A stretch of 64,000 nucleotides of DNA, taken from assembly GCA_951406725.2 (NCBI GenBank), contig OX597839.1, positions 19,716,001 through 19,780,000 on the forward strand, in the 5' to 3' direction. Below, piece by piece: positions 1 through 64,000 of this stretch. Every line of letters begins with the position of its first letter. Positions within the stretch are counted from its first letter, which is position 1. The notes beneath the pieces are model-generated. The model had not been told where the DNA came from and searched no databases. It saw only the letters and a list, made by a program, of their open reading frames with translations. This DNA comes from Octopus vulgaris (lineage: Eukaryota). The translations under genes were made by a program, and so were the position numbers.

Positions 1-352
1 TTTCAAGATTTCTAGCCAATAGGTACCGACCTACCTACCTACCTACCTTCCTACTTACCTACCTACCTACCTTGCCAATGGGTACCGACTTACCTACCTA
101 CCTTCCTACTTACCTACCTACCTACCTACCTACCTACCTACCTACCTTCCTACTTACCTACCTACCTACCTACCTTCCTACTTACCTACCTACCTACATT
201 GCCAATGGGTACCGACTTACCTACCTACATATATGGAAAAATACCCTGTTGCTGATGTAGGAATTCCAATGAAGGAGACTTGGATCTAGGTTAGAAACCA
301 ACGCTTTCTCTATCGGCAAGAAATCTTCAAATAGAACTGAATAATGACATAA
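1..352. mobile_element. MITE-like element with internal (CTAC)n minisatellite, left end outside window
   Basis: 1-22 TTTCAAGATTTCTAGCCAATAG is an imperfect inverted repeat of about 310-331; GCCAATRGGTACCGAC recurs at 16, 74 and 201. Confidence 0.45.
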
Positions 353-466
353 TGACACACATACATACATACATACATACATACATACATACATACATAC
401 ATACATACATTATACATACATACATGCATACTATACATACATACACACACACATACATACATACAT

Positions 467-499
<33 letters not shown>

Positions 500-909
500 T
501 ACATACATACATACATACATACATACACACATACACACACACACATACATACATACATACATACATACATACATTACATTACATACAAGTATGGAACACT
601 AATGGGTTACAATACAAGGTATGTCATCGTGAAACGCATCTGCACGATCGTATGATTGTATGATTACAGGTGTTACATTTTAAATGAGACATATATATTG
701 TTGGAAAGTTCAGGAAAATTTTAATTGCAGAGTAAATATACGTGAAAAGAAAGACTGGAAAATTTGGTCTAAGAGTATAAAATATATATTCAAAATATAC
801 AAAATTTTCAGCAATCTTTGTTTTAATACACACACACATACATACTTGCATGCATAAGTACGTACGTACATACATTTATGCATACATACGTACGTACATA
901 TGTACATAC

Positions 910-942
<33 letters not shown>

Positions 943-983
943 TATATCTGGTTATATATTCATGTATAAATATACATATAACC

Positions 984-1033
<50 letters not shown>

Positions 1034-1203
1034 GTATATATATATATTTATGTATATAATATATAGGTGTATATACATACCCATATGTATTTATATATGT
1101 ATATAAAATATATATGTGTATATATATATATACCCATATATATGTATACAATATATATATATATATAAATATATATATATGCATATAATGTACATATATA
1201 CGA

Positions 1204-1234
<31 letters not shown>

Positions 1235-1270
1235 CCCATATATATATGTATATATACCCATATATATATA
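353..1270. repeat. (ACAT)n/(AC)n/(TA)n microsatellite blocks
   Basis: direct reading. Confidence 0.95.
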
Positions 1271-1340
1271 AACCACTGCTGTAGACGAATGGTGTAAATG
1301 CACAAAGTCAGTTCACAGCGCTCGCTAACCAGACTCCTGG

Positions 1341-1380
1341 ATGCATTCGTTTCGGAGCGGTTATCTCTTCTTCAGTAGCA
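1341..1380 (-). ncRNA. degenerate minimal hammerhead ribozyme motif
   Basis: minus strand tgcta CTGAAGA agag-ataaccg-ctcc GAAA cg aatgca; helices imperfect. Confidence 0.35.
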
Positions 1381-1811
1381 GAGACCGGAAAAATCTCTAT
1401 TCTGTTTTGTATTTATTATTCGATATAATATTCTCGCAAAGTTCAATGAACACATGCATTATTACGGACGACTTATATGCATACATACATGTGTATACAC
1501 ACACACACACTGACCCACACACAAAAAAAAACGAACACAGCTCGGATAACGAAATTATATAGAAAAATAAATAAGTGAATGAGTGGCAACTTTACCGGTG
1601 AGTGTGTTAAAAAATAAGGCACTAAAAGAGAATGACCCTCCCCACACAGAACAAAACACATATAACATTATTTACAATATATACTTGTGATGAACCACAA
1701 CCTGGGACCCTAAGAAAGTACTACCTGGAGTTCTTCACTAAGCTAAATAATATTATTAGTCTGGTGTGCCAACAGAGAGAGCTCCTGGCGTATTTTGTTG
1801 TTTTAACACAT

Positions 1812-1844
<33 letters not shown>

Positions 1845-1980
1845 CATATATATATACTTATTTAGAAGTATTTAGGTATATATATATATATTATTATTTG
1901 TAAATCTCTCAAAGCGAGAAATTCAGTAACAGTTCTTTAAAATAAAGGCTATTTGCCAACATAATATGCCTGTCCTGAAG

Positions 1981-2145
1981 GGGACGATGTTACTGCCGTC
2001 TTAGCCCCAAGAAACATCGTTTCCAGCAGGCTATACAGCACACTATCTGTGATCCCTAATCGAAAATATAAGGGCACAGATAGTGTGTCGTATAGCCTGC
2101 TAGAAACGATGTTTCTTGGGGCTAAAACAACAATAGCATCGTCCC
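1981..2145. repeat. long inverted repeat (about 75-bp arms, 13-nt loop)
   Basis: 1981-2057 is largely the reverse complement of 2071-2145. Confidence 0.9.
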
Positions 2146-2334
2146 TTTTTTTTATAAATTGAGCTCGTTCACCCTGAGAATTCTCAAATAGTCGGTAGTA
2201 TTCTTATGATATGCTATCAATTCTAGTCTTAGGCATTCCTCGTGTGTCAAAATAAAAAGTTAAAAACATTTGTAGCAATTAAAAAGCTGCCTAACCGTAC
2301 TTACTCTCCTTTTTGACTCTTTTATTTTACTCTT

Positions 2335-2715
2335 ATATGGATAGATGGATAGAGATAGATAGATAGAAATAGATAGGTAGAGATAGAAAGATAGAGATAG
2401 ATAGGTAGATAGATAGATAGATAGATAGGTAGGTAGGTAGATAGATATGTAGGCATACAGGTAGGTAGGTAGGTAGGTAGGTAGACAGGTAGGTAGACAG
2501 GTAGGTAGGTATGTAGGTAGGTAAGTAGATAGACAGGTAGGTAGATAGATAGATAGATAGATAGGTATGTAGGTAGATAGATAGGTAGGTAGATAGATAG
2601 GTAGGTAGATAGGTAGGTAGATACATAGGTAGGTAGGTAGGTAGGTAGGTAGGTAGGTAGGTAGGTAGGTAGGTAGGTAGGTAGGTAGGTAAGTAGGTAG
2701 ATAGGTAGGTAGATA
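2335..2715. repeat. (GATA)n/(GGTA)n tetranucleotide array
   Basis: direct reading. Confidence 0.95.
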
Positions 2716-3667
2716 CGTAGATATGCATGTACATATATACTTAGCTATGATAGGAAAAGTTTCTGATTACGTTTTATTTTGGTCAATTCCAATCTTTGCG
2801 ATGGCATTTAATTTAGATCTCTAATATACAATCAAATAAATAGTTTGAGAGATCGATAAATGGAAAACTTAGTGTGAGTTATCGCTAAGTAATGCCAATG
2901 TATTTGTCCGCCCTAACCTTTTAACACCGACCCTCGCCAACTACCGATCTCTTCTCTGTTTTCAACTTAACCGTCAGCAGCCATTAACAACGTCAACACC
3001 AACGCCATCAATGTATCTAGTCTTGCAGATTCAACTACGCGTCATCATTACCACCAGGAACAAAAATAAAAAATGAAACACAAACACACATACACAAACA
3101 AACAAACAAACTACAAACTCATTACCGTTCAAGAACGAAACCATCAACAGAATATTTCTAAAAAGCATACGTAACTCGAAGTTATAGTCGCATACCAAAG
3201 TGAAACTAGAAACTCGCTTGGCTCCAAAACATCGGCCATTTTCTAAGGCTTCTTTCCCGTCAGTTACCGAACTAATTACATATAGAAAACTCTCTCCTTC
3301 CTCTTTATTAGCTTGGCTGGCTAGTTTTGCCTAACTCTTAAGCTTGTTTCTTAGCCACGGCTATATTACCTATTTGTATATTTTATTATATATATATATA
3401 TTTTTTTTTTTTAACTATTTTCTTTTTGGTCCTTTCAGTTCTATATTTTCTTCTAAGGTTTGAGCGAACGAACCAGAAGTAAATTAAATTTCTCCAAGAT
3501 TCTGCTACAGTATTTTACGTTTATATTTTCATTTATACGAATTTATATTTTTATTTATATTTTAAATATTGTATTGTTTTGGTTCATTCCTACATGATTT
3601 TATAATTTTATATGTTATATATTATTCCATATTGTTCGTTTATGTTTGAGAAGTATTCTGGCATACA

Positions 3668-3716
<49 letters not shown>

Positions 3717-3717
3717 T

Positions 3718-3775
<58 letters not shown>

Positions 3776-3922
3776 CATATATATACATATATTTATATGT
3801 GTATGTGTATATATATTTATATATATATATACACACACATATATATATATACATATTTATGTGTGTATGTGTAGATATGTTTATATATATATACATATTT
3901 ATATGTGTGTATGTGTATATGT

Positions 3923-3998
<76 letters not shown>

Positions 3999-4849
3999 CA
4001 CATATATATATAAATTTAACAGACTCGTACACATATACAACCATACATACATATATAAACAGATTTGTGTACATATATATATACATATGTAGTTATGTAT
4101 GTATGAATGCATACTCTGTGTGTGTATAATTTTGTTTACGTCGTTGCCCATTAATTTTTGCCTGCTCCAAGATGCTATTAGGAGAAATTATATTTAAATT
4201 TAACAAATTAAACAAAAGTGAAAATTCTTCAAATCATGAACGAACCTAAAGAATGCTGAGGACAAGCACACAAACACACATATACACACTCAAATATGTG
4301 CACATATATATATGTACATATATGTACACACATGTGTATATATTCATATACATATACACAAAGATATATATATATATACATGAGGAGTGTGTGTGAAGAT
4401 AACAATATAAAGTAGCGTACAAGAATATTGGAGAAATTTTTTTAAAATTTGTTATTACTATTCTTGGTTTTGTCATCATGGCCATAAACAAACCCTCCTT
4501 CGTACCCCCACCTCCTATAGTCATTGTTACCACCCTCGTCGTCGTCATCATTACATCATCAGCCTCATCATCATCGTCGTCCTCTCACCGTCATCGTCAT
4601 CATAATTATTGCGTTGTCGTAATTATTGCCTGTTGTAATTTTTCTAAAACTAATAAATCACGTGTTATTGTTCTTTCTTTACGGTAATATTGTTGTTGTT
4701 GTTGTTATTATTATTATTATTATTATTATTGTTATTCCCATTTTATTTTGTTTCACCTTATTGGCAACGTGCAGCTGAGATGTACAGTGTTGTTGCAAGT
4801 AAACAGTGCTTGAATTTTTTTTTTATTTCTTCTACAAGTATTACTACTG

Positions 4850-4905
<56 letters not shown>

Positions 4906-4979
4906 GCTACTTATTAGTTTTTGCCAACACAACAACGTTTTGATAAACATGTGGACAAGAATATTTCGACTCCTAATAG

Positions 4980-5010
<31 letters not shown>

Positions 5011-5095
5011 CGCACGCGCGTGAGTATCTTAAGTGCAAGTAATTACTTGCGTGTGCGTGTATATATATCTGTGTGTATATATATATGTATATACA

Positions 5096-5215
<120 letters not shown>

Positions 5216-5225
5216 TGTATGTATG

Positions 5226-5258
<33 letters not shown>

Positions 5259-5408
5259 ATCCTTTTATTCATTTCAGCCATATAGATACGGTCATGCAGG
5301 AGCACCACCGAGGTTTTGCTAATTTCTTCATGCTGAGGTGGAGTGGGCTTTACATCACCATTCCTGTATTTACGTTTGTCCTAACTGTTGTCCTATTGTG
5401 TGTATGAG

Positions 5409-6500
5409 CTAGTTAGATTCCGCTCCCCTCGTTTGTAATTTATGCTGGGCTCTTGGTTCAACAGCTATTGTGAAAAGGAGGTTTAGTTCCTTTTTGAAGA
5501 CATCTGCTTTCATCTTATATAAATTTCTTAATTTTCGTGTCAGGGCATTGAAGAGCTGTGGGACTTTGAACGCTAAGCTATTGTAGTTCCTGATCCTGAA
5601 TTTAGATGGAGTGAATAGTACCTTTTGTACAAGTGCTCCAAGTTCTGGCATTTAAAACATAAAAATGTTCCTTCTCGAGCCATGCGAGGCTCATAAGGGC
5701 TGGTTTCCCGGTTTCAGTGGCGTAGAAATTTCCCACCTGGACGGGACGCCGGTCCATCGCAAGATTACTCATTTTTGCCAGCTGAGTGGACTGGAGCAAC
5801 GTGAAATGAAGTGTTTTGTTCAAGAACACAATGCATCGCCCGGTCCAGGAATCGAAACCACAACCTTACGATCATGAGTTCAACACCCTAACCACTAAGC
5901 CACGCGCCTCCACTGTATTTGTATAACATTCAATGCCGAAATTAGGTACTAGCCCTTCTAGAACTTTCCATGTGTAAATTATTACATATCTGTCGCTCCA
6001 AGAGTAAAGTCGTAGGTTTTTCAGCCTCTCCCTGTAGTTCATCTGCTGCCCTGTTTCAGTCTTTTTAGTGTAATGCCGTTGGGCCACTTGAAGCTCCACT
6101 GTTAGTTTAACACGCTGGAGTGACCAACGCTGAGAGCAGTAGTCCACCACCATCACCACCACCACTATCGCTACAACCATTCACCACAGCCACCAACGCC
6201 ACTCTGGAAAAGTGTGTGAAGTGGTTTCGCTAAAGTCTGCCTACAAGTCCTGAGGAGAATAGCTGGGAAGCCATCGGCCCCAGTTGCTGAGCTTGAGCTC
6301 ATTTCATCTATGGCAGCTGCTTCATCTGTCTCCTCAATGTTGATGCAATCGATGATTGGCGCCTTTTTTATTAGTGCTGAAATATTAAACAATTCAGTAG
6401 GGATTTTTTTTTAAAATCTGCATTTGTTCAAGCGGGGATTTGAAGACACTTTTAAATTGCTCACTAAGTACCTCACTTATACTTTCTGGGTTCGCGGTCA
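5409..6500 (-). mobile_element. degraded CR1/L2-group LINE ORF2 remnant with RT core deleted, interrupted by a SINE
   Basis: minus-strand peptides SATGADGFPAILLRTC..LAKPLHTLFQS (pre-RT), QRHYTKK..NYRERLKNLRLYS..RYVIIYTWKVLEGLVPN and NSLAFKVPQLFNAL..VFKKEL (C-terminus). Confidence 0.8.
5652..5913 (-). mobile_element. tRNA-derived SINE (family V)
   Basis: A-box TGGCTTAGTGG and B-box GTTTCGATTCC on minus; same family as 17383-18660. Confidence 0.85.
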
Positions 6501-7306
6501 GTGAGCTATTCCCTATTTTATATTGTACTGTTGTTGTAATATTGTACGTCAAATGTAAATAATGTAAATAATGTACATAATAGGCGCAAGGATGGCTGTG
6601 TGGTAAGTAGCTTGCTAACGCACATGCGCAATTAGTCAGTTGCTTCCTGTTCAGCCAGAGTGGACGCGAGTCAATCAGCTCCGTCCAATTAAAGAAAAAA
6701 GACCAAAAACGGAAAGTTGTCGAGGTAAGTGATTTTGTTTATTGTGAGTTGGGCATAATTTATTGCGTGCCAATTATTATTTCAGTAAGTTGTGTCCAAC
6801 TCTGAGATAATTTCGCCTGCTCTCGGCGGCTGCCGTTTTTGTGTTCATTGAAAAAAAAAAAAGAAAAAACATCCTCGAAATTCAATGCAGTTACTGTTAA
6901 AATTACCGTTGGCGGTAGCCAGTGCTGTGTTTGGGTTTGTTGAATTTATTCCCTTGTCAGAGTACTTCGCAAGAAAATTATAAAAATAAGCCACTATTGG
7001 ATTACCTTTCGGACCCATTTTTGTGGAGGTTGTGTTGCAGTTGCGGCGTTCCAGGTTCAACCCAGGCCGGGAGTACCGCAAGGCCAGAATATTTTTGCTG
7101 TGTTTTTTCTGTTTATTAACTTTCTTTTGAACTTCATTTAACCCCCCTTTTGTTTTTTTTCTTTATTGCGACTTTCCGTTAATTTCTTCCCTTCTGTTGT
7201 GCTTTCTCCTTTTTGTTTTTTCAAAAATCTATCAAATTTTATTTGGACTTTTGAACTTTTTTCTTCCTGCTTTTGAGTTTAATTTGAATATATTTTTAAA
7301 AAAAAC

Positions 7307-8536
7307 ATGGCAATGAAAAATAACAAAATTTTGGAGTGGGAAATCATACCACCTAAAAAGTGGTTAAAAGACCGTGAAGATAGTGTTGAGAACCTACTCC
7401 AAGGCACTTGACACCATCGCCCTATTCGAAAAGACGGCAATTGAAAAGGAGTTGGAAGAGTATTTGCCAACAATTAAATTCATTTCAGGGGTGTCAAATA
7501 TGCAACGGTGTGGTTGCTATTTGACACCCCTGAAGAGGCTTGCAAATTTGCTAGCAAACCCCTGGAGGGTAAGGAAATCTTATTCCTGCCCACGTACAAA
7601 AAAAAGAAATTGATGAAAGCTTGGATTTGCGGACTGCCACCCGACATAGAACCCGAGTGGATAGAGGAGACTATCCGCCGGGGTCTGGGTGACAGCGAAA
7701 CTAAACTCCTCAATGTAAAAGTTCTTCCTGCGGCTGCTTGGGTTGGGTCAAAAGCAATTTTGACCCTGTGGACCCAATCAGCCAATCTGGTTCTTCCAGA
7801 TTTTTTGAAAATGGCCGGGTGCAGGTACCCGGTGATGCTTGAGGCTCGCCCCCCTAAGTGTCATCGGTGCTTGGAGTCCGGCCACATAAAGAAGAACTGT
7901 CCTCGGGAACAAAATAGGATCCCGGAACAGTTAAGTAAAACCCCTCTAGAAGAGGGAACGATAACGGCCGAGAAAGCAGAGGACTCCTCAAACAGAGGCC
8001 GAAAGAGGAAGGTGAGCAACAATGGGTGCTCACCAAAGGATAATAGGGATGAGGAGAGGAAGGCGAATCTTCCAGCCACGGAGGAGACGCACCCTCCCTC
8101 AGTTGAAAAGGGAAAAAAAAAGAAAAAGAGGAAGAAAAACGGGACATTACCGGCTGTCAGTGTAGCACCGGAATGTCCCGGAACTACGTCGGTTGGGGTT
8201 GTGCCACCGACAAGAGAAGGAATACCGTTGGCGGAAACTGTGCCGCCAACGAAAGAACTGAACGTATTGGTCCTCTTCTATAGAGGAGGAGAAATTGAAA
8301 AAGTGATGGAAGAGCACTACAAGGGAGCACCTTTAGCCTTTACACAGGACCCCGAATGGCCTCCGCAGGTAGCTGTGGAGGCCGTGGCGTTCGACGTGAC
8401 GCTTGGGCTAAAGGAGCTCAATGAAGATTATAACTTGGTCCCGGGCGACGCGAACTCGGAACTTGACTACGTTCTGAGGGAGGCGTGGTTGATGGTGGAG
8501 GGCGCGGGCACAAGCTATTTCGAGGACGATATGTAA
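7307..8536 (+). CDS. L1/Tx1-type ORF1 (gag-like RNA-binding protein with CCHC zinc knuckle); two compensating frameshifts near 7368 and 7487
   Basis: ORF 7508-8536 has RRM-like KAWICGLPPDI and CHRCLESGHIKKNC (CX2CX4HX4C); ATG 7307 is in the same frame; the intervening segment reads in the 7374 frame. Confidence 0.8.
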
Positions 8537-8552
8537 TTATTGAACTGTTATT

Positions 8553-8678
8553 ATTAGTAATGGACTTAAGTCCAAAAATTGAAAAATTGTAAGAGGATTA
8601 ATACCTCGTTTTGTATTAATAATGGACTGCTAAGTCCAAAAATTGGAAAAATTGTAAGAGGTTTAATACCTCGTTTTG
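8553..8678 (+). repeat. about 63-bp tandem duplication in the element 3' UTR
   Basis: AATGGACT..AAGTCCAAAAATTG..GTAAGAGG.TTAATACCTCGTTTTGT occurs twice. Confidence 0.9.
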
Positions 8679-9309
8679 TGTTTATCTTTAAAAAGAACAA
8701 TGTTTTAGAGAAGCGAAAGTCGGCGGGCGCTTTTTGTCTTCTCCCATCCTTATCATCTTTCTTTCATTATCATTCACCTCATTAATGTCCTCGTCCAGCC
8801 CGCAAAGCTAACTTAATCTGTGTACTGCCTTTATGGCAAATGTTTTGAAATAAAGTAGCTTGCTAACCAGCCACATGGTTCCGGGTTCAGTCCCACTGCG
8901 TGGCATCTTGGGAAAGTGTCTTCTGTATAGCCCCGGGCCGACCAATGCGTTGTGAGTGGATTTGGTAGACGGAAACTGAAAGAAGCCTGTCGTATATATG
9001 TATATATATATATATATATGTGCATGTGTATGCATTTGTGTGTCTGTGTTTGTCCCACTAGCATTGCCTGACAACCGATGCTGCTGTGTTTACGTCCCCG
9101 TCACTTAGCGGTTCGGCAAAAAGAGACCGATAGAATAAGTACTAGGCTTCCAAAGAATAAGATCTGGGGTCGATTTGCTCGACTAAAGGCGGTGCTCCAG
9201 CATGGCCGCAGTTAAATGACTGAAACAAGTAAAAGAGTAAAGAGTAATTCCACATCTCTTAAATATAGAACTGTATCAAAAGCGGTTGTCAAGCAGTGGT
9301 GGGAGACAA

Positions 9310-9402
<93 letters not shown>

Positions 9403-9520
9403 CATAGATATATATGTATAACTATATGATGTGAATCTTACCCATCTGTGATTTTTTCCTTTCTGTCTTAATTAATTTATCTCCATTTATTCTTGCTTCT
9501 CACGAAATCTTCCTTTAAAA

Positions 9521-9556
9521 GTATAACGTTTCGGATATAGTCGTTCGTCAGGTAGA
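9521..9556 (-). ncRNA. degenerate minimal hammerhead motif
   Basis: minus CTGACGA acgactatatcc GAAAC GTTA; helices I and II weak. Confidence 0.3.
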
Positions 9557-9614
9557 TTCTACTCAATAACATTAAGGCTGTAGTTTCCTTCTTTAGGCTT
9601 CAGCTTAATTAATT

Positions 9615-9800
9615 GTGAATAATCGTTAGCACACCTGGCAAAATGCTTAGCGATATTTCGTCCGCTTTTCCGTTCTGAATTTAGATTCCGCTTTTCATTT
9701 CTATCGGCGCGATAAACTAAGTACCAGTTGCATAATAGGGTCACTATTATAAAGATACCTCTTGCCCAGAATTGCTGGCTCTGTGCCAAAATTTGAAATG
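9615..9800 (+). mobile_element. degraded family M SINE
   Basis: similar to GTTAGCAC..AAATGCTTAGC..TATTTCGTC..CGATAAA.TAAGTACCAG. Confidence 0.6.
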
Positions 9801-10269
9801 AACATTAACTGTGGAGGTTCATCAACGGAACTCAACCCTGCGGCGCTGTATTCCCGCTATAGCGGAAATATGTTAAACGTCATCTCTGCCGGATTCATGT
9901 TAGAGCATTAATGGGCAACATGCGTAGCAAAAGAAGATGCAACCGATCCTGTGCATTACTTTGCATGCAAGCGATAAATTAGTACCAATTGAGTACTGGG
10001 GACGATTTTTGCTAAAGTTTGAAACCATTATTATTATTGATATGTTTTTCCTCAGTTGTGTGTTCGTACATATTCGGTTGTACAGGTGTTTGCACATGCG
10101 CACAGATCGTATGGAGTTTCGTGACGTGTATATCTGTGCATGCTAGCCTAACTGTACGATTAATCTGAAAGGGTCATTCGTGTATACACGTTCGTATATA
10201 GTGTACGTACGTGTGCCGGTTTATAAGGGTATACGTGTATATCTAATATGCATGAAAGTCATATGAGAT

Positions 10270-10990
10270 TCTCCAACCATCACCACCACCACTAACAACA
10301 CCACCATCACCACTAACAACACCACCATCACCAGAGTCGCTACCACTACCATCACGACCATAGCCACCACCACTATCGCTACCACCATTCACCACAGCCT
10401 CCAACACCACCACCACAGCCACCACCACCATCACTACTATCGCCGTCACCACAGCCACCAACACTACTACTATCACCTCCACAGCCATCACCACTATCGC
10501 TACCACCATTCAACACAGTCACCACCAATACCACTGCTACAGCTATCACTACGTTCACTACCATAGCCACCACCACTACCACAGTCATCACCACCTTCAC
10601 CACCATAGCCAGCACCACTATCACTATCGTCATTCACCACAGCCACCAACACCACCACCATCACTACCATCGCCATCACCACAGCTACCAACACCACCAC
10701 CACCACTACCACAGCCATCACCACCATAGCCAGCACCACCATCACTATCGCCATTCACCACAGCCACCAACACCACCACCATCCCTACCATCGCCATCAC
10801 CACAGCTACCAACACCACCACTACCACAGCCATCACCACCACCACCACTACCACAGCCATCACCACCATAGCCAGCACCACCATCACTATCGCCATTCAC
10901 CACAGCCACCAACACCACCACCACTACTATCACCACCACATCCATCAACAACACAGTCATCACCAACACAGCCACCACCACCACCACCTG
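10270..10990. repeat. (ACC)-rich minisatellite, about 120-145-bp higher-order units
   Basis: recurrent CATTCACCACAGCCACCAACACC. Confidence 0.85.
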
Positions 10991-11269
10991 CCACCCTGAT
11001 TCCCACCCCACCCCACCCCCAATTGAAACAAGCAAACAAACAACTAAACAAAGACGCAAACACAATTAAAATATTTAGCGGGATTGCACACTTTCTGCGA
11101 CGCCTTTTCTATTGAAGCGTATCCTGACATTCCATTCTATTGTAATCTGTTCGTTAATATCGATTCCACCACCCACCCACCCACCTCTCTCACCATTCGC
11201 CACCATTCACCATCGTCAAATCCACCAGCACCACCAACATCATCATCGCAACCAATGGTGCTTCTACTG

Positions 11270-11740
11270 ATACCACCGGTACTATTACTACTACTGCTAC
11301 TACTACTAAATTTACCCCTCACCTCAGCCTCCCACCAGCAGCAGCAGCAGCAGCAGCAGCAAAATTGTCATCATGAAGGATCAATCCTCCAAACACCTCC
11401 ATCGCTATCTTCACCGTAAACAGCAACAACAGCAACAACAACAGCAACACAATCCCTTGTCGTGCCAAAGATAGTGTGGCGCCTGTACCATCGTTCTTTC
11501 CGTCATCATCATCGTCGTCAACATCATCATCATCAGCAGCAGCAGCAGCATCAGCATCATCATCATCATCGTCATCATTGTCTTCGGGATCATGATGATG
11601 ATCATCATCATCATCGTCATCATCACAAACAGAAGCAGCAAGATGAATATGTATTTTTATATCATCATCATTATTGCCATGCTTTGTGATCGTTAATATT
11701 ATCATTATTATTATTATAGTGTTATTATTATCATTATAAC

Positions 11741-11774
<34 letters not shown>

Positions 11775-11958
11775 GCGTTGTTATTATCATTATTACAATT
11801 ATTATTAAAAACATTTTCATTTTTATTACTGTTATTTTTAATATTAATGTTGTCATTATTATTATTATTATTATTATTATCATCATTATTATTATTATTA
11901 TTATCATTATTATTAGTATTATTATTATTATCATTATTATTATTATTATTATTATTAA

Positions 11959-12001
<43 letters not shown>

Positions 12002-13173
12002 GATATTATTGATAATAATATTATCGTCAATTTTCATTACAATTTTCATAATTCTTTTTCATTTCTTCCACTTTGCCTTTCTTCGTCTTTTTCTTCGGCA
12101 ATAATTCCAACCAACCATGGAAAGTTGCATAACAAATCCGATTGACTTGTATTAAGGAATAGCAAAACAAAAAAAAAAACAAAAAAAAACCCTAACGTAA
12201 TAAACATTCTTAGCTTCTTTTTTTTCTATTTCTTGCCAATTATTCCTACCGCGCTTGTCTCCCCTTCTTCCTTCTTTCCTTCCTTCCTTCATTTCTTCTT
12301 TCATTCCTTTATCCAATTCATTCACTCATTGATTGATTCGTTCAATGAGTTTCATTACTTTCTTACACCCCACCCACACCCCTATAAACGCATTTTCATA
12401 AGCTTGTACAGCACCACACGGACATGCGCACACGCATATAAACATACACGTCCCGCCCGTCCAAACATACATGTGTGTGTGTGTGTTATAGACATCCATT
12501 CATACACACAGTCATGCGTACATATGTATACAAAAGCGAAACATACATATATATGTATATGTGTATATGTATATATATATATATATACGTATATATATAT
12601 GTATATATATATATATATGTATATATGCATATATGTATGTATATATGCATATATATATGTATGTATCTATATATATGCATGTATATATATATATTTGTGT
12701 ATATATATATATGTATGTATGTATATATACATATATATATGTATATATATCAATGTATATATATATGCATATATATCTATCTATATGTATATATATATAT
12801 GTGTATATATATGTATATATATGTATATATATATGTATATGTATATATATGTATGTATATATATGTATATGTATATATATGTATATGTGTATATATATAT
12901 ATGTATATGTATATATATGTATATGTGTATATATATATATATGTATATGCATATATATATATATGTATATGCATATATATATATTTATATATATGTACAT
13001 ATATATATATATGCATATATATATACATATATACACGTATATATATATACATATATATATATATCCATATATATATATATATATATATAAATATGTATAT
13101 ATAAACATATATATATACATATATATATAAACATATATACATATATATATAAACATATATACATATATATATA

Positions 13174-13239
<66 letters not shown>

Positions 13240-13730
13240 CATGCTGGAAACAAATGTAGCAAGTCATAAAAAGGGACAAAACTGTTTCAGCAAAACAATC
13301 ATCACCAAAAAAACAACAACAGTAACAAATAAATACATAAATAAATAAAGTTCACAAAAAAAACCCCAAAAAACAATTACATGTTCTTCTACACTACCCC
13401 GCTCCACTACCACCGAGACCACTACGACAAAACAAGCAACAGTCTCACCACTACCACCACCAGCACAACAATCACTGCTGCATCCGCCAATGATGACATG
13501 AACCGTGAATAATGTAGTTAATAATAATAACAAAAACAACAACAACAACAACAACAGCAACAATAACCCCCCACACCACCACGAACCAAAATGGTAATAA
13601 TAATAATGATTATGATGATGATGATAATGTTGACAATAATGATCATGATGATGGTAATGATAGTGATGATGATAATAATGCTACTGCTGCTAATATGACT
13701 AGTAACAATAATAATAATAATAATAATAAC

Positions 13731-13768
<38 letters not shown>

Positions 13769-13829
13769 TAATAATAATATAATAATAATAATAATAATAA
13801 CAATAATAACAACAATAATAATAATAATA

Positions 13830-13862
<33 letters not shown>

Positions 13863-13947
13863 TAATAATAATAACAATAATAATAATAATAATATAATAA
13901 TAATAATAACAATAATAACAATAATAACAACAATAATAATAATAATA

Positions 13948-13978
<31 letters not shown>

Positions 13979-14006
13979 AATAATAACAATAATAATAATA
14001 ATAATC

Positions 14007-14056
<50 letters not shown>

Positions 14057-15193
14057 CACCACCACTACCCAAAATAGTAATAATGATAATAATAATGATA
14101 ATGATGATAATGTTGACAATGATCATGATGATGGTGATGATGATGATAAGAATGCTGCTACTACTACTACTACGAGCAATAATAATGATAATAATTATGA
14201 GAAGAAGAAGGAAAAGAAGAAGAAGAAGAAGAAGAAGAAGAAGAAGAAGAAGAAGAAGAGGGAAAAGAAGAAGAAGAAGAAGAAGAAGAAGAAGAAGAAG
14301 AAGGAAAATCAGGAGAAGAAGAAGGAAGAGGAAAAGAAGAAGAAGAAGAAGTAGAAGAAGAAGAAGGAAAAGAAGAAGAAGAAGGAAAAGAAGAAGGAAA
14401 AGAAGAAGAAGAAGAAGGAAAATAATAAGAAGGAGAAGAAGAAGGAAGAGGAAAAGAAGAAGAAGAAGAAGAAGAAGAAAGGCGTCCACGTTGCCGACCG
14501 TGTTAACGATGGTAGTGGTGGTGGCGACTATGACGCTGATGACGATGACGACGATAATGATGATGATGATGATGATGATGATAACGATGATGTCTATGAT
14601 GAGGATGAGGATGACGACGGTGGTGGTATAGACGTTAGGATAACAGTAAACGTGTCATCAGGCTTTCATCATGTCAATACCATTCCGAAGAACGGAACGG
14701 CTGTCAATATTTGTGGATTGTAGAGGCATTGTGCGTGTGATCAAGGAGATTCGTTGTTCCTATTGTTCCATTGCCCCTTTTTCTTCCTCCTCCTCCATCG
14801 TCATCCTCCTCCTCCTCATCATCATCGTCGTCGTCGTCGTCATCAACAGCTTTCATCTTTCTCTTTCTTCCTCTTCGTCTTCTTCCCGCTGCATCAGCAT
14901 TTTTTCCTTCTTGCTCTCCTCCTACCCCTCCCTCCCTCTCACCCCCTTTTTGTTTGTCTTCCCTGTTGTCATCATCTTTTTTTCTTCCTCCTCCCTTCTT
15001 TCTCCTCTTCCTGTCCTCCTCCTTCATTATCATCATCATCCTTTTTTCTTCTTCCACTTCTCCTTTTTTTCCTCCTCCTCCTCCTCCTCTTCCTCCTCTT
15101 CCTCCTCCTTCTCCTCCTCCTCCTCCATGTTCCTCTCCTTTATCATCGTCTTGTTCTTTCTCTTCTTCCTTTCATCCTCTTTTCCGTGTTTGT

Positions 15194-15224
<31 letters not shown>

Positions 15225-15780
15225 GTCATTTTCTTCTTCACCTTCCTCTTCTGCCTTACCCCTTTCTTGTTTGTTTCCTTCATTTCCATCATCATCATCA
15301 TCATTTTCTTCTTCCTTTCCTCCTCCTTGTTCATCGTCATCATCCTCATCATCATCACTATATTCTTCTTCTCCCCCTCTTCATAAACTTTGCTCTCCTA
15401 CATTAAAGATAATGATAACCATGATTGCGTAAGAGGAAGGAAGACGGAAGAAGATGCGGATGATAGTGATGGTCACGATGATGACGTCTACAATTCAGGC
15501 TGGGGTGATTATTAGGACGATCTTGCCTATGATGATGATGGTTTTGTTGCTGCTGGTGGTGATAATGATGATGACGACGATGATGGGGATGATGATAACG
15601 ATGATAATGATGACGGTGATGATAATGATGATGATGATGGTAATGATGATGATGATGGTAATGATGATGATGATGGTAATGATGATGATGATGGTAACGA
15701 TGATAACGATGATAATGATGAGGGTGGTGCTGCTGCTATTGATACTGTCGCTGATTATGATAATGATGATGATGTTGGCA
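11270..15780. repeat. mosaic of trinucleotide and (TA)n arrays (CAT, ATT, AAT, GAA, CCT, GAT)
   Basis: direct reading. Confidence 0.9.
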
Positions 15781-15829
15781 CCTTGGACAAGTATCCTCTA
15801 CTGTAGCCACGAGCCAACCAAAGAAGCCC

Positions 15830-15870
<41 letters not shown>

Positions 15871-15921
15871 CATTGATAAGATGTATATATACATATATAT
15901 ATACATATATACATACATGCG

Positions 15922-15955
<34 letters not shown>

Positions 15956-15959
15956 GGGG

Positions 15960-17050
15960 GTGCGTGTGTGTGTCTTTGTTTCCTTGTTTGTCCCACTACC
16001 ATCGCATGACAACCGATGTTAGTGTGTTTACGTCCTCGTTACTTAGCGCCTCGGCAAAAGAACCCGATAGCATAGGTATTAGGCTTACAAAGAATAAATC
16101 CTGGAGTCGATTTCTTCGACGAAAAAATGCCTTGAAGGCGGTGCACCAGCATGGCCGCAGTCAAATGACGACTACAAGTAATAGAATTATAGAATAAAAG
16201 AGTAAAATCCTGGACGGGCACTGGCAGAGGAATTCCTTGAGAGACAGACTCAGTCAGTCTGCTAACTTCCCAAAAGAGACAATTTCATTTTTTATTACTT
16301 ATAAGAAATGGAACAATCAGAGATCGTGGTAACATGTACTTGCCAAAATGGCTCCGTGGCGATCAAAGCCATGTGCCGATTAAAGCCTTGTGGGTATATT
16401 TAGTAAATGGAAACTGAGGCCCGTCGTGTGTATATATATATATCTCTCTATATAAACGGCAGTTTGTCTGTGCGTGTTTCTGTGTGTCTGTTTGCTTGTA
16501 CCCTCACCCTGACCACGGCTTTCAACCGATTCTGATGAAACTTGACACACACATAGCCCAATGTCATAATTCAAAACTAACGCAGCGAAAATTTTGAAAA
16601 GTTCCCCCAGTTCTGAAAAAAATCGATAAATTCGACATGGGGTCGAGAATCAGAAACACAAACCGCAAACTGTCTAGGGGACGCAACTCCACCTTTTTTA
16701 ACTAAAAAAAAAATTTACCATATTTTTTTTTCCATTTTTTTGCTATTTTTTGGCTATAACCCTCTAAAAATGCTTTATAGTTATTTCCCTTACAAACCTG
16801 AGCAACGCCGGGCGATACTGCTAGTATATATATATATATATATGTTGGTATGTTTGTGCTCCCAACATCGCTTGACAACGTATGCTTGTGTGTTTACGCC
16901 CTCCGTAACTTACCCGTTCAGCAAAAGGATACCGATAGAATAACTACTAGGCTTACAAAGAATAAGTCCTGGGGTCGATTTGTTCGACTAAAGGCGGTGC
17001 TCCAGCATGGCCGCAGTCAAAATGACTGAAAGAGATAAAAGACTAAAAGA
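15960..17050 (+). mobile_element. family K SINE pieces (3' half 15960-16200; partial copy about 16360-17050 hosting a Helitron-like insert)
   Basis: family tail GGTGC.CCAGCATGGCCGCAGTCAAA. Confidence 0.75.
16442..16825 (-). mobile_element. non-autonomous Helitron/Helentron-like element (Lep1/HINE-type architecture)
   Basis: begins ACTAGCAGTATCGCCCGGCGTTGCTC; shared with 31848 and 54052. Confidence 0.65.
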
Positions 17051-17309
17051 ATATATATACACACATCCACACACTCTTTTCAAACAGTGTTTCCGTCCGG
17101 TCTCTATTTCTGAAGTAATAATTGTCCAAGCCATAATGAGACAGTTTTCAATGCCGTGTCTATCACTCTGATGTGGACAATGGTCACTCTTTTAGTTTAT
17201 TAAGCAAAGGCCAATCCTGATCTTGGAAATCTATGCGGAAAGACATTACAGATAAAGACAATCTCGTATAATCGCTGCCCACTTTGGGATTTGCGACGTG
17301 CCCTCAAGT

Positions 17310-18660
17310 GGTGACGGTGCCACATTCTCGGTCGCAAAATCGTAGTCTTAATTTCCGAACGGAGCGATGCATTGTGTCCTTGAGTGGAGGCGCGTGGCTA
17401 AGTGGTTAGGATCTTGAACTCATGATCATAAGATTGTGGTTTCAATACCTGGACTGGGTGATATGTTGTGTTCTTGAGCAAAACACTTCATTTCATGTTG
17501 CTTCAGTTCACTCAGATTGCAAAAGTGAGTAATCCTGCGATGGACTGGCGTCCTATCCAGGGAGGAGTAATATACCCCAGAGGAACCAGGAAACCAGCTC
17601 TATGCTCCTAATGGAGTGATGTGGGCTATAGACATACTCTACAATATTGTAATGTATAATATAGATATTGTGGAGACACATGACTTAGCGGTTAGAGTGT
17701 TGGACTCCTGATTGTGAGATTGTGGTTTCGATTCCTGGACTGGGCAGTGCATTGTGTTCTTGAGCAAGACACTTCATTTCATGTTGCTCCAGTCCACTCA
17801 GCTAATGGTTAGGATGTTGCACTCATGACTTCTAGATTGTGGTTTCGATTCCTGGACTGGGCAGTGCATTGTGTTCTTGAGCAAGACACTTCATTCCATG
17901 TTGCTCCACTCCACTCAGCTAATGGTTAGGATGTTGCACTCGTGACTTCTAGATTGTGGTTTCAATTCCTGAACTGGGTAGTACATTGTATTCTTGAGCA
18001 AGACACTTCATTTCACCTTGCTTCATTTCACCTCAGCTGGCAAAGATGGGTAATCCTGCGAAGGACTGGTGTCCCATCCAGGGAGGAGTATATACGCCAG
18101 AGGAACCAGGAAACCAGCTCTATGCTCCTTATGGAGTGATGTGGACTATAGACATACTCAGCAATATTGTAATGTATAATATAGATATGGTGGAGACACA
18201 TGGCTTAGTGGTTAGAGTGTTGGACTCCTGATTGTAAGATTGTGGTTTCGATTCCTGGACTGGGCAATGCATTGCATTCTTGAGCAAAACCCTTCATTTC
18301 CATGTTGCTCCAGTCCACTCAGCTAATGGTTAGGATGTTGCACTCATAACTTCTAGATTGTGGTTTCGATTCCTGGACCGGGTGACGCGTTCTGTTCTTG
18401 AGCAAAACCCTTCATTTCATGTTGCTCCATTCCACTCAGCTGACAATTATGAATAATCCTGTGACAGACCGACATCCCGTCAGGGTGGGGAATTTATGCG
18501 CCATGAAAAGATTTGGCACGAGCCTAAAAGGTAACTTTACTTTTGAAGGTGCACGGCTCAGTGGTTAGGGTGTTGGACTCGTGATCGTAAGACTTGGAGT
18601 TTCGATTCCTGAACCGGGTGGCGCGTTGTGTTCTTCAGCAAAACACTTCATTAGATATTT
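17310..18660 (+). repeat. tandem cluster of about 7-8 family V SINE monomers with a nested about 520-bp duplication
   Basis: GGTTAG..GATTGTGGTTTCGATTCCTGGAC repeated; spacer 17612-17668 duplicated at 18133-18188. Confidence 0.85.
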
Positions 18661-18674
18661 TTGCTAGTCTAGTG

Positions 18675-19320
18675 GTTACGATGATGAGGATGATAATGAC
18701 GTTGATTGGGATGATGCTGTTTATGATGATGATAATAATGATGATGATGACAACGATGATGATGATGATGATGACGACGATGGCAATGAAGGTGATGACA
18801 ATGATGACGTTGACACTGATGATTATAATGATGATGATGACGATGAGGATGGCGATGATGACGACAATGATGACGATGTTGATGACGATAATGATAACGA
18901 TGATGATAATAATGATGACGATGATAATGATGTTGGCGATGATGATAATGATGATGGTGATGATAATGATGATGATGATGGTAATGATGATAATGGTGAT
19001 GATGATGATGATGATGATGATGATGGTGATGATGGCGATGATGATGGTGATGATGATGATTATGATGACGATGATGATGGAGATGATGATGGTGATAATG
19101 ATCATGGTGATGATGATGATGATGATGATGATAGTGGTGGTGATGATAATGATGATGGTGATGATGATGATGACGGTGACGACAGTTATCCTAGTGACGA
19201 GTTAGGATAATGATGACAGTTACGATGATGATGACGATGATGATGATAGTTGTAACGATGAAGACGACGGCGATGATGCTCAAGACGACGGTGATGACGA
19301 AAGAAGACGATGACGACAAC
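18675..19320. repeat. (GAT)n array
   Basis: direct reading. Confidence 0.95.
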
Positions 19321-19340
19321 GACGGCGATTTCAATCTTAC

Positions 19341-19463
19341 AATAGTGGAAATGCATCGCTGCAGCCATTGTTACATACGCCATTAAACCAGACAGATAAC
19401 AAAGCGGAATGCCATACGTCTTTGCAATAACACCTCGCTTGACACTTCCACAAAAGATATTGT
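19341..19463 (-). CDS. candidate host exon (123 bp), product unknown
   Basis: ttaattacAG acceptor, GTAAGA donor; open frame NIFCGSVKRGVIAKTYGIPLCYLSGLMAYVTMAAAMHFHY (a second frame is also open). Confidence 0.35.
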
Positions 19464-20089
19464 CTGTAATTAAATGCGATGACAAAGCCAAGACAGTGAT
19501 GACAATGACAACAGCAGCGCTGGTTATGACGATATTGATGACAGCGATGGCTGCGATGACAATAAGGAAAAAATGCTGGAGAAGAGAGTGTCGGCGGAGA
19601 AAATGATGGCGGCGATCGCGATGACAAGAGTTTGCAAAATAGAATGATAAGACTTCGAATGACTAAAGAAGAGGGGACGAGATGGAGGAGGAAGAGGAAG
19701 AGGAGGAGGTGTAGTATTGGGAGGAGGAGGCGCAAAGGAAGAAATAGGAGGTGTAAGAACGAGGTGACTGAGAGTAAGAGGATGAAGAAAAAGAAAACAC
19801 AAGAAGAGGCAGAAGAAGGAGAAGAAGAAGAAGACGAAGAAGAAGACGAAGAAGAAGACGAAGAAGACGAAGAAGACGAAGAAGAAGAAGAAGAAGAAGA
19901 AGAAGAAGAAGAAGAAGAAGAAGAAAAAGGAGAAGGAGAAGAAGAAGCAGGAGGAGAAAAAGTAGGTGAAGGACGTTGGGGAGGGGAAGAAGAAGAAGAA
20001 AAAAAAATATGGATGACGATGACAATAATGGTGAAGTACATCACCGACAACAACAACAATTTATGAACACACACACACACACACATATA

Positions 20090-20142
<53 letters not shown>

Positions 20143-20163
20143 GAGAGAGAGAGAGAGAGAGAG

Positions 20164-20220
<57 letters not shown>

Positions 20221-20381
20221 TACACAGAAAGAGAAAAACAGACAGAAACAGAGATAGATAGGTAGCTAGATAGACAGACAGATAGATAGATAGATATTGA
20301 CGCTGAAAAAGCTGTTACTTTGGGTTTCACAAAACCGATCGTCAGACAATGGTTAGTACCCGGTGCCTGACTATCGGTTAC

Positions 20382-20475
20382 CTGGAAGCCTTTAGTAGCA
20401 TTTTGCAAAATCTTTTCTGCTTCAATAATGTAACATTGTATTCCTCCCTTGGTATTTAGATACCATCTTTCCCAC
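20382..20475 (-). CDS. candidate host exon, product unknown
   Basis: WERWYLNTKGGIQCYIIEAEKILQNATKGFQ then CAG/GTAACC donor; weak acceptor. Confidence 0.3.
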
Positions 20476-20660
20476 CTTGTTTTGTAACAAGGTACTCGTA
20501 TATATTTAAGTACGTACGTATATATTTAAGTACGTATATCTATGTAATTATGTACGTATATCTAACTCTATATATATGTATATCTATGTATATATATATG
20601 TGTGTGTATATATATAAATAATTGTATTTGGGGATGGTCATATGTGTGTATGTGTGTTTG

Positions 20661-20704
<44 letters not shown>

Positions 20705-20878
20705 TGTAGGAAGAAATGGAAGTTTTATATATTAACTTCAAATTTCCGCACTAAGGCACGGTTTTTATGCCCCATGGTCGTAACTTCAACCGTGCCTTTT
20801 CTGTTGTGATTTTTGTTACTCAGGTATCGGTTATCATTTGAATTATCCGTAATAAGATAATTCATTTATCTACTTCAA

Positions 20879-20922
<44 letters not shown>

Positions 20923-22014
20923 TATAGATATTTCTCTGAGTGCATGTTCCTACCTCATGTTATACCGTTAAAACCCGAATATAACTTAGTCTACCCGTAA
21001 ATGAAAATCGATTGTCCCCATGTAAGAGTTACACTGCGATGGATATGATATATTAAAGCACTTAATATTGATGCCCCAGACTGGCCACAATAATATGACT
21101 TGAACCAGTTAGTAAACAGAATTATTGAAAACATCATAACAAAATTTTGGCATGAAAATCTCCTTCCTATTATCAATACTTGTTCAGATTGTATAATGTG
21201 AATGTAAATAATGAAAAAAAAAATGTCAGGATTCCCGGCGAAGTGCTTTTGATAATAACAGAGAAGTAAAGATTTCCTACTAGAAACTACGAAAATAATG
21301 AAACAGTCTATAAAATTTAATCGTATCGTAAGATATGCAAAGCTTATCTCGTTGTTGGGTGTCCAGTCTTATATATAATGGAATATATTTTGAGATAATA
21401 AACTTGGAGCATTCAAAATTTGGAAATTATGCCAGCGCTGTGGAAATGAAACAAAACAAAAAAATGATGATGGGAAACATGTACGCCAAAGGAGTCGGAG
21501 AATTACAGCGGCCATATTTTGCAAGATAGTCGTAGCATATCTCGTTGAGTGTCGAACCGAAATGGAGTGTACATTTAGATACGACATAGGTAGAACATTC
21601 AAATCTCGGAAATTATGCCAGCATTATCCAAATGAGACAAAGCGTGAATGACGGTATGACAGCGACCATTTTGTTGGCGTATGACAATTGATACAAAGAG
21701 ACAAAGAGAGAGAGAGGGAATTATGTAAATCGTTCAGATATCATTCGGGATGATCAATGTGAAAAGAAATATTTCTTAATCAACGTTGCAAAGTTCATTG
21801 GACGATAATACGTCTGTGGAAAGAGATATGGAAACTATCCAAGTATAAAATAACTGGAGATGGAGATATCCAGGAGCGTGGTGATCGAAAATGAAAACCG
21901 AAGTAGTTCCTCGTCGTAATGGTGGTCTGGGGAATGATAATAGATAATGCAAGGACATGCATCAATAAATAATAATAATAATGTTGATATTAGTTTCAAA
22001 TCTTGCCACAAGAT

Positions 22015-22133
22015 TTGGTGGATACTTGTCCTCATGCTGTTAACACCGTTTTGGCTGATATGCCGACCAGCCTTCTCCAGGTGTCTTGGGGAAAATTTTG
22101 AACCTGGGTTCTCATTCTTAAGGTATTTTTCGA

Positions 22134-22194
<61 letters not shown>

Positions 22195-22590
22195 CAAGTC
22201 GCTACCAGGAATCGAACTCGGAATTTTGGGGTTAGTAGCCCGCGCTCTTAACCATTACTTATTTCTTTATTACCCACAAGGGGCTAAACACAGAGGGGAC
22301 AAACAAGGACAGACATAGGTATTAAGTCGATTACATCGACCCCAGTGCGTAACTGGTACTTAATTTATCGACCCCGAAAGGATGAAAGGCAAAGTCGACC
22401 TCGGCGGAATTTGAACTCACAACGTAACGGCAGACGAAATACGGCTACGCATTTCGCCCGGCGTGCTAACGTATCTGCCAGCTCGCCGCCTAGTGGAACT
22501 ATGCCCACGGGCATATGGCGTAGTGGTTAAGAGCGCGGGCTACTAACCCCAAGATTCCGAGCTCGATTCCAAGCAGTGACCAGAACGATA
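22015..22590 (-). mobile_element. tRNA-headed element with hammerhead-like tail and an inverted copy of its head
   Basis: tRNA-like head on minus 22195-22258 and on plus 22508-22582; (TAA)n; degenerate hammerhead 22042-22085. Confidence 0.6.
22259..22490 (-). mobile_element. family M SINE (tRNA head, Meta-like core, LINE-derived tail A)
   Basis: GGCGGCGAGCTGGCAG..GAGTTCAAATTCC..GCCTTTCATCCTTTCGGGGTCGATAAATTAAGTACCAG..CCCCTTGTGGGTAATAAAGAAATA. Confidence 0.9.
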
Positions 22591-22599
22591 ACAACAACG

Positions 22600-22679
<80 letters not shown>

Positions 22680-22689
22680 AATAATAATA

Positions 22690-22852
22690 ATACAAAAGGT
22701 TTGCCTCCTTGGTATGGCGAGATTAATAAGGAAAATAGTAGATAGCTGAAAGGAATAGATAGCATGGTACCGTAGGCTGCAGGTAGCAAGCCTTCTTGTC
22801 ATATAAGACTCCAGGAGCTCCAACAAAACCTGTGATAAAGATAAATAATAAT
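22690..22852 (+). mobile_element. 3' end of R4/Dong-like element in TAA repeats
   Basis: QKVCLLGMARLIRKI; matches 24009-24140. Confidence 0.65.
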
Positions 22853-22854
22853 GA

Positions 22855-23155
22855 GTGGAGCCGCAAAGGATCAGTGGTTAGGGCAGTGGACTCGATGTCG
22901 TAGGATCGCGGTTTCGATTCCCAGACCGGGCGTTGTGAGTGTTTATTGAGCGAAAACACTTAAAGCTCCACGAGGCTCCGGCAGAGGTGGGGTCGATCCC
23001 TGCCGTACTCTTTCGCCACAACTTTCTCTCACTTTTTCTTCTGTTGGCCTGCTCGCTTAGCCAGCGGGGTGGCATCATTTGAAGGCTAAAACAATGCGAA
23101 GCGTATTGTGACCAGCAATGTGTAAGCAACATCTGACAGCCTGGTCGGTCACGTA
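22855..23155 (+). mobile_element. tRNA-derived SINE (family R)
   Basis: B-box GGTTTCGATTCCC; paralog at 53362. Confidence 0.8.
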
Positions 23156-23169
23156 AAATAAACTAATAA

Positions 23170-24165
23170 TAATGAAAGGAACACTAAAAAAAGAGACCGA
23201 GATCAGTATACTGGCAGTGCAAGATCAAGCTTTGGTCACGAACTGGAGGTTCAACCTTTCGAATGAGCAAGTGTTTCCGTTGTGGATGAAACCATTGCCC
23301 GTATCACAGAGGAATGCCCTAGACTTGTCTAAAGCCACTACAAGTCGTGGCGACACGGTCAGGTAACGAAAGTGATACACTGGGAACTTCGAAATGTTGG
23401 GGCTAGAGAGGAGCAAGATGTGGTATGAGCGCAAACAGTAGAGAGTGGCGGAGTCTGGGACTTGCAAAATCCTGTGGGATTTCTTAATCCAAAAAGATCA
23501 GGGACTAGAACATAACAGACCGGACCTTTTGGTGGTCGACAAGATGCACCATATGTGCTATATAGTTAATGTTGCATGCCCATTTAACACACGAACAGTA
23601 GAAAAGGGAAGGCGAAAAAACTAGATAAATACTAGATAAACCCTCTTAAGTACAAAATAGCCCGGCTACGGAAAATGAAGGAGATGAAGATAGTGACAAT
23701 TATTGTTGGGTCCTTGGGGGCAGTATCAGACGGTCTGGCAGAAACGTTAGCACGCCGGGCGAAATGCGTAGCCGTATTTCGTCTGTCGTTACGTTCTGAG
23801 TTCAAATTCCGCCGAGGTAGACTTTGCCTTTCATCCTTTCGGGGTCGATTAAATAAGTACCAGTTACGCATTGGGGTCGATATAATCGACTTAATCCGTT
23901 TCTCTGCCCTTGTTTGTCCTCTCTGTGTATAGCCCCTTGTGGGTAGTAAAGAAATAGGTATCAAGTGGATTATAAAGGAAATTGGAACAGAGTGCCCAGT
24001 AGAACTGTTACAAAAGGTTTGGCTCCTTGGCACGGACAGAATAATGAGGAAAGTATTAGCTGAAAAGAGCGAATGGCATGGTAACGTAGGCTGCAGGTCG
24101 TAACCCCGTTACGCATGCAAAACTCCAGGATTTCCAAGAAAAACTTTGGTAAAAAGAAATAATAA
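23170..24165 (+). mobile_element. R4/Dong-like non-LTR retrotransposon 3' remnant (restriction-like endonuclease), with a family M SINE at 23735-23961
   Basis: ETEISILAVQDQAL, KILWDF.IQ.D..LEHNRPDLLVVDK, IVGSLGAV, LLQKVWLLGTDRIMRKVL; TAA flanks. Confidence 0.8.
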
Positions 24166-24567
24166 TTATAATCCTTTCTACTGGAGGTAAAAATCCTCAA
24201 ATTTGTTGGGCGGGAACTAGTAGATTATATCGACTCCAGTACGCAACTGGTACTTAATTTATCGACCCAGAGAGAAGAAAAACCAAAGTCGACCTCGGCG
24301 GAATTTGAACTCAGAACGCAGCGGCGGACGAAATACCTATTTCTTTACTACCCACAAGGGGCTAAACACAGAGAGGACAAACAAGGACAAACAAACAGAT
24401 TAAGTCGATTACATCGATCCCAGTGTGTAACTGGTACTTAATTTATCGACCAGGAAAGGATGAAAGGCAAAGTGAACCTTAGCGGAATTTGAACTCAGAA
24501 CGTAACGGCAGACGAAATACGGCTACGCATTTCACCCGGTGTGCTAACGTTTCTGCCAGCTCGCCGC
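24165..24567 (-). mobile_element. family M SINE dimer
   Basis: junction AAAGAAATAG/GTATTTCG at about 24336. Confidence 0.85.
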
Positions 24568-24780
24568 TTAACGATGATGATGATGATAAAATTTACATAT
24601 ACACGCAAGAAAGAATAGCCGTGGCACCAAGCAGTGCATTCATATTACGTAAAGCAATGCTTTCAATAGAATAACAGAAACGGAAACCAATGAACTAAAC
24701 CTATGGAAGGAAACACAGAGCCGGGCTCCGTTGTGCACTGAATGCACGCAATAAAATTAAGGATACTAAAATAATAGCAA

Positions 24781-24834
<54 letters not shown>

Positions 24835-25719
24835 GGAGAGGAGGATGAGGGGAGGAATGGAGTAGAAGGAATAATGATGATGGTGACGATGATAATGAAA
24901 TGATGGATAGAAAGGGAAGAAAACAAAGAAGAAGAAGAAGAAGAAGAAGAAGAAGAAGAAGAAGAAGAAGAAGAAGAAGAAGAAGAAGAAGAAGAAGAAG
25001 AAGAAGAAGCGATTAAATAATGTTCAGGAGGAGAATGATAAATTATATTTCAAAATTCCAAATGTTAGAAGAATGAAGAAACAAACAATCATCATTTAAG
25101 TGATAAGGAAGAAAGAAAAGAAGGAAGGAAAGAAGTAAGGAACGATTGACGAAAGGAAATAGAGAGAGAAAAACAGTGGTGTAATGTGGAAAGAGAGAAA
25201 GAAATATTGAAAGGGGAGGGAAAACAAAAGAAAAAGAGAGTGAAAGGAAAGAAATTTAATACGGAAAGAAAGACAGAGAGAGGAGAGAATGGGGGAAACA
25301 GAGAGAAAGAGAAGGGCAGAAAAGAAGGAAGAAAAGAGAGAAAGAACAGTGATGTTAAAAAAGAAAGAGAAATTGAAGGATAGGGGAAAGCGGTAAACAG
25401 AAATAGAAACGAAAGAAAATAACGAAAGCATAAGAAGGAATGAGAAGAAAATCTGAATAAAATCTCTAAACAACGGAGGGGAAGGAGAGAGAGACAGAGA
25501 TAGAATGAGAGAGAAAGTGAATAAAATGCAAGAAAGAAGGAAGGAATGAAAAAGCAGTGATTTAAAGGAGAAAGAATAAACGAAGAGTTTGAAGAATAAA
25601 CGAAAAACGGAACAACAAAAGCGAAAGAAGGAACGATAAAATCGAAAGAAGGAGCGGCGAAAATAAAGTGGAAATATGAAAGAAATTTTAAAAAACGAAA
25701 GCAAGAAAGAGAAAGGCAA

Positions 25720-25775
<56 letters not shown>

Positions 25776-26129
25776 AGGGAGAGAGAGGGAGGTATGAAAA
25801 GGAGAGAGCAAAGAAAAGAAGAAAGAAGATAGATTGAAAGAAGTATGGTGGAGAAAGAAAAACAGAAAATATTCAAAGAAAACAAACGAAAATATTATCA
25901 GAAAGAGAATAAAATTTAAAAAGAAAGATACCATGGAAAACAAAGCAAATAATATAAATAAAAATGGAATTGAAAGCAATAAGACTAAGATTATGAATAA
26001 AGCAAAATGGCGTCGACAAGAAGCAACGGTTTGTGAGAATCATAATGGCGTATTGTCTAACTGGTGATATATTACGAGTTTTTGTGTCTGTCACCATGTA
26101 ATATGTCTGACTGTTGTGTCATGAGCCAT

Positions 26130-26920
26130 TGTAATAATGGTGGTGAATATTGGTGATGTTGTTGGTAGTGCTGGTGATGATGGTGGTAATGATGGTGGTG
26201 ACAGCTGTAGTAGGTGGTGGTGGTGGTGTTAATAGTTGAAGAGGATGGTAGTGGTGGTGGTGGTTGTGTTGGTAACGGTGGCGATCGTGGTGGTAGTTGT
26301 GGTAGCTGATAGTTGCGTTGTAGTAGGTGGTAGTGTTAATAGTTGAAGCGTATAGTACTGGTAATAGGGGTTTTGGTGATGGTGGTTGTGGTGGTGGTAG
26401 TGGTGGTTGTGGTAGTTTTCTTGATGGTGGTTGTGTGTGATAGTGTTGATCATTGAAGAGCAAGGTGGTGTTGATGGTCCGGAGGGTGGTGATAGCGGTA
26501 GCGGTGGTGTTGAGGGTAGCGATGGTGGTGGCGGGAGTAGTAGTGTTGATGGTCCTGAGGGTGGTGGTGGCGGTAGTGGCGGTGTTGAGGATAGCCATGG
26601 TGGTGGCGGTAGCGGTGGTTGTGGCATTCTTATGGATGGTAGTGTTAATAGTTAAAGAACGTGGTAGTGTTGTTGGTGGCGGGGATAGTGATCACAGTGT
26701 TTGTGGTGGTGGTGATGATAGTGTTTGTAGTGGTGCCTATGGTATTGGCGGTGGCTGTGGCGGTTGTAGTTGTTTCACTGGTGATAGTAGTCTAGTGGTC
26801 ATGGCGGAAGCAGTGGTGATAGTGTTGATAGCAGTTAGTACTAGTGCTGGTGGTTGTGATGATGACGGTGATGGGTGTAGTTTGGTTGTAATGGTGGTAG
26901 TGGTGGTGGGGTTGTAGTGG
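26130..26920. repeat. (GGT)-rich degenerate repeat
   Basis: direct reading. Confidence 0.8.
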
Positions 26921-27992
26921 ACTATAGTGACAGTATTGCAAGACCATAGTGGTGGGTGATGTTTATAGTGATGATGGTAGAGTTAATAGTGTTTGTAGTG
27001 GTAATCTTGTTGTAGCGATGTTCAGCCTTGTCCTGATCGATTTATACACACTATACTTCACTTTACCCGCTTCAATCATTGGACTATAACAATGTTGAGG
27101 CATTTCTTTGCAGAATTTTGTTGGTTAAGTCGTCTTCCAGTCCTACTTTATCTTAACCTGGCACTTAGCACTTAAACTAACCGAGACATCTTACCGAACT
27201 TCAAGATGATAGGAACGCAGCAGCGGTTGCCAAACTGTCTCACACATACACACACAAAAATACATACACACACACAGGCATGGTATCATGTATGTGAACA
27301 GTTTGTAAACGTGTAGTTAGTAGAGAGAATTAATAGCTATTTATATAGGCAAAGAATAAACGAATATTCGAGAAAAATAGGACTCGTGATTGTTAAAGTA
27401 CGGACTTGACAATATCCTTTCATAGTTAATATGCTCGTTTTTATAGTCGTCAGCCATTGCCCTCTTACAAGTTGGTAATCGGCGATGCCATTATTTGCAA
27501 ATAATGATCTTATATATACAAAATAAAACTGCTTGTAATCAGTTCAAAGGTCCGATGTAGTAGTCCTATGTAGTAAACAGAACATTCGCACACAAATTTA
27601 AGTGTACGTAAAAACATACATACACAAACTCATGAGCACATACTTATCGGGAGAGTTAGTGTGTGTGTGTGTGTCTGAGAGAGAGAGATATAGAGACAGA
27701 CAGACAGAGACTGGTATATTAATGTGAACCAGCCAACGATGACCTTATATATCCATAATTGATGCACTACAGCATTTTAAGGTATGTCATACAGTTGGAA
27801 ACGTACGTAACTAACTAAATCACGGACATATCTCTGCTGGGTTATCTACTCATATATTTATATATGCATATTTGCATGTATACCTACATATCTATTTATC
27901 TATCTATATATCTATATAACTTTTAAGAAATCAAAACGAAAAGAGGAATAGAAGAAATGAAGTTCAAAATGAGCAGAGATTATATTAGATTA

Positions 27993-28210
27993 CTCTCTTT
28001 CTCTTTTACTCTTTTACTTGTTTCAGTCATTTGACTGCGGCCATGCTGGAGCACCACCTTTTAGTAGAGCAAATCGACCCCGGGACTTATTCTTTGTAAG
28101 CCCAGCACTTATTCTATCGGTCTCTTTTGCCGAACCGCTAAGTGACGGGGATGTAAACACACCAGCATCGGTTGTCAAGCAATGCTAGGGGGACAAACAC
28201 AGACACACAA

Positions 28211-28241
<31 letters not shown>

Positions 28242-28414
28242 CATATATACGACGGGCTTCTTTTCAGTTTCCGTCTACCAAATCCACTCACAAGGCATTG
28301 GTCGGCCCGGGGCTATAGCAGAAGACACTTGCCCAAGATGCCACGCAGTGGGACTGAACCCGGAACCATGTGGTTCGTTAGCAAGCTATTTACCACACAG
28401 CCACTCCTGCGCCT
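27993..28414 (-). mobile_element. full-length family K SINE
   Basis: colinear reverse complement of 46326-46760. Confidence 0.9.
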
Positions 28415-28902
28415 ATGATTAGACTATAATATTATAAATTATATGGAAACACTTGACCGGTTTCACATTAAGTTTTCATAAAGTATACTGTTAGGAGTTG
28501 TGTAGCAAACTGTCTATTCTAGCCGTCTTCATAAAAACAGTTTGGTCAACGTTCATGTATTACGCTTATGTGACAGTCGTACGAGAAGATCACATAAAAG
28601 TTCTTTTCCATCGAATATGCCAGACGAGAGTCAGAAAAGAGAGATATGAACAAGCGATATAATAAATGCTTACATGTAAGTGTTATCAATTAGTGATACT
28701 TCCCTCCCACAGAACATGTTAAAACATATCCCTCCTTTGTTAACAAGGTGTGGGAGAAGTAAGTTAACGAAGTGTGGAGTAAATGAGATGAGTTGGCAGA
28801 GAGTACACTGGAAACATTTTCATCGAGATAACTATATGCAATCGCGTGTCTGCGCATGCGAACTCTAATGTGTATATATACATTATATATATATATATGT
28901 GA

Positions 28903-28943
<41 letters not shown>

Positions 28944-29396
28944 GGCTATATTCATAATTGTTTGTATATTTGTTATATATATGTTACATATGTACGTGTG
29001 AGAGTCCGTATATATATACATATATACGTATGGTTGTGTTTTCTTTTCTTTCTTCGCTATATAGAACACACAAGCAGAACATAGTCAACTGCGTACAAAT
29101 CTAATTATATAATCTTATCTGTTTGTTCCTGTTTACACATAGGAAAGCATTGCACCACAGATTTCGTGTCTGTTTCGGAATTGGTATACATAAACACATT
29201 GGTTTGTATCTGTCTGTCTGTCTATTTATCTGTCTATATTTATTAATGACTATCTCTATCTGTCTAAATACACACAACACATTATATATGTATGTAAATA
29301 TATTATACACACACGTATGCATTTATACATATATAGATACATACTGACATACTAAGACAAACACACCAATACATACACTCACACGAACACACACCC

Positions 29397-29441
<45 letters not shown>

Positions 29442-29760
29442 CTCTCATACATATATATGCATGTATTACTATGCTTTATATGTGCGTGCAGTTTATACTT
29501 ACGCACGTGTAAATTATAAACATGGAAATATATATCTATATCTATATATGAATATACAATATATATATACATCATTATATATACATATATACACATATAC
29601 ATATGTATATATATGTTTATATAAGTATATATAACGTAATATTTAATAATACATATATAATATACATGTTATATAAATATATAAATATATATGTATATAC
29701 ATATATATATATATCGATATACACACACGTATATATTTATACCTATATGCCAACACGCAC

Positions 29761-29794
<34 letters not shown>

Positions 29795-30095
29795 GTAGGT
29801 ATACATGTACATATATTCCACGTTTACTCCAAATCGAATATTGCATTTATTGTATTGTGCAGGTGCGTGTGATAAGCTTTTTCATTTCTCTATAATTGAT
29901 TGTTAATGATGTAGTGGTTACTTTTTGTTTTTGTTCTTTACTTATTCATACAGCTGCCTCTGATGATAATGACGATGATGATGATGACATTGGTGTTGAT
30001 GGAAACGATTGTATTTTGAAATGACAATAAAGGTGGCAAATGCGTGAATTCTAAAAGCTAAATGTTAAATGACGACGAAGTGCAGAAATAAATTG

Positions 30096-30149
<54 letters not shown>

Positions 30150-30251
30150 GCATATATATATATACATACATATATATATACACATACATATATATATACA
30201 TACATATATATATACATACATATATATATATATATATACATATATATATAC

Positions 30252-30285
<34 letters not shown>

Positions 30286-30747
30286 ACATACATATATATA
30301 TATACATACATATATATATATAAATACATATATATATATATACATACATATATATATATAAATACCTATGTATGTATGTATGTATGTATGTATGTATGTA
30401 TGTATGTATGTTTGTATGTAAAAGAGCGTGTCTGTATGTGCGTGTGTGTGTATTTCTATGTATACGTGTGTGGGTGTCTGGTGGTGAATATGTACGTTTG
30501 CGTATATTTATATATTGTTGGCATTCATAATTTTCTGTATTCTTCTCTCGGTGTAGACGCCGATAATAGATTCCTTGAATTCCTGGAACGTCTCTCAATT
30601 TGCATTCACCTATTCTTATTGCCATTGTGCGTATGTGTGTGCATACATACATACAAACAAACATACATACATACATGCATACATACATACATACATACAT
30701 ACATACATACATACATACATACATACATACATACATACATACATACC

Positions 30748-30779
<32 letters not shown>

Positions 30780-30991
30780 CAACATAATAGATACATATAT
30801 GTATACATGCATATATACATACATATATATTCATAGATAGAAGTATGTATGTATATACATATATGTATGTATATGTATATATATATATATATATATATAC
30901 ATATGTATAAACAAACATATGCACATATAAACATGTATTTTCGAATATACCATGTATATATCAGCAAACACGCATACATACATACATATTT

Positions 30992-31040
<49 letters not shown>

Positions 31041-31499
31041 AACACATATCTACATATATTTATATATTTATATCTTCCTTCTCACGCTTATTACTATGGA
31101 AAATCGTCTCATCTACATACATTTTTCTGAATATATATAACTACTGATAGATTGTTACATACAAGAATATTTATATATTTATAAACAGCCACAGAAGACA
31201 CTTGTTGCAATTCCGCAATAAATATTATATAATAAGTTCGTTTATGTCAATTCAACCTTTTTTTTTTTAGATATAGCTTAAAATAGTGTAGTATTGTCTG
31301 ATTTATAGAAACGTATAGAGGCGTAGCTATGTGGTAAGAAGATTGCTTCGCATGTGCATGCTTTGTGGTTCAGTCCCACCGTGTTGTACCTTGAGAAAGT
31401 GTCTGCTATAACCTCGGTGAGAGAAGCCCCTCCGCTGTATATGTATATATATATGTATGTGTGTGCGTGTGTGTGTGTGTATATATATATGTATATATA

Positions 31500-31690
31500 C
31501 AAAATGTGACGCGGGTGTACCGTTGGCGATTTTTTTCCCTCCGTCTTCCCTTTTCCTATGTTTCTGATGAAGAGTTCCGCTCGAAACGTAAAACCCTCCT
31601 TCTTTCTTTCCTCCTGAGCGTCCATTAATACTATATTTGTTCCACGTCCTCGCGTTGTTGTGTTTTCTCTTTGTGTTTTCATGCTTGGAT

Positions 31691-31694
<4 letters not shown>
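31500..31694 (+). mobile_element. about 195-bp Penelope-like mini-element in a (TA)n tract
   Basis: contains a hammerhead; 3' end TTGTGTTTTCATG.TTGGATTAACTAT shared with about 48775-48820. Confidence 0.65.
31560..31594 (+). ncRNA. type I minimal hammerhead ribozyme
   Basis: GTTT CTGATGA A GAGT-TCC-GCTC GAAA C GTA AAAC. Confidence 0.7.
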
Positions 31695-31780
<86 letters not shown>

Positions 31781-31787
31781 CATATAA

Positions 31788-31847
<60 letters not shown>

Positions 31848-31849
<2 letters not shown>

Positions 31850-32470
31850 TAGCAGTATCGCCCGGCGTTGCTCGGGTTTGTAAGGGAAATAACTATATAA
31901 GCATATAGCCAAAAAATAGCAAAAAATGCATTAAAAATGGAAAAAATATGATGGTAAATTTTTTTTAAAATCGTTGACTCATCGTAGACATTTTTAGAGA
32001 GTTACTTCCCTTATATAATAGCGAAAAAATGCATTAAAATGGAAAAAAAACGATGGTAAATTTTTTTTTAAATCGTAGACTCATGTAGACGCTTTCTTAG
32101 CCATTTCTGTATTGGTGTCTTCAAGCCATGAAGTCGTTCTAAAAGAACACTGGTCTCCTTGACAACGCATTACGACGTTGATTTCCTTACACTCCCTTCC
32201 CCACAGGTGCAGGTGTGAGCGTGGACGCCAACTCCGCCGCCATCGACACACGAAAAATTATGCATTAAAATGGAATAAAAAATGATGTTAAATTATTTTT
32301 AAAATCGTAGACTCATCATAGACGCGCGCTAATATTCAGATGGGCTCGATATGAATCACGACTATAAGCTACCCGAATTTGGTTAAACTGTACCGCAAAA
32401 TGTGGGAGTAGTTAGGAATCTAAATCGAAGGGGACAGACACTCACACAACTACAGTTTTATATATATAGA
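31848..32470 (+). mobile_element. non-autonomous Helitron/Helentron-like element with internal duplications
   Basis: 5' ACTAGCAGTATCGCCCGGCGTTGCTCGGG; 3' GACAGACA..TTTTATATATATAGAT. Confidence 0.7.
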
Positions 32471-32509
32471 TATACATAGCGCAGTAGTGGTGAGATATGA
32501 CAGCAAAGA

Positions 32510-32850
32510 AAAGCATACATTCACTCTCTGCATGCAATTAGACTCGGAAAGTTCGTGAGGAACCCATTGACCCAATTTGCTGACTTTTCCGATAGCACAC
32601 AGGTGTCAATGAATGGTTGAATGACCAAATCCAAGCTTCTCTGCTAGTTCCTCAACAGTTACGATGATATTTTGTTCCACCAGGGTTTTCAGGATGTCCT
32701 TGTCGAGTTCTACAGATCTTTCAGGATGAGGCTCGTCTTCTAGGCTGTAGTTTATGGCTCGGGATTTCTGGAACCACCATTGACACTGCCTTACGCTTAT
32801 TGTCCAATCCCCATATACTGCATTAATATTTCTTGTACTTTGCACACATT
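32510..32850 (-). mobile_element. mariner-family transposase N-terminal HTH fragment
   Basis: RNINAVYGDWTISVRQCQWWFQK..SLEDEP..ITVEELAEKLG..HSTIH-type motifs. Confidence 0.85.
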
Positions 32851-33170
32851 TATATTCTGTTATTCTTTTATATGTTTCAGCCTTGAGGTTGTGGCCATGC
32901 TGGATCATGTGTGTGTGTGTGTGTGTGTGTGTCTATCTGTCTGTCTGTCTGTATGTATATATGTATATGTATGTGTGTGAACAATAATATTTTCAACAGA
33001 TGTGTTGCAAATATATCTGATTGTTCTCAAGCTTCAATACTGTGTGTGTGTGTTTGTGTGTGTGTATGTATGTATGTATATGTATGTATGTATATGTATG
33101 TATGTATATGTATGTATGTATGTATGTGTGTATGTATGTATGTGTGTGTGTATGTATGTGTGTGTGTATG

Positions 33171-33209
<39 letters not shown>

Positions 33210-33774
33210 ATGTATGTATGTATGTATCTATGAGTGTATGTTTACTTTATTACTAATTACTCTCTTCCAAGAACATTTTCACTCACTCTTAGCTCTTAGC
33301 TTCCCATACATTTTACTCATGTGTCTATCAGCGTCATAGACAGAATACTTTCACTTTAGTCTTCCTCAAATCACTGTCGCTATTTACTTTCATTTTATTC
33401 ATTGCCCACTGTGTGTGTGCGTTTGCGTGTGGTGTAAACCAGACTAAGAAAAGCATTTGACACACACACCAGAATGTGAGTTTTCTGTAAATTTTGCTTA
33501 ATTGGAGTTTAAATTTTAAAAACTGGACCTGGCATGACGCGATGCATTGTACTCTCAAAAATGCCAGGTAAATTGTAATTGAAGAAATCCTATATTGTAG
33601 ATTTGTATAACTCCCAAAGGGAGGCAGATAAAATCTGCCTTTTATAATAAGAGATATACATATGATAGAGAGAAAGGATAGACAGATAGATAGACAGATA
33701 GACATGTCAACATATAGACATCTCGACAAATAGACATCTCGACAGATAGACATCTAGAACTTATCTGTAAATAT

Positions 33775-33930
33775 AATATGTGACAATTATTTGGTAACCA
33801 TGATAAAACTCCGAGTTTCGGATGTCGGGGCGGAAGTCCACGCCGGCATTTCTTCAGTTATCGGGCCATCGGAAAAAAGACATCCAAAACTCGGAGTTTC
33901 ATCATGACTACCTAATAATTGTCACATATT
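33775..33930. mobile_element. foldback element containing a minus-strand hammerhead motif (Penelope inverted-pLTR-like)
   Basis: arms 33775-33826 and 33879-33930; minus GATAA CTGAAGA..GAAA CTCGGAG TT TTATC. Confidence 0.6.
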
Positions 33931-34008
33931 AATCATATTCACAGATAAATTCCTCCATTTACATAATATCGAGGTCTCATTCTTTTTTTTGACTTGCCAT
34001 TTCTATGA

Positions 34009-34067
<59 letters not shown>

Positions 34068-34183
34068 TATATACATACTTTGACCTCGTCGATATTTCTG
34101 AATTATTACAATGAATCAATTCTACTTGATTAGCTATAATTGTTCTGAAGAATTACTTTGTAATTGATATGACTACATATATG

Positions 34184-34236
<53 letters not shown>

Positions 34237-34255
34237 ACATACATACATACATACA

Positions 34256-34325
<70 letters not shown>

Positions 34326-34723
34326 TGTATGTGCACTACCTGCTGGCTCACACATACCTGTCTGCTCATTTGAATGCCTATGCAATTGTATGCACGTGTA
34401 ATATATATATATATATATATATATATATGCTTGTGTGTATGTATGTATATATGTGTGTATAGACTCACACGAACACATACGCATCACAATTGTACAATGT
34501 ATATTGGTCTTCCTCTATCTATCTCTCTCTCTCTCTCTCTCTCTAACTTTGTTTATCTCTCTCTCCCCCCTCTCTCTCTCTCTCTCTCTTCCTCTCAATA
34601 GATATCTATCCACCTATCTATGTCTCCTTCTCAGTGCGTGAGTTTGTGTATGGATGTGTGTATTTATGATTAGAAATGTGTCTGAATGAAAATCTGTTCT
34701 ACAAAGAAAGAAGTGCGCGAAAC

Positions 34724-34772
<49 letters not shown>

Positions 34773-35138
34773 TAATAATAATAATAACAATAACAATGAC
34801 AATAATAATAATAATGATGATGATGATGAGAAGAAGAAGAAGAAGAAGAAGAAGAAGAAGAATGATGATGATGATGATGATGACGATGATGATGATGATG
34901 ATGATGATGATGACGATGATGCTAGAGGAGGGGTGATGTGGGTGGCGGTGGTGGTAGTGGTGCTGTTGGTGATGATGATGAAATGGAATAGGGGAAGCGG
35001 GGTAGAAGGAGAAACAGAAGCAAGTGAGTTGGAGTATCAGCAAGAACAGCAGTACCAGCAACAACAACAACAACAACAACAGCAGCAACAACACCGACGA
35101 AAAATGGCAATAATAACAAAATCAACGGATAAATAAAA

Positions 35139-35178
<40 letters not shown>

Positions 35179-35570
35179 GAAAATCTTGTGTAAGAAAAAA
35201 AAAATGTATTGAAAATGATGTTTTGTAACCTTTATGAGAGAAGCATTTTATAATTACAAGATGGCAGACGGTTTGAAGCGGAGAAAGTGTTTGGAGGGCA
35301 AGTATTCCGTGATGTGCAGAATGGCAGGTGGATGACTTTGTCAGAGATATTGCATCATCAGGTAGTTTCAGAATAGATGTCAGGTATTTCGGTTGACAAC
35401 ACACCTTTGTGTTTTATTTCCTGGGGTTTAAACAGACATGGTGGTGGTGGTGGTGGTGGGAGGAAGAGTAGGAGAAAGAGAAGAAGGTGGTGGAGAAAAA
35501 GAAGGGGAAGTAGAGAGAGCAGAGGAAAAAAAAGAACAATGGAATTATAACAATAGTGGTAGTAGTAGTC

Positions 35571-35624
<54 letters not shown>

Positions 35625-35687
35625 ATGGTGGTGGTGGTGGTGGTAGTAGTGCTGGTAGTGGTGGTGTTATCAGAATAGTGGTGGTGT

Positions 35688-35720
<33 letters not shown>

Positions 35721-35728
35721 CGGTTGTG

Positions 35729-35780
<52 letters not shown>

Positions 35781-36069
35781 AAGAAGAAAAAGTTTGATAA
35801 GTTACGTAGGACCGTATATCGCGAATAGTCTTATCTGGACGTACAACAAAAACACTAACAACAACAAAAACAAGGAATGAATGAATGAAATGAATGAATG
35901 AAGGAATGAATGAAGGAGGGAATGACTGGATAAATGAATATTGGCATAGAAGAAAGGATAGAATGAAATATATAGAATTCGGGAGTGAGTCTGGTTGTAT
36001 TGTATAATGAAGAGTAAGGAGTGGAGGGGAGGGAGTGGGTGGGTGGGGATTGAGAAAATGAGGACTAAT

Positions 36070-36540
36070 GAGTGTGTTTATGTGTGTGGGTAAAGACACA
36101 CGTCTGGATGTATGTGTGCGCGTGTGTGTGTGTGCGTATATGTGTATATGTGTGCGTGTATGTGTGTGCGTGCATGTATGCGTGCATATGTGTGCGTGTA
36201 TATGTGCGTGTATGCGTGTGTGTATATGCGCGTGTGTGTATATGCGTGTGTGTGTATGCGTGTGTGTGTGTGTGTGTGCATGTGTGTGTATGCGTGTGTG
36301 TGTATGCGTGTGTGTGTGTGTGTGCGTGTGTGTGTGTATGCGTGTGTGTGTATGCGTGTGTGTGTGTGTGCGCGTGTGTGTATATGCGTGTGTGTGTATG
36401 CGTGTGTGTGTGTATATGCGCGTGTATGTATATGCGTGTGTGTGTATGCGTGTGTGTGTGTGTGCGTGTGTGTGTGTATGCGTGTTTGTGTTTGTACATG
36501 TATGTGTGTGTACGTGTGTATTTGCATGTGCATGTGTGTG
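36070..36540. repeat. (GT)n/(GTGC/GTAT) degenerate array
   Basis: direct reading. Confidence 0.95.
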
Positions 36541-36714
36541 TTTGTGGATAGGATTTGGTCCTGTGTTTAGTGGAGAGATGAAATATTGGGTTTTGAGTTG
36601 GTTGGGGGTCATAAATGGAGCGGTTTGTTCATAATGCTTCGGCTGCTGCTGCTCATGATGATGATGATGATGATGATAAGGAGGAGGGGAAAATGTGATT
36701 GATGATGACAATGA

Positions 36715-37291
36715 TCTTTTCTACTCAAGGCACAAGGCCCAAAATTTTGGAGGAAGGGGTCCAGTCGATTTCATGGACCCCAGTACGTAACTTAATTTAT
36801 CGACCCCCGAAAGGATGAAAGGCAAAGTAGTCCCTCGGTGGAATTTGAATTCAGAATGTAAAGACAGACGAAATACCTATTTCTTTATTACCCACAAGGG
36901 GCAAAACATAGAGGGGACAAATAATGACAGACAAACGGATTAAGTCGATTTATCGACCCCAGTGCGTAACTGGTACTTAATTTATCGACCCCGAAAGGAT
37001 GAAAGGCAAAGTAGACCTCGGTGGAATTTGAATTCAGAATGTAAAGACAGACGAAATACTTATTTCTTTACTACCCACAAGGGGCTAAACATAGAGAGGA
37101 CAAACAAGGACAGAGAAACGGATCAAGTCGATTACATCGACCCCAGTGCGTAACTGGTACTTAATTTATCGACCCCGAAAGGATGAAAGGCAAAATGACC
37201 TCGGCGGAATTTGAACTCAGAACGTAACGGCAGACGAAATACGGCTACGCATTTCGCCCGGTGTGCTAACGTTTCTGCCAGCTCGCCGCCT
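36715..37291 (-). mobile_element. family M SINE trimer (head, tail A, tail A, tail B)
   Basis: junctions at about 37059 and 36876. Confidence 0.85.
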
Positions 37292-37889
37292 TGATGATGA
37301 CAATGATGATGATAATGACAATTACAATGATGATGATAATGATGGTGATGACAATGATGATGATGATAGTGGTGATGATGATGGTGGTGATGATGATCAT
37401 TATCATGATAGTGGTATGACGATCGTAATGCTGAAGATGATGATCGTGATGGTAATGGTGATGGTGATGATGATGATGATGACGGTGATGACATTCTTGA
37501 TAATGATGATACTGGTGATGTCGACAATACCGCTGCCACAGCTGCCACTTATGATGATGATAATGTGTCGACAGATGGAGCTGTTGTAGTTGCTTTTCTA
37601 ACTAATATCAAGCTGACCGATTATTATTCTGATCAAATCTCCATTCCAGCCATGGCCATGCCCTCTTTAACAATGTGCCGGCAACATTATCCATCAGGCC
37701 ATCTATGTATCACAGTTAATGAATATACACACTCGATAGGCCAGTTTCTTTAGTAACTGTTCCGATATAACATATCGTATGGATGCGATGCGTTAAAAAC
37801 ACAATATGTATATCAGATAGGGGCGAAAAATCCCCCCAGTAAAAAAGATAAACACCCAAACGGCTTCATCTACAAAAGCATATACGTAG

Positions 37890-37941
<52 letters not shown>

Positions 37942-38204
37942 CATGCATGCACATAAGTGCCAGAAATGTACGGGTGCCCCTTAAAAGCTTGCAGTTAAAG
38001 TTACCTGTATGTAAGCGTACCTGTTTCAAACATCTATGTATATAAGTAAGAAATTTGAAAATCTAAACGCGAAACCGGTCTTTCTTCTAAACTATTTAAT
38101 TGTAAGAAAAAATTTTATAATATTCTTCAGACATATTGACTTAAATATATATTCTTTAACCTTTTAAAACAAGCCTTCTGTAGTTTTTTCACTTTTTACT
38201 ATTT

Positions 38205-38264
<60 letters not shown>

Positions 38265-38997
38265 TTATACACATGTATATATCCATAGATACATACATAC
38301 ATATATATATATATATTATATATCTACATATATTATATACATCTATATATGCATAGATACATACATATATACATATATATATAAACACATATATAAACAC
38401 ACACACATACTAACATATATATGTCTGTATGTGTATATGTATGTATATATATATGGATGGGTGTGTGATTATATATTAGACACAGACATATATAGACAGA
38501 TATGAATACATGTTCACATACATACATAATATTCAATGTTTCACACAATTTAAACGGATGAGTAGCAGTTAATTATTTTCTCCTATAACTACTTACTAAT
38601 CAAACTACACGAGGAGAGAAAGAGAATTCCTTATTATTTCAAATATTGTAAATTTAAAAACGAGAAGTGTAAATCAGTTTAATGCAATTATTGATGGTAT
38701 CAACGGCGCCAGTAAAAGTGAATGTCTCATTAACTGAAATCGTTTAGACTTAATTTTTTCCAATAAAATGCAGTACATGCTTCAAAAACAATGAAGAACG
38801 AAGTCATATGATACCAATATGTACTCAGGTTTCCGTAATTTCTGGAAACGAAATCAGATCTACGAACTATTGATACTATAGTTTTGGTGCTCACATAATT
38901 TAGAATTTCTTGTCACATTTTGGCTATCATACTATCAAGCAATTCATTGTACTTCCTGATTTTTGTTTCTGTTGATTACGCATAGCAATGCATTTCA

Positions 38998-40777
38998 TTA
39001 TTTCTTTACAGCCCCCAAGGGGCTAAACACAGAGGGGACAAACAAGGACAGACAAAGGGCTTAAGTCGATATACATCGACCCCAGTGCGCAACTGGTACT
39101 TAATTTATCGACCCCGAAAGGATGAAAGGCAAAGTCGACCTCGGCAGAATTTGAACTCAGAACGTAAAGACAGACGAAATACCTATTTCTTTACTACCCA
39201 CAAGGGGCTAAACACAGAGGGGACAAACAAGGACAGACAAAGGGCTTAAGTTGATATACATCGACCCCAGTGCGCAACTGGTACTTAATTTATCGACCCC
39301 GAAAGGATGAAAGGCAAAGTCGACCTCGGCAGAATTTGAACTCAGAACGTAAAGACAGACGAAATACCTATTTCTTTACTACCCACAAGGGGCTAAACAC
39401 AGAGGGGACAAACAAGGACAGACAAAGGGCTTAAGTTGATATACATCGACCCCAGTGCGCAACTGGTACTTAATTTATCGACCCCGAAAGGATGAAAGGC
39501 AAAGTCGACCTCGGCAGAATTTGAACTCAGAACGTAAAGACAGACGAAATACCTATTTCTTTACTACCCTCAAGGGGCTAAACACAGAGGGGACAAACAA
39601 GGACAGACAAAGGGCTTAAGTCGATATACATCGACCCCAGTGCGCAACTGGTACTTAATTTATCGACCCCGAAAGGATGAAAGGCAAAGTCGACCTCGGC
39701 AGAATTTGAACTCAGAACGTAAAGACAGACGAAATACCTATTTCTTTACTACCCTCAAGGGCTAAACACAGAGGGGACAAACAAGGACAGACAAAGGGCT
39801 TAAGTCGATATACATCGACCCCAGTGCGCAACTGGTACTTAATTTATCGACCCCGAAAGGATGAAAGGCAAAGTCGACCTCGGCGGAATTTGAACTCAGA
39901 ACGTAAAGACAGACGAAATACCTATTTCTTTACTACCCTCAAGGGGCTAAACACAGAGGGGACAAACAAGGACAGACAAAGGGCTTAAGTCGATATACAT
40001 CGACCCCAGTGCGCAACTGGTACTTAATTTATCGACCCCGAAAGGATGAAAGGCAAAGTCGACCTCGGCGGAATTTGAACTCAGAACGTAAAGACAGACG
40101 AAATACCTATTTCTTTACTACCCTCAAGGGGCTAAACACAGAGGGGACAAACAAGGACAGACAAAGGGCTTAAGTCGATATACATCGATCCCAGTGCGTA
40201 ACTGGTATTTAATTTATTGACCCCGACCCCGAAAGGATGAAAGGCAAAGTCGACCTCGGCGGAATTTAAACTCAGAACGTAGCGGCAGACGAAATCCCTA
40301 CTTCTTTACTACCTACAAGGGGCTAAACACAAAGAGATAAACAAGGACAGACAAACGGATTAAGTCGATTATATCGACCCCAGTGTGTAACTGCTACTTA
40401 TTTAATCGACTCCGAAAGGATGAAAGGCAAAGTCGACCTCGGCAGAATAAAAAATGTGAAGTTTTAATTATTTTCTGAGATTTTACAAAAACAACAAAAA
40501 TAAGACACGAAATACCGCTAAGCGTTTCGCTCGGCGTGCTAACGTTTCTTATTTCTTTATTGCCCACAAGGGGCTACACATAGAGGGGTAAAAGAAGGAC
40601 AAAGGGATTAAGTTGATTATATCGTCCCCAGTGCGTTACTGATACTTAATCTATCGACCCCGAAAGGATGAAAGGCAAAGTCGACCTCGGCGTAAATTGA
40701 ACTAAGAACGTAAAGACAGACGAAATAGCGCTAAGCATTTCGCTCGGCGTATTAACGTTTCTGCCAGCTCGCCGCCT
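38998..40777 (-). repeat. tandem array of family M SINE bodies, 185-bp period, about 9 units
   Basis: AAGG(G)GCTAAACAC at 39017, 39202, 39387, 39572, 39757, 39941, 40126, 40317; full head at the 40777 end. Confidence 0.95.
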
Positions 40778-41380
40778 CAGAAATGCATTTCCATGCGTTC
40801 TCTGTCGGATTTATGACCAATAAAATGTTTGTGGACAGTGATTGATCAGATTTAATTCCGGCTTAATGCGCACAGCTTTAAGCAATCCGCAACGGCCATT
40901 TATAGAGAATGCTTCGAATTATTTTCTTCATATTGAAAATCAACTACGATGCTTAGTTAAATAATCATAGTCTGGGCGAAGATCTCCAGATCTTCACATC
41001 TGTTCCTTAACCCTTGCGAAGAGGTCAAAGATGCCCCTCATCATTTATACTGATTTGTCCCTTATACCTTAAATGCACACTCAAACATTGTGTTGTTTCG
41101 ATTGATTTTAAGTCAAGATCACACACTAAATATTTTATTACGATATAGAGTTTATATTTGACCTCAATCTCTGAACAAATAAGATCATGGCTTTTCCTAA
41201 CAGCTGATCAGATTTGAATAGTTAAACTCCAGAGCAAAATTAAGGCAACCACACCGGTTTCAACGAAACGGGATTCTTTATACTACAGAGTCTAAAATAT
41301 GATAATGTTGGGTTAATTTTTATAGAGATACAGTAATGCAATGTTATTTGTTTTAAAAAGAATGAACGTATCGCCATCAC

Positions 41381-41521
41381 CTCATCGATGTTAGTGGCTT
41401 TTCGTGGACCACTTAACAGATGATAGTCAACATATGCACCAGTTTCAATAAGGGTATCAACATTATGGCTTGTAGTTGTTACCGAGTATTCAACTTGAGC
41501 ACCTATCCGTTGAAATGTATA
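41381..41521 (-). CDS. candidate host exon (141 bp, phase 0-0), product unknown
   Basis: ttcgtctctgacttacAG acceptor; YTFQRIGAQVEYSVTTTSHNVDTLIETGAYVDYHLLSGPRKATNIDE; GAG/GTGATG donor; only one open frame. Confidence 0.4.
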
Positions 41522-41599
41522 CTGTAAGTCAGAGACGAACTGTCCGCGATAGCATTTCATGCGATAAAATTTAGCGTTTAGCTATAGTTTGTCTTTGAA

Positions 41600-41990
41600 G
41601 GCGTCGAGTTGGCAGAAACGTTAGCACGCCGGGAGAAATGCTGAGCGGTATTCTGAGTTCAAATTCCGCAGAGGTTGACTTTGACTTTCATTCTTTCGGG
41701 CTCGATTAAATAAGTACCAGTTACGCACTGGGGTCGATGTAATCGACTTGATCCGTTTCTCTGTCCTTGTTTGTCCTCTGTATGTTTAGCCCCTTGTGGG
41801 TAGTAAAGAAATAGGTATTTCGTCTGCCGCTACGTTCTGAGTTCAAATTCTGACGAGGTCAACTTTGCCTTTCATCCTTTCGGAGTCGATAAATTAAGTA
41901 CCAGTTGCGTACTGGGGTCGATCTAATCGACTAGTCCCCTCACCAAAAAAAAAATAAATTCATGCCTTTGAGCCTCTAGTAGAAAGTATA
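41600..41990 (+). mobile_element. family M SINE dimer (tail A then tail B)
   Basis: junction AAAGAAATAG/GTATTTCG at about 41814. Confidence 0.85.
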
Positions 41991-42254
41991 GTTTGTCTAA
42001 GTTCAGTATGAAATACTAAAATTAAAATGCATTTTTTCTAAAATATCCTTAAATTATATGACGCCTAATTTGGTGTTCCCATACATATGAGCATACAGAC
42101 ATACTTGCATACATACCATATATACACGTATGTTCATATATACATGTCTGTATGTAGTGTATATATATATATATATAATTTATTCAATGAACACGATTGA
42201 CCTAAACACCTGCCCTTCCTCATACGCATAAACAGAAATATGCTCGCTCACATG

Positions 42255-42301
<47 letters not shown>

Positions 42302-43217
42302 GATGCAAGAGGATGAAGTGGGGAAAAGGGATGAGGGGAGACGAAGGATGATATAACAAATTAAACATCAAAAGGAGAGAAGCAATATTTATGTCTCGTG
42401 TCACAAAAGTCAACGTCGAAATAGCGACGCCAAATAAGCGGCGCCAAGGCGGCTGTACGTAAACGTTTTACGCCCAAGGCCAAATGTACGCTTCTAGATA
42501 GACGGACTGAGGGAATGAGTTAGACAGAGAGAGAAGAGACGGAGAGACAGGGAAAATAGATGGACAGTTTGGTAAGATAGACAACAGGTATATAGAAAGG
42601 ATGCGGAGGTAGGGTTGGCAGACAGTTAAATTGATATATAGAAATGCTGAATGACTTGAAGTTCCAAATGCCGAATGTAGGAATAGGACATAGGGAAGGG
42701 AAAGGAAGGGAATCTTACTGGATTCCTTGAGAAGGGCACAGAGGGGAGAGGAGGGTGGCACATAAAAATGCTGAACAGAAGGACGAGAGAAAAAATATAT
42801 TACGAAAGAAGGGAACGTATACACCTAAATATATGCACATAAATTTATATGCACACACATACATGCATACATACATACATGCAATACATGCACACACGCC
42901 CACATATATATGTATGTATATATATATACATTTACATGTATATACACTTCTTTACATACATATATACATCTTCACAACATATACGTATATATATATTTAT
43001 ATATATGTATCTATATACATATAATTCAAACACTCTATACATGTGTATATGTATGTGAGTGTGTGTAAATGCAAACGCTTATATATATATATAAGCATAA
43101 ATACATATAGTTTTATACTTACATAAATACTTACATATATAAACACACATACAGTACATTATATATATTACATGCTATATACATATATATATATATACAT
43201 TTATATGTATATCCATC

Positions 43218-43262
<45 letters not shown>

Positions 43263-43278
43263 ATGTATATCCATCCAC

Positions 43279-43309
<31 letters not shown>

Positions 43310-43704
43310 GGTATACTCACACATGTATACCTGTGTATGTGAGTGCGCGAGCGTGTATGTGCATGCCTGTCTCAAATATTATAATAACGGAAATAACATT
43401 TCTAGCGATAAGAATTATAAACTAGATTAATTATAACGATGGCCACTACAACAATACATATCGACTGGAATATCAACAGCAATATCACGAACAAAATGGT
43501 AATAATAACAAAGTGCCAATGGTGATGATGACGATGATGATGATGATGATGATAATGATGATGATAATAGGAATGACAATGGTGACGACGGTTATGGAGA
43601 GGATACTATTGATGATGATGTTGGTGGTGGTGGTGATGTAAGTGATGATCAAGATGCTGATGATGACGATGATACTGAATCCTGATCATGACAACACACT
43701 ACAT

Positions 43705-43732
43705 TATAATTAACAATAATAATAATAATAGC

Positions 43733-43767
<35 letters not shown>

Positions 43768-43823
43768 TAATAATAATAATAATGATAATAATAATAATAA
43801 TAATAATGATAATAATAATAATG

Positions 43824-43899
<76 letters not shown>

Positions 43900-43930
43900 T
43901 AATAATAATAATAATGATAATAATAACATC
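43705..43930. repeat. (AAT)n array
   Basis: direct reading. Confidence 0.95.
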
Positions 43931-44773
43931 TGCAGCAACAAAACTGCAAACAACAACAATAACTACTACAACAACGTCACCACCAGCAGCAGTGGCATGC
44001 ACAACAATAATGTTAATGAATTGAAACCGAAAGTGAAACTAGATGAATAACGGCGGGAAGAATGAAGAAAATAACAAAATATAAATAACAGCGGATGTAG
44101 CCGCCCTCATTGTATACAACGGGCTGCAATTTCTTGACAAAAGGTGGATGAGTGCAAGTTACCTAAAGTAATGTTACGGGTGCAGACATTCGTCATCAGC
44201 CTTGCAATTCATTTGCATTTGCGCTCTTTTTTTCCCCCCTTATTTTCGTATTGTTATTCTTAGATTTTCCTTGAATAAAAGTTAAGAGGGTCTTGTCAGC
44301 TTCCATTAACCCCCGTATTCATATCGTTTTTGGCACTCTTTGTTCCACTGACTCGCTTAGAAATCCCCCATAACATATATATATATGTTAATGTATATAT
44401 ACGTTTGTATATATCTTTATATGCTGTATGTATATGTGTGTTAAATATATATTTTATGATAGCGTACGCATTGCAACCTTCTGTCTTGCTGGTTCCCGAC
44501 ACGTATGCACAGTTTACCTTTAACATTCGTCTTTACCGGAGGGCCCCATTTGCAAATTGTTCTGCCTATTTTGTTGTTGCATGCTAACCCTTTCTTTGTT
44601 TTGTTGTTGGCGTATTCGCTTGACTCTCTTTCTCTCTCTCTCTCTCTCCCTCCTCTCCCTCCCTCACTCTTTCTCTCTTTCTTTTGTTATTGCTCTTGTT
44701 GGTTAAGTGGTTGTTGCTGTTGCTGAAGTTGCGATTACTTCTAAACACTCCTCCGCCCTTCCACCACCATCAC

Positions 44774-44827
<54 letters not shown>

Positions 44828-44924
44828 ACAACAACAACAGCAACAACAACAACAATTATAATAATAATAAAAATAACAATAATAACTACAATAACAGCGA
44901 TAGTAATATTAATGATGATGGAAA

Positions 44925-46279
<1,355 letters not shown>

Positions 46280-46325
46280 TGTATATATACATATAGATGT
46301 AGCTATGTACATATATATATATGTA

Positions 46326-46496
46326 TAGGCGCAGGAGTGGCTGTGTGGTAAGTAGCTTGCTAACCAACCACATGGTTGCGGGTTCAGTCCCACTGCGTGG
46401 CATCTTGGGCAAGTGTCTTCTGCTATAGCCCCGGGCCGACGAATGCCTTGTGAGTGGATTTGGTAGACGGAAACTGAAAGAAGCCTGTCGTATATA

Positions 46497-46542
<46 letters not shown>

Positions 46543-47030
46543 TGTGTGTTTGTGTTTGTCCCCCTAGCATTGCTTGACACCGATGCTGGTATGTTTACGT
46601 CCCCGTCACTTAGCGGTTCGGCAAAAGAGACCGATAGAATAAGTACTGGGCTTACAAAGAATAAGTCCCGGGGTCGATTTGCTCGACTAAAGGCGGTGCT
46701 CCAGCATGGCCACAGTCAAATGACTGAAACAAGTAAAAGAGCAAAAGAGTAAAAGAGTATGTATGCATATGTTTTATTTGTTAAATTGTTATTATATATA
46801 TATATATATATATCAATATATATATACATATATATAGGCGCAGGAGTGGCTGTGTGGTAAGTAACTTGCTTACCAACCACATGGTCCCGGATTCAGTCCC
46901 ACTGGGTGGCACTTTGGGCAAGTGTCTTCTACTATAGCCTCGGGTCGAACAAAGCCTTGTGAGTGGATCTGGTAGACGGAAACTGAAAGAAGCCCATCGT
47001 ATATATATGTGTGTGTGTGTGTGTGTGTAT
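46326..47030 (+). mobile_element. family K SINEs (full 46326-46760; 5' half 46836-47030)
   Basis: A-box TGGCTGTGTGG, B-box-like GGTTCAGTCC, CORE-like CTTGGGCAAGTG, internal microsatellite. Confidence 0.9.
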
Positions 47031-47479
47031 TGTGCTAACGTTTCTGCCAACTCGCCGCGTATAAGTAATTATAAATCACATACAAATGTTTCCATTATTG
47101 GCCATAATAAAATTACAAAAATCCATTGTTGGGGGGGAGGGAGCCACGCAGTGGGACTGAACCCGCAACCATGTGGTTGGTTAGCAAGCTACTTACCACA
47201 CAGCCACTCCTGCGCCTATACATATATATATGTGTAATTCGTGTAATTTCTTATCGATATTCGGATTCCCATTTCCAATAAGACTTATTGGGTTTGTGTA
47301 TCCTAATATACAAAATTACGATGAAGAGATTCTTGGTCAAAAACAATGAATTTTTATGATTTTATTATGGCGAAGAATTGAAATATTTCTTTGCGATTTA
47401 TAGTTAATATCTATTACTTATTATACAAAAAAAGTATAGTTGTTATAAGGAAAAAAAATCAGATATTGAACCAAGCGGG

Positions 47480-48189
47480 CCGGAGGTGAGGTTTGAAACT
47501 TTGCCTCCGGTCATAAACTGCAAAGAAGTAGAAAAAATAAAGACCAAAGACAGTAAAGGGGATGTCAAAAAGATTTTGATTAAAGAAATTGATTAAATGT
47601 AACTACCGAGTACGGGGTTCGGGTAGACATTTAATCCTCATATATCACGCTTTTTATTCATCCTGTCTATGTTTCATTAAATTTCGGTACTTAAACAATT
47701 CCGCTATCATTACCTCTAGTTCTAACATATTCTCGCCTACGGCGACCGAAAAGCGAGGTTTCTCCACAAACAATTGCTTTGCATTGTCGGCTTCTTTGCC
47801 TGGTACCTTATTCATCTCTGGAAAATCCTCCCTAGACATGACGTTGAATTCTATTACAAAATGAATTCCTTCAAAATGGAATTGAAAAAATATCCTTTTT
47901 TTTTTTTTTACAAAAAATGACAAAAATAATATTTTTAATCTTGCAAAGAGTAAAAAAAAATCAAAGAGGTCAAATCCCAAGTTCAAATAGCAGTTGTTTC
48001 CGACAATATGAAAACTTCCAGAAAACTTCTTCCCCGCAGTGCGAAAATATCAGTTCTCAAATTAACAACAGTTCGAATTTCAACAAGTACAACAAACTGT
48101 GCAATAACAATGAAAAATAAATTAATAACAAATTAAACTCACCAAAAAGCAGCGGCCAAAAGAAGATGCAGCTCAGTGAGGCAACTCTG
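47480..48189 (-). mobile_element. 5' UTR and decayed ORF1 start of a second L1/Tx1-like element
   Basis: MSREDFPEM..RFSVAVGENMLELEVMIAELFKYRNLMK loosely resembles the ORF1 N-terminus at 7374. Confidence 0.4.
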
Positions 48190-48665
48190 TATTTCTTTGT
48201 TCGCCTATAAAGGGCAAAAATGGAGAGGTTAGAACAGAGGGGACGAAACAAGGACAGTCTTACACGGGCTGATAATTTGTATATCGGGATTGAAAATCGA
48301 AATTTACAATGAAAATGGAAAATGCGAAAAAAAATATAATTATATAAAGATATTGTCCGTGGGTTCTTTTTGACCCGCCGGCTTTTTATTCATTGGTTAA
48401 TTCTCTGTTTTTGTATTTTTGAAATTTTTTTCCGTTTTTTCCCTATTTTTCGTCTTGACCGGCTACACTAGCACGGCCCCATTCATGCTCAACTTCCTTA
48501 CCACAGTTGTCAATCTTCTTCCGTACACACCCTGAGGCCGGTACCTTTTCTCCAGACAGATCTTTCTCAGCAGGTGGAAGTTAAAATAACTTACCAACCC
48601 GTGTCTGGAGATAAAGTGGCCTGTCTCAATCCCTTTCGCACGGGTCAACAGGTGTTCGACACAGG
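48190..48665 (-). mobile_element. 5'-truncated L1/Tx1-like LINE: ORF2 C-terminus plus 3' UTR
   Basis: TRAKGIET..LVSYFNFHLLRKICLEK..VVRKLSMNGAVLV*; the 3' end matches family M tail A. Confidence 0.65.
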
Positions 48666-48683
48666 TTATCGACTCCCTCAGCT

Positions 48684-48721
<38 letters not shown>

Positions 48722-48816
48722 TCTGTTTTCTCTCTCTATTTCTATCTCTGACTCTCTTTCAGTTCTACTGTTTCTGCTGTTGTGTTTTCACTTTGTGTTT
48801 TCATGTTTGGATTAAC

Positions 48817-48879
<63 letters not shown>

Positions 48880-48883
<4 letters not shown>

Positions 48884-49060
48884 GGGATAATTCACAAAAA
48901 AAAAAAAAAAGACGAAGAAAGGTGGTGTAGAAAACAAACAGATGTATTAGTATAAAGCTCGGCAAGTGAAAAAGTCTTTAACGTTTCGAGCCTACGCTCT
49001 TCCACGGAAAGGAACAAGGAGAGAAAATAGAGAATGTGTAGTGGCTAGCGATCTATGGAT
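48880..49060 (-). mobile_element. Penelope-like mini-element with a mutated hammerhead
   Basis: minus CTTT CCGTGGA A GAGC-GTAG-GCTC GAAA CGTT AAAG. Confidence 0.55.
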
Positions 49061-49309
49061 GGATTTGTGCCAGAGTTTGTCACTCAACATCGCTTGACAA
49101 TGGGTACCAAGCTGTTTATGTACACGTAGCATAAAGATTAGGCAAAAGGAAGCATTGAAGATAAGTGGATGACTGGGGAAAAATCATAAATACTGGGACC
49201 AGTTTGTTATATTAAAACCCTTGAAGACGGAGCTCCCTAGCATAGCTCAAAGTCCAATGGTTGAAACAACGACAAGAAACGACAAAAGATAGCAGATAAA
49301 TAAATGCTG

Positions 49310-49705
49310 AGTGGTAAGTAGATTGCTTACCAACCACATGGTTCCGGGTTCAGACCCACTGCGTGGCAGCTTGGGCGAATGTCTTCTACTATAGCCTCGG
49401 GCCGACCAAAGCCTTGTGAGTGGATTTGGTAGAGGGAAACTGAAAGAAGCTCGTCGTATACATGTTTATATATGTATGTGTGTGTATATGTTTGTGTGTC
49501 TGTGTTTGTTCCCCCAACATCTCTTGACAACCGATGCTGGTGTGTCTACGCCCCCGTAACTTAGCGGCTCGGCAAAAAAAACCGATAGAATAAGTACTAG
49601 GCTTACAAATAATAAGTCCTGGTGGGGGAGCGACTTTCTCAACTAAAGGCGGGGTGCTCCAGCATGGCCGCAGTCAAATGACTTCAACAAGTAAAATAAA
49701 GAAAT
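49310..49705 (+). mobile_element. family K SINE
   Basis: colinear with 46326-46760. Confidence 0.85.
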
Positions 49706-50044
49706 AGCTAAAGAAATCAAATCTGAAGCTACGGTGATTTAATGGCGGACTCCTCGGCTCAATGACGAACGATAACCAGCTATAATGATCCACTCGATAA
49801 TGGCAAAAACTGTCAGGTATTATTCAGACTCTTACCGTTTTCTGTGTCATTACAATATGTTTAACGTATCTTGCCATCGTGCTAGATCATATTATTGATA
49901 ATCGATGCTTCGATATCCTTATGATTCTTTCACTGATTTATTTCTCTCTTCTTGAGAGGAGCAGCTTGGTGTTGTTCAAATCGAACGATGCAACGCTATC
50001 TTCTTTTTTTTCCATTGCTATCGTTGTTATTTAATTGTTGTTCA

Positions 50045-50400
<356 letters not shown>

Positions 50401-50581
50401 TATAAATATCTATATCAATATGAACTTCATCATCATCATCGCCATCATCATCGTTCTTCTCCTCCTTCTTCCCCCCCTGCACTTTTCTTCCTCCTCCTCC
50501 TCCTCTTTCTGTTCTTGCCGTTGTTGTCACCGTCGTTGTTGAAATAATAATAATAATTATCATTATTATTATTATTATTAT

Positions 50582-50615
<34 letters not shown>

Positions 50616-50841
50616 GGTGGTGGTTATGGTGGTGGTGGTTGTAGTAGTAGTAGTAGTAGTTCTTTTAATGTTGTTATTTTTAATGCTATCATTATTGTGA
50701 ATGTCATAAATAGTACTATTTTTGCTTTTGGCATTAGTATTATTGTTATTGTTGTTGTTGTTGTTATAGCTATTGGTATCATCGTATCATCATGTTTGTT
50801 ATTGTTATCATTGATATTATATATATTGTTATTATTATTTA

Positions 50842-51025
50842 AGGCGGCGAACTGACAGAATCGTAAGCACACCGGGCGAAATGCTTAGCGGTGTTTGGTC
50901 TGCCGCTACGTACTGAGTTCAAATTTCGCCATGGTCGACTTCGCCTTTCATCCTTTCGCAGTCAGTAAAAAACAGTGTGGTCGATGTAAACTTCACGGCC
51001 TTGTGCCTTCATTAGAAAGGATTAT
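50842..51025 (+). mobile_element. family M SINE monomer with tail B
   Basis: head GGCGGCGAACTGACAG; tail GGCCTTGTGCC..TAGAAAGGATTATT. Confidence 0.75.
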
Positions 51026-51044
51026 TATTATCATAATCATCATG

Positions 51045-51462
51045 ATTCCTTCGTAACACAATGTAGGTAAAAATACATCGGAGTCTTTAGTCATCTGTCA
51101 AGTCACAAGGATCTCAGACAGGTAATATTTTCCTTAAGATGTGCGCTGTGTCCAATGAAGTTGCTCTTTGCAAGACATCAATCTTGCATAGGATTTCCAC
51201 TTGCCTTAAGAAGTCTTGAAGTTTCAATGGAATTGAGCCCAACGCTCCGATCACCACTGGTATCACTTTTACATTACCCTCTCGCATTCCATACAGTCTT
51301 GCCATTTCCACTTTCAATTCGGAGTACTTGGTGATGTTTTTCAACCTCTTTACTCACAACATTCATCTCATTTGGTATGGCTATATCAATCATCTGACAG
51401 TATGTCTCTCTTGTTGAATATGACAATATCCAGCCGACGGTATTCCATAACACGATCCGTTT
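51045..51462 (-). mobile_element. R4/Dong-like RLE remnant
   Basis: IDIAIP..KEVEK / KYSELKVEMARLY..VIPVVIGALGSIP..LQRATSLDTAHILRKIL. Confidence 0.8.
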
Positions 51463-51492
51463 ATCATTATTATTATTATCATGATCATCATC

Positions 51493-52811
51493 AGTGAGTG
51501 AGAGAGCAGCGCATGCCATCAAAGTGATACTGGGGTAAAATATACGAAGCCCAGTATGCTCATCATGAATAACCGTCTGATAAAGGTACACCAGGAACAT
51601 TCAGCATAACCATATGTACGCGACATGGTGATCTCATATAAAGATAAACAGCTCATGACCTTGCAGGTGGGGCCCCGTTGGAATTTTTTTCATTTTGAGT
51701 AGCCCATCTCGCTCAAAAGGTCCCTGAATAAGGGTTGTTCAAGGATGTTGCACGAAATACCGATGTTTTATTCAGGGACCTTTTGAGCGGGATGGGCTAC
51801 TCAAAATGAAGAAAATTCCAACGGAGCTCTACCGGCAAGGTCATGTAGGGCCCCGTTGGAATTTTCTTCATTTTGAGTAGCCCATCTCGCTCAAAAGGTC
51901 CCTGAATAAGGGTTGTTTAAGGATGTTGAGCGAAATACCCATGTTTCCAGAGGTGAATTATTCAAACCCCAAAGAATTCCTCTCAACACATGGCTATGAT
52001 GATACCCCCACTACTTCTGCTCGTGATCGGATATGCACATATTGTCAGCCACTAAGGGACATGCTCAACTGGTTACGGTCAAGCAAATGACAAGCAAATC
52101 TGTAGTATTGAGCCAAAAATTTGCTGTTAGCCTATCTTTTATACCAAGACAAAACAATCTCAAAAAAATGTACAAACATTTCCAATCAGTTATGATCAAA
52201 AGCCATGATAGCCATTGCCTGGTACTGCATCAGGGCATTATTATTATTATTATTATTGAGTGAGAGAGCAGTGCATGCCATCAAAGTGACACTGGGGTAA
52301 AATATACGAAGCCCAATATACCCATCATGACTACCCGTCTGATAAGGGTACACCAGGCACATGCATCACAACCATATGTGCGCGACATGGTGATCTCATA
52401 TCAATATAAACAGCACATGACCTTGCAGGTGGGGCCCAGTTAGAATTTCCTTCAGGTTGAGTAGCCCATCCCGCTCAAAAGGTCCCTGAATAAGGGTTGT
52501 TTAAGGATGTTGAAAGAACCACCCATGTTTCCAGAGGTGAATTATTCAAACCCCAAAGAATCCCTCTCAACACATGGCTATGATGCTCCCCCACTACTTC
52601 TGCTCGTGATCAGAGATGCACATATCGTCAGCCACTAAGGGACATGCTCAACTAGTTAAGGTCAAACAACTGACAAGCAAATCTGTGGTATTGAGCAGAA
52701 TATTTGCTGTAGCCCATCTTTTATACCAAGACAAAACAATGTACATGATAACACTTCCAATCAGTTAAGATCAGAAGCCATGAGAGCCACTGCCTGGTAC
52801 TACATCAGGGC

Positions 52812-52815
<4 letters not shown>
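51493..52815. mobile_element. two tandem copies of an about 560-bp non-coding element in TAA repeats (51493-52238, 52258-52815)
   Basis: both begin GTGAGAGAGCAG..GCCATCAAAGTGA and end GCCTGGTACT.CATCAGGGCATT. Confidence 0.85.
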
Positions 52816-52870
<55 letters not shown>

Positions 52871-52874
52871 ATTA

Positions 52875-52905
<31 letters not shown>

Positions 52906-53361
52906 ATTATTATTATTATTATTATTATCAGTAGTAGTAGTAGTAACATCAGCGTCACCATAATTATTATTATATATCATCATCATCCTTATTATTAACA
53001 TCATTGCCATTATCATTATTTTATTATTATCATTATTATTATTATTATTATTAATGATATTATTCCCAATTGTGCTTGAAGACAAAGATTTCTATGAGAT
53101 TGACAGAATAATATAAAAGGTCCGTTGTTCTAGCGTTCGGGGACCACTTCTGATTTGGGAATCGACAATATCATCGATTTTAACCAAGCTATTTTGCGGA
53201 CTTCAATAATTTTATCCAATCCGATTACCAGATAATCTTGTTCAGATCTGGTTGCTTCTTGTTCCTCTTTATCCCAGTCCTTGATAAAGTGGAAATTCGC
53301 TTGTACTCGGTCGTACAAAATATGCCTCGTTATGGTGATCATAATAACCAGCAGCAGCAGC

Positions 53362-53700
53362 AGTGGAGGCACAATGGCCCAATGGTAGTGCAGCGGACTC
53401 GCGGTCGGAGGATCGCGGTTTCGATTCCCAGACCGGGCGTTGTGTGTGTTTATTGAGCGAAAACACCTAAAGCTCCACGATGCTCCAGTCGACCCCTGTT
53501 GTACTCTTTCTCTCACTCTTTCTTCCTGTATTTTGTCCCCAACTTCCTACGCAACCGTTGAGCCTGGATGCGCATTCATCCATCCGTCGATGCTCTCGGT
53601 GTCGGGGTTGACCTGCTTTCTCTTCTGCGGGTCTTACGAATAGCAAAGGACCACGAATCGGATTTCTCCCATCTTGCGAGCTCTGAGACGAAGACCGTTC
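53362..53700 (+). mobile_element. family R SINE
   Basis: 5' about 130 bp shared with 22855; the 3' part diverges. Confidence 0.75.
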
Positions 53701-54051
53701 GCTCAACAGCAACAGTAACAGCAGCAGCGGCAACATCATGGTGACCACCATTCATCAAATTGTTATTCACAGTTTCATAGACTTCATTCGTTCTTTAGTC
53801 CAGGACGGTGGTCGAACTCAATATCCAGTGAACCACAGCGAAGTCGTACATCCGAAATTGGACGATACGTACATAGTGTGTGCGTGCGTGTGTGTGTAAG
53901 TGTGAGTGTGTGTAAGTGTAAGTGTGAGTGTGTGTGTGCGTTTAAATTTAATTAGAGGTTGTGTTAACCTCATGAAAAAACGGCTTCATCCAAGGAAATA
54001 TTGGTTCAATACGTAGAATTTGGGGGAAAGAATTTCTTAAAAATAATAGGT

Positions 54052-54353
54052 ACTAGCAGTATTGCCCGGCGTTGCTCGGGTTTGTAAGGGAAATAACTAT
54101 ATAAGCATTTTTAGAGAGTTACTTCCCTTATATAATAGCCAAAAAATGCATTAAAAATGGGAAAAAAATTATGGTAATTTGTTTTTTAAATCGTAGACTC
54201 ATCGTAGACGCGCGCTAATACCCAGAAGGGCTCGATATGAATCACGACTATAAGATACCCGGTTTTGGTTAAACTGCACCGCAAAATGTGGGAGTAGTTA
54301 TGAATCTAAATCGTAGGAGACAAACACACAACTTCACTTTTATATATAAAGAT
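54052..54353 (+). mobile_element. non-autonomous Helitron/Helentron-like element
   Basis: same ends as 31848-32470. Confidence 0.7.
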
Positions 54354-54484
54354 GTAGAAAAAAATATAGTTTATATTCATGTAAATGAAGAAGACATGGA
54401 TTAAGACGTTAACAATTGTCTGCTAAAACGAATTCACAAACCCATCTCTTTTCCCCTCTGATGATTTTATGCTCATGTCGCATA

Positions 54485-54972
54485 AATTCCGCCGAGGTCG
54501 ACTTTGCTTTTCATCCTTTAGGAGTCGATAAATTAAGTACCAGTTGCGTACTGGAGTCGATCTAATCGACTGGCCCCCTCCTCAAAGATTTTGGGCCTTG
54601 TGCCTAGAGTAGAAGAGATTATTACATATTTATTCTTTTACTCTCTTCCGTGTTTTAGTCATTTGACTGAGGCCATGCTGGTGCACCGCTTTGAGGGGTT
54701 TTAGTCGAACAAATCGAGCCAGGAGTTATTTCTTAAGCCTAGTAATTATTCTATCGAACGCGTTTGCCGAACTGCTACATTTGGGGGATGTAAACACATC
54801 AACACCGATTGTCAAATGATGACGGGGGACAAACAGGCACAATGTTACACACACATAGATACACACACACACGTACCCCCATACACTCAGAGGCATATAT
54901 ATTATATATCGTGAAATTTGATTTAGTATTACTAAATTGAATTTTTCTCTGTAAGTTTGTAATCATATTCCC

Positions 54973-55011
<39 letters not shown>

Positions 55012-55113
55012 GACGGGCTCACTTGCGCGAGGTGCCATGCAGTGGGACTGAACCCGGAACCCTGTGGTTGGGAAGCAAGTTTCTTTCTTACCACACAGCC
55101 ACGCCTGCGCCTA
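54485..55113. mobile_element. partial family M (+, 54485-54620) and family K (-, 54630-55113) SINEs
   Basis: similarity to other copies. Confidence 0.75.
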
Positions 55114-55931
55114 TAGATATATTTCATATAGACAACCGTTGTCGAGTATCGATGAACTTCCTACGATGTCTATTTGCCATCACCATCACCGTCGCTATCA
55201 CAATCATCATCATCATCACCACCATTACCATTGTCATGACGATAAATATCACCTTCAGCATCCCAACACTGATCGCCACCAGCACCATCCCGAACACCAA
55301 GACGAGCATCATCATCATCATCATCAATATTACTGGGTTTTACTGCTTGATTCCACACGATATCCATTTCATTACAGTTCAACTTCACGTGACAAATGTT
55401 CGGAAATCTTACAGCTTAAACGTATAAAGGATTGATTTTTAAATTTAGTTTTCGTTCCCGTGTTTATCGAAAATATAGAAATCTCACGGGGTTTAATGCC
55501 AGATAAGGATGGTAAACGGGTAGAAGCATCGACAAACTGATGCAATATCGGAATAAGTTTATAATCTGCTCAATCAACTGCAGCTTAATCTATTCATCAC
55601 AATGGCGGAAATAGAACAAGATGGCGGAATCTTGTAGAATAGCGGAACCAATGGGAGAACGACAGCATCAGAAGAAAATTGGAAGCACTAGGGAAAATGG
55701 CGAAGAGATAAGAGATGGACGACTAAAATTTACACATTTATACGTAGCAAACATCAGCAAACATATATGCAACGTAAAGCTGAATACGAACAAACGAACG
55801 CACACGCATACACACGGATATATAACACATACAAGAATATATATATATATATCTATGTGTGTGTGTGTATAGGTACATATGTAGGTAGATAAATATATTT
55901 ACTTGTATATCTTTATATATATATATATATG

Positions 55932-56017
<86 letters not shown>

Positions 56018-56114
56018 TTTATATATATGTATGTATATATGTATGTATATATGTATGTATTTATATATATGTATGTATATATGTATGTATTTATATATAT
56101 GTATATATATATGC

Positions 56115-56145
<31 letters not shown>

Positions 56146-56199
56146 GTATATATATATGTATATATATATAAGTATATATATATATGTATATATATGCAA

Positions 56200-56260
<61 letters not shown>

Positions 56261-56384
56261 CATGTGTGTATGTGTGTAGCTGCAAAAATATATTTACTTG
56301 TGCGTATACACACATACGCTCACACACACACGCACATAAATATATACGGAGCTATATAGATGTATGCATATATCCACATATGTA

Positions 56385-56578
56385 CCTTTTATTTTAGTCA
56401 TTTGACAGGGGCCATGCTGGAGCACCGCCTTTAGTCGAACAAATCGACCCCAGGACTTATTCTTTGTAAGCCTAGTACTTACTCGATCGGTACGAGACCG
56501 AACCACTAAGTTACAGGGATATAATCACACCAACATCGTTTGTCAAGCGATGGTGGGGAGACAAATACAGGCACAAAG

Positions 56579-56649
<71 letters not shown>

Positions 56650-56800
56650 GACAGGCTTCTTTCAATTTCCGTCTACCAAATCCACTCGGAAGTGTTTGGT
56701 CGGGCCGAGCATATAGTAGAAGACACTTGCCCAAGGTGTCACACAGTGGAACTGAACCCGGAACCATGCGGTTGAGAACCAAGCTTCTAACCACACAGCT
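56385..56800 (-). mobile_element. family K SINE
   Basis: similarity to other copies. Confidence 0.8.
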
Positions 56801-57107
56801 AAGCCAGCACTTAATTATTTATAACTACATAGTACACACACAATCACACACACAGTCGTATGGGCACACACACACACACTCACACACTAAGTAATAGTAT
56901 ATGAAGACTTAGCAACTTCGATAAAGCACCATTGAGCTCTACCTTTGGTGTTCGAGTACTATATTCTCCTTCTTGTTTTGTATCTTTCTGCAAATACGCA
57001 TGTATGTGTGCGTGCGTGAATATATGTATCTATACCCATACATCTATCCATCTCTCTCTCTGTCTGTCTGTCTATCTCTCTCTCTCTCTGATAAATATAT
57101 ATATATT

Positions 57108-57355
57108 ACGGAGATGTACTTGCATAGTAAGTGACCTGAGATCTGAGATCGTGTGCTCAAACAAAAGAAATTGCAGCGTTGGAAGGTGTTTATAAACCGT
57201 TTAAAAACACACAAAATTCGTTAGATTCATTTCAACATTTAAATTTAATTTGTCAAAACATTTTCGTCGCTTTGAGACCGCGATCTGTTCACTGACAGAA
57301 TTTCGTGCTGCATCTCTCTTAATTGGCTTATAAACTCCTTCCACGCTGCAATAGT
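57108..57355. mobile_element. mini-element with internal inverted repeat
   Basis: ATTGCAGCGTTGGAAGGTGTTTATAA (57170) vs TTATAAACTCCTTCCACGCTGCAAT (57328). Confidence 0.45.
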
Positions 57356-57404
57356 TACATATATATAGTCACATAAGTACATTCATATATAATGATAGCC
57401 AGAC

Positions 57405-57436
<32 letters not shown>

Positions 57437-57459
57437 CGACAGAACGAGATAGATAGATG

Positions 57460-57526
<67 letters not shown>

Positions 57527-57761
57527 CGGTAGAGATAGATTATTAGAGATACTGAAAGTGACAGAGTTACAAAGAGGGGGAGAGATAAGCTGTCACCACA
57601 TACATCACGATCATACCTACCTACGTAGATGCATACATACATACAAGGAGAAACTCAACGATATACATACAAGATTCTGTATACACACAACGGTCACCAT
57701 TTAGTTTCCATATATCAATAAATATATTTCTCTACTTAGAGAAAAAAAAAAAAACACTAAC

Positions 57762-57868
57762 AAGGCATGCAAGTAATCGCCAGGTTTAATGGCCACCAAA
57801 ATAGCAGCAGTTTGCTGTTCCATCAATTGACTCGGCACCCCGCTGCTCCATTTAGTCACGGTGCACAA
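57762..57868 (-). CDS. candidate host exon (107 bp), product unknown
   Basis: ttgtttacacAG acceptor; LCTVTKWSSGVPSQLMEQQTAAILVAIKPGDYLHA; GTTAGT donor; single open frame. Confidence 0.4.
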
Positions 57869-58060
57869 CTGTGTAAACAACAATTTCTATTTCATGAGGG
57901 AAGTCAACCAATCACATCACAATTATTGATTAGTAAACAGAAATGTTTGTTTACTGTTCGAGTTTATGTGTCTTTGTTCACATTAACTCGACACGCTTGC
58001 GCCTAAGTGTGCCAGGCTGTTTGGTTATGAATATATACATATGTAAGCATAAATACACAT

Positions 58061-58108
<48 letters not shown>

Positions 58109-58500
58109 CTGTGAACACACACACAAACACATACATCTATATATGTATATATATACATATATATAATACACACACTCACAGACACACACATACACAGGTA
58201 TATATATGTATATATATATATTCATAAATATATATATATGTATCTGCTTGTTTTTGTTTTGTATGAGTGTTTCTATCTACCTATCTTTCGCTATCTATCT
58301 ATCTATCTTTCTATCTATCTATCTATGTCCATCTACCTATCTATCTATGGTAAATAATTTTCCTGTGGTTTTTCATAATTTTATCTATCTGTTTATCTAT
58401 ATATCTATCTACACATCTATCTCTCTATCTCTGTATGTGTGCGTGTGTACAGATATAGATAGATAGTTACATTCACACACAAGCATACACACACAAGCAT

Positions 58501-58562
<62 letters not shown>

Positions 58563-59074
58563 CTGCATAGGTATACTTCTACACATATATGTGAGTGCAA
58601 TGCAGGTGCTTGTATGCGTATATGCCGTAATCTGTAGATATTTTTATCTACACATTTACATGTCTGTGCTTATGCATGTGCATATATATGTGTGTGTGTG
58701 TGTGTTCGTGTGAATGTGTATGTGCGCGTGTGTTTGTGAAGAGAGGGCGAGAGGCAGATAGCCAGAGAGATAAGCCAACGAACAGTGAAAGCGTGGTAGA
58801 TAGATAGAATGTGAGATACACAACATATATCCGCGAACGCTCATACATTTATTAATACATAGATAAAACCATACAAATGTTAATTCGTTCATTCCATTAT
58901 ATCCGTTTCATTCGAATAAAAGTGTTTTATTTGAAGCTGACTGAAGCTGGTGACAATCATCTTCAAACAGCCACCATCTTGAAAGCGAAACTGGTGACAG
59001 TTGAGAGAGGTAAACAACGGATATGGCTAAAAAGGACGATGAAACCTATCCAGAGAAAAGATGAGCCAGACAGT

Positions 59075-59545
59075 TGCTAAGCTCTGGATAGACAGTGTAT
59101 CCAATGGAAGGCCATATGTTTTTTCAGTAAGACTCTGCACGATCAAACATGGCTCTAGTAACACAGGAATGAATGGCTGAAAATTTTCCTGATCACATAA
59201 CCCCCCAACATTTGGCCTCCTAATTCCTCAGATCTCAATCCATTGGACTATTACATTTGGAGCATTGTTGAGGGGTCAATGAACATGCCTGTAACACCAA
59301 AGACTCTTTGAAAGCTGCCACAATCAGAGTAATGTCCAAAATGAACCAGGACCACTTGATTCAAGCATGTAGTTGATTTCGATCTCATATAGAAGCAGTT
59401 GTTGAAGCTGGAGGTGGCTTTATTGAATAACATAAAAAAAGGTTTATTTTTATCCTCATAGCATTTTTTGATACATCAAGAACTTATCTGTTATTATATG
59501 TTTTTTTATAAACATAAATGTCCTCAAATATCTTATGCACCCTGT
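59075..59545 (+). mobile_element. Tc1/mariner (maT/DD37D-like) transposase C-terminal remnant with TIR-like end
   Basis: WIDSVSNGRPYVFQ*DSA..TQEWMAENF..WPPNSSDLNPLDYYIWSIVE..IEAVVEAGGGFIE; ends ATGCACCCTG. Confidence 0.85.
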
Positions 59546-59561
59546 GCACACACACACATAC

Positions 59562-59614
<53 letters not shown>

Positions 59615-59617
<3 letters not shown>

Positions 59618-59780
59618 GACGAGCCTCTTTCGGTTTCCGTCTACCAAATCCACTCTCAAAGCTTTGGTCAGCCCTAGGCTATAGTACAAGACACTTGTTC
59701 AAGTTACCACCTAATGGAACTGAACCCGGAACCAAGTGGTTGAGAAACAAGCTTCTTACCGCACAGCCTCGCCTGCTCGC
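59615..59780 (-). mobile_element. family K SINE 5' half
   Basis: similarity to other copies. Confidence 0.7.
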
Positions 59781-59980
59781 ATGCTTAATACATCAGTTAC
59801 TTGGATAGGATTCTGTCTAGGTTAGTAAAACATAACCACATATCCACACAAACAGAGTGAACGAGAGTAAAAGACATACAAAACGCAGACACATATATAA
59901 CGAGAAAGGAAGGACTAAGCTATTGTTGGACAAGACATACCTATGCGTCTGTCCCTTCCTTTCTTTCTTGCTTGCTTTCT

Positions 59981-60017
<37 letters not shown>

Positions 60018-60160
60018 TATGTATGTGTGTGTGTGTGTGTGTTTACATGTGTATATAGCAGAAACTATAAATTCATACACACCACACACACACACAATTT
60101 ATATATGCATACATATAATACATATATATATATCCAAGTATATTCCTATATTTATGTATT

Positions 60161-60321
<161 letters not shown>

Positions 60322-60642
60322 AGCAATTTGCAATACCTGAAATATCTGAAATATATATACGATGTAGAACGCAGATAACTCTGCAGTTATTTAACTGAAA
60401 GCCTTGGCTGCAGGGTTTGAGAAGTGCTGAAAACACCGCATTGTTGTCTCCCATAAAGAGAAAAATAATTGAAAATCTACTTGCAGATAATGTGTTTTGG
60501 AGATAACTACCTTCTTATCAAAGAACTACTTGCATTATTCACTTACCTACATACATGTATCTACGATCGTACACACATATGCCTGTATATGTATATATGT
60601 ATATATATGTGCGTGTGTGTCCATATATACATACATACATAC

Positions 60643-60673
<31 letters not shown>

Positions 60674-61199
60674 AATAGTCATATGTATATATATATGTAT
60701 AAATAGTCATATATATATATATATATTGCACTATTCAGTTTTCTATATATGTATGTGCGTGTGTATGTGTTATGTACAAATATGTATATATATATATAAA
60801 TACATATATGTTTGTGTGCGTTCGTGTGTGTGTATGTGTGTGCATGTATGTGTGTGTATAACGATGATAGGATTAAAGGTTGTGGTATCACATGTATCCG
60901 ATCGTTTCGATTACCGATGGAATTATTACTAGAATCATCGTACTGGATCATGCGTAGAAGAATTATAGAAGTTATATAAAGAAGTTATGTAAAGATTCTA
61001 TAAGATTATATAAATGCGTATGTACTTATATACATATATGTATATATATATATATAGATATTATGTATATATAAATGTAAGTATGTATATAAACTCACAT
61101 TACACAAACACAAACATACATATGGCTGTATGTATATACTAGATGTGAGAACTATTTGGGGATATATTTGGTAACTTAATTAAACAATTCTAATCTAGC

Positions 61200-61700
61200 A
61201 AAAAGTAGATATGTTAAGTAAAAAGGCGGACACATTTTCGCGATAAGCTTCTTATAAGATAATTCTATGAATTTGCCTTCAACTTCGATGGCTGCTTCTA
61301 TGCAGGACCGGAATAGTTGGCGTAACTTCACTAAATGTTCCTTCTTCCATTCGTGCATCACCTGAACAATGTTCGCTTTAAGTGAAGCTATGTAATTGTG
61401 TGAATTTCGATCAGTCGTTCTTACAACTACGCTCAAAACGTTGTACTGCGTAGGATTTTAAATCTGACTGTATGGAAGTGGTTATTTTGGTGTTCCATGA
61501 TTATAAATAATGTCTAACGTCTATTCTTGCACCACGTGTCTTCGTGGAAAGGCGCTGAGTTTTTCTGAAAAACGTATGGCCTTCCGTTTTATATTGCATC
61601 CATCCAGGGCTTTAAAGCTGTGTACAGCAGCATTAATTAAAAGATCTTGTGGAAAGAAGCGCGATGGCATTTATCTTTAAGCACTGTGTTATGGGGATAA
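61200..61700 (-). mobile_element. degraded Tc1/mariner transposase remnant related to 59075
   Basis: SLKANIVQV..FRSCIEAAIEVEGKFIE. Confidence 0.7.
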
Positions 61701-61782
61701 TAAAACTAATGGAACACTCCTCCCACGTGACGACTGGTATGTGCTAGTCGTTACAAATACTGTGAAGTCGAGAATTCGGAGT

Positions 61783-61945
61783 CATCATCATTCATCATTG
61801 TTCGACCGTGGTCGAGACAATGGAATTTACCATGCTACGCCAGACTTCACGGTCCATCATGGCATTACGGTGGTCCTGTTGCTGGATGCCTGTATCCCTG
61901 GAGATTACATCAGGGTAGGAGAGTGTGCGCCCTCTGGAGTAGTCG
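61783..61945 (-). mobile_element. RTE-like LINE 3' end
   Basis: RGRTLSYPDVISRDTGIQQQDHRNAMMDREVWRSMV..* followed by a (TGA)n-like tail. Confidence 0.7.
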
Positions 61946-61949
61946 GTCA

Positions 61950-62125
61950 CTGACAGCTGATGTTGGTGTGTTTATGTCCCCGTAACTTAGCGGTTCGGCA
62001 AAAGAGACCGATAGAATAAATACTAGGCGTACAAAGAATAAGTCCTGGGGTCGATTTGTTCGACTAAAGGTGGTGCTCCAGCATGGTCGCAATCAAATAC
62101 CGAAACAAACAAAAGAGTACAAGAA
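61950..62125 (+). mobile_element. family K SINE 3' half
   Basis: similarity to other copies. Confidence 0.8.
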
Positions 62126-62307
62126 TATTATAAGATAAAAAAACATCAAGAATGCCTTTTCTGCTATCAACTCTCTCCTCTCTATAAGAAAGATTTGAAT
62201 TTGTAAAATTGTGAATTTAGCTTAGTTTATTTATTTCAAGTTATGCTGAACTGATGATTCGAAGTAAGGACGAAATAGCTCCATACATGGATAGCGATGG
62301 CCTAAAT

Positions 62308-62407
62308 NNNNNNNNNNNNNNNNNNNNNNNNNNNNNNNNNNNNNNNNNNNNNNNNNNNNNNNNNNNNNNNNNNNNNNNNNNNNNNNNNNNNNNNNNNNNN
62401 NNNNNNN
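62308..62407. other. assembly gap (100 N)
   Basis: N run. Confidence 1.
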
Positions 62408-62936
62408 AAACACGCATCAACAGCTCAACACAGAACGTATGAAAATCCATGGAGCGTGACCAACAAGGAAGAATTATTACAACCACATGTAGCAGACAGT
62501 GGCGTCACCTAACGAGCTTTCTATAAATTTATCTCTGATATCCCAATTTAGCTGGAGATTATGACTATGGATTTTCCGGGATGTAAAAGCTAAGAAACTA
62601 CTTGAAACTTGAGATTGAATATCAAAACGGCAATTTCGAAACAGCTAGTTACAATTTGTGAATTTAATTAGTTCTCAACGAGATAATTGCTTCCCTTTGA
62701 TTAAATCTACCTTGATTTATCGTCGAATGCCATGCGGAAAACATTTAAGATATCCGTGTTTTAATTAGACTCTTTAATAAGCTTAGCTTTAATTTTAACT
62801 GCTAATATGCTATCGCTCCTAAGCCCTGATAACAATTAAGTTATATACGCCGTTTGTACCCCTTTTCTCAAAAGTACTCCCAATTTTAATTTCAGTTCAG
62901 CGACTTACTATTTTACATGCTAAGATTTGAACTGAA

Positions 62937-63419
62937 GGTGTTGAGCTGGCAGAAACGTTAGCACGCCGGGCGAAATTCGTAGCCGTATTTTGTCTGCCTC
63001 TACGTTCTGAGATCAAATTCTGCCAAGGTCGACTGTGCCTTTCATCCTCTCGAGGTCGATAAATTAAGTACCAGTTACGCACTGGGGTTGTTGTATTCGA
63101 CTTAATCACTTTGTTTGTCCTTGTTTGCCCCCTCTGTGTTTAGCCCCTTGTGGATAGTACAGAAATATGTATTTTGTTTGCCGATGCGTTCTGAGTTCAA
63201 ATTCCGCCGAGGTCGACTTTGCCCTTCATCCTTTCGGGGTCGATAAATTAAGTACCAGTTACGCACTGGGGTTGATGTAATCGACTTAATCACTTTGTCT
63301 GTCCTTGTTTGTCCCCTCTATGTTTAGCCCCTTGTGGGTAATAAAGAAATAAGAAACGTTAACACGCCGGGCGAAATGCTTAGCAGTATTTCGTCTGCAG
63401 CTACGTTCTGAGTTCAAAT
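62937..63419 (+). mobile_element. family M SINE trimer (third unit partial)
   Basis: junctions at about 63168 (GTATTT site) and 63352 (AGAAACG site). Confidence 0.85.
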
Positions 63420-63544
63420 ATATATGTATATATCTGAATATATATGTATAGAGATATCTATATATATATATATATATATATACATATATGTCTCTCTCTC
63501 TCTCTTTCTCCTTCTCTCTCTCTCTCTCTCTCTCTCTTTCTCCT

Positions 63545-63575
<31 letters not shown>

Positions 63576-63757
63576 TATTTATATACATTTAAAGTCGGGA
63601 AGGCTGGTTTATGGAATTACCTTAGGGTCTCCCGTCCCTGAAGGTTTTTGTGTCCCCCACACAGGCCTTTCTCATGTTCAAAATATACTGCGTCTTAGTT
63701 TACTTCTTCTCCGGATATATGTTTTCTACATACCATATATATATATATATATATATA

Positions 63758-64000
63758 GACAGAGAAGGGTGGCGAACAGCTGGCCACTAGGGTGCCAGCA
63801 CATGCGAGACCAACAGGATCTCTGCTGCAGAAGACCGCAGGCAAGCCAGCAAGAACAAAGCTAACAACCCTGTAGCAGGCGCTATTATTCCCTGTCCACA
63901 CCGTCAAAGACTCTTTCGGGCGCAGATTGGCCTCACTAGCCATCTGCGGACTTACAAAACATGCCCACCCCGAAGGATGACTAGATGGTCTTCGTTGCAT
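63758..64000 (+). mobile_element. RTE-clade LINE 3' end
   Basis: DREGWR..PCPHRQRLFRAQIGLTSHLRT (decayed C-terminal C2H2 finger). Confidence 0.8.

Follow-up and report, generated by a model that had tools for sequence, protein, structure and literature searches.

What kind of element encodes an ORF1 protein alone, lies at a precise position inside a SINE, and probably depends on other elements to move? The question is raised by an insert in Octopus vulgaris (GenBank assembly GCA_951406725.2, contig OX597839.1), which we analyzed in a window of 64,000 nucleotides (positions 19,716,001 to 19,780,000 of the forward strand). Unless a locus is named, the coordinates below are those of the window.

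A broken ORF1 unit in a split SINE

The two halves of a SINE flank the insert, as a preliminary description of the window had proposed. The left flank (6582 to 6619), which begins with the SINE 5′ head (6582 to 6604, plus strand), matches positions 1 to 38 of an intact SINE copy at 46327 with 92% identity. The right flank resumes the SINE from position 24 (96%) and comprises the right target copy and the SINE remainder, with a simple-repeat middle and a tail (8853 to 9247, plus strand). Intact copies of the split SINE are present elsewhere in the window. A direct repeat, AAGTAGCTTGCTAAC, occurs at 6605 to 6619 and again at 8853 to 8867, 100% identical. The head contains TGGCTGTGTGG at 6593 to 6603 and the right part GGTTCAGTCCC at 8884 to 8894, which we take to be A- and B-box-like sequences, respectively. 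Compared with the genome's tRNAs (34 tRNA calls), the head scored 56, against 47 for the best of 200 shuffles, and the target thus appears to be a SINE with a tRNA-like head carrying A and B boxes. ARAGORN called no tRNA in the window, and Rfam gave no convincing match on the SINE (no tRNA) or on the insert, including no ribozyme. Every insertion parts the A box from the B box and would presumably deprive the SINE of promoter function. Elsewhere in the window, units of 117 bp and 183 bp repeated in tandem (17690 to 18038 and 36790 to 37242) resemble fragments of other SINE-type repeats.

The insert itself, on the plus strand, consists of a 5′ UTR of 687 bp (6620 to 7306; about 690 bp had been estimated), an ORF1 (7307 to 8536), and a 3′ UTR of 316 bp (8537 to 8852) with a 65-bp tandem duplication (8552 to 8679). 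An AATAAA at 8849 to 8854 overlaps the right repeat, and poly(A) is absent. The 5′ UTR has been exchanged between subfamilies A1, A2, and B-type; in both family A, to which the insert belongs, and its sister family B, it starts with a GCGCATGCGC-like palindrome (6620 to 6632; 6127 to 6145 in locus L031) that presumably resembles an NRF1-type site. Relative to natural intact copies, ORF1 has lost 8 nt after 7382 and 1 nt after 7485. Open frames of 412 to 414 aa occur naturally at 15 of 30 A loci, which corrects the length of about 409 aa given earlier for the repaired frame. A 17-bp inverted repeat inside ORF1 (7484 to 7534) is present in other copies too and is therefore a family feature.

A structure model built from a 7-sequence alignment is confident over residues 11 to 190, where it predicts two RRM-type units, followed by a knuckle and a disordered tail; its best Foldseek matches are tandem RRM proteins (E 3e-5). 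The CCHC zinc knuckle (7856 to 7903, plus strand) gives a weak match to PF00098 (E 0.005, below the cut-off). The RRM-like segment and CCHC knuckle first read from the sequence are thus matched by the predicted fold and this weak hit. Likewise, the reported lack of endonuclease and reverse transcriptase was borne out, as tblastn with 20 ORF2 proteins of the same genome detected no remnant of either in the insert at E 0.01. The insert has no terminal repeat beyond 15 bp, and its ORF1 homologues sit in APE-RT LINEs; an LTR retrotransposon or provirus was rejected on these grounds. In a look-up for insertion polymorphism, unique-flank contigs ended at 6566 to 6574. Contigs of two runs, presumed to be RNA, cover the element, a coverage that shows neither transcription nor its start.

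Site specificity of family A and its composite duplication

As a decayed copy, the insert belongs to a dispersed, multicopy, ORF1-only non-LTR family, which we call A. In a DNA search of the genome, 40 of 3,304 candidates were scored, and 28 of them were near full length (93 to 100%). A 23-mer from the internal/3′ part of A has 232 exact genome matches, and the SINE junction is exact in 214. Among 30 A loci, the 3′ flank reads AAATA followed across the junction by AAGTAG in all 29 shown; on the 5′ side, 27 have the SINE head, and three border on a sister element's 3′ end. When loci were picked by an internal motif alone (the first 30 by position, three of them shared with the DNA-search set), 29 entered the SINE at the identical base, and the remaining one joined it further down. 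Picking by ORF1 alone, which favored diverged copies, yielded 20 loci, 18 of which end at the site, one being broken and one joined to an ORF2. On the right side, the SINE variants are spread across the element tree and differ even between copies that are nearly identical; the A copies are therefore independent insertions. The two outcomes that would have undone the original interpretation, namely insertion of other copies at random sites and a single ORF2-bearing copy with an internal deletion, were not what we found: copies are many and site-specific, and the ORF2-less unit is itself the mobile one. The genome contains 72,684 exact empty target sites, and this abundance was the measure by which the suggested safe-harbor role of SINE heads was gauged. 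At one place (L036/L037, C8 near 21.72 Mb), two inverted A copies lie about 6.6 kb apart beside an RT fragment.

The 15-bp repeat had been described as a perfect target-site duplication (TSD). It is real, but it is composite: about 9 to 10 bp are duplicated target (left copy, 6605 to 6614, plus strand), as delimited by truncated copies and junction variants, and the last five bases, CTAAC (6615 to 6619, plus strand), are a captured piece of target carried at the element's 5′ end that follows the element lineage. Both junctions were available at 66 loci, of which 25 are informative in that right-flank bases 11 to 13 differ from the lineage's usual start. The left copy retains the lineage form in all 25 (23 scored by script and two, with an extra T, by eye). 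Furthermore, the duplication spans only 8 to 11 bp in 5′-truncated copies (L268, L275, L283, L060, L266, L123, and L130; the first five come from 11 rows, of which the remainder had a complete 5′ end, had mutated, or showed a false junction). On the tree of the autonomous element M (see below), variants that differ by one base at the junction, after position 9/10, have a scattered distribution and separate even sister copies, which led us to reject inherited TTG/GT junction variants in M; three GT cases in A share one clade. Variants at repeat positions 1 to 10 are thin and mixed, with L015 following the target and L152 and L166 not doing so. The SINEs that host older copies read AAGAAG...CTTCC, and the copies themselves begin with CTTCC. 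This match to older SINE variants indicates that the carried piece was refreshed as the SINE changed.

ORF1 lineages, the autonomous element M, and stacking at the site

In the same genome, APE-RT LINEs encode ORF1s homologous to that of A (24 to 34% identity); the A ORF1 is about 50% identical to those of two sister ORF1-only families, B and C. Its closest named protein is an uncharacterized Octopus sinensis protein (64% identical), and a protein atlas places it near CCHC and ZCCHC3-type RBD clusters (0.88 to 0.90, a lead only). In a midpoint-rooted ORF1 tree of 38 rows, with broken frames excluded, A, B, and C form one clade (100/100) apart from all autonomous ORF1s sampled. Between these families dN/dS is 0.11 to 0.26, with dS of at least 1.3, near saturation; within A, shared changes comprise 13 synonymous and 8 nonsynonymous ones (dN/dS 0.18, P 1e-4). 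As calculated on copies selected for open frames, these values point to purifying selection on the A ORF1, in answer to the dN/dS comparison suggested at the outset. Further ORF1-only lineages (D and others; L119:1191-1832, L147 upstream, L053, and L040) fall outside A/B/C in the tree. D likewise occupies the SINE site, and two D copies give a dN/dS of 0.14. A public gene model, P0002, fuses an ORF1 N terminus to an integrase-like part and is probably a chimeric prediction.

The search proposed earlier, for an autonomous element with the same 3′ end, led to one at the same site that has the same terminal hairpin. Of 34 matches to a junction pattern from which A was excluded, 30 were examined, and one had an ORF2. 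This element, M, is a 5.4-kb LINE whose full-length loci lie at the identical SINE base in 23 of 23 cases. Its ORF2 (1133 aa, intact in 5 loci) has APE, RT, and zf-RVT domains, and among solved structures human L1 ORF2p is nearest (E 1e-66). By its APE, RT, and C-terminal zinc domain, with L1 nearest, M is assigned from sequence to the L1/Tx1 group, within which it may belong to either clade. Tx1-clade ORF1s carry an RRM pair and a CCHC knuckle; this trait is matched here, together with sequence-specific insertion into a multicopy target. The tail of the SINE itself (9200 to 9247) is unlike that of M, and the SINE is therefore likely to rely on a LINE other than M.

The ORF1s of A and M are only 25 to 28% identical, and therefore A is no recent deletion of M; their DNA has almost no similarity outside the last ~30 nt. 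The earlier label of a “half” element thus holds insofar as A is an ORF1-only unit, but A is not simply half of its present partner. Two further patterns matched 831 junctions and, in an older SINE variant, another 318. We examined 60 of these: 13 had an ORF2, 30 had an ORF1 but no ORF2, and in 17 neither ORF lay within 1.5 kb. In the sampled junctions, wherever an ORF2 element at the SINE site retained its ORF1, that ORF1 was M-like, with 22 to 36% identity to that of A.

Autonomous and nonautonomous families have in common a terminal 4-bp hairpin (8826 to 8838, plus strand, in the window). Over 55 tails it is 93.2% paired with 23 two-sided changes, a result reached by 0 of 500 shuffles, compared with 15 to 55% pairing in slid controls; these counts concern four pairs only and ignore relatedness. 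Folding the 3′ tails one sequence at a time gave no significant result (z, -0.05 to -1.7), and support for the hairpin comes from the comparative count only. The hairpin is likely the recognition signal for ORF2, and the identical site and shared covarying hairpin make M the likely trans partner of A. We had also looked for a partner among 20 zf-RVT loci with a long ORF2; none ended at the SINE site, and 19 carried or adjoined an ORF1 homologue. Several other intact L1/Tx1-type families (L038-L057) end in AATAAAG and have varied or otherwise fixed 3′ flanks, and some of them form head-to-tail arrays (5.4-kb spacing on C2 near 73.05 Mb).

Autonomous, ORF1-only, and noncoding families all stack at the SINE site, in arrays such as B-A, B-B-A, C-C-C-A, B-M, and M-B-M. 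Of 11 loci with B, 9 place it upstream of A or M, far more than the roughly 2% expected from ~1,400 counted junctions and the empty sites, a rough figure since pattern stringency differs. B copies do not group by partner, and propagation of a stable B-A dimer was not supported by the trees, which are poorly resolved. At a single locus (L172/L192), A is fused to M within the M ORF1, with ORF2 downstream. In L184 and L189, an internal junction is retained ~500 bp from the end, forming a fixed tandem dimer whose short 3′ unit stands alone as L276 and L290; younger A-lineage copies lack the internal junction by deletion. This junction and the free short units suggest that A acquired its present tail from a short element, by read-through of a stack. 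Short noncoding or truncated elements of ~340 to 490 bp (L121, L153, L276, and L290) have the same tail and occupy the same SINE base.

A trans-mobilization model, its alternatives, and known systems

We propose that A is an ORF1-only family mobilized in trans, at one SINE nucleotide, by an M-clade ORF2 through target-primed reverse transcription, a reading to which we assign a probability of about 0.85. The element would be transcribed from its own 5′ UTR, starting near the captured CTAAC, and its ORF1 would coat its own RNA in cis. The partner ORF2 would bind the 3′ hairpin and nick the bottom strand opposite GGT^AAG, the terminal AAG of the RNA would pair with the freed strand for priming, and the top strand would be cut 9 to 10 nt downstream. 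Since the left repeat and the carried pentamer would together rebuild the target, further elements could stack upstream, and read-through of stacks would renew tails and 5′ tags. The nick sites, the AAG priming, and the transcript start are deduced from the junctions together with what is generally known about L1-type elements.

Against this model stand the low identity of the two ORF1s, the near lack of shared DNA between A and M, and the thin, mixed variants at repeat positions 1 to 10. In addition, the A-M joint at L172/L192 links A to an M ORF2, and in TRE5-A a heterologous ORF1 that was 25% identical was inactive (PMC3159450, accessible text), a level close to that between A and M. This compatibility constraint favors the idea that A is an internal deletion derivative, a classic half-element, of some unsampled autonomous family whose ORF1 is A-like and which would be the actual partner; only 60 of 1,149 non-A junctions were sampled. 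We nevertheless regard it as improbable, because the ORF2 elements at the site that keep an ORF1 all have the M-like one, because A, B, and C form a single ORF1-only clade with near-saturated divergence, and because an ORF2 lay downstream in just one of the 20 ORF1-picked loci, at a single A-M junction.

The B-A-M chimera, the M-B-M stack, and the excess of B upstream of A or M could instead mean that A spreads mainly in cis, as a read-through passenger with M or by template switching. That is very unlikely given that 27 of 30 A copies are flanked by nothing but SINE head and body, that none of 30 A-type 3′ ends runs into another element, and that B copies are not grouped by partner. An account without targeting, in which the ORF1 unit travels with both parts of the SINE, head and body, as one composite retroposon, would fit the 5′ pentamer inherited with the element and the ability of tandem dimers to become fixed. 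It is largely refuted, and we give it next to no weight: the near-identical copies L029, L030, L157, and L164 carry differing SINE variants, 5′-truncated copies retain the SINE head and the 8- to 11-bp duplication, and the left flank is sometimes the 3′ end of another element.

Beyond trans-mobilization by an M-clade ORF2, we tentatively suggest, at somewhat under even odds, that the A lineage may be a long-lived hyperparasite on successive SINE-targeting LINEs. It would combine a private ORF1, separate beyond synonymous saturation, with a foreign ORF2, use stacking at one SINE base to renew both its 3′ tail and its 5′ tag, and track changes of the SINE, with B preferring occupied sites and the A and B boxes parted.

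Each part of this system has precedent in HAL1, TRE5-A.2, HeT-A, or Tx1-Mar/SINEU-3, as described in the portions of the articles available to us. HAL1 is a nonautonomous L1 derivative encoding only ORF1p (PMC5753468), and A resembles it in encoding ORF1 only, in having amplified without ORF2, and in keeping its ORF1 under selection. In contrast, HAL1 belongs to the mammalian L1 lineage, with no strict target described in that text, whereas A has a tandem RRM plus CCHC ORF1 and lacks poly(A). HAL1 proper was rejected, as the A ORF1 has this architecture and no PDB sequence match to L1 ORF1p at E 10. The Dictyostelium element TRE5-A.2 has kept ORF1 and lost ORF2, is target-specific and trans-mobilized with ORF1 acting in cis, and inserts ~50 bp upstream of tRNA genes via TFIIIB (PMC3159450). 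However, its ORF1 is that of its partner, unlike that of A, and A enters the head of a SINE at one fixed base, not upstream of tRNA genes. Tx1-Mar/SINEU-3 and Xenopus Tx1L are Tx1-clade LINEs that target another transposable element and have a nonautonomous partner, and they also form tandem copies sandwiching a TSD; in contrast to the present case, their targets are DNA transposons or LTR elements and the partner is noncoding, and the available text describes neither a SINE target nor an ORF1-only partner among them (PMC4494074).

Drosophila HeT-A is Gag-only and targeted, forms head-to-tail arrays, and borrows its RT from TART/TAHRE, but it is telomeric, belongs to another clade, has a host function, and lacks an endonuclease-defined internal site (PMC5537684). 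In R2, target sequence co-transcribed in the RNA helps specific integration (cited in PMC4494074); R2 differs in its RLE endonuclease, single ORF, and rDNA target, whereas A captures a piece of 5 to 7 nt and matched no ribozyme family. A 2026 octopus repeat annotation reports 13 active L1-Tx1 families, and the words “target” and “ORF1” do not occur in its main text as available (PMC13282606). The literature searched yielded no account of an L1/Tx1 family that targets a SINE, or of the present system; such families may be described in Repbase Reports, subscription journals, or supplements, most of which lay outside its scope.

Whether ORF1 must match ORF2, and why a LINE RNA requires ORF1 in cis, can be tested naturally in this system, where selection has preserved an ORF1 that shares only about a quarter of its residues with that of the helper. 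It also warns that target sequence carried by an element can inflate the apparent length of a TSD. With more than 70,000 dispensable target copies, a base-precise APE endonuclease would qualify as a candidate tool for insertion in cephalopods. Finally, the site records co-evolution at three levels, those of the SINE target, the autonomous LINE, and the ORF1-only and noncoding riders, in strata that can be dated.

Follow-up and report, generated by a model that had tools for sequence, protein, structure and literature searches.

The array at 38998..40777 raises the question of why copies of one short element are joined head to tail at the same internal position. We analysed it within a window of 64,000 nucleotides of Octopus vulgaris (contig OX597839.1, positions 19,716,001 to 19,780,000 of the forward strand), a stretch of microsatellite-rich animal DNA in which the element, called family M here, occupies 13 loci and about 5.1 kb. 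A full copy is about 232 bp long and consists of a head, a central body and one of three tails. The head has A-box-like and B-box-like motifs with a 12-13-bp hairpin in between. ARAGORN recognised no head at its default setting, 2/6 at 80% score and 5/6 at 70% with inconsistent anticodons, and Rfam gave no match in 38900-42100. We take the central body to resemble Nin/Deu (the DeuSINE or Nin-domain superfamily). Tails A and B have a common CTTGT loop on stems that differ (CCC/GGG or GGC/GCC), the kind of stem-loop that would be expected of a LINE-recognised 3' end. Direct repeats of 10-15 bp flank five of the eight loci tested, three of these five in microsatellites; among 56 mismatched flank pairs used as a control, one reached 10 bp. 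Family M copies were matched by 182,925-483,006 contigs per public run, a tally of contigs and not a copy number. Family M is short, dispersed and present in at least 100 copies, with target-site duplications and a LINE-type 3' stem-loop tail, and is a very abundant, probably tRNA-headed SINE. Exact scans for the family pattern gave no match in metagenome, viral and prokaryote contigs, blastn gave none against phages, and a protein search with junction-spanning translations gave six candidates and no match among proteins of 14-104 residues.

Two positions inside the family's own head, J1 (GGTATTTCG) and J2 (AGAAACG), recur as joints. The array runs on the minus strand from 40777 to 38999 and consists of nine head-to-tail units, as counted in the assembly, within one 10-bp direct repeat; about nine had been proposed in the preliminary description. 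The 5' copy of this repeat (GAAATGCATT, 40782..40791, minus) and the 3' copy (38987..38996, minus), which begins with GAAAT as in the tail end, are likely a target-site duplication given the 1/56 control pairs of that length. The first unit (u1, 40550..40777, 228 bp) has a full tRNA-like head with A box, long hairpin and B box, followed by the body and tail A, and ends at J2. The second (u2, 40299..40549, 251 bp) starts at J2, shares a private G>A with u1 and carries about 55 bp of foreign A/T-rich sequence in place of 17 bp after GGTATTTCGT. Units u3 to u9 all start at J1. Six of them, u4-u9 (38999..40107), are 184-185 bp long and 0-4 substitutions apart, with variants common to neighbours in overlapping sets (u3-u6, u6-u9 and u7-u8) and with private changes in the last 20 bp of u9. 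Unit u3 (40108..40298, 191 bp) is a hybrid that is identical to u4 in its tail region and differs from u4-u9 by 8-12 substitutions, all within its diverged 5' half, so that an earlier count of seven near-identical units holds for six. Ahead of its filler, u2 agrees with u4-u9 and not with the adjoining u3. The pattern of u3-u9 fits an older unit whose two ends moved apart as a young unit multiplied between them by unequal exchange, and the later local growth proposed for the array core is supported. A simple local duplication of u1 was rejected for the array, u1 differing from u4 at 11 positions. The array itself is an ordinary local expansion, and the interesting object is the J1 joint.

Chains with the same joints are present at the four further loci where dimers and trimers had been described. 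On the minus strand, the dimer at 24172..24569 consists of a tail-A unit, J1 and a tail-B unit, and the trimer at 36716..37292 (tail A, J1, tail A, J1, tail B) lies in a 15-17-bp direct repeat within an ATC microsatellite. On the plus strand, the dimer at 41599..41987 (tail A, J1, tail B) lies in an 11-12-bp direct repeat and its first unit is without 16 bp directly after GGTATT, and the trimer at 62935..63417 (tail A, J1, tail A, J2) ends in a head only, cut by a TA repeat. An assembly gap of 100 N (62308-62407) lies 530 bp before this last trimer. Tail B closes three chains, as had been noted, and the rule of one complete head per chain with fixed junctions was supported. Solo tail-A copies were found at 22260..22491 (minus), inside a palindromic tRNA-like element of another kind, at the A box of one of its arms; at 23734..23961 (plus), in a decayed LINE coding fragment and followed by GGTAT; and at 45646..45880 (minus), within a TA repeat. 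A solo tail-B copy lies in an ATT microsatellite (50841..51021, plus) and a 5'-truncated one at 54484..54620 (plus), and two copies have a third tail type, one diverged (44905..45120, minus) and one old and diverged (9621..9800, plus). A diverged M-like body piece at 45128-45204 stands head to head with the copy at 44954, and another SINE is interrupted at the AC repeat by 27 bp from the family M head (47030-47060).

The window contains 18 tail-A ends. J1 comes next in 12 of them, J2 in 2 and other sequence in 4; with the array core counted once, the figures are 7, 2 and 4 of 13. The J1 joints lie at 24338/24337, 37061/37060, 36878/36877, 41813/41814 and 63167/63168 plus seven in the array, and the J2 joints at 40550/40549 and 63351/63352, within 1-2 bases of the junctions first described. 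All inner tail-A ends of chains are complete. All 14 joins of tail A to the family (9 with the array core counted once) hit 2 of about 180 possible re-entry positions. A second SINE with another tRNA head, of which a solo copy lies at 5696-5924, is present as seven clustered pieces, with units of 117 bp, at 17383-18652; its joints at 17803, 17920 and 18324 re-enter at the A box via a CAGC/TAATGG overlap and probably reflect local duplication.

To look beyond the window we compared the solo copy at 22258-22492 with the contigs of 4 of 24 listed public runs, one per organism code, the counts being lower bounds. Six RNA-labelled runs, which contained only 0.14-0.33 of the sequence words, were left out of this comparison and carry no weight either way. 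A 183-base back-joint equal to J1 was the deepest among the 15 joints listed (601 more) in 4/4 runs, with depths of at least 2380, 371, 2805 and 517 in at least 20, 18, 38 and 21 contigs (runs X14, X3, X5 and X9), and J1 is therefore a genome-wide joint. Another three of the listed joints also lead back to the tail end, from distances of 1, 15 and 16 bases, and probably represent J1 where the head-half has diverged. Loose ends past the tail numbered 645, 567, 954 and 468 records, with a consensus that ends in the J1 head-half in all four runs, and those breaking off at J1 numbered 401, 264, 565 and 270 and continue as tail A. The resulting ratios of 0.47-0.62, which are contig counts and not copy frequencies, are close to the 7/13 of the window. 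The base at J1 was G in 91%, 78% and 80% of the joint depth in three runs (X3 being without a figure), compared to only 28-34% of matched heads, a figure biased towards the query subfamily; since the share of G at the joint far exceeds that in heads, the joint is templated or restricted and not sampled from heads. J2 fell outside the 15 joints (601 more) and the 24 loose ends (1485 more) listed; the query carries a substitution 3 bases past J2, and its absence from the listing is thus no evidence against J2. As 14/14 joins fall on 2 of the roughly 180 positions and J1 is the deepest listed joint in every run, the joint pattern is not due to chance, and the random junctions that would have spoken against a fixed one were not seen. 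The feature is far more general than a description at the level of the window could show. A second class of chains was seen in the runs, with joints from 22491 to 22322, 22325, 22327 and 22360 in which a complete head comes after a copy whose tail is of another type; the commonest of these joints had 14-27 contigs per run. This class is absent from the window's loci.

J1, J2 and the insertion site at 22255 all come after TAGC or TGGC, as they would if the endonuclease of a partner LINE preferred the J1 and A-box sequence (TRGC^) and tail-A copies were cut into SINE heads. The head types could be read the same way. The GCCGTT type was found in 5/7 first units and in 0/7 independent post-J1 units (p = 0.02), as if the altered head were immune, and the available part of PMC13282606 reports that the sequence-specific LINE groups Dong-R4 and L1-Tx1 are active in Octopus vulgaris. 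However, the 4/4 tail-A ends outside the family lie in unrelated contexts without a common target sequence, and those at 23735, at 45646 and at the array flank show only a few bases of agreement with the tail or its read-through. Sequence-specific non-LTR elements insert nearly always at one target, and here 4/18 (4/13) tail-A ends are elsewhere. Nor did a LINE carrying tail A turn up, either in the window or in the 24 loose ends listed (1485 more). We consider such an endonuclease preference quite improbable, and a strictly target-specific endonuclease, which is how sequence-specific target-primed reverse transcription (TPRT) had been proposed, is unlikely because the four other tail-A ends sit in unrelated sequence. 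Decayed LINE 3' fragments with AAT repeat ends at 23160-24166 and 22691-22852 are a candidate partner for the microsatellite-targeted tail-B copies. Their C-terminal motif presumably resembles that of the restriction-like endonuclease LINEs (R4/Dong); Pfam gave no match for two short pieces of the fragment.

If all chains derived from a single dimeric master of the Alu type, a fixed pair of units with position-specific variants would be expected. The five chains of the window instead show five unit combinations. The tails of the first units at 36715 and 41600 are 1 position apart, yet they stand ahead of different units. At 36715 the middle unit differs from the third at 2 positions over the head-half and body (other pairs 2-32), whereas its tail differs from that of the first unit at 9 positions and is foreign to the locus; a simple local duplication of the first unit was rejected on these 9 tail positions. 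The heads before J1 at 24165, 36715 and 62937 are of the donor type. Doubleton variants were common to 3/14 same-locus pairs, one of them the first and second units at 62937 with two, and at least one was common to 28/196 different-locus pairs. Chains are mosaics of different subfamilies, and one ancestral dimer, which had been named as the finding that would overturn the earlier interpretation, is therefore excluded; the chains were re-formed repeatedly from different subfamilies. The proposed polarity of young tail-A copies inserted into older tail-B copies did not survive. The most diverged unit is the first one at the array and at 62937 (8 singletons in u1 of the array against 0-5 in later units, and 7 against 1 at 62937, the singleton count being reduced where a unit has close relatives in the window), and upstream units are not consistently less diverged. 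Insertion of tail B behind old tail-A ends was judged unlikely, as chains ending in tail B have tail-B-like flanks.

A more serious rival, although we regard it as unlikely on balance, is that several dimeric or trimeric masters were retroposed whole as in Alu, with J1 having arisen once or a few times and been inherited, mosaicism coming later from gene conversion and unequal crossing-over, and no self-targeting at all. A single direct repeat surrounds each whole chain at 36715, 41600 and the array, the G at J1 and the preceding GGTAG-type tail recur genome-wide, and both the donor-type heads on three first units and the lack of a consistent age polarity agree with it. Dimeric SINEs are known (PMC3531059; PMC10702118, both from the parts available), and in those such as Alu the chain can move as one unit (PMC3531059, available part), as is probable here. 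The evidence against several masters is that each chain has its own combination with the same tail subtype ahead of different units, that the middle unit at 36715 joins a local 5' part to a foreign tail, and that the deletion at 41600 begins exactly after GGTATT.

A circular RNA of 183-185 nt closed at J1, and copied by rolling reverse transcription into identical tandem units, was the other mechanism suggested beforehand, and it resembles non-LTR retrozymes, which likewise occur in animal genomes as tandem arrays of short units with a constant length. The constant unit length, the closing of a hairpin at J1 and the two doubleton variants common to the first two units at 62937 are compatible with it. 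However, family M has Pol III box-like motifs and LINE-type tails where retrozymes have a self-cleaving ribozyme, and no such ribozyme was found: Rfam gave no family for 38900-42100 at E values up to 5, and a hammerhead core motif was absent from both strands of the array. Circular folds were 5-9 kcal/mol less stable than linear ones, and the variants of the array form overlapping neighbour sets and not a star. Units of one chain differ at subfamily positions, and because the units are mixed and those after J1 are without the GCCGTT head that is common in first units, circles of a common RNA cannot give mosaics. We consider this mechanism very improbable, and the circular part of the proposed multimeric or circular RNA was not borne out.

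RNA folding placed J1 at or beside the loop of the head hairpin. A further possibility is based on the tail itself. For GGTAG and GGCAG tails (3/6 monomers), J1 was the best pairing site for the last 16 nt among about 200 windows, at -11.1 to -13.1 kcal/mol with 4-6 of 500 shuffled tails as good, and on this basis J1 is the apex of a tail-head hairpin. The tail could then act as a built-in guide, its last 16 nt base-pairing to the 3' arm of that head hairpin, whether in RNA or in target DNA, so that its 3' end is placed exactly at J1 and copies are ligated, template-switched or inserted there. As a joining of RNA or cDNA, this would involve the head hairpin of a second SINE RNA or of the molecule itself, a template switch or the ligation of a half cleaved in the loop, and a single insertion of the finished chain. 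We think either form improbable. The AG variant that pairs was found in 6/7 J1 tails and 0/2 J2 tails (p = 0.08), and joining of this kind would account for the donor-type heads and the mixed units. Chimeras of U6 and L1 are made by RtcB ligation. Template switching between SINEs is invoked in the available part of PMC4824008. Against it, J1 ranked only 7th, 14th and 35th as pairing site in the other 3/6 monomers, and end pairing, strong in 5/8 molecules starting at J1, was at most 0.04 in array u4, array u8 and the second unit at 62937. J2 forms no comparable tail-head hairpin, and both the local copying at 36715 and the DNA-level insertion at 22255 are left unexplained. Fold-back self-priming was rejected: it would yield an antisense copy, but the unit after J1 has the same orientation. 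If the guide reading is true, the SINE's own RNA dictates the joining site and so makes mosaic chains genome-wide, and the pairing tail variant is enriched because it promotes the joint.

The reading we tentatively favour, at somewhat less than an even chance, is that family M uses its own resident copies as homology-primed landing sites. Transcripts of J1-bearing loci would run through tail A into the next head-half (GGUAUUUCG...), and the 3' extension of this read-through RNA would anneal to the nicked strand of any resident copy, where the reverse transcriptase of the partner LINE could prime. The cDNA, being homologous to the target, would be joined in register at its 5' end. The product would have one head and units of 183-185 bp and would again yield read-through RNA, making the joint self-feeding. 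Whole chains were probably also retroposed, and the six-unit core at 38999-40107 would have grown later at the DNA level by unequal exchange or slippage. Insertion of R2Ol rose from 12% to 96-98% when read-through RNA could anneal to the target, and in R2Ol, R2Bm and R1Bm such RNA extending into the rDNA target gives in-register priming, with upstream homology aiding full-length 5' joining (PMC6530143, available part). Annealing-type 5' joining is described for zebrafish LINEs in the available part of PMC4760211. Those R elements are autonomous with site-specific endonucleases and an rDNA target, whereas the target of family M would be the non-autonomous element itself and its specificity partial; we infer that the same read-through priming and annealing may apply to a SINE and its own copies.

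Several observations favour homology-primed insertion. The GGTAT past the tail of the 23735 copy, reported earlier and confirmed here, stands in a target outside the family and suggests an RNA that reads on into the head-half. It is in frame with the host LINE fragment and could be native to the decayed LINE. A 6-bp GTATCA match around this copy was set aside as not significant, since 10/56 control flank pairs reach 6 bp. The second observation is the middle unit at 36715, which copies its neighbour over head-half and body and carries a tail foreign to the locus; later gene conversion between neighbours could also have made the two alike. The closely similar tails ahead of different units at 36715 and 41600 point the same way. 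The third is the recurrence of J1 depth and loose-end consensus in 4/4 runs, with G at the joint far commoner than in matched heads. The fourth is the first unit at 41600, which reads as GGTATT, a 5'-truncated insert and GGTATT again, the 16-bp gap right after GGTATT having the form of a short duplication with a truncated insert. The fifth is the copy at 22255, which was inserted at the DNA level into the A box of a foreign tRNA-like element (TGGC^GTAGTGG), with 4 bp lost, 9 bp of filler and the intact site kept in the other arm of the host. This host is a pair of short tRNA-like elements head to head (22190-22259 and 22500-22590) with a self-complementary 16-bp centre, each with an AAT repeat end. 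Against homology priming stand the lack of consistently younger upstream units, the donor-type heads at 24165, 36715 and 62937, which need an extra step replacing the head of the target, and the finding of common doubletons in only 3/14 same-locus pairs, with at least one also in 28/196 different-locus pairs. The match of the sequence before the filler in u2 to u4-u9 and not u3 also weakens a target-duplication reading. Ranked from one 64-kb window, too small to separate the first two, homology priming comes first, followed by several masters, pairing-guided joining, an endonuclease preference and circular RNA. These overlap in part, because a chain, once made, carries a promoter as well as a tail and can move in its entirety.

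SINE tandems are usually ascribed to local recombination or to insertion in the tail of a previous copy; here one head-truncating joint follows about half of the tail-A ends, a pattern found in four runs and at loci unrelated to each other. Related phenomena include self-inserting Zepp, the ligation of U6 to L1 and template jumping by R2. The closest chains described are the TSD1-(SINE)n-TSD1 multimers of the blood clam Scapharca broughtonii, in which, as in family M, one duplication surrounds the chain, a full tRNA head comes first and later heads have a fixed truncation. According to the available part of that source (PMC11481361), these arrays have 4-15 units, mollusc SINEs have conserved domains as here, the first and inner tails are truncated, about 3% of SINEs are affected and the authors invoke unequal recombination. 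Unlike these, family M has complete inner tails, the same joint across loci and runs, mixed subfamilies and about half of its tail-A ends involved. The SINE-derived satellites (sSats) of squamates consist of 115-180-bp repeats that derive from part of a SINE and stand in tandem, the terminal one being longer, with homogenisation in longer arrays (PMC10702118, available part), and u4-u9 are likewise near-identical tandem units from part of a SINE, with u1 and its full head as the longer terminal unit. The sSats are described there as homogeneous DNA-amplified arrays of up to 1000 units, whereas most family M loci are scattered dimers and trimers of mosaic make-up that have flanking duplications of their own. 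Nearly half of the copies of the jerboa Dip SINE are in chains of up to eight units (same source and part), a large share as here. Dip multimers are made of full-length copies and Alu is one fixed dimer, again from what is available of these sources, whereas later units of family M are without the A box and their composition varies. The DeuSINE or Nin-domain superfamily has a tRNA head, a conserved central body and exchangeable LINE-type tails (PMC4824008, available part), like family M if our assumption about the body holds. The repeat annotation of Octopus vulgaris gives 60.9 Mb of tRNA-Deu SINEs in 17 families (PMC13282606), and the available parts of these last two sources make no mention of chains in tRNA-Deu or DeuSINE families. 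Tandem SINEs are already known, but no account of one dominant, head-truncating joint fixed inside the head was found for this family in the open literature (Repbase and Dfam apart), where a 1994 octopus SINE paper may describe multimers.

If read-through annealing is true, a non-autonomous element gains a target preference without a specific nuclease, and it lands in occupied sites, where it leaves units without a promoter and starts 185-bp satellites. A direct route for the module exchange observed among SINE superfamilies would follow as well. Repeat annotation and age estimates that take the units as independent 5'-truncated insertions would be biased, and the size of family M makes the mechanism testable from one assembly. 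Other elements were seen in the window. One at 7308-8690 has a single open frame of 352 codons (the ORF at 7478) with a weak zinc knuckle (Pfam E 0.005, below the cut-off). Beyond the frame lies a tandem duplication of 65 bp, a second frame is lacking, and the element looks like a non-autonomous LINE derivative. Two related elements lie between ATT repeats at 51475-52833, the first with an internal inverted duplication at about 51654-51909, and isolated imperfect palindromes of 170-195 bp at 1978-2148 and 33757-33952 are MITE-like.

What the first reader, a model, noticed from the sequence alone, without database searches (positions are those of the whole stretch)
48190..48665. Probable partner LINE of the concatemer SINE lies in the window: shared 3' tail with a Tx1/L1-like element
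Seen: the minus-strand LINE end CTGTCCTTGTTTCGTCCCCTCTGT..GCCCTTTATAGGCGAACAAAGAAATA (about 48257-48190) aligns with SINE tail A CTGTCCTTGTTTGTCCCCTCTGTG..GCCCCTTGTGGGTAGTAAAGAAATA, both with a terminal GCC..GG stem-loop. The ORF1-only element ends in a weaker version (TGTCCTCGT..CTGTGT..GCCTTTATGGC..GAAATA) and shares AAAGYCGGCGGG in its 3' UTR (8715 vs about 48385). Known: stringent SINE-LINE pairs share 3' tails; this is typical of L2/CR1/RTE and unusual for the L1 clade. Inference: one Tx1-like ORF2 mobilises both passengers and gives them a preference for tRNA-like heads.
Basis: partly seen in the sequence, partly recalled or inferred. Interest (0 to 1): 0.75.

Follow-up and report, generated by a model that had tools for sequence, protein, structure and literature searches.

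The report
Octopus SINE shares LINE's tail
A short jumping gene in this octopus DNA ends in the same stretch of about 55 letters as a broken piece of a long jumping gene nearby, which suggests it borrowed that tail to be copied by the long element's enzyme, an arrangement seldom reported for this kind of long element in animals.

Summary
The tail match is real. The element ending at 48190 (minus strand) is the best of 116,212 candidate ends for the last 30 nt of SINE tail A. It matches only the tail-A module, starting where the shared SINE body stops. The ORF1-only element resembles the LINE end weakly (68 of 116,212) and the SINE end barely (about 1%). The rest is less firm. Only 73 codons of ORF survive; three of four hits are real relatives, the named one from Octopus bimaculoides, and no tool assigned a clade, so 'Tx1' rests on recall and context. 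No second LINE copy was available to exclude a SINE remnant. Three of eight SINE loci end in a different tail (B), two with flanking direct repeats, so those concatemers moved on tail B. Preference for tRNA-like heads is mixed, and the stem-loop is weak, without covariation. Best reading: tail A came from this LINE lineage, probably Tx1-like; this copy is a decayed relative of the partner, not shown to be the partner.

The parts
48463..48687 (-). Last ~73 codons and stop of a long-element ORF, 5'-truncated against a (GA)n run; decayed (extra codons near its 5' end, Leu where four relatives have Trp)
   Evidence: 44-47% identity to P0002, P0003, P0005, P0006 by tblastn
48190..48462 (-). 273-nt A/T-rich 3' UTR, no poly(A) tract, ending in AAAGAAATA
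48190..48257 (-). Tail shared with SINE tail A: block 48257-48234 (23 of 24), 13-nt tandem duplication, hairpin block, terminal 9-mer
48200..48218 (-). Predicted terminal hairpin, 6 bp, -5.5 kcal/mol, z -1.36
48374..48385 (-). AAAGCCGGCGGG word shared (11 of 12) with the ORF1-only 3' UTR
47407..48189 (-). Unexplained 3' flank: T-rich, 61-codon ORF at 47839-47657; first ~60 nt weakly like the SINE head
6620..8852 (+). ORF1-only element: 5' UTR, ORF1 7307-8536 (two frameshifts, near 7380 and 7485; RRM-like fold plus one CCHC knuckle), 316-nt 3' UTR ending in GAAATA
6605..6619 (+). Left copy of the 15-bp target-site duplication of the ORF1-only element (right copy 8853-8867), inside a tRNA-like SINE head
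8716..8727 (+). AAAGTCGGCGGG word in the ORF1-only 3' UTR
38999..40778 (-). SINE cluster with 9 tail-A ends, 185-nt units; a 10-bp direct repeat lies near both outer ends
22260..22491 (-). Single SINE ending in tail A, followed by the A-box region of another tRNA-like repeat; no TSD
23736..23956 (+). Single 5'-truncated SINE ending in tail A
45646..45879 (-). Single SINE ending in tail A inside (TA)n
41598..41987 (+). Composite SINE, tail A internal, tail B terminal, 12-bp direct repeat around the whole
36715..37292 (-). Composite SINE A+A+B, 17-bp (ATC-rich) direct repeat around the whole
24150..24568 (-). Composite SINE A+B, no clear direct repeat
62934..63419 (+). SINE A+A followed by a partial own head

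Best explanation
48687-48190 (-) is a decayed, 5'-truncated copy of an octopus non-LTR retrotransposon lineage, probably L1/Tx1-like (clade recalled and inferred, not tested). A tRNA-headed SINE swapped its 3' module for the last ~55-60 nt of an element of this lineage (tail A). Copies ending in tail A are then reverse-transcribed by that lineage's ORF2, which recognises the tail: a pyrimidine-rich block, a small hairpin and a GAAATA end without poly(A). The ORF1-only element is an internally deleted, HAL1-like relative from the same lineage with a more diverged tail. This copy is a sibling of the true partner rather than the partner itself. Composites that end in tail B carry tail A as internal cargo and depend on another LINE. 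Shown: the match, its limits, the TSDs. Inferred: direction LINE to SINE, clade, recognition by ORF2.
For: Rank 1 of 116,212 ends; 0 of 40 and 0 of 5000 shuffles. A profile of 12 SINE units matches the LINE only at positions 93-150 (E 0.0086), while its matches to other SINE tails and families stop at positions 77-98, mostly 87-93, so homology starts at the module boundary. The match sits 200-270 nt behind the stop codon of a protein-coding remnant. It differs from the SINE majority tail at 9 aligned positions plus a duplication, against 0-8 for 13 SINE copies; ungapped over the last 31 nt, 12 differences against 0-3, unlike an ordinary copy. The ORF1-only end, fixed independently by its TSD, is closer to the LINE end than to the SINE end and shares a second word in the same order. 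ORF1 looks like RRM plus CCHC proteins, including the ZCCHC3-type cluster (score 0.90). L1-Tx1 is abundant in O. vulgaris: 80 families, 56 Mb; 13 recently active families.
Against: One LINE copy only; no second copy in the window or in GTDB. No clade assignment from any tool. No TSD around the LINE. Its 3' flank faintly resembles the SINE head at nearly the register seen in concatemers, as a decayed concatemer remnant would. One SINE copy (40550) has 8 mismatches to the majority tail, close to the LINE's 9. The hairpin is no more stable than shuffles and has no covariation. Unanchored, the ORF1-only tail is not significant.
Confidence: 0.55

Rival explanations
1. The match is an old 5'-truncated SINE or concatemer remnant that landed in or behind the LINE's 3' UTR; the LINE family does not carry this tail.
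For: Tail-A ends are common (18 in the window). The 60 nt after 48190 score in the top 1-11 of 10,436 windows against 6 of 8 SINE heads from the CAGA register, under one of three scoring schemes. No TSD and no second LINE copy.
Against: Homology starts at the tail-module boundary. Divergence is uneven: 23 of 24 and 9 of 9 in the outer blocks, but 9 differences in the 22 nt between (Fisher p 6e-4, blocks drawn after inspection). The head likeness is only about 60%, the register was chosen afterwards, and a head profile misses it at E 50. The ORF1-only end is closer to this tail than to the SINE's.
Confidence: 0.18
2. One reading: one Tx1 ORF2 moves SINE and ORF1-only element alike and cuts preferentially in tRNA-like heads, which builds the concatemers by self-targeting.
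For: The ORF1-only element sits in a SINE head with a 15-bp TSD; heads are about 5% of the window (3166 of 64,000 nt). Tail A at 22260 abuts another tRNA-like A-box within 1 nt of the register seen at 40550 and 63351. The LINE flank hint. Precedent: SINEU and Tx1-Mar share targets and form tandem insertions (PMC4494074).
Against: 2 of 3 composites ending in tail B have direct repeats around the whole unit, and internal units at separate loci share diagnostic bases, so the commonest junction looks inherited. Of 4 loci ending in tail A with a foreign flank, 1 is in a head. Three different registers are used. SINE and ORF1-only tails match at only the 1% level.
Confidence: 0.2
3. The tail is truly shared but the long element belongs to another clade, making this an ordinary stringent pair.
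For: No tool placed the 73-aa fragment in a clade. Nearly all of the 58 listed pairs are outside the L1 clade (PMC3747384 Table 1).
Against: The fragment reads like a Tx1/L1-type ORF2 end (recalled, untested). The ORF1 of the related element has RRM-like domains and one CCHC knuckle. The ends carry no short tandem repeat.
Confidence: 0.12
4. Reverse direction: the LINE lineage captured its 3' end from the SINE, or tail A is now only cargo and no longer used for priming.
For: Tail A is internal in 3 of 8 loci. A related SINE family carries a similar TGTCTGT..GTTTGTCCCC stretch in its body (second-best scores 32.5-34).
Against: At least the 38999 cluster and 45646 end in tail A with direct repeats or repeat flanks. 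The ORF1-only relative keeps a diverged version, which suggests the tail is older in the LINE lineage.
Confidence: 0.07

Closest known systems
Stringent SINE-LINE tail pairs (L2, CR1, RTE and others; 58 listed in PMC3747384 Table 1)
   Same: tRNA-like head, shared ~55-60-nt 3' end, small predicted terminal hairpin
   Different: Partner here is probably L1/Tx1-like; no octopus pair appears in the part of the table read; no terminal short tandem repeat
L1-clade pairs ZmSINE2/ZmSINE3 with LINE1-1_ZM and SINEX-3_CR with L1-1_CR (PMC3472496, PMC3747384)
   Same: SINE tail taken from an L1-clade element, with a hairpin
   Different: Those are green plants and an alga, and compensatory changes were shown for the monocot pair; here an animal, no covariation, clade untested
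Crocodilian SINEU with Tx1-Mar (PMC4494074)
   Same: SINE attributed to Tx1 machinery; insertion into other repeats; tandem copies
   Different: SINEU has snRNA heads and poly(A), and no LINE sharing the SINEU-1 3' end was found; the link rests on targets. Here the link is the tail, and the target evidence is thin
HAL1, HeT-A, Ag-Sponge: ORF1-only non-autonomous LINEs (passage in PMC5786205)
   Same: ORF1 without ORF2, own 3' UTR, TSD
   Different: ORF1 is RRM-like plus CCHC; derivation from this LINE is only weakly supported
Tail-swapping SINE superfamilies of molluscs (MetaSINEs PMC4824008; bivalve SINEs PMC11481361); octopus OK, OR1, OR2
   Same: One body with alternative tails; tandem arrays
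   Different: Bivalve partners reported are CR1, CR1-Zenon, L2 and Nimb. Whether this SINE is OK, OR1, OR2 or a Meta-domain SINE was not tested

Membership tests
Tx1/L1-clade LINE | RT domain grouping with Tx1/L1 | not testable with these tools
   RT absent from the fragment; no full-length relative retrieved
Tx1/L1-clade LINE | APE endonuclease and two-ORF layout | not testable with these tools
   Only the last 73 codons remain
Tx1/L1-clade LINE | ORF2 C-terminus like that of known Tx1/L1 proteins | tested here: inconclusive
   No Pfam family, no PDB sequence match, three-helix model pLDDT 64 with no distinct fold match; likeness is recalled only
Tx1/L1-clade LINE | Target-sequence preference (many Tx1 families) | tested here: inconclusive
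   One copy, (GA)n on the 5' side, no TSD; weak head likeness on the 3' side
Stringent SINE-LINE pair | Shared 3'-terminal sequence beyond chance | tested here: met
Stringent SINE-LINE pair | Tail present in the LINE family, not in one copy only | not testable with these tools
   No second copy in the window or GTDB; no octopus DNA collection on hand
Stringent SINE-LINE pair | Conserved terminal stem-loop with compensatory changes | tested here: inconclusive
   92.7% of 55 cells paired against 2-62% when slid, but 0 pairs changed on both sides; z -0.17 to -1.47
Stringent SINE-LINE pair | Tail-dependent mobilisation by the LINE's ORF2 | not testable with these tools
   Needs a retrotransposition assay
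ORF1-only (HAL1-like) non-autonomous LINE | ORF1-type protein, no ORF2, TSD | tested here: met
ORF1-only (HAL1-like) non-autonomous LINE | 3' end derived from the partner LINE | tested here: inconclusive
   Anchored 68 of 116,212; unanchored 220 of 5000 and 279-307 of 1000
Named octopus SINEs OK, OR1, OR2 or MetaSINE | Sequence match to the published consensus | not testable with these tools
   Consensus sequences not available to the tools

The most novel reading that the evidence does not exclude
An animal Tx1 lineage that recognises a poly(A)-less structured tail and cuts in the Pol III A-box region of SINE heads. It carries both a tRNA SINE and an ORF1-only passenger, and the SINE, by inserting into its own head, builds concatemers that hold two different tails and can ride two unrelated LINE machineries.
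Probability: 0.2. Interest if true: 0.75.

Novelty: new variant of a known kind. Interest (0 to 1): 0.5.

Why it matters
Ohshima found only three SINEs with L1-clade tails among 58 pairs, all in green plants or an alga, and proposed that strict tail recognition was ancestral in the L1 clade and later relaxed (PMC3472496). An animal Tx1-tailed SINE would give that question a test case outside plants, with a short tail that is easy to mutate. SINEs make up 11.6% of the O. vulgaris genome and most recently active families are unclassified, so naming a partner lineage would help explain the octopus SINE expansion. If the element is not Tx1/L1, or the match is a remnant, the finding is ordinary.

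Tried and rejected
Clade assignment of the 73-aa fragment failed by every route. Word searches for longer proteins found none, with the fragment (27 candidates) and with alignment A1 (8000 scored, 337-2000 aa only). Pfam gave nothing, PDB sequences one chance hit, the ESM Atlas no usable hit for P0005. Foldseek gave none at E 0.001; VIA-align gave a best Z of 6.7 among unrelated helical proteins, and no retrotransposon protein is in the 50 rows shown. P0004, one of four phmmer hits, is a repetitive unrelated protein and was dropped. GTDB scans: 0 matches for the tail; 79 pattern hits, none confirmed. Rfam returned microsatellite noise in the 150 of 295 rows shown and did not detect the tRNA-like heads near 22.2-22.6 kb; ARAGORN found no tRNA, so 'tRNA-like' rests on reading the boxes by eye. 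The LINE's 3' flank as a second element's 5' UTR: 47-74 of 1000 shuffles, not accepted. The AAAGAAATA at 47392 lies inside an inverted repeat and has no hairpin, so it was rejected as a 3' end. Supplements of PMC9115989 held no tail motif in the text that could be read; files 3, 5 and 6 yielded under 100 characters each, file 7 was not searched and two files were too large, so other LINE copies may lie there unseen. No complex prediction was run.

Full report
Setting. The window is repeat-rich octopus-type DNA: the ORF at 7478-8536 has one database relative, an Octopus sinensis protein at 75% identity over the 150 residues searched. The named relatives of the 48.5-kb fragment are O. bimaculoides proteins. 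Three elements are at issue: a long-element remnant at 48687-48190 (-), a tRNA-headed SINE with 18 tail-A ends in 8 loci, and an ORF1-only element at 6620-8852 (+).

The match is real. The SINE tail scores 55.5 against the remnant's end. The best score in 40 block-shuffled, SINE-masked windows was 29-40.5, and 0 of 5000 pair shuffles reached it. Treating every unmasked position as a possible 3' end, 48190 ranks first of 116,212 for the last 30 nt with both SINE copies tried. The alignment has 45 identities and 9 mismatches over 54 nt. The 13-nt insert is a tandem duplication of the tail's own unit. A profile of 12 SINE units matches the remnant only at positions 93-150 (E 0.0086), whereas its matches to other tails and SINE families stop at positions 77-98, mostly 87-93. 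So the shared part is the exchangeable tail module and no SINE body lies upstream. This is the best argument against a randomly truncated SINE copy.

The ORF1-only element. It has an exact 15-bp TSD and sits inside a tRNA-like SINE head. Its ORF1 carries two frameshifts near 7380 and 7485 and one CCHC knuckle (below Pfam's cut-off). Its O. sinensis relative resembles RRM plus CCHC proteins. Its tail is not significant unanchored (1036 of 5000 against the SINE, 220 of 5000 against the LINE). Anchored at the TSD-defined end it ranks 68 of 116,212 against the LINE and 1362-1860 against the SINE. The AAAGYCGGCGGG word is in both 3' UTRs; CGGCGGG occurs three times in the window, and chance estimates run from 5 to 58 of 1000 depending on the test. 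A hairpin pattern drawn from the three ends occurs, outside SINE copies, only at these two ends; that pattern was defined after inspection. The element is thus probably kin of the LINE, more distantly of the SINE tail.

The stem-loop. A GCC(C)-YTTRT-(G)GGY hairpin can form. Of 55 cells, 92.7% pair, against 2-62% for slid registers, but no pair changes on both sides. The 5 ends folded are no more stable than shuffles (z -0.17 to -1.47). It is plausible, not shown.

Clade. Only 73 codons remain. An exhaustive HMMER search gave 4 hits, 3 of them real relatives of 76-192 aa; none has RT. Pfam, PDB sequence, Atlas and fold searches gave no assignment. That the peptide reads like a Tx1-type ORF2 end is my recall and comes from no call. 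Context is compatible: L1-Tx1 covers 56 Mb in 80 families in O. vulgaris and 13 families are recently active. The copy is decayed (extra codons near its 5' end, Leu where four relatives have Trp). It differs from the SINE majority tail more than most SINE copies do: 12 against 0-3 ungapped differences in the last 31 nt, and 9 against 0-8 aligned mismatches. It is better seen as a sibling of the partner.

Which tail moved the SINE. Three of 8 loci end in a second tail, B. Two of these have exact direct repeats around the whole composite: 12 bp at 41598-41987, and 17 bp, ATC-rich and so weaker, at 37292-36715. The third has none. There tail A is internal, and internal units at separate loci share diagnostic bases, so the usual tail-to-head junction is probably inherited from master copies. 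Four loci end in tail A with a foreign flank: 38999 (10-bp direct repeat near both ends of the cluster), 45646 (in TA repeats), 23956 (unrelated after five bases) and 22260 (another tRNA-like head, no TSD). One (63351) runs into a partial own head. The partner of tail B was not found in the window; its clade is unknown.

Target preference. For: the ORF1-only insertion; the 22260 junction, within 1 nt of the A-box register seen at 40550 and 63351; heads are about 5% of the window. Against: 3 of those 4 loci are not in heads, three registers are used, and the LINE has (GA)n on its 5' side and no TSD. Its 3' flank gives a faint signal. The first 72 nt score in the top 1-11 of 10,436 windows for 6 of 8 heads from the CAGA register with one scoring scheme (42 and 630 for the other two). 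From the AGA register, the one SINE junctions actually use, the ranks are 12-1828. A head profile misses the flank at E 50. The signal fits both insertion into a decayed head and a decayed concatemer remnant, so it decides nothing.

Mechanism proposed. A template switch gave a tRNA-headed SINE the last ~55-60 nt of this LINE lineage. ORF2 of that lineage binds the tail and primes reverse transcription at GAAATA without poly(A). An ORF1-only deletion derivative uses a related tail. Later fusions put tail B behind tail-A units. Shown: sequence relations and TSDs. Inferred: direction, clade, recognition. Confidence 0.55.

Literature, with what I saw. PMC4494074: parts 1-4 of 5; SINEU is tied to Tx1-Mar by targets, and no LINE sharing the SINEU-1 3' end was found. 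PMC3472496: passages; three L1-tail SINEs among 58. PMC3747384: passages and the first part of its tables. PMC5786205: passages on HAL1. PMC4824008, PMC4758252, PMC11481361, PMC11203168, PMC8967140, PMC4640811, PMC3706591: passages; the last names Dewa as targeting a tRNA spacer. PMC13282606: part 1 of 3 and a supplement search. PMC9115989: passages and part of its supplements. Ohshima and Okada 1994 was not read. Nine searches listed no paper reporting an octopus SINE with a Tx1 tail; some listings showed only the top rows. Repbase, Dfam and subscription journals were not searchable, so prior description is not excluded.

Verdict. Observation confirmed; interpretation partly supported. New variant of a known kind if the clade holds, ordinary otherwise. 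Interest 0.5.

Noticed in passing
window 47407-48189 (-): T-rich 783-nt stretch directly after the LINE end with a 61-codon ORF (47839-47657); no Pfam match, not in the protein collection; composition like the ORF1-only 5' UTR but alignment not significant.
   Followed up: partly
window 47066-47130 and 47342-47406: 65-bp inverted repeat pair (83%) enclosing a tRNA-like SINE head at 47217-47143; possibly a MITE.
   Followed up: no
window 38999-40778 (-): The whole 1.8-kb cluster, including a partial head and a 60-nt non-SINE spacer, has a 10-bp direct repeat near both ends, as if inserted in one event; inner units are 98-99% alike.
   Followed up: partly
window 22190-22590: Two tRNA-like repeats head to head, each ending in (AAT)n, around a short palindrome; the SINE sits in the head of one arm.
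   Followed up: partly
window 9735-9800, 44905-44975, 54565-54640: The same SINE body also carries tail B and a third tail variant, so at least three tails are in use.
   Followed up: partly
window 9052-9227 and seven or eight similar copies: A second SINE family shares a central stretch with this SINE and has a TGTCTGT..GTTTGTCCC run resembling the start of tail A.
   Followed up: partly
window 8550-8685 (+): Tandem duplication of about 65 nt in the ORF1-only 3' UTR; the LINE remnant also has short duplications.
   Followed up: no
window 17383-18652: Tandem and nested copies of another tRNA-headed SINE, with single copies at 5712-5934 and elsewhere.
   Followed up: no
window 51498-52789: Two related ~580-nt repeats ending in (ATT)n, the first with an internal inversion; probably 3' ends of another LINE.
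   Followed up: no
window 1978-2148 and 33761-33948: Long imperfect palindromes of 171 and 188 nt.
   Followed up: no
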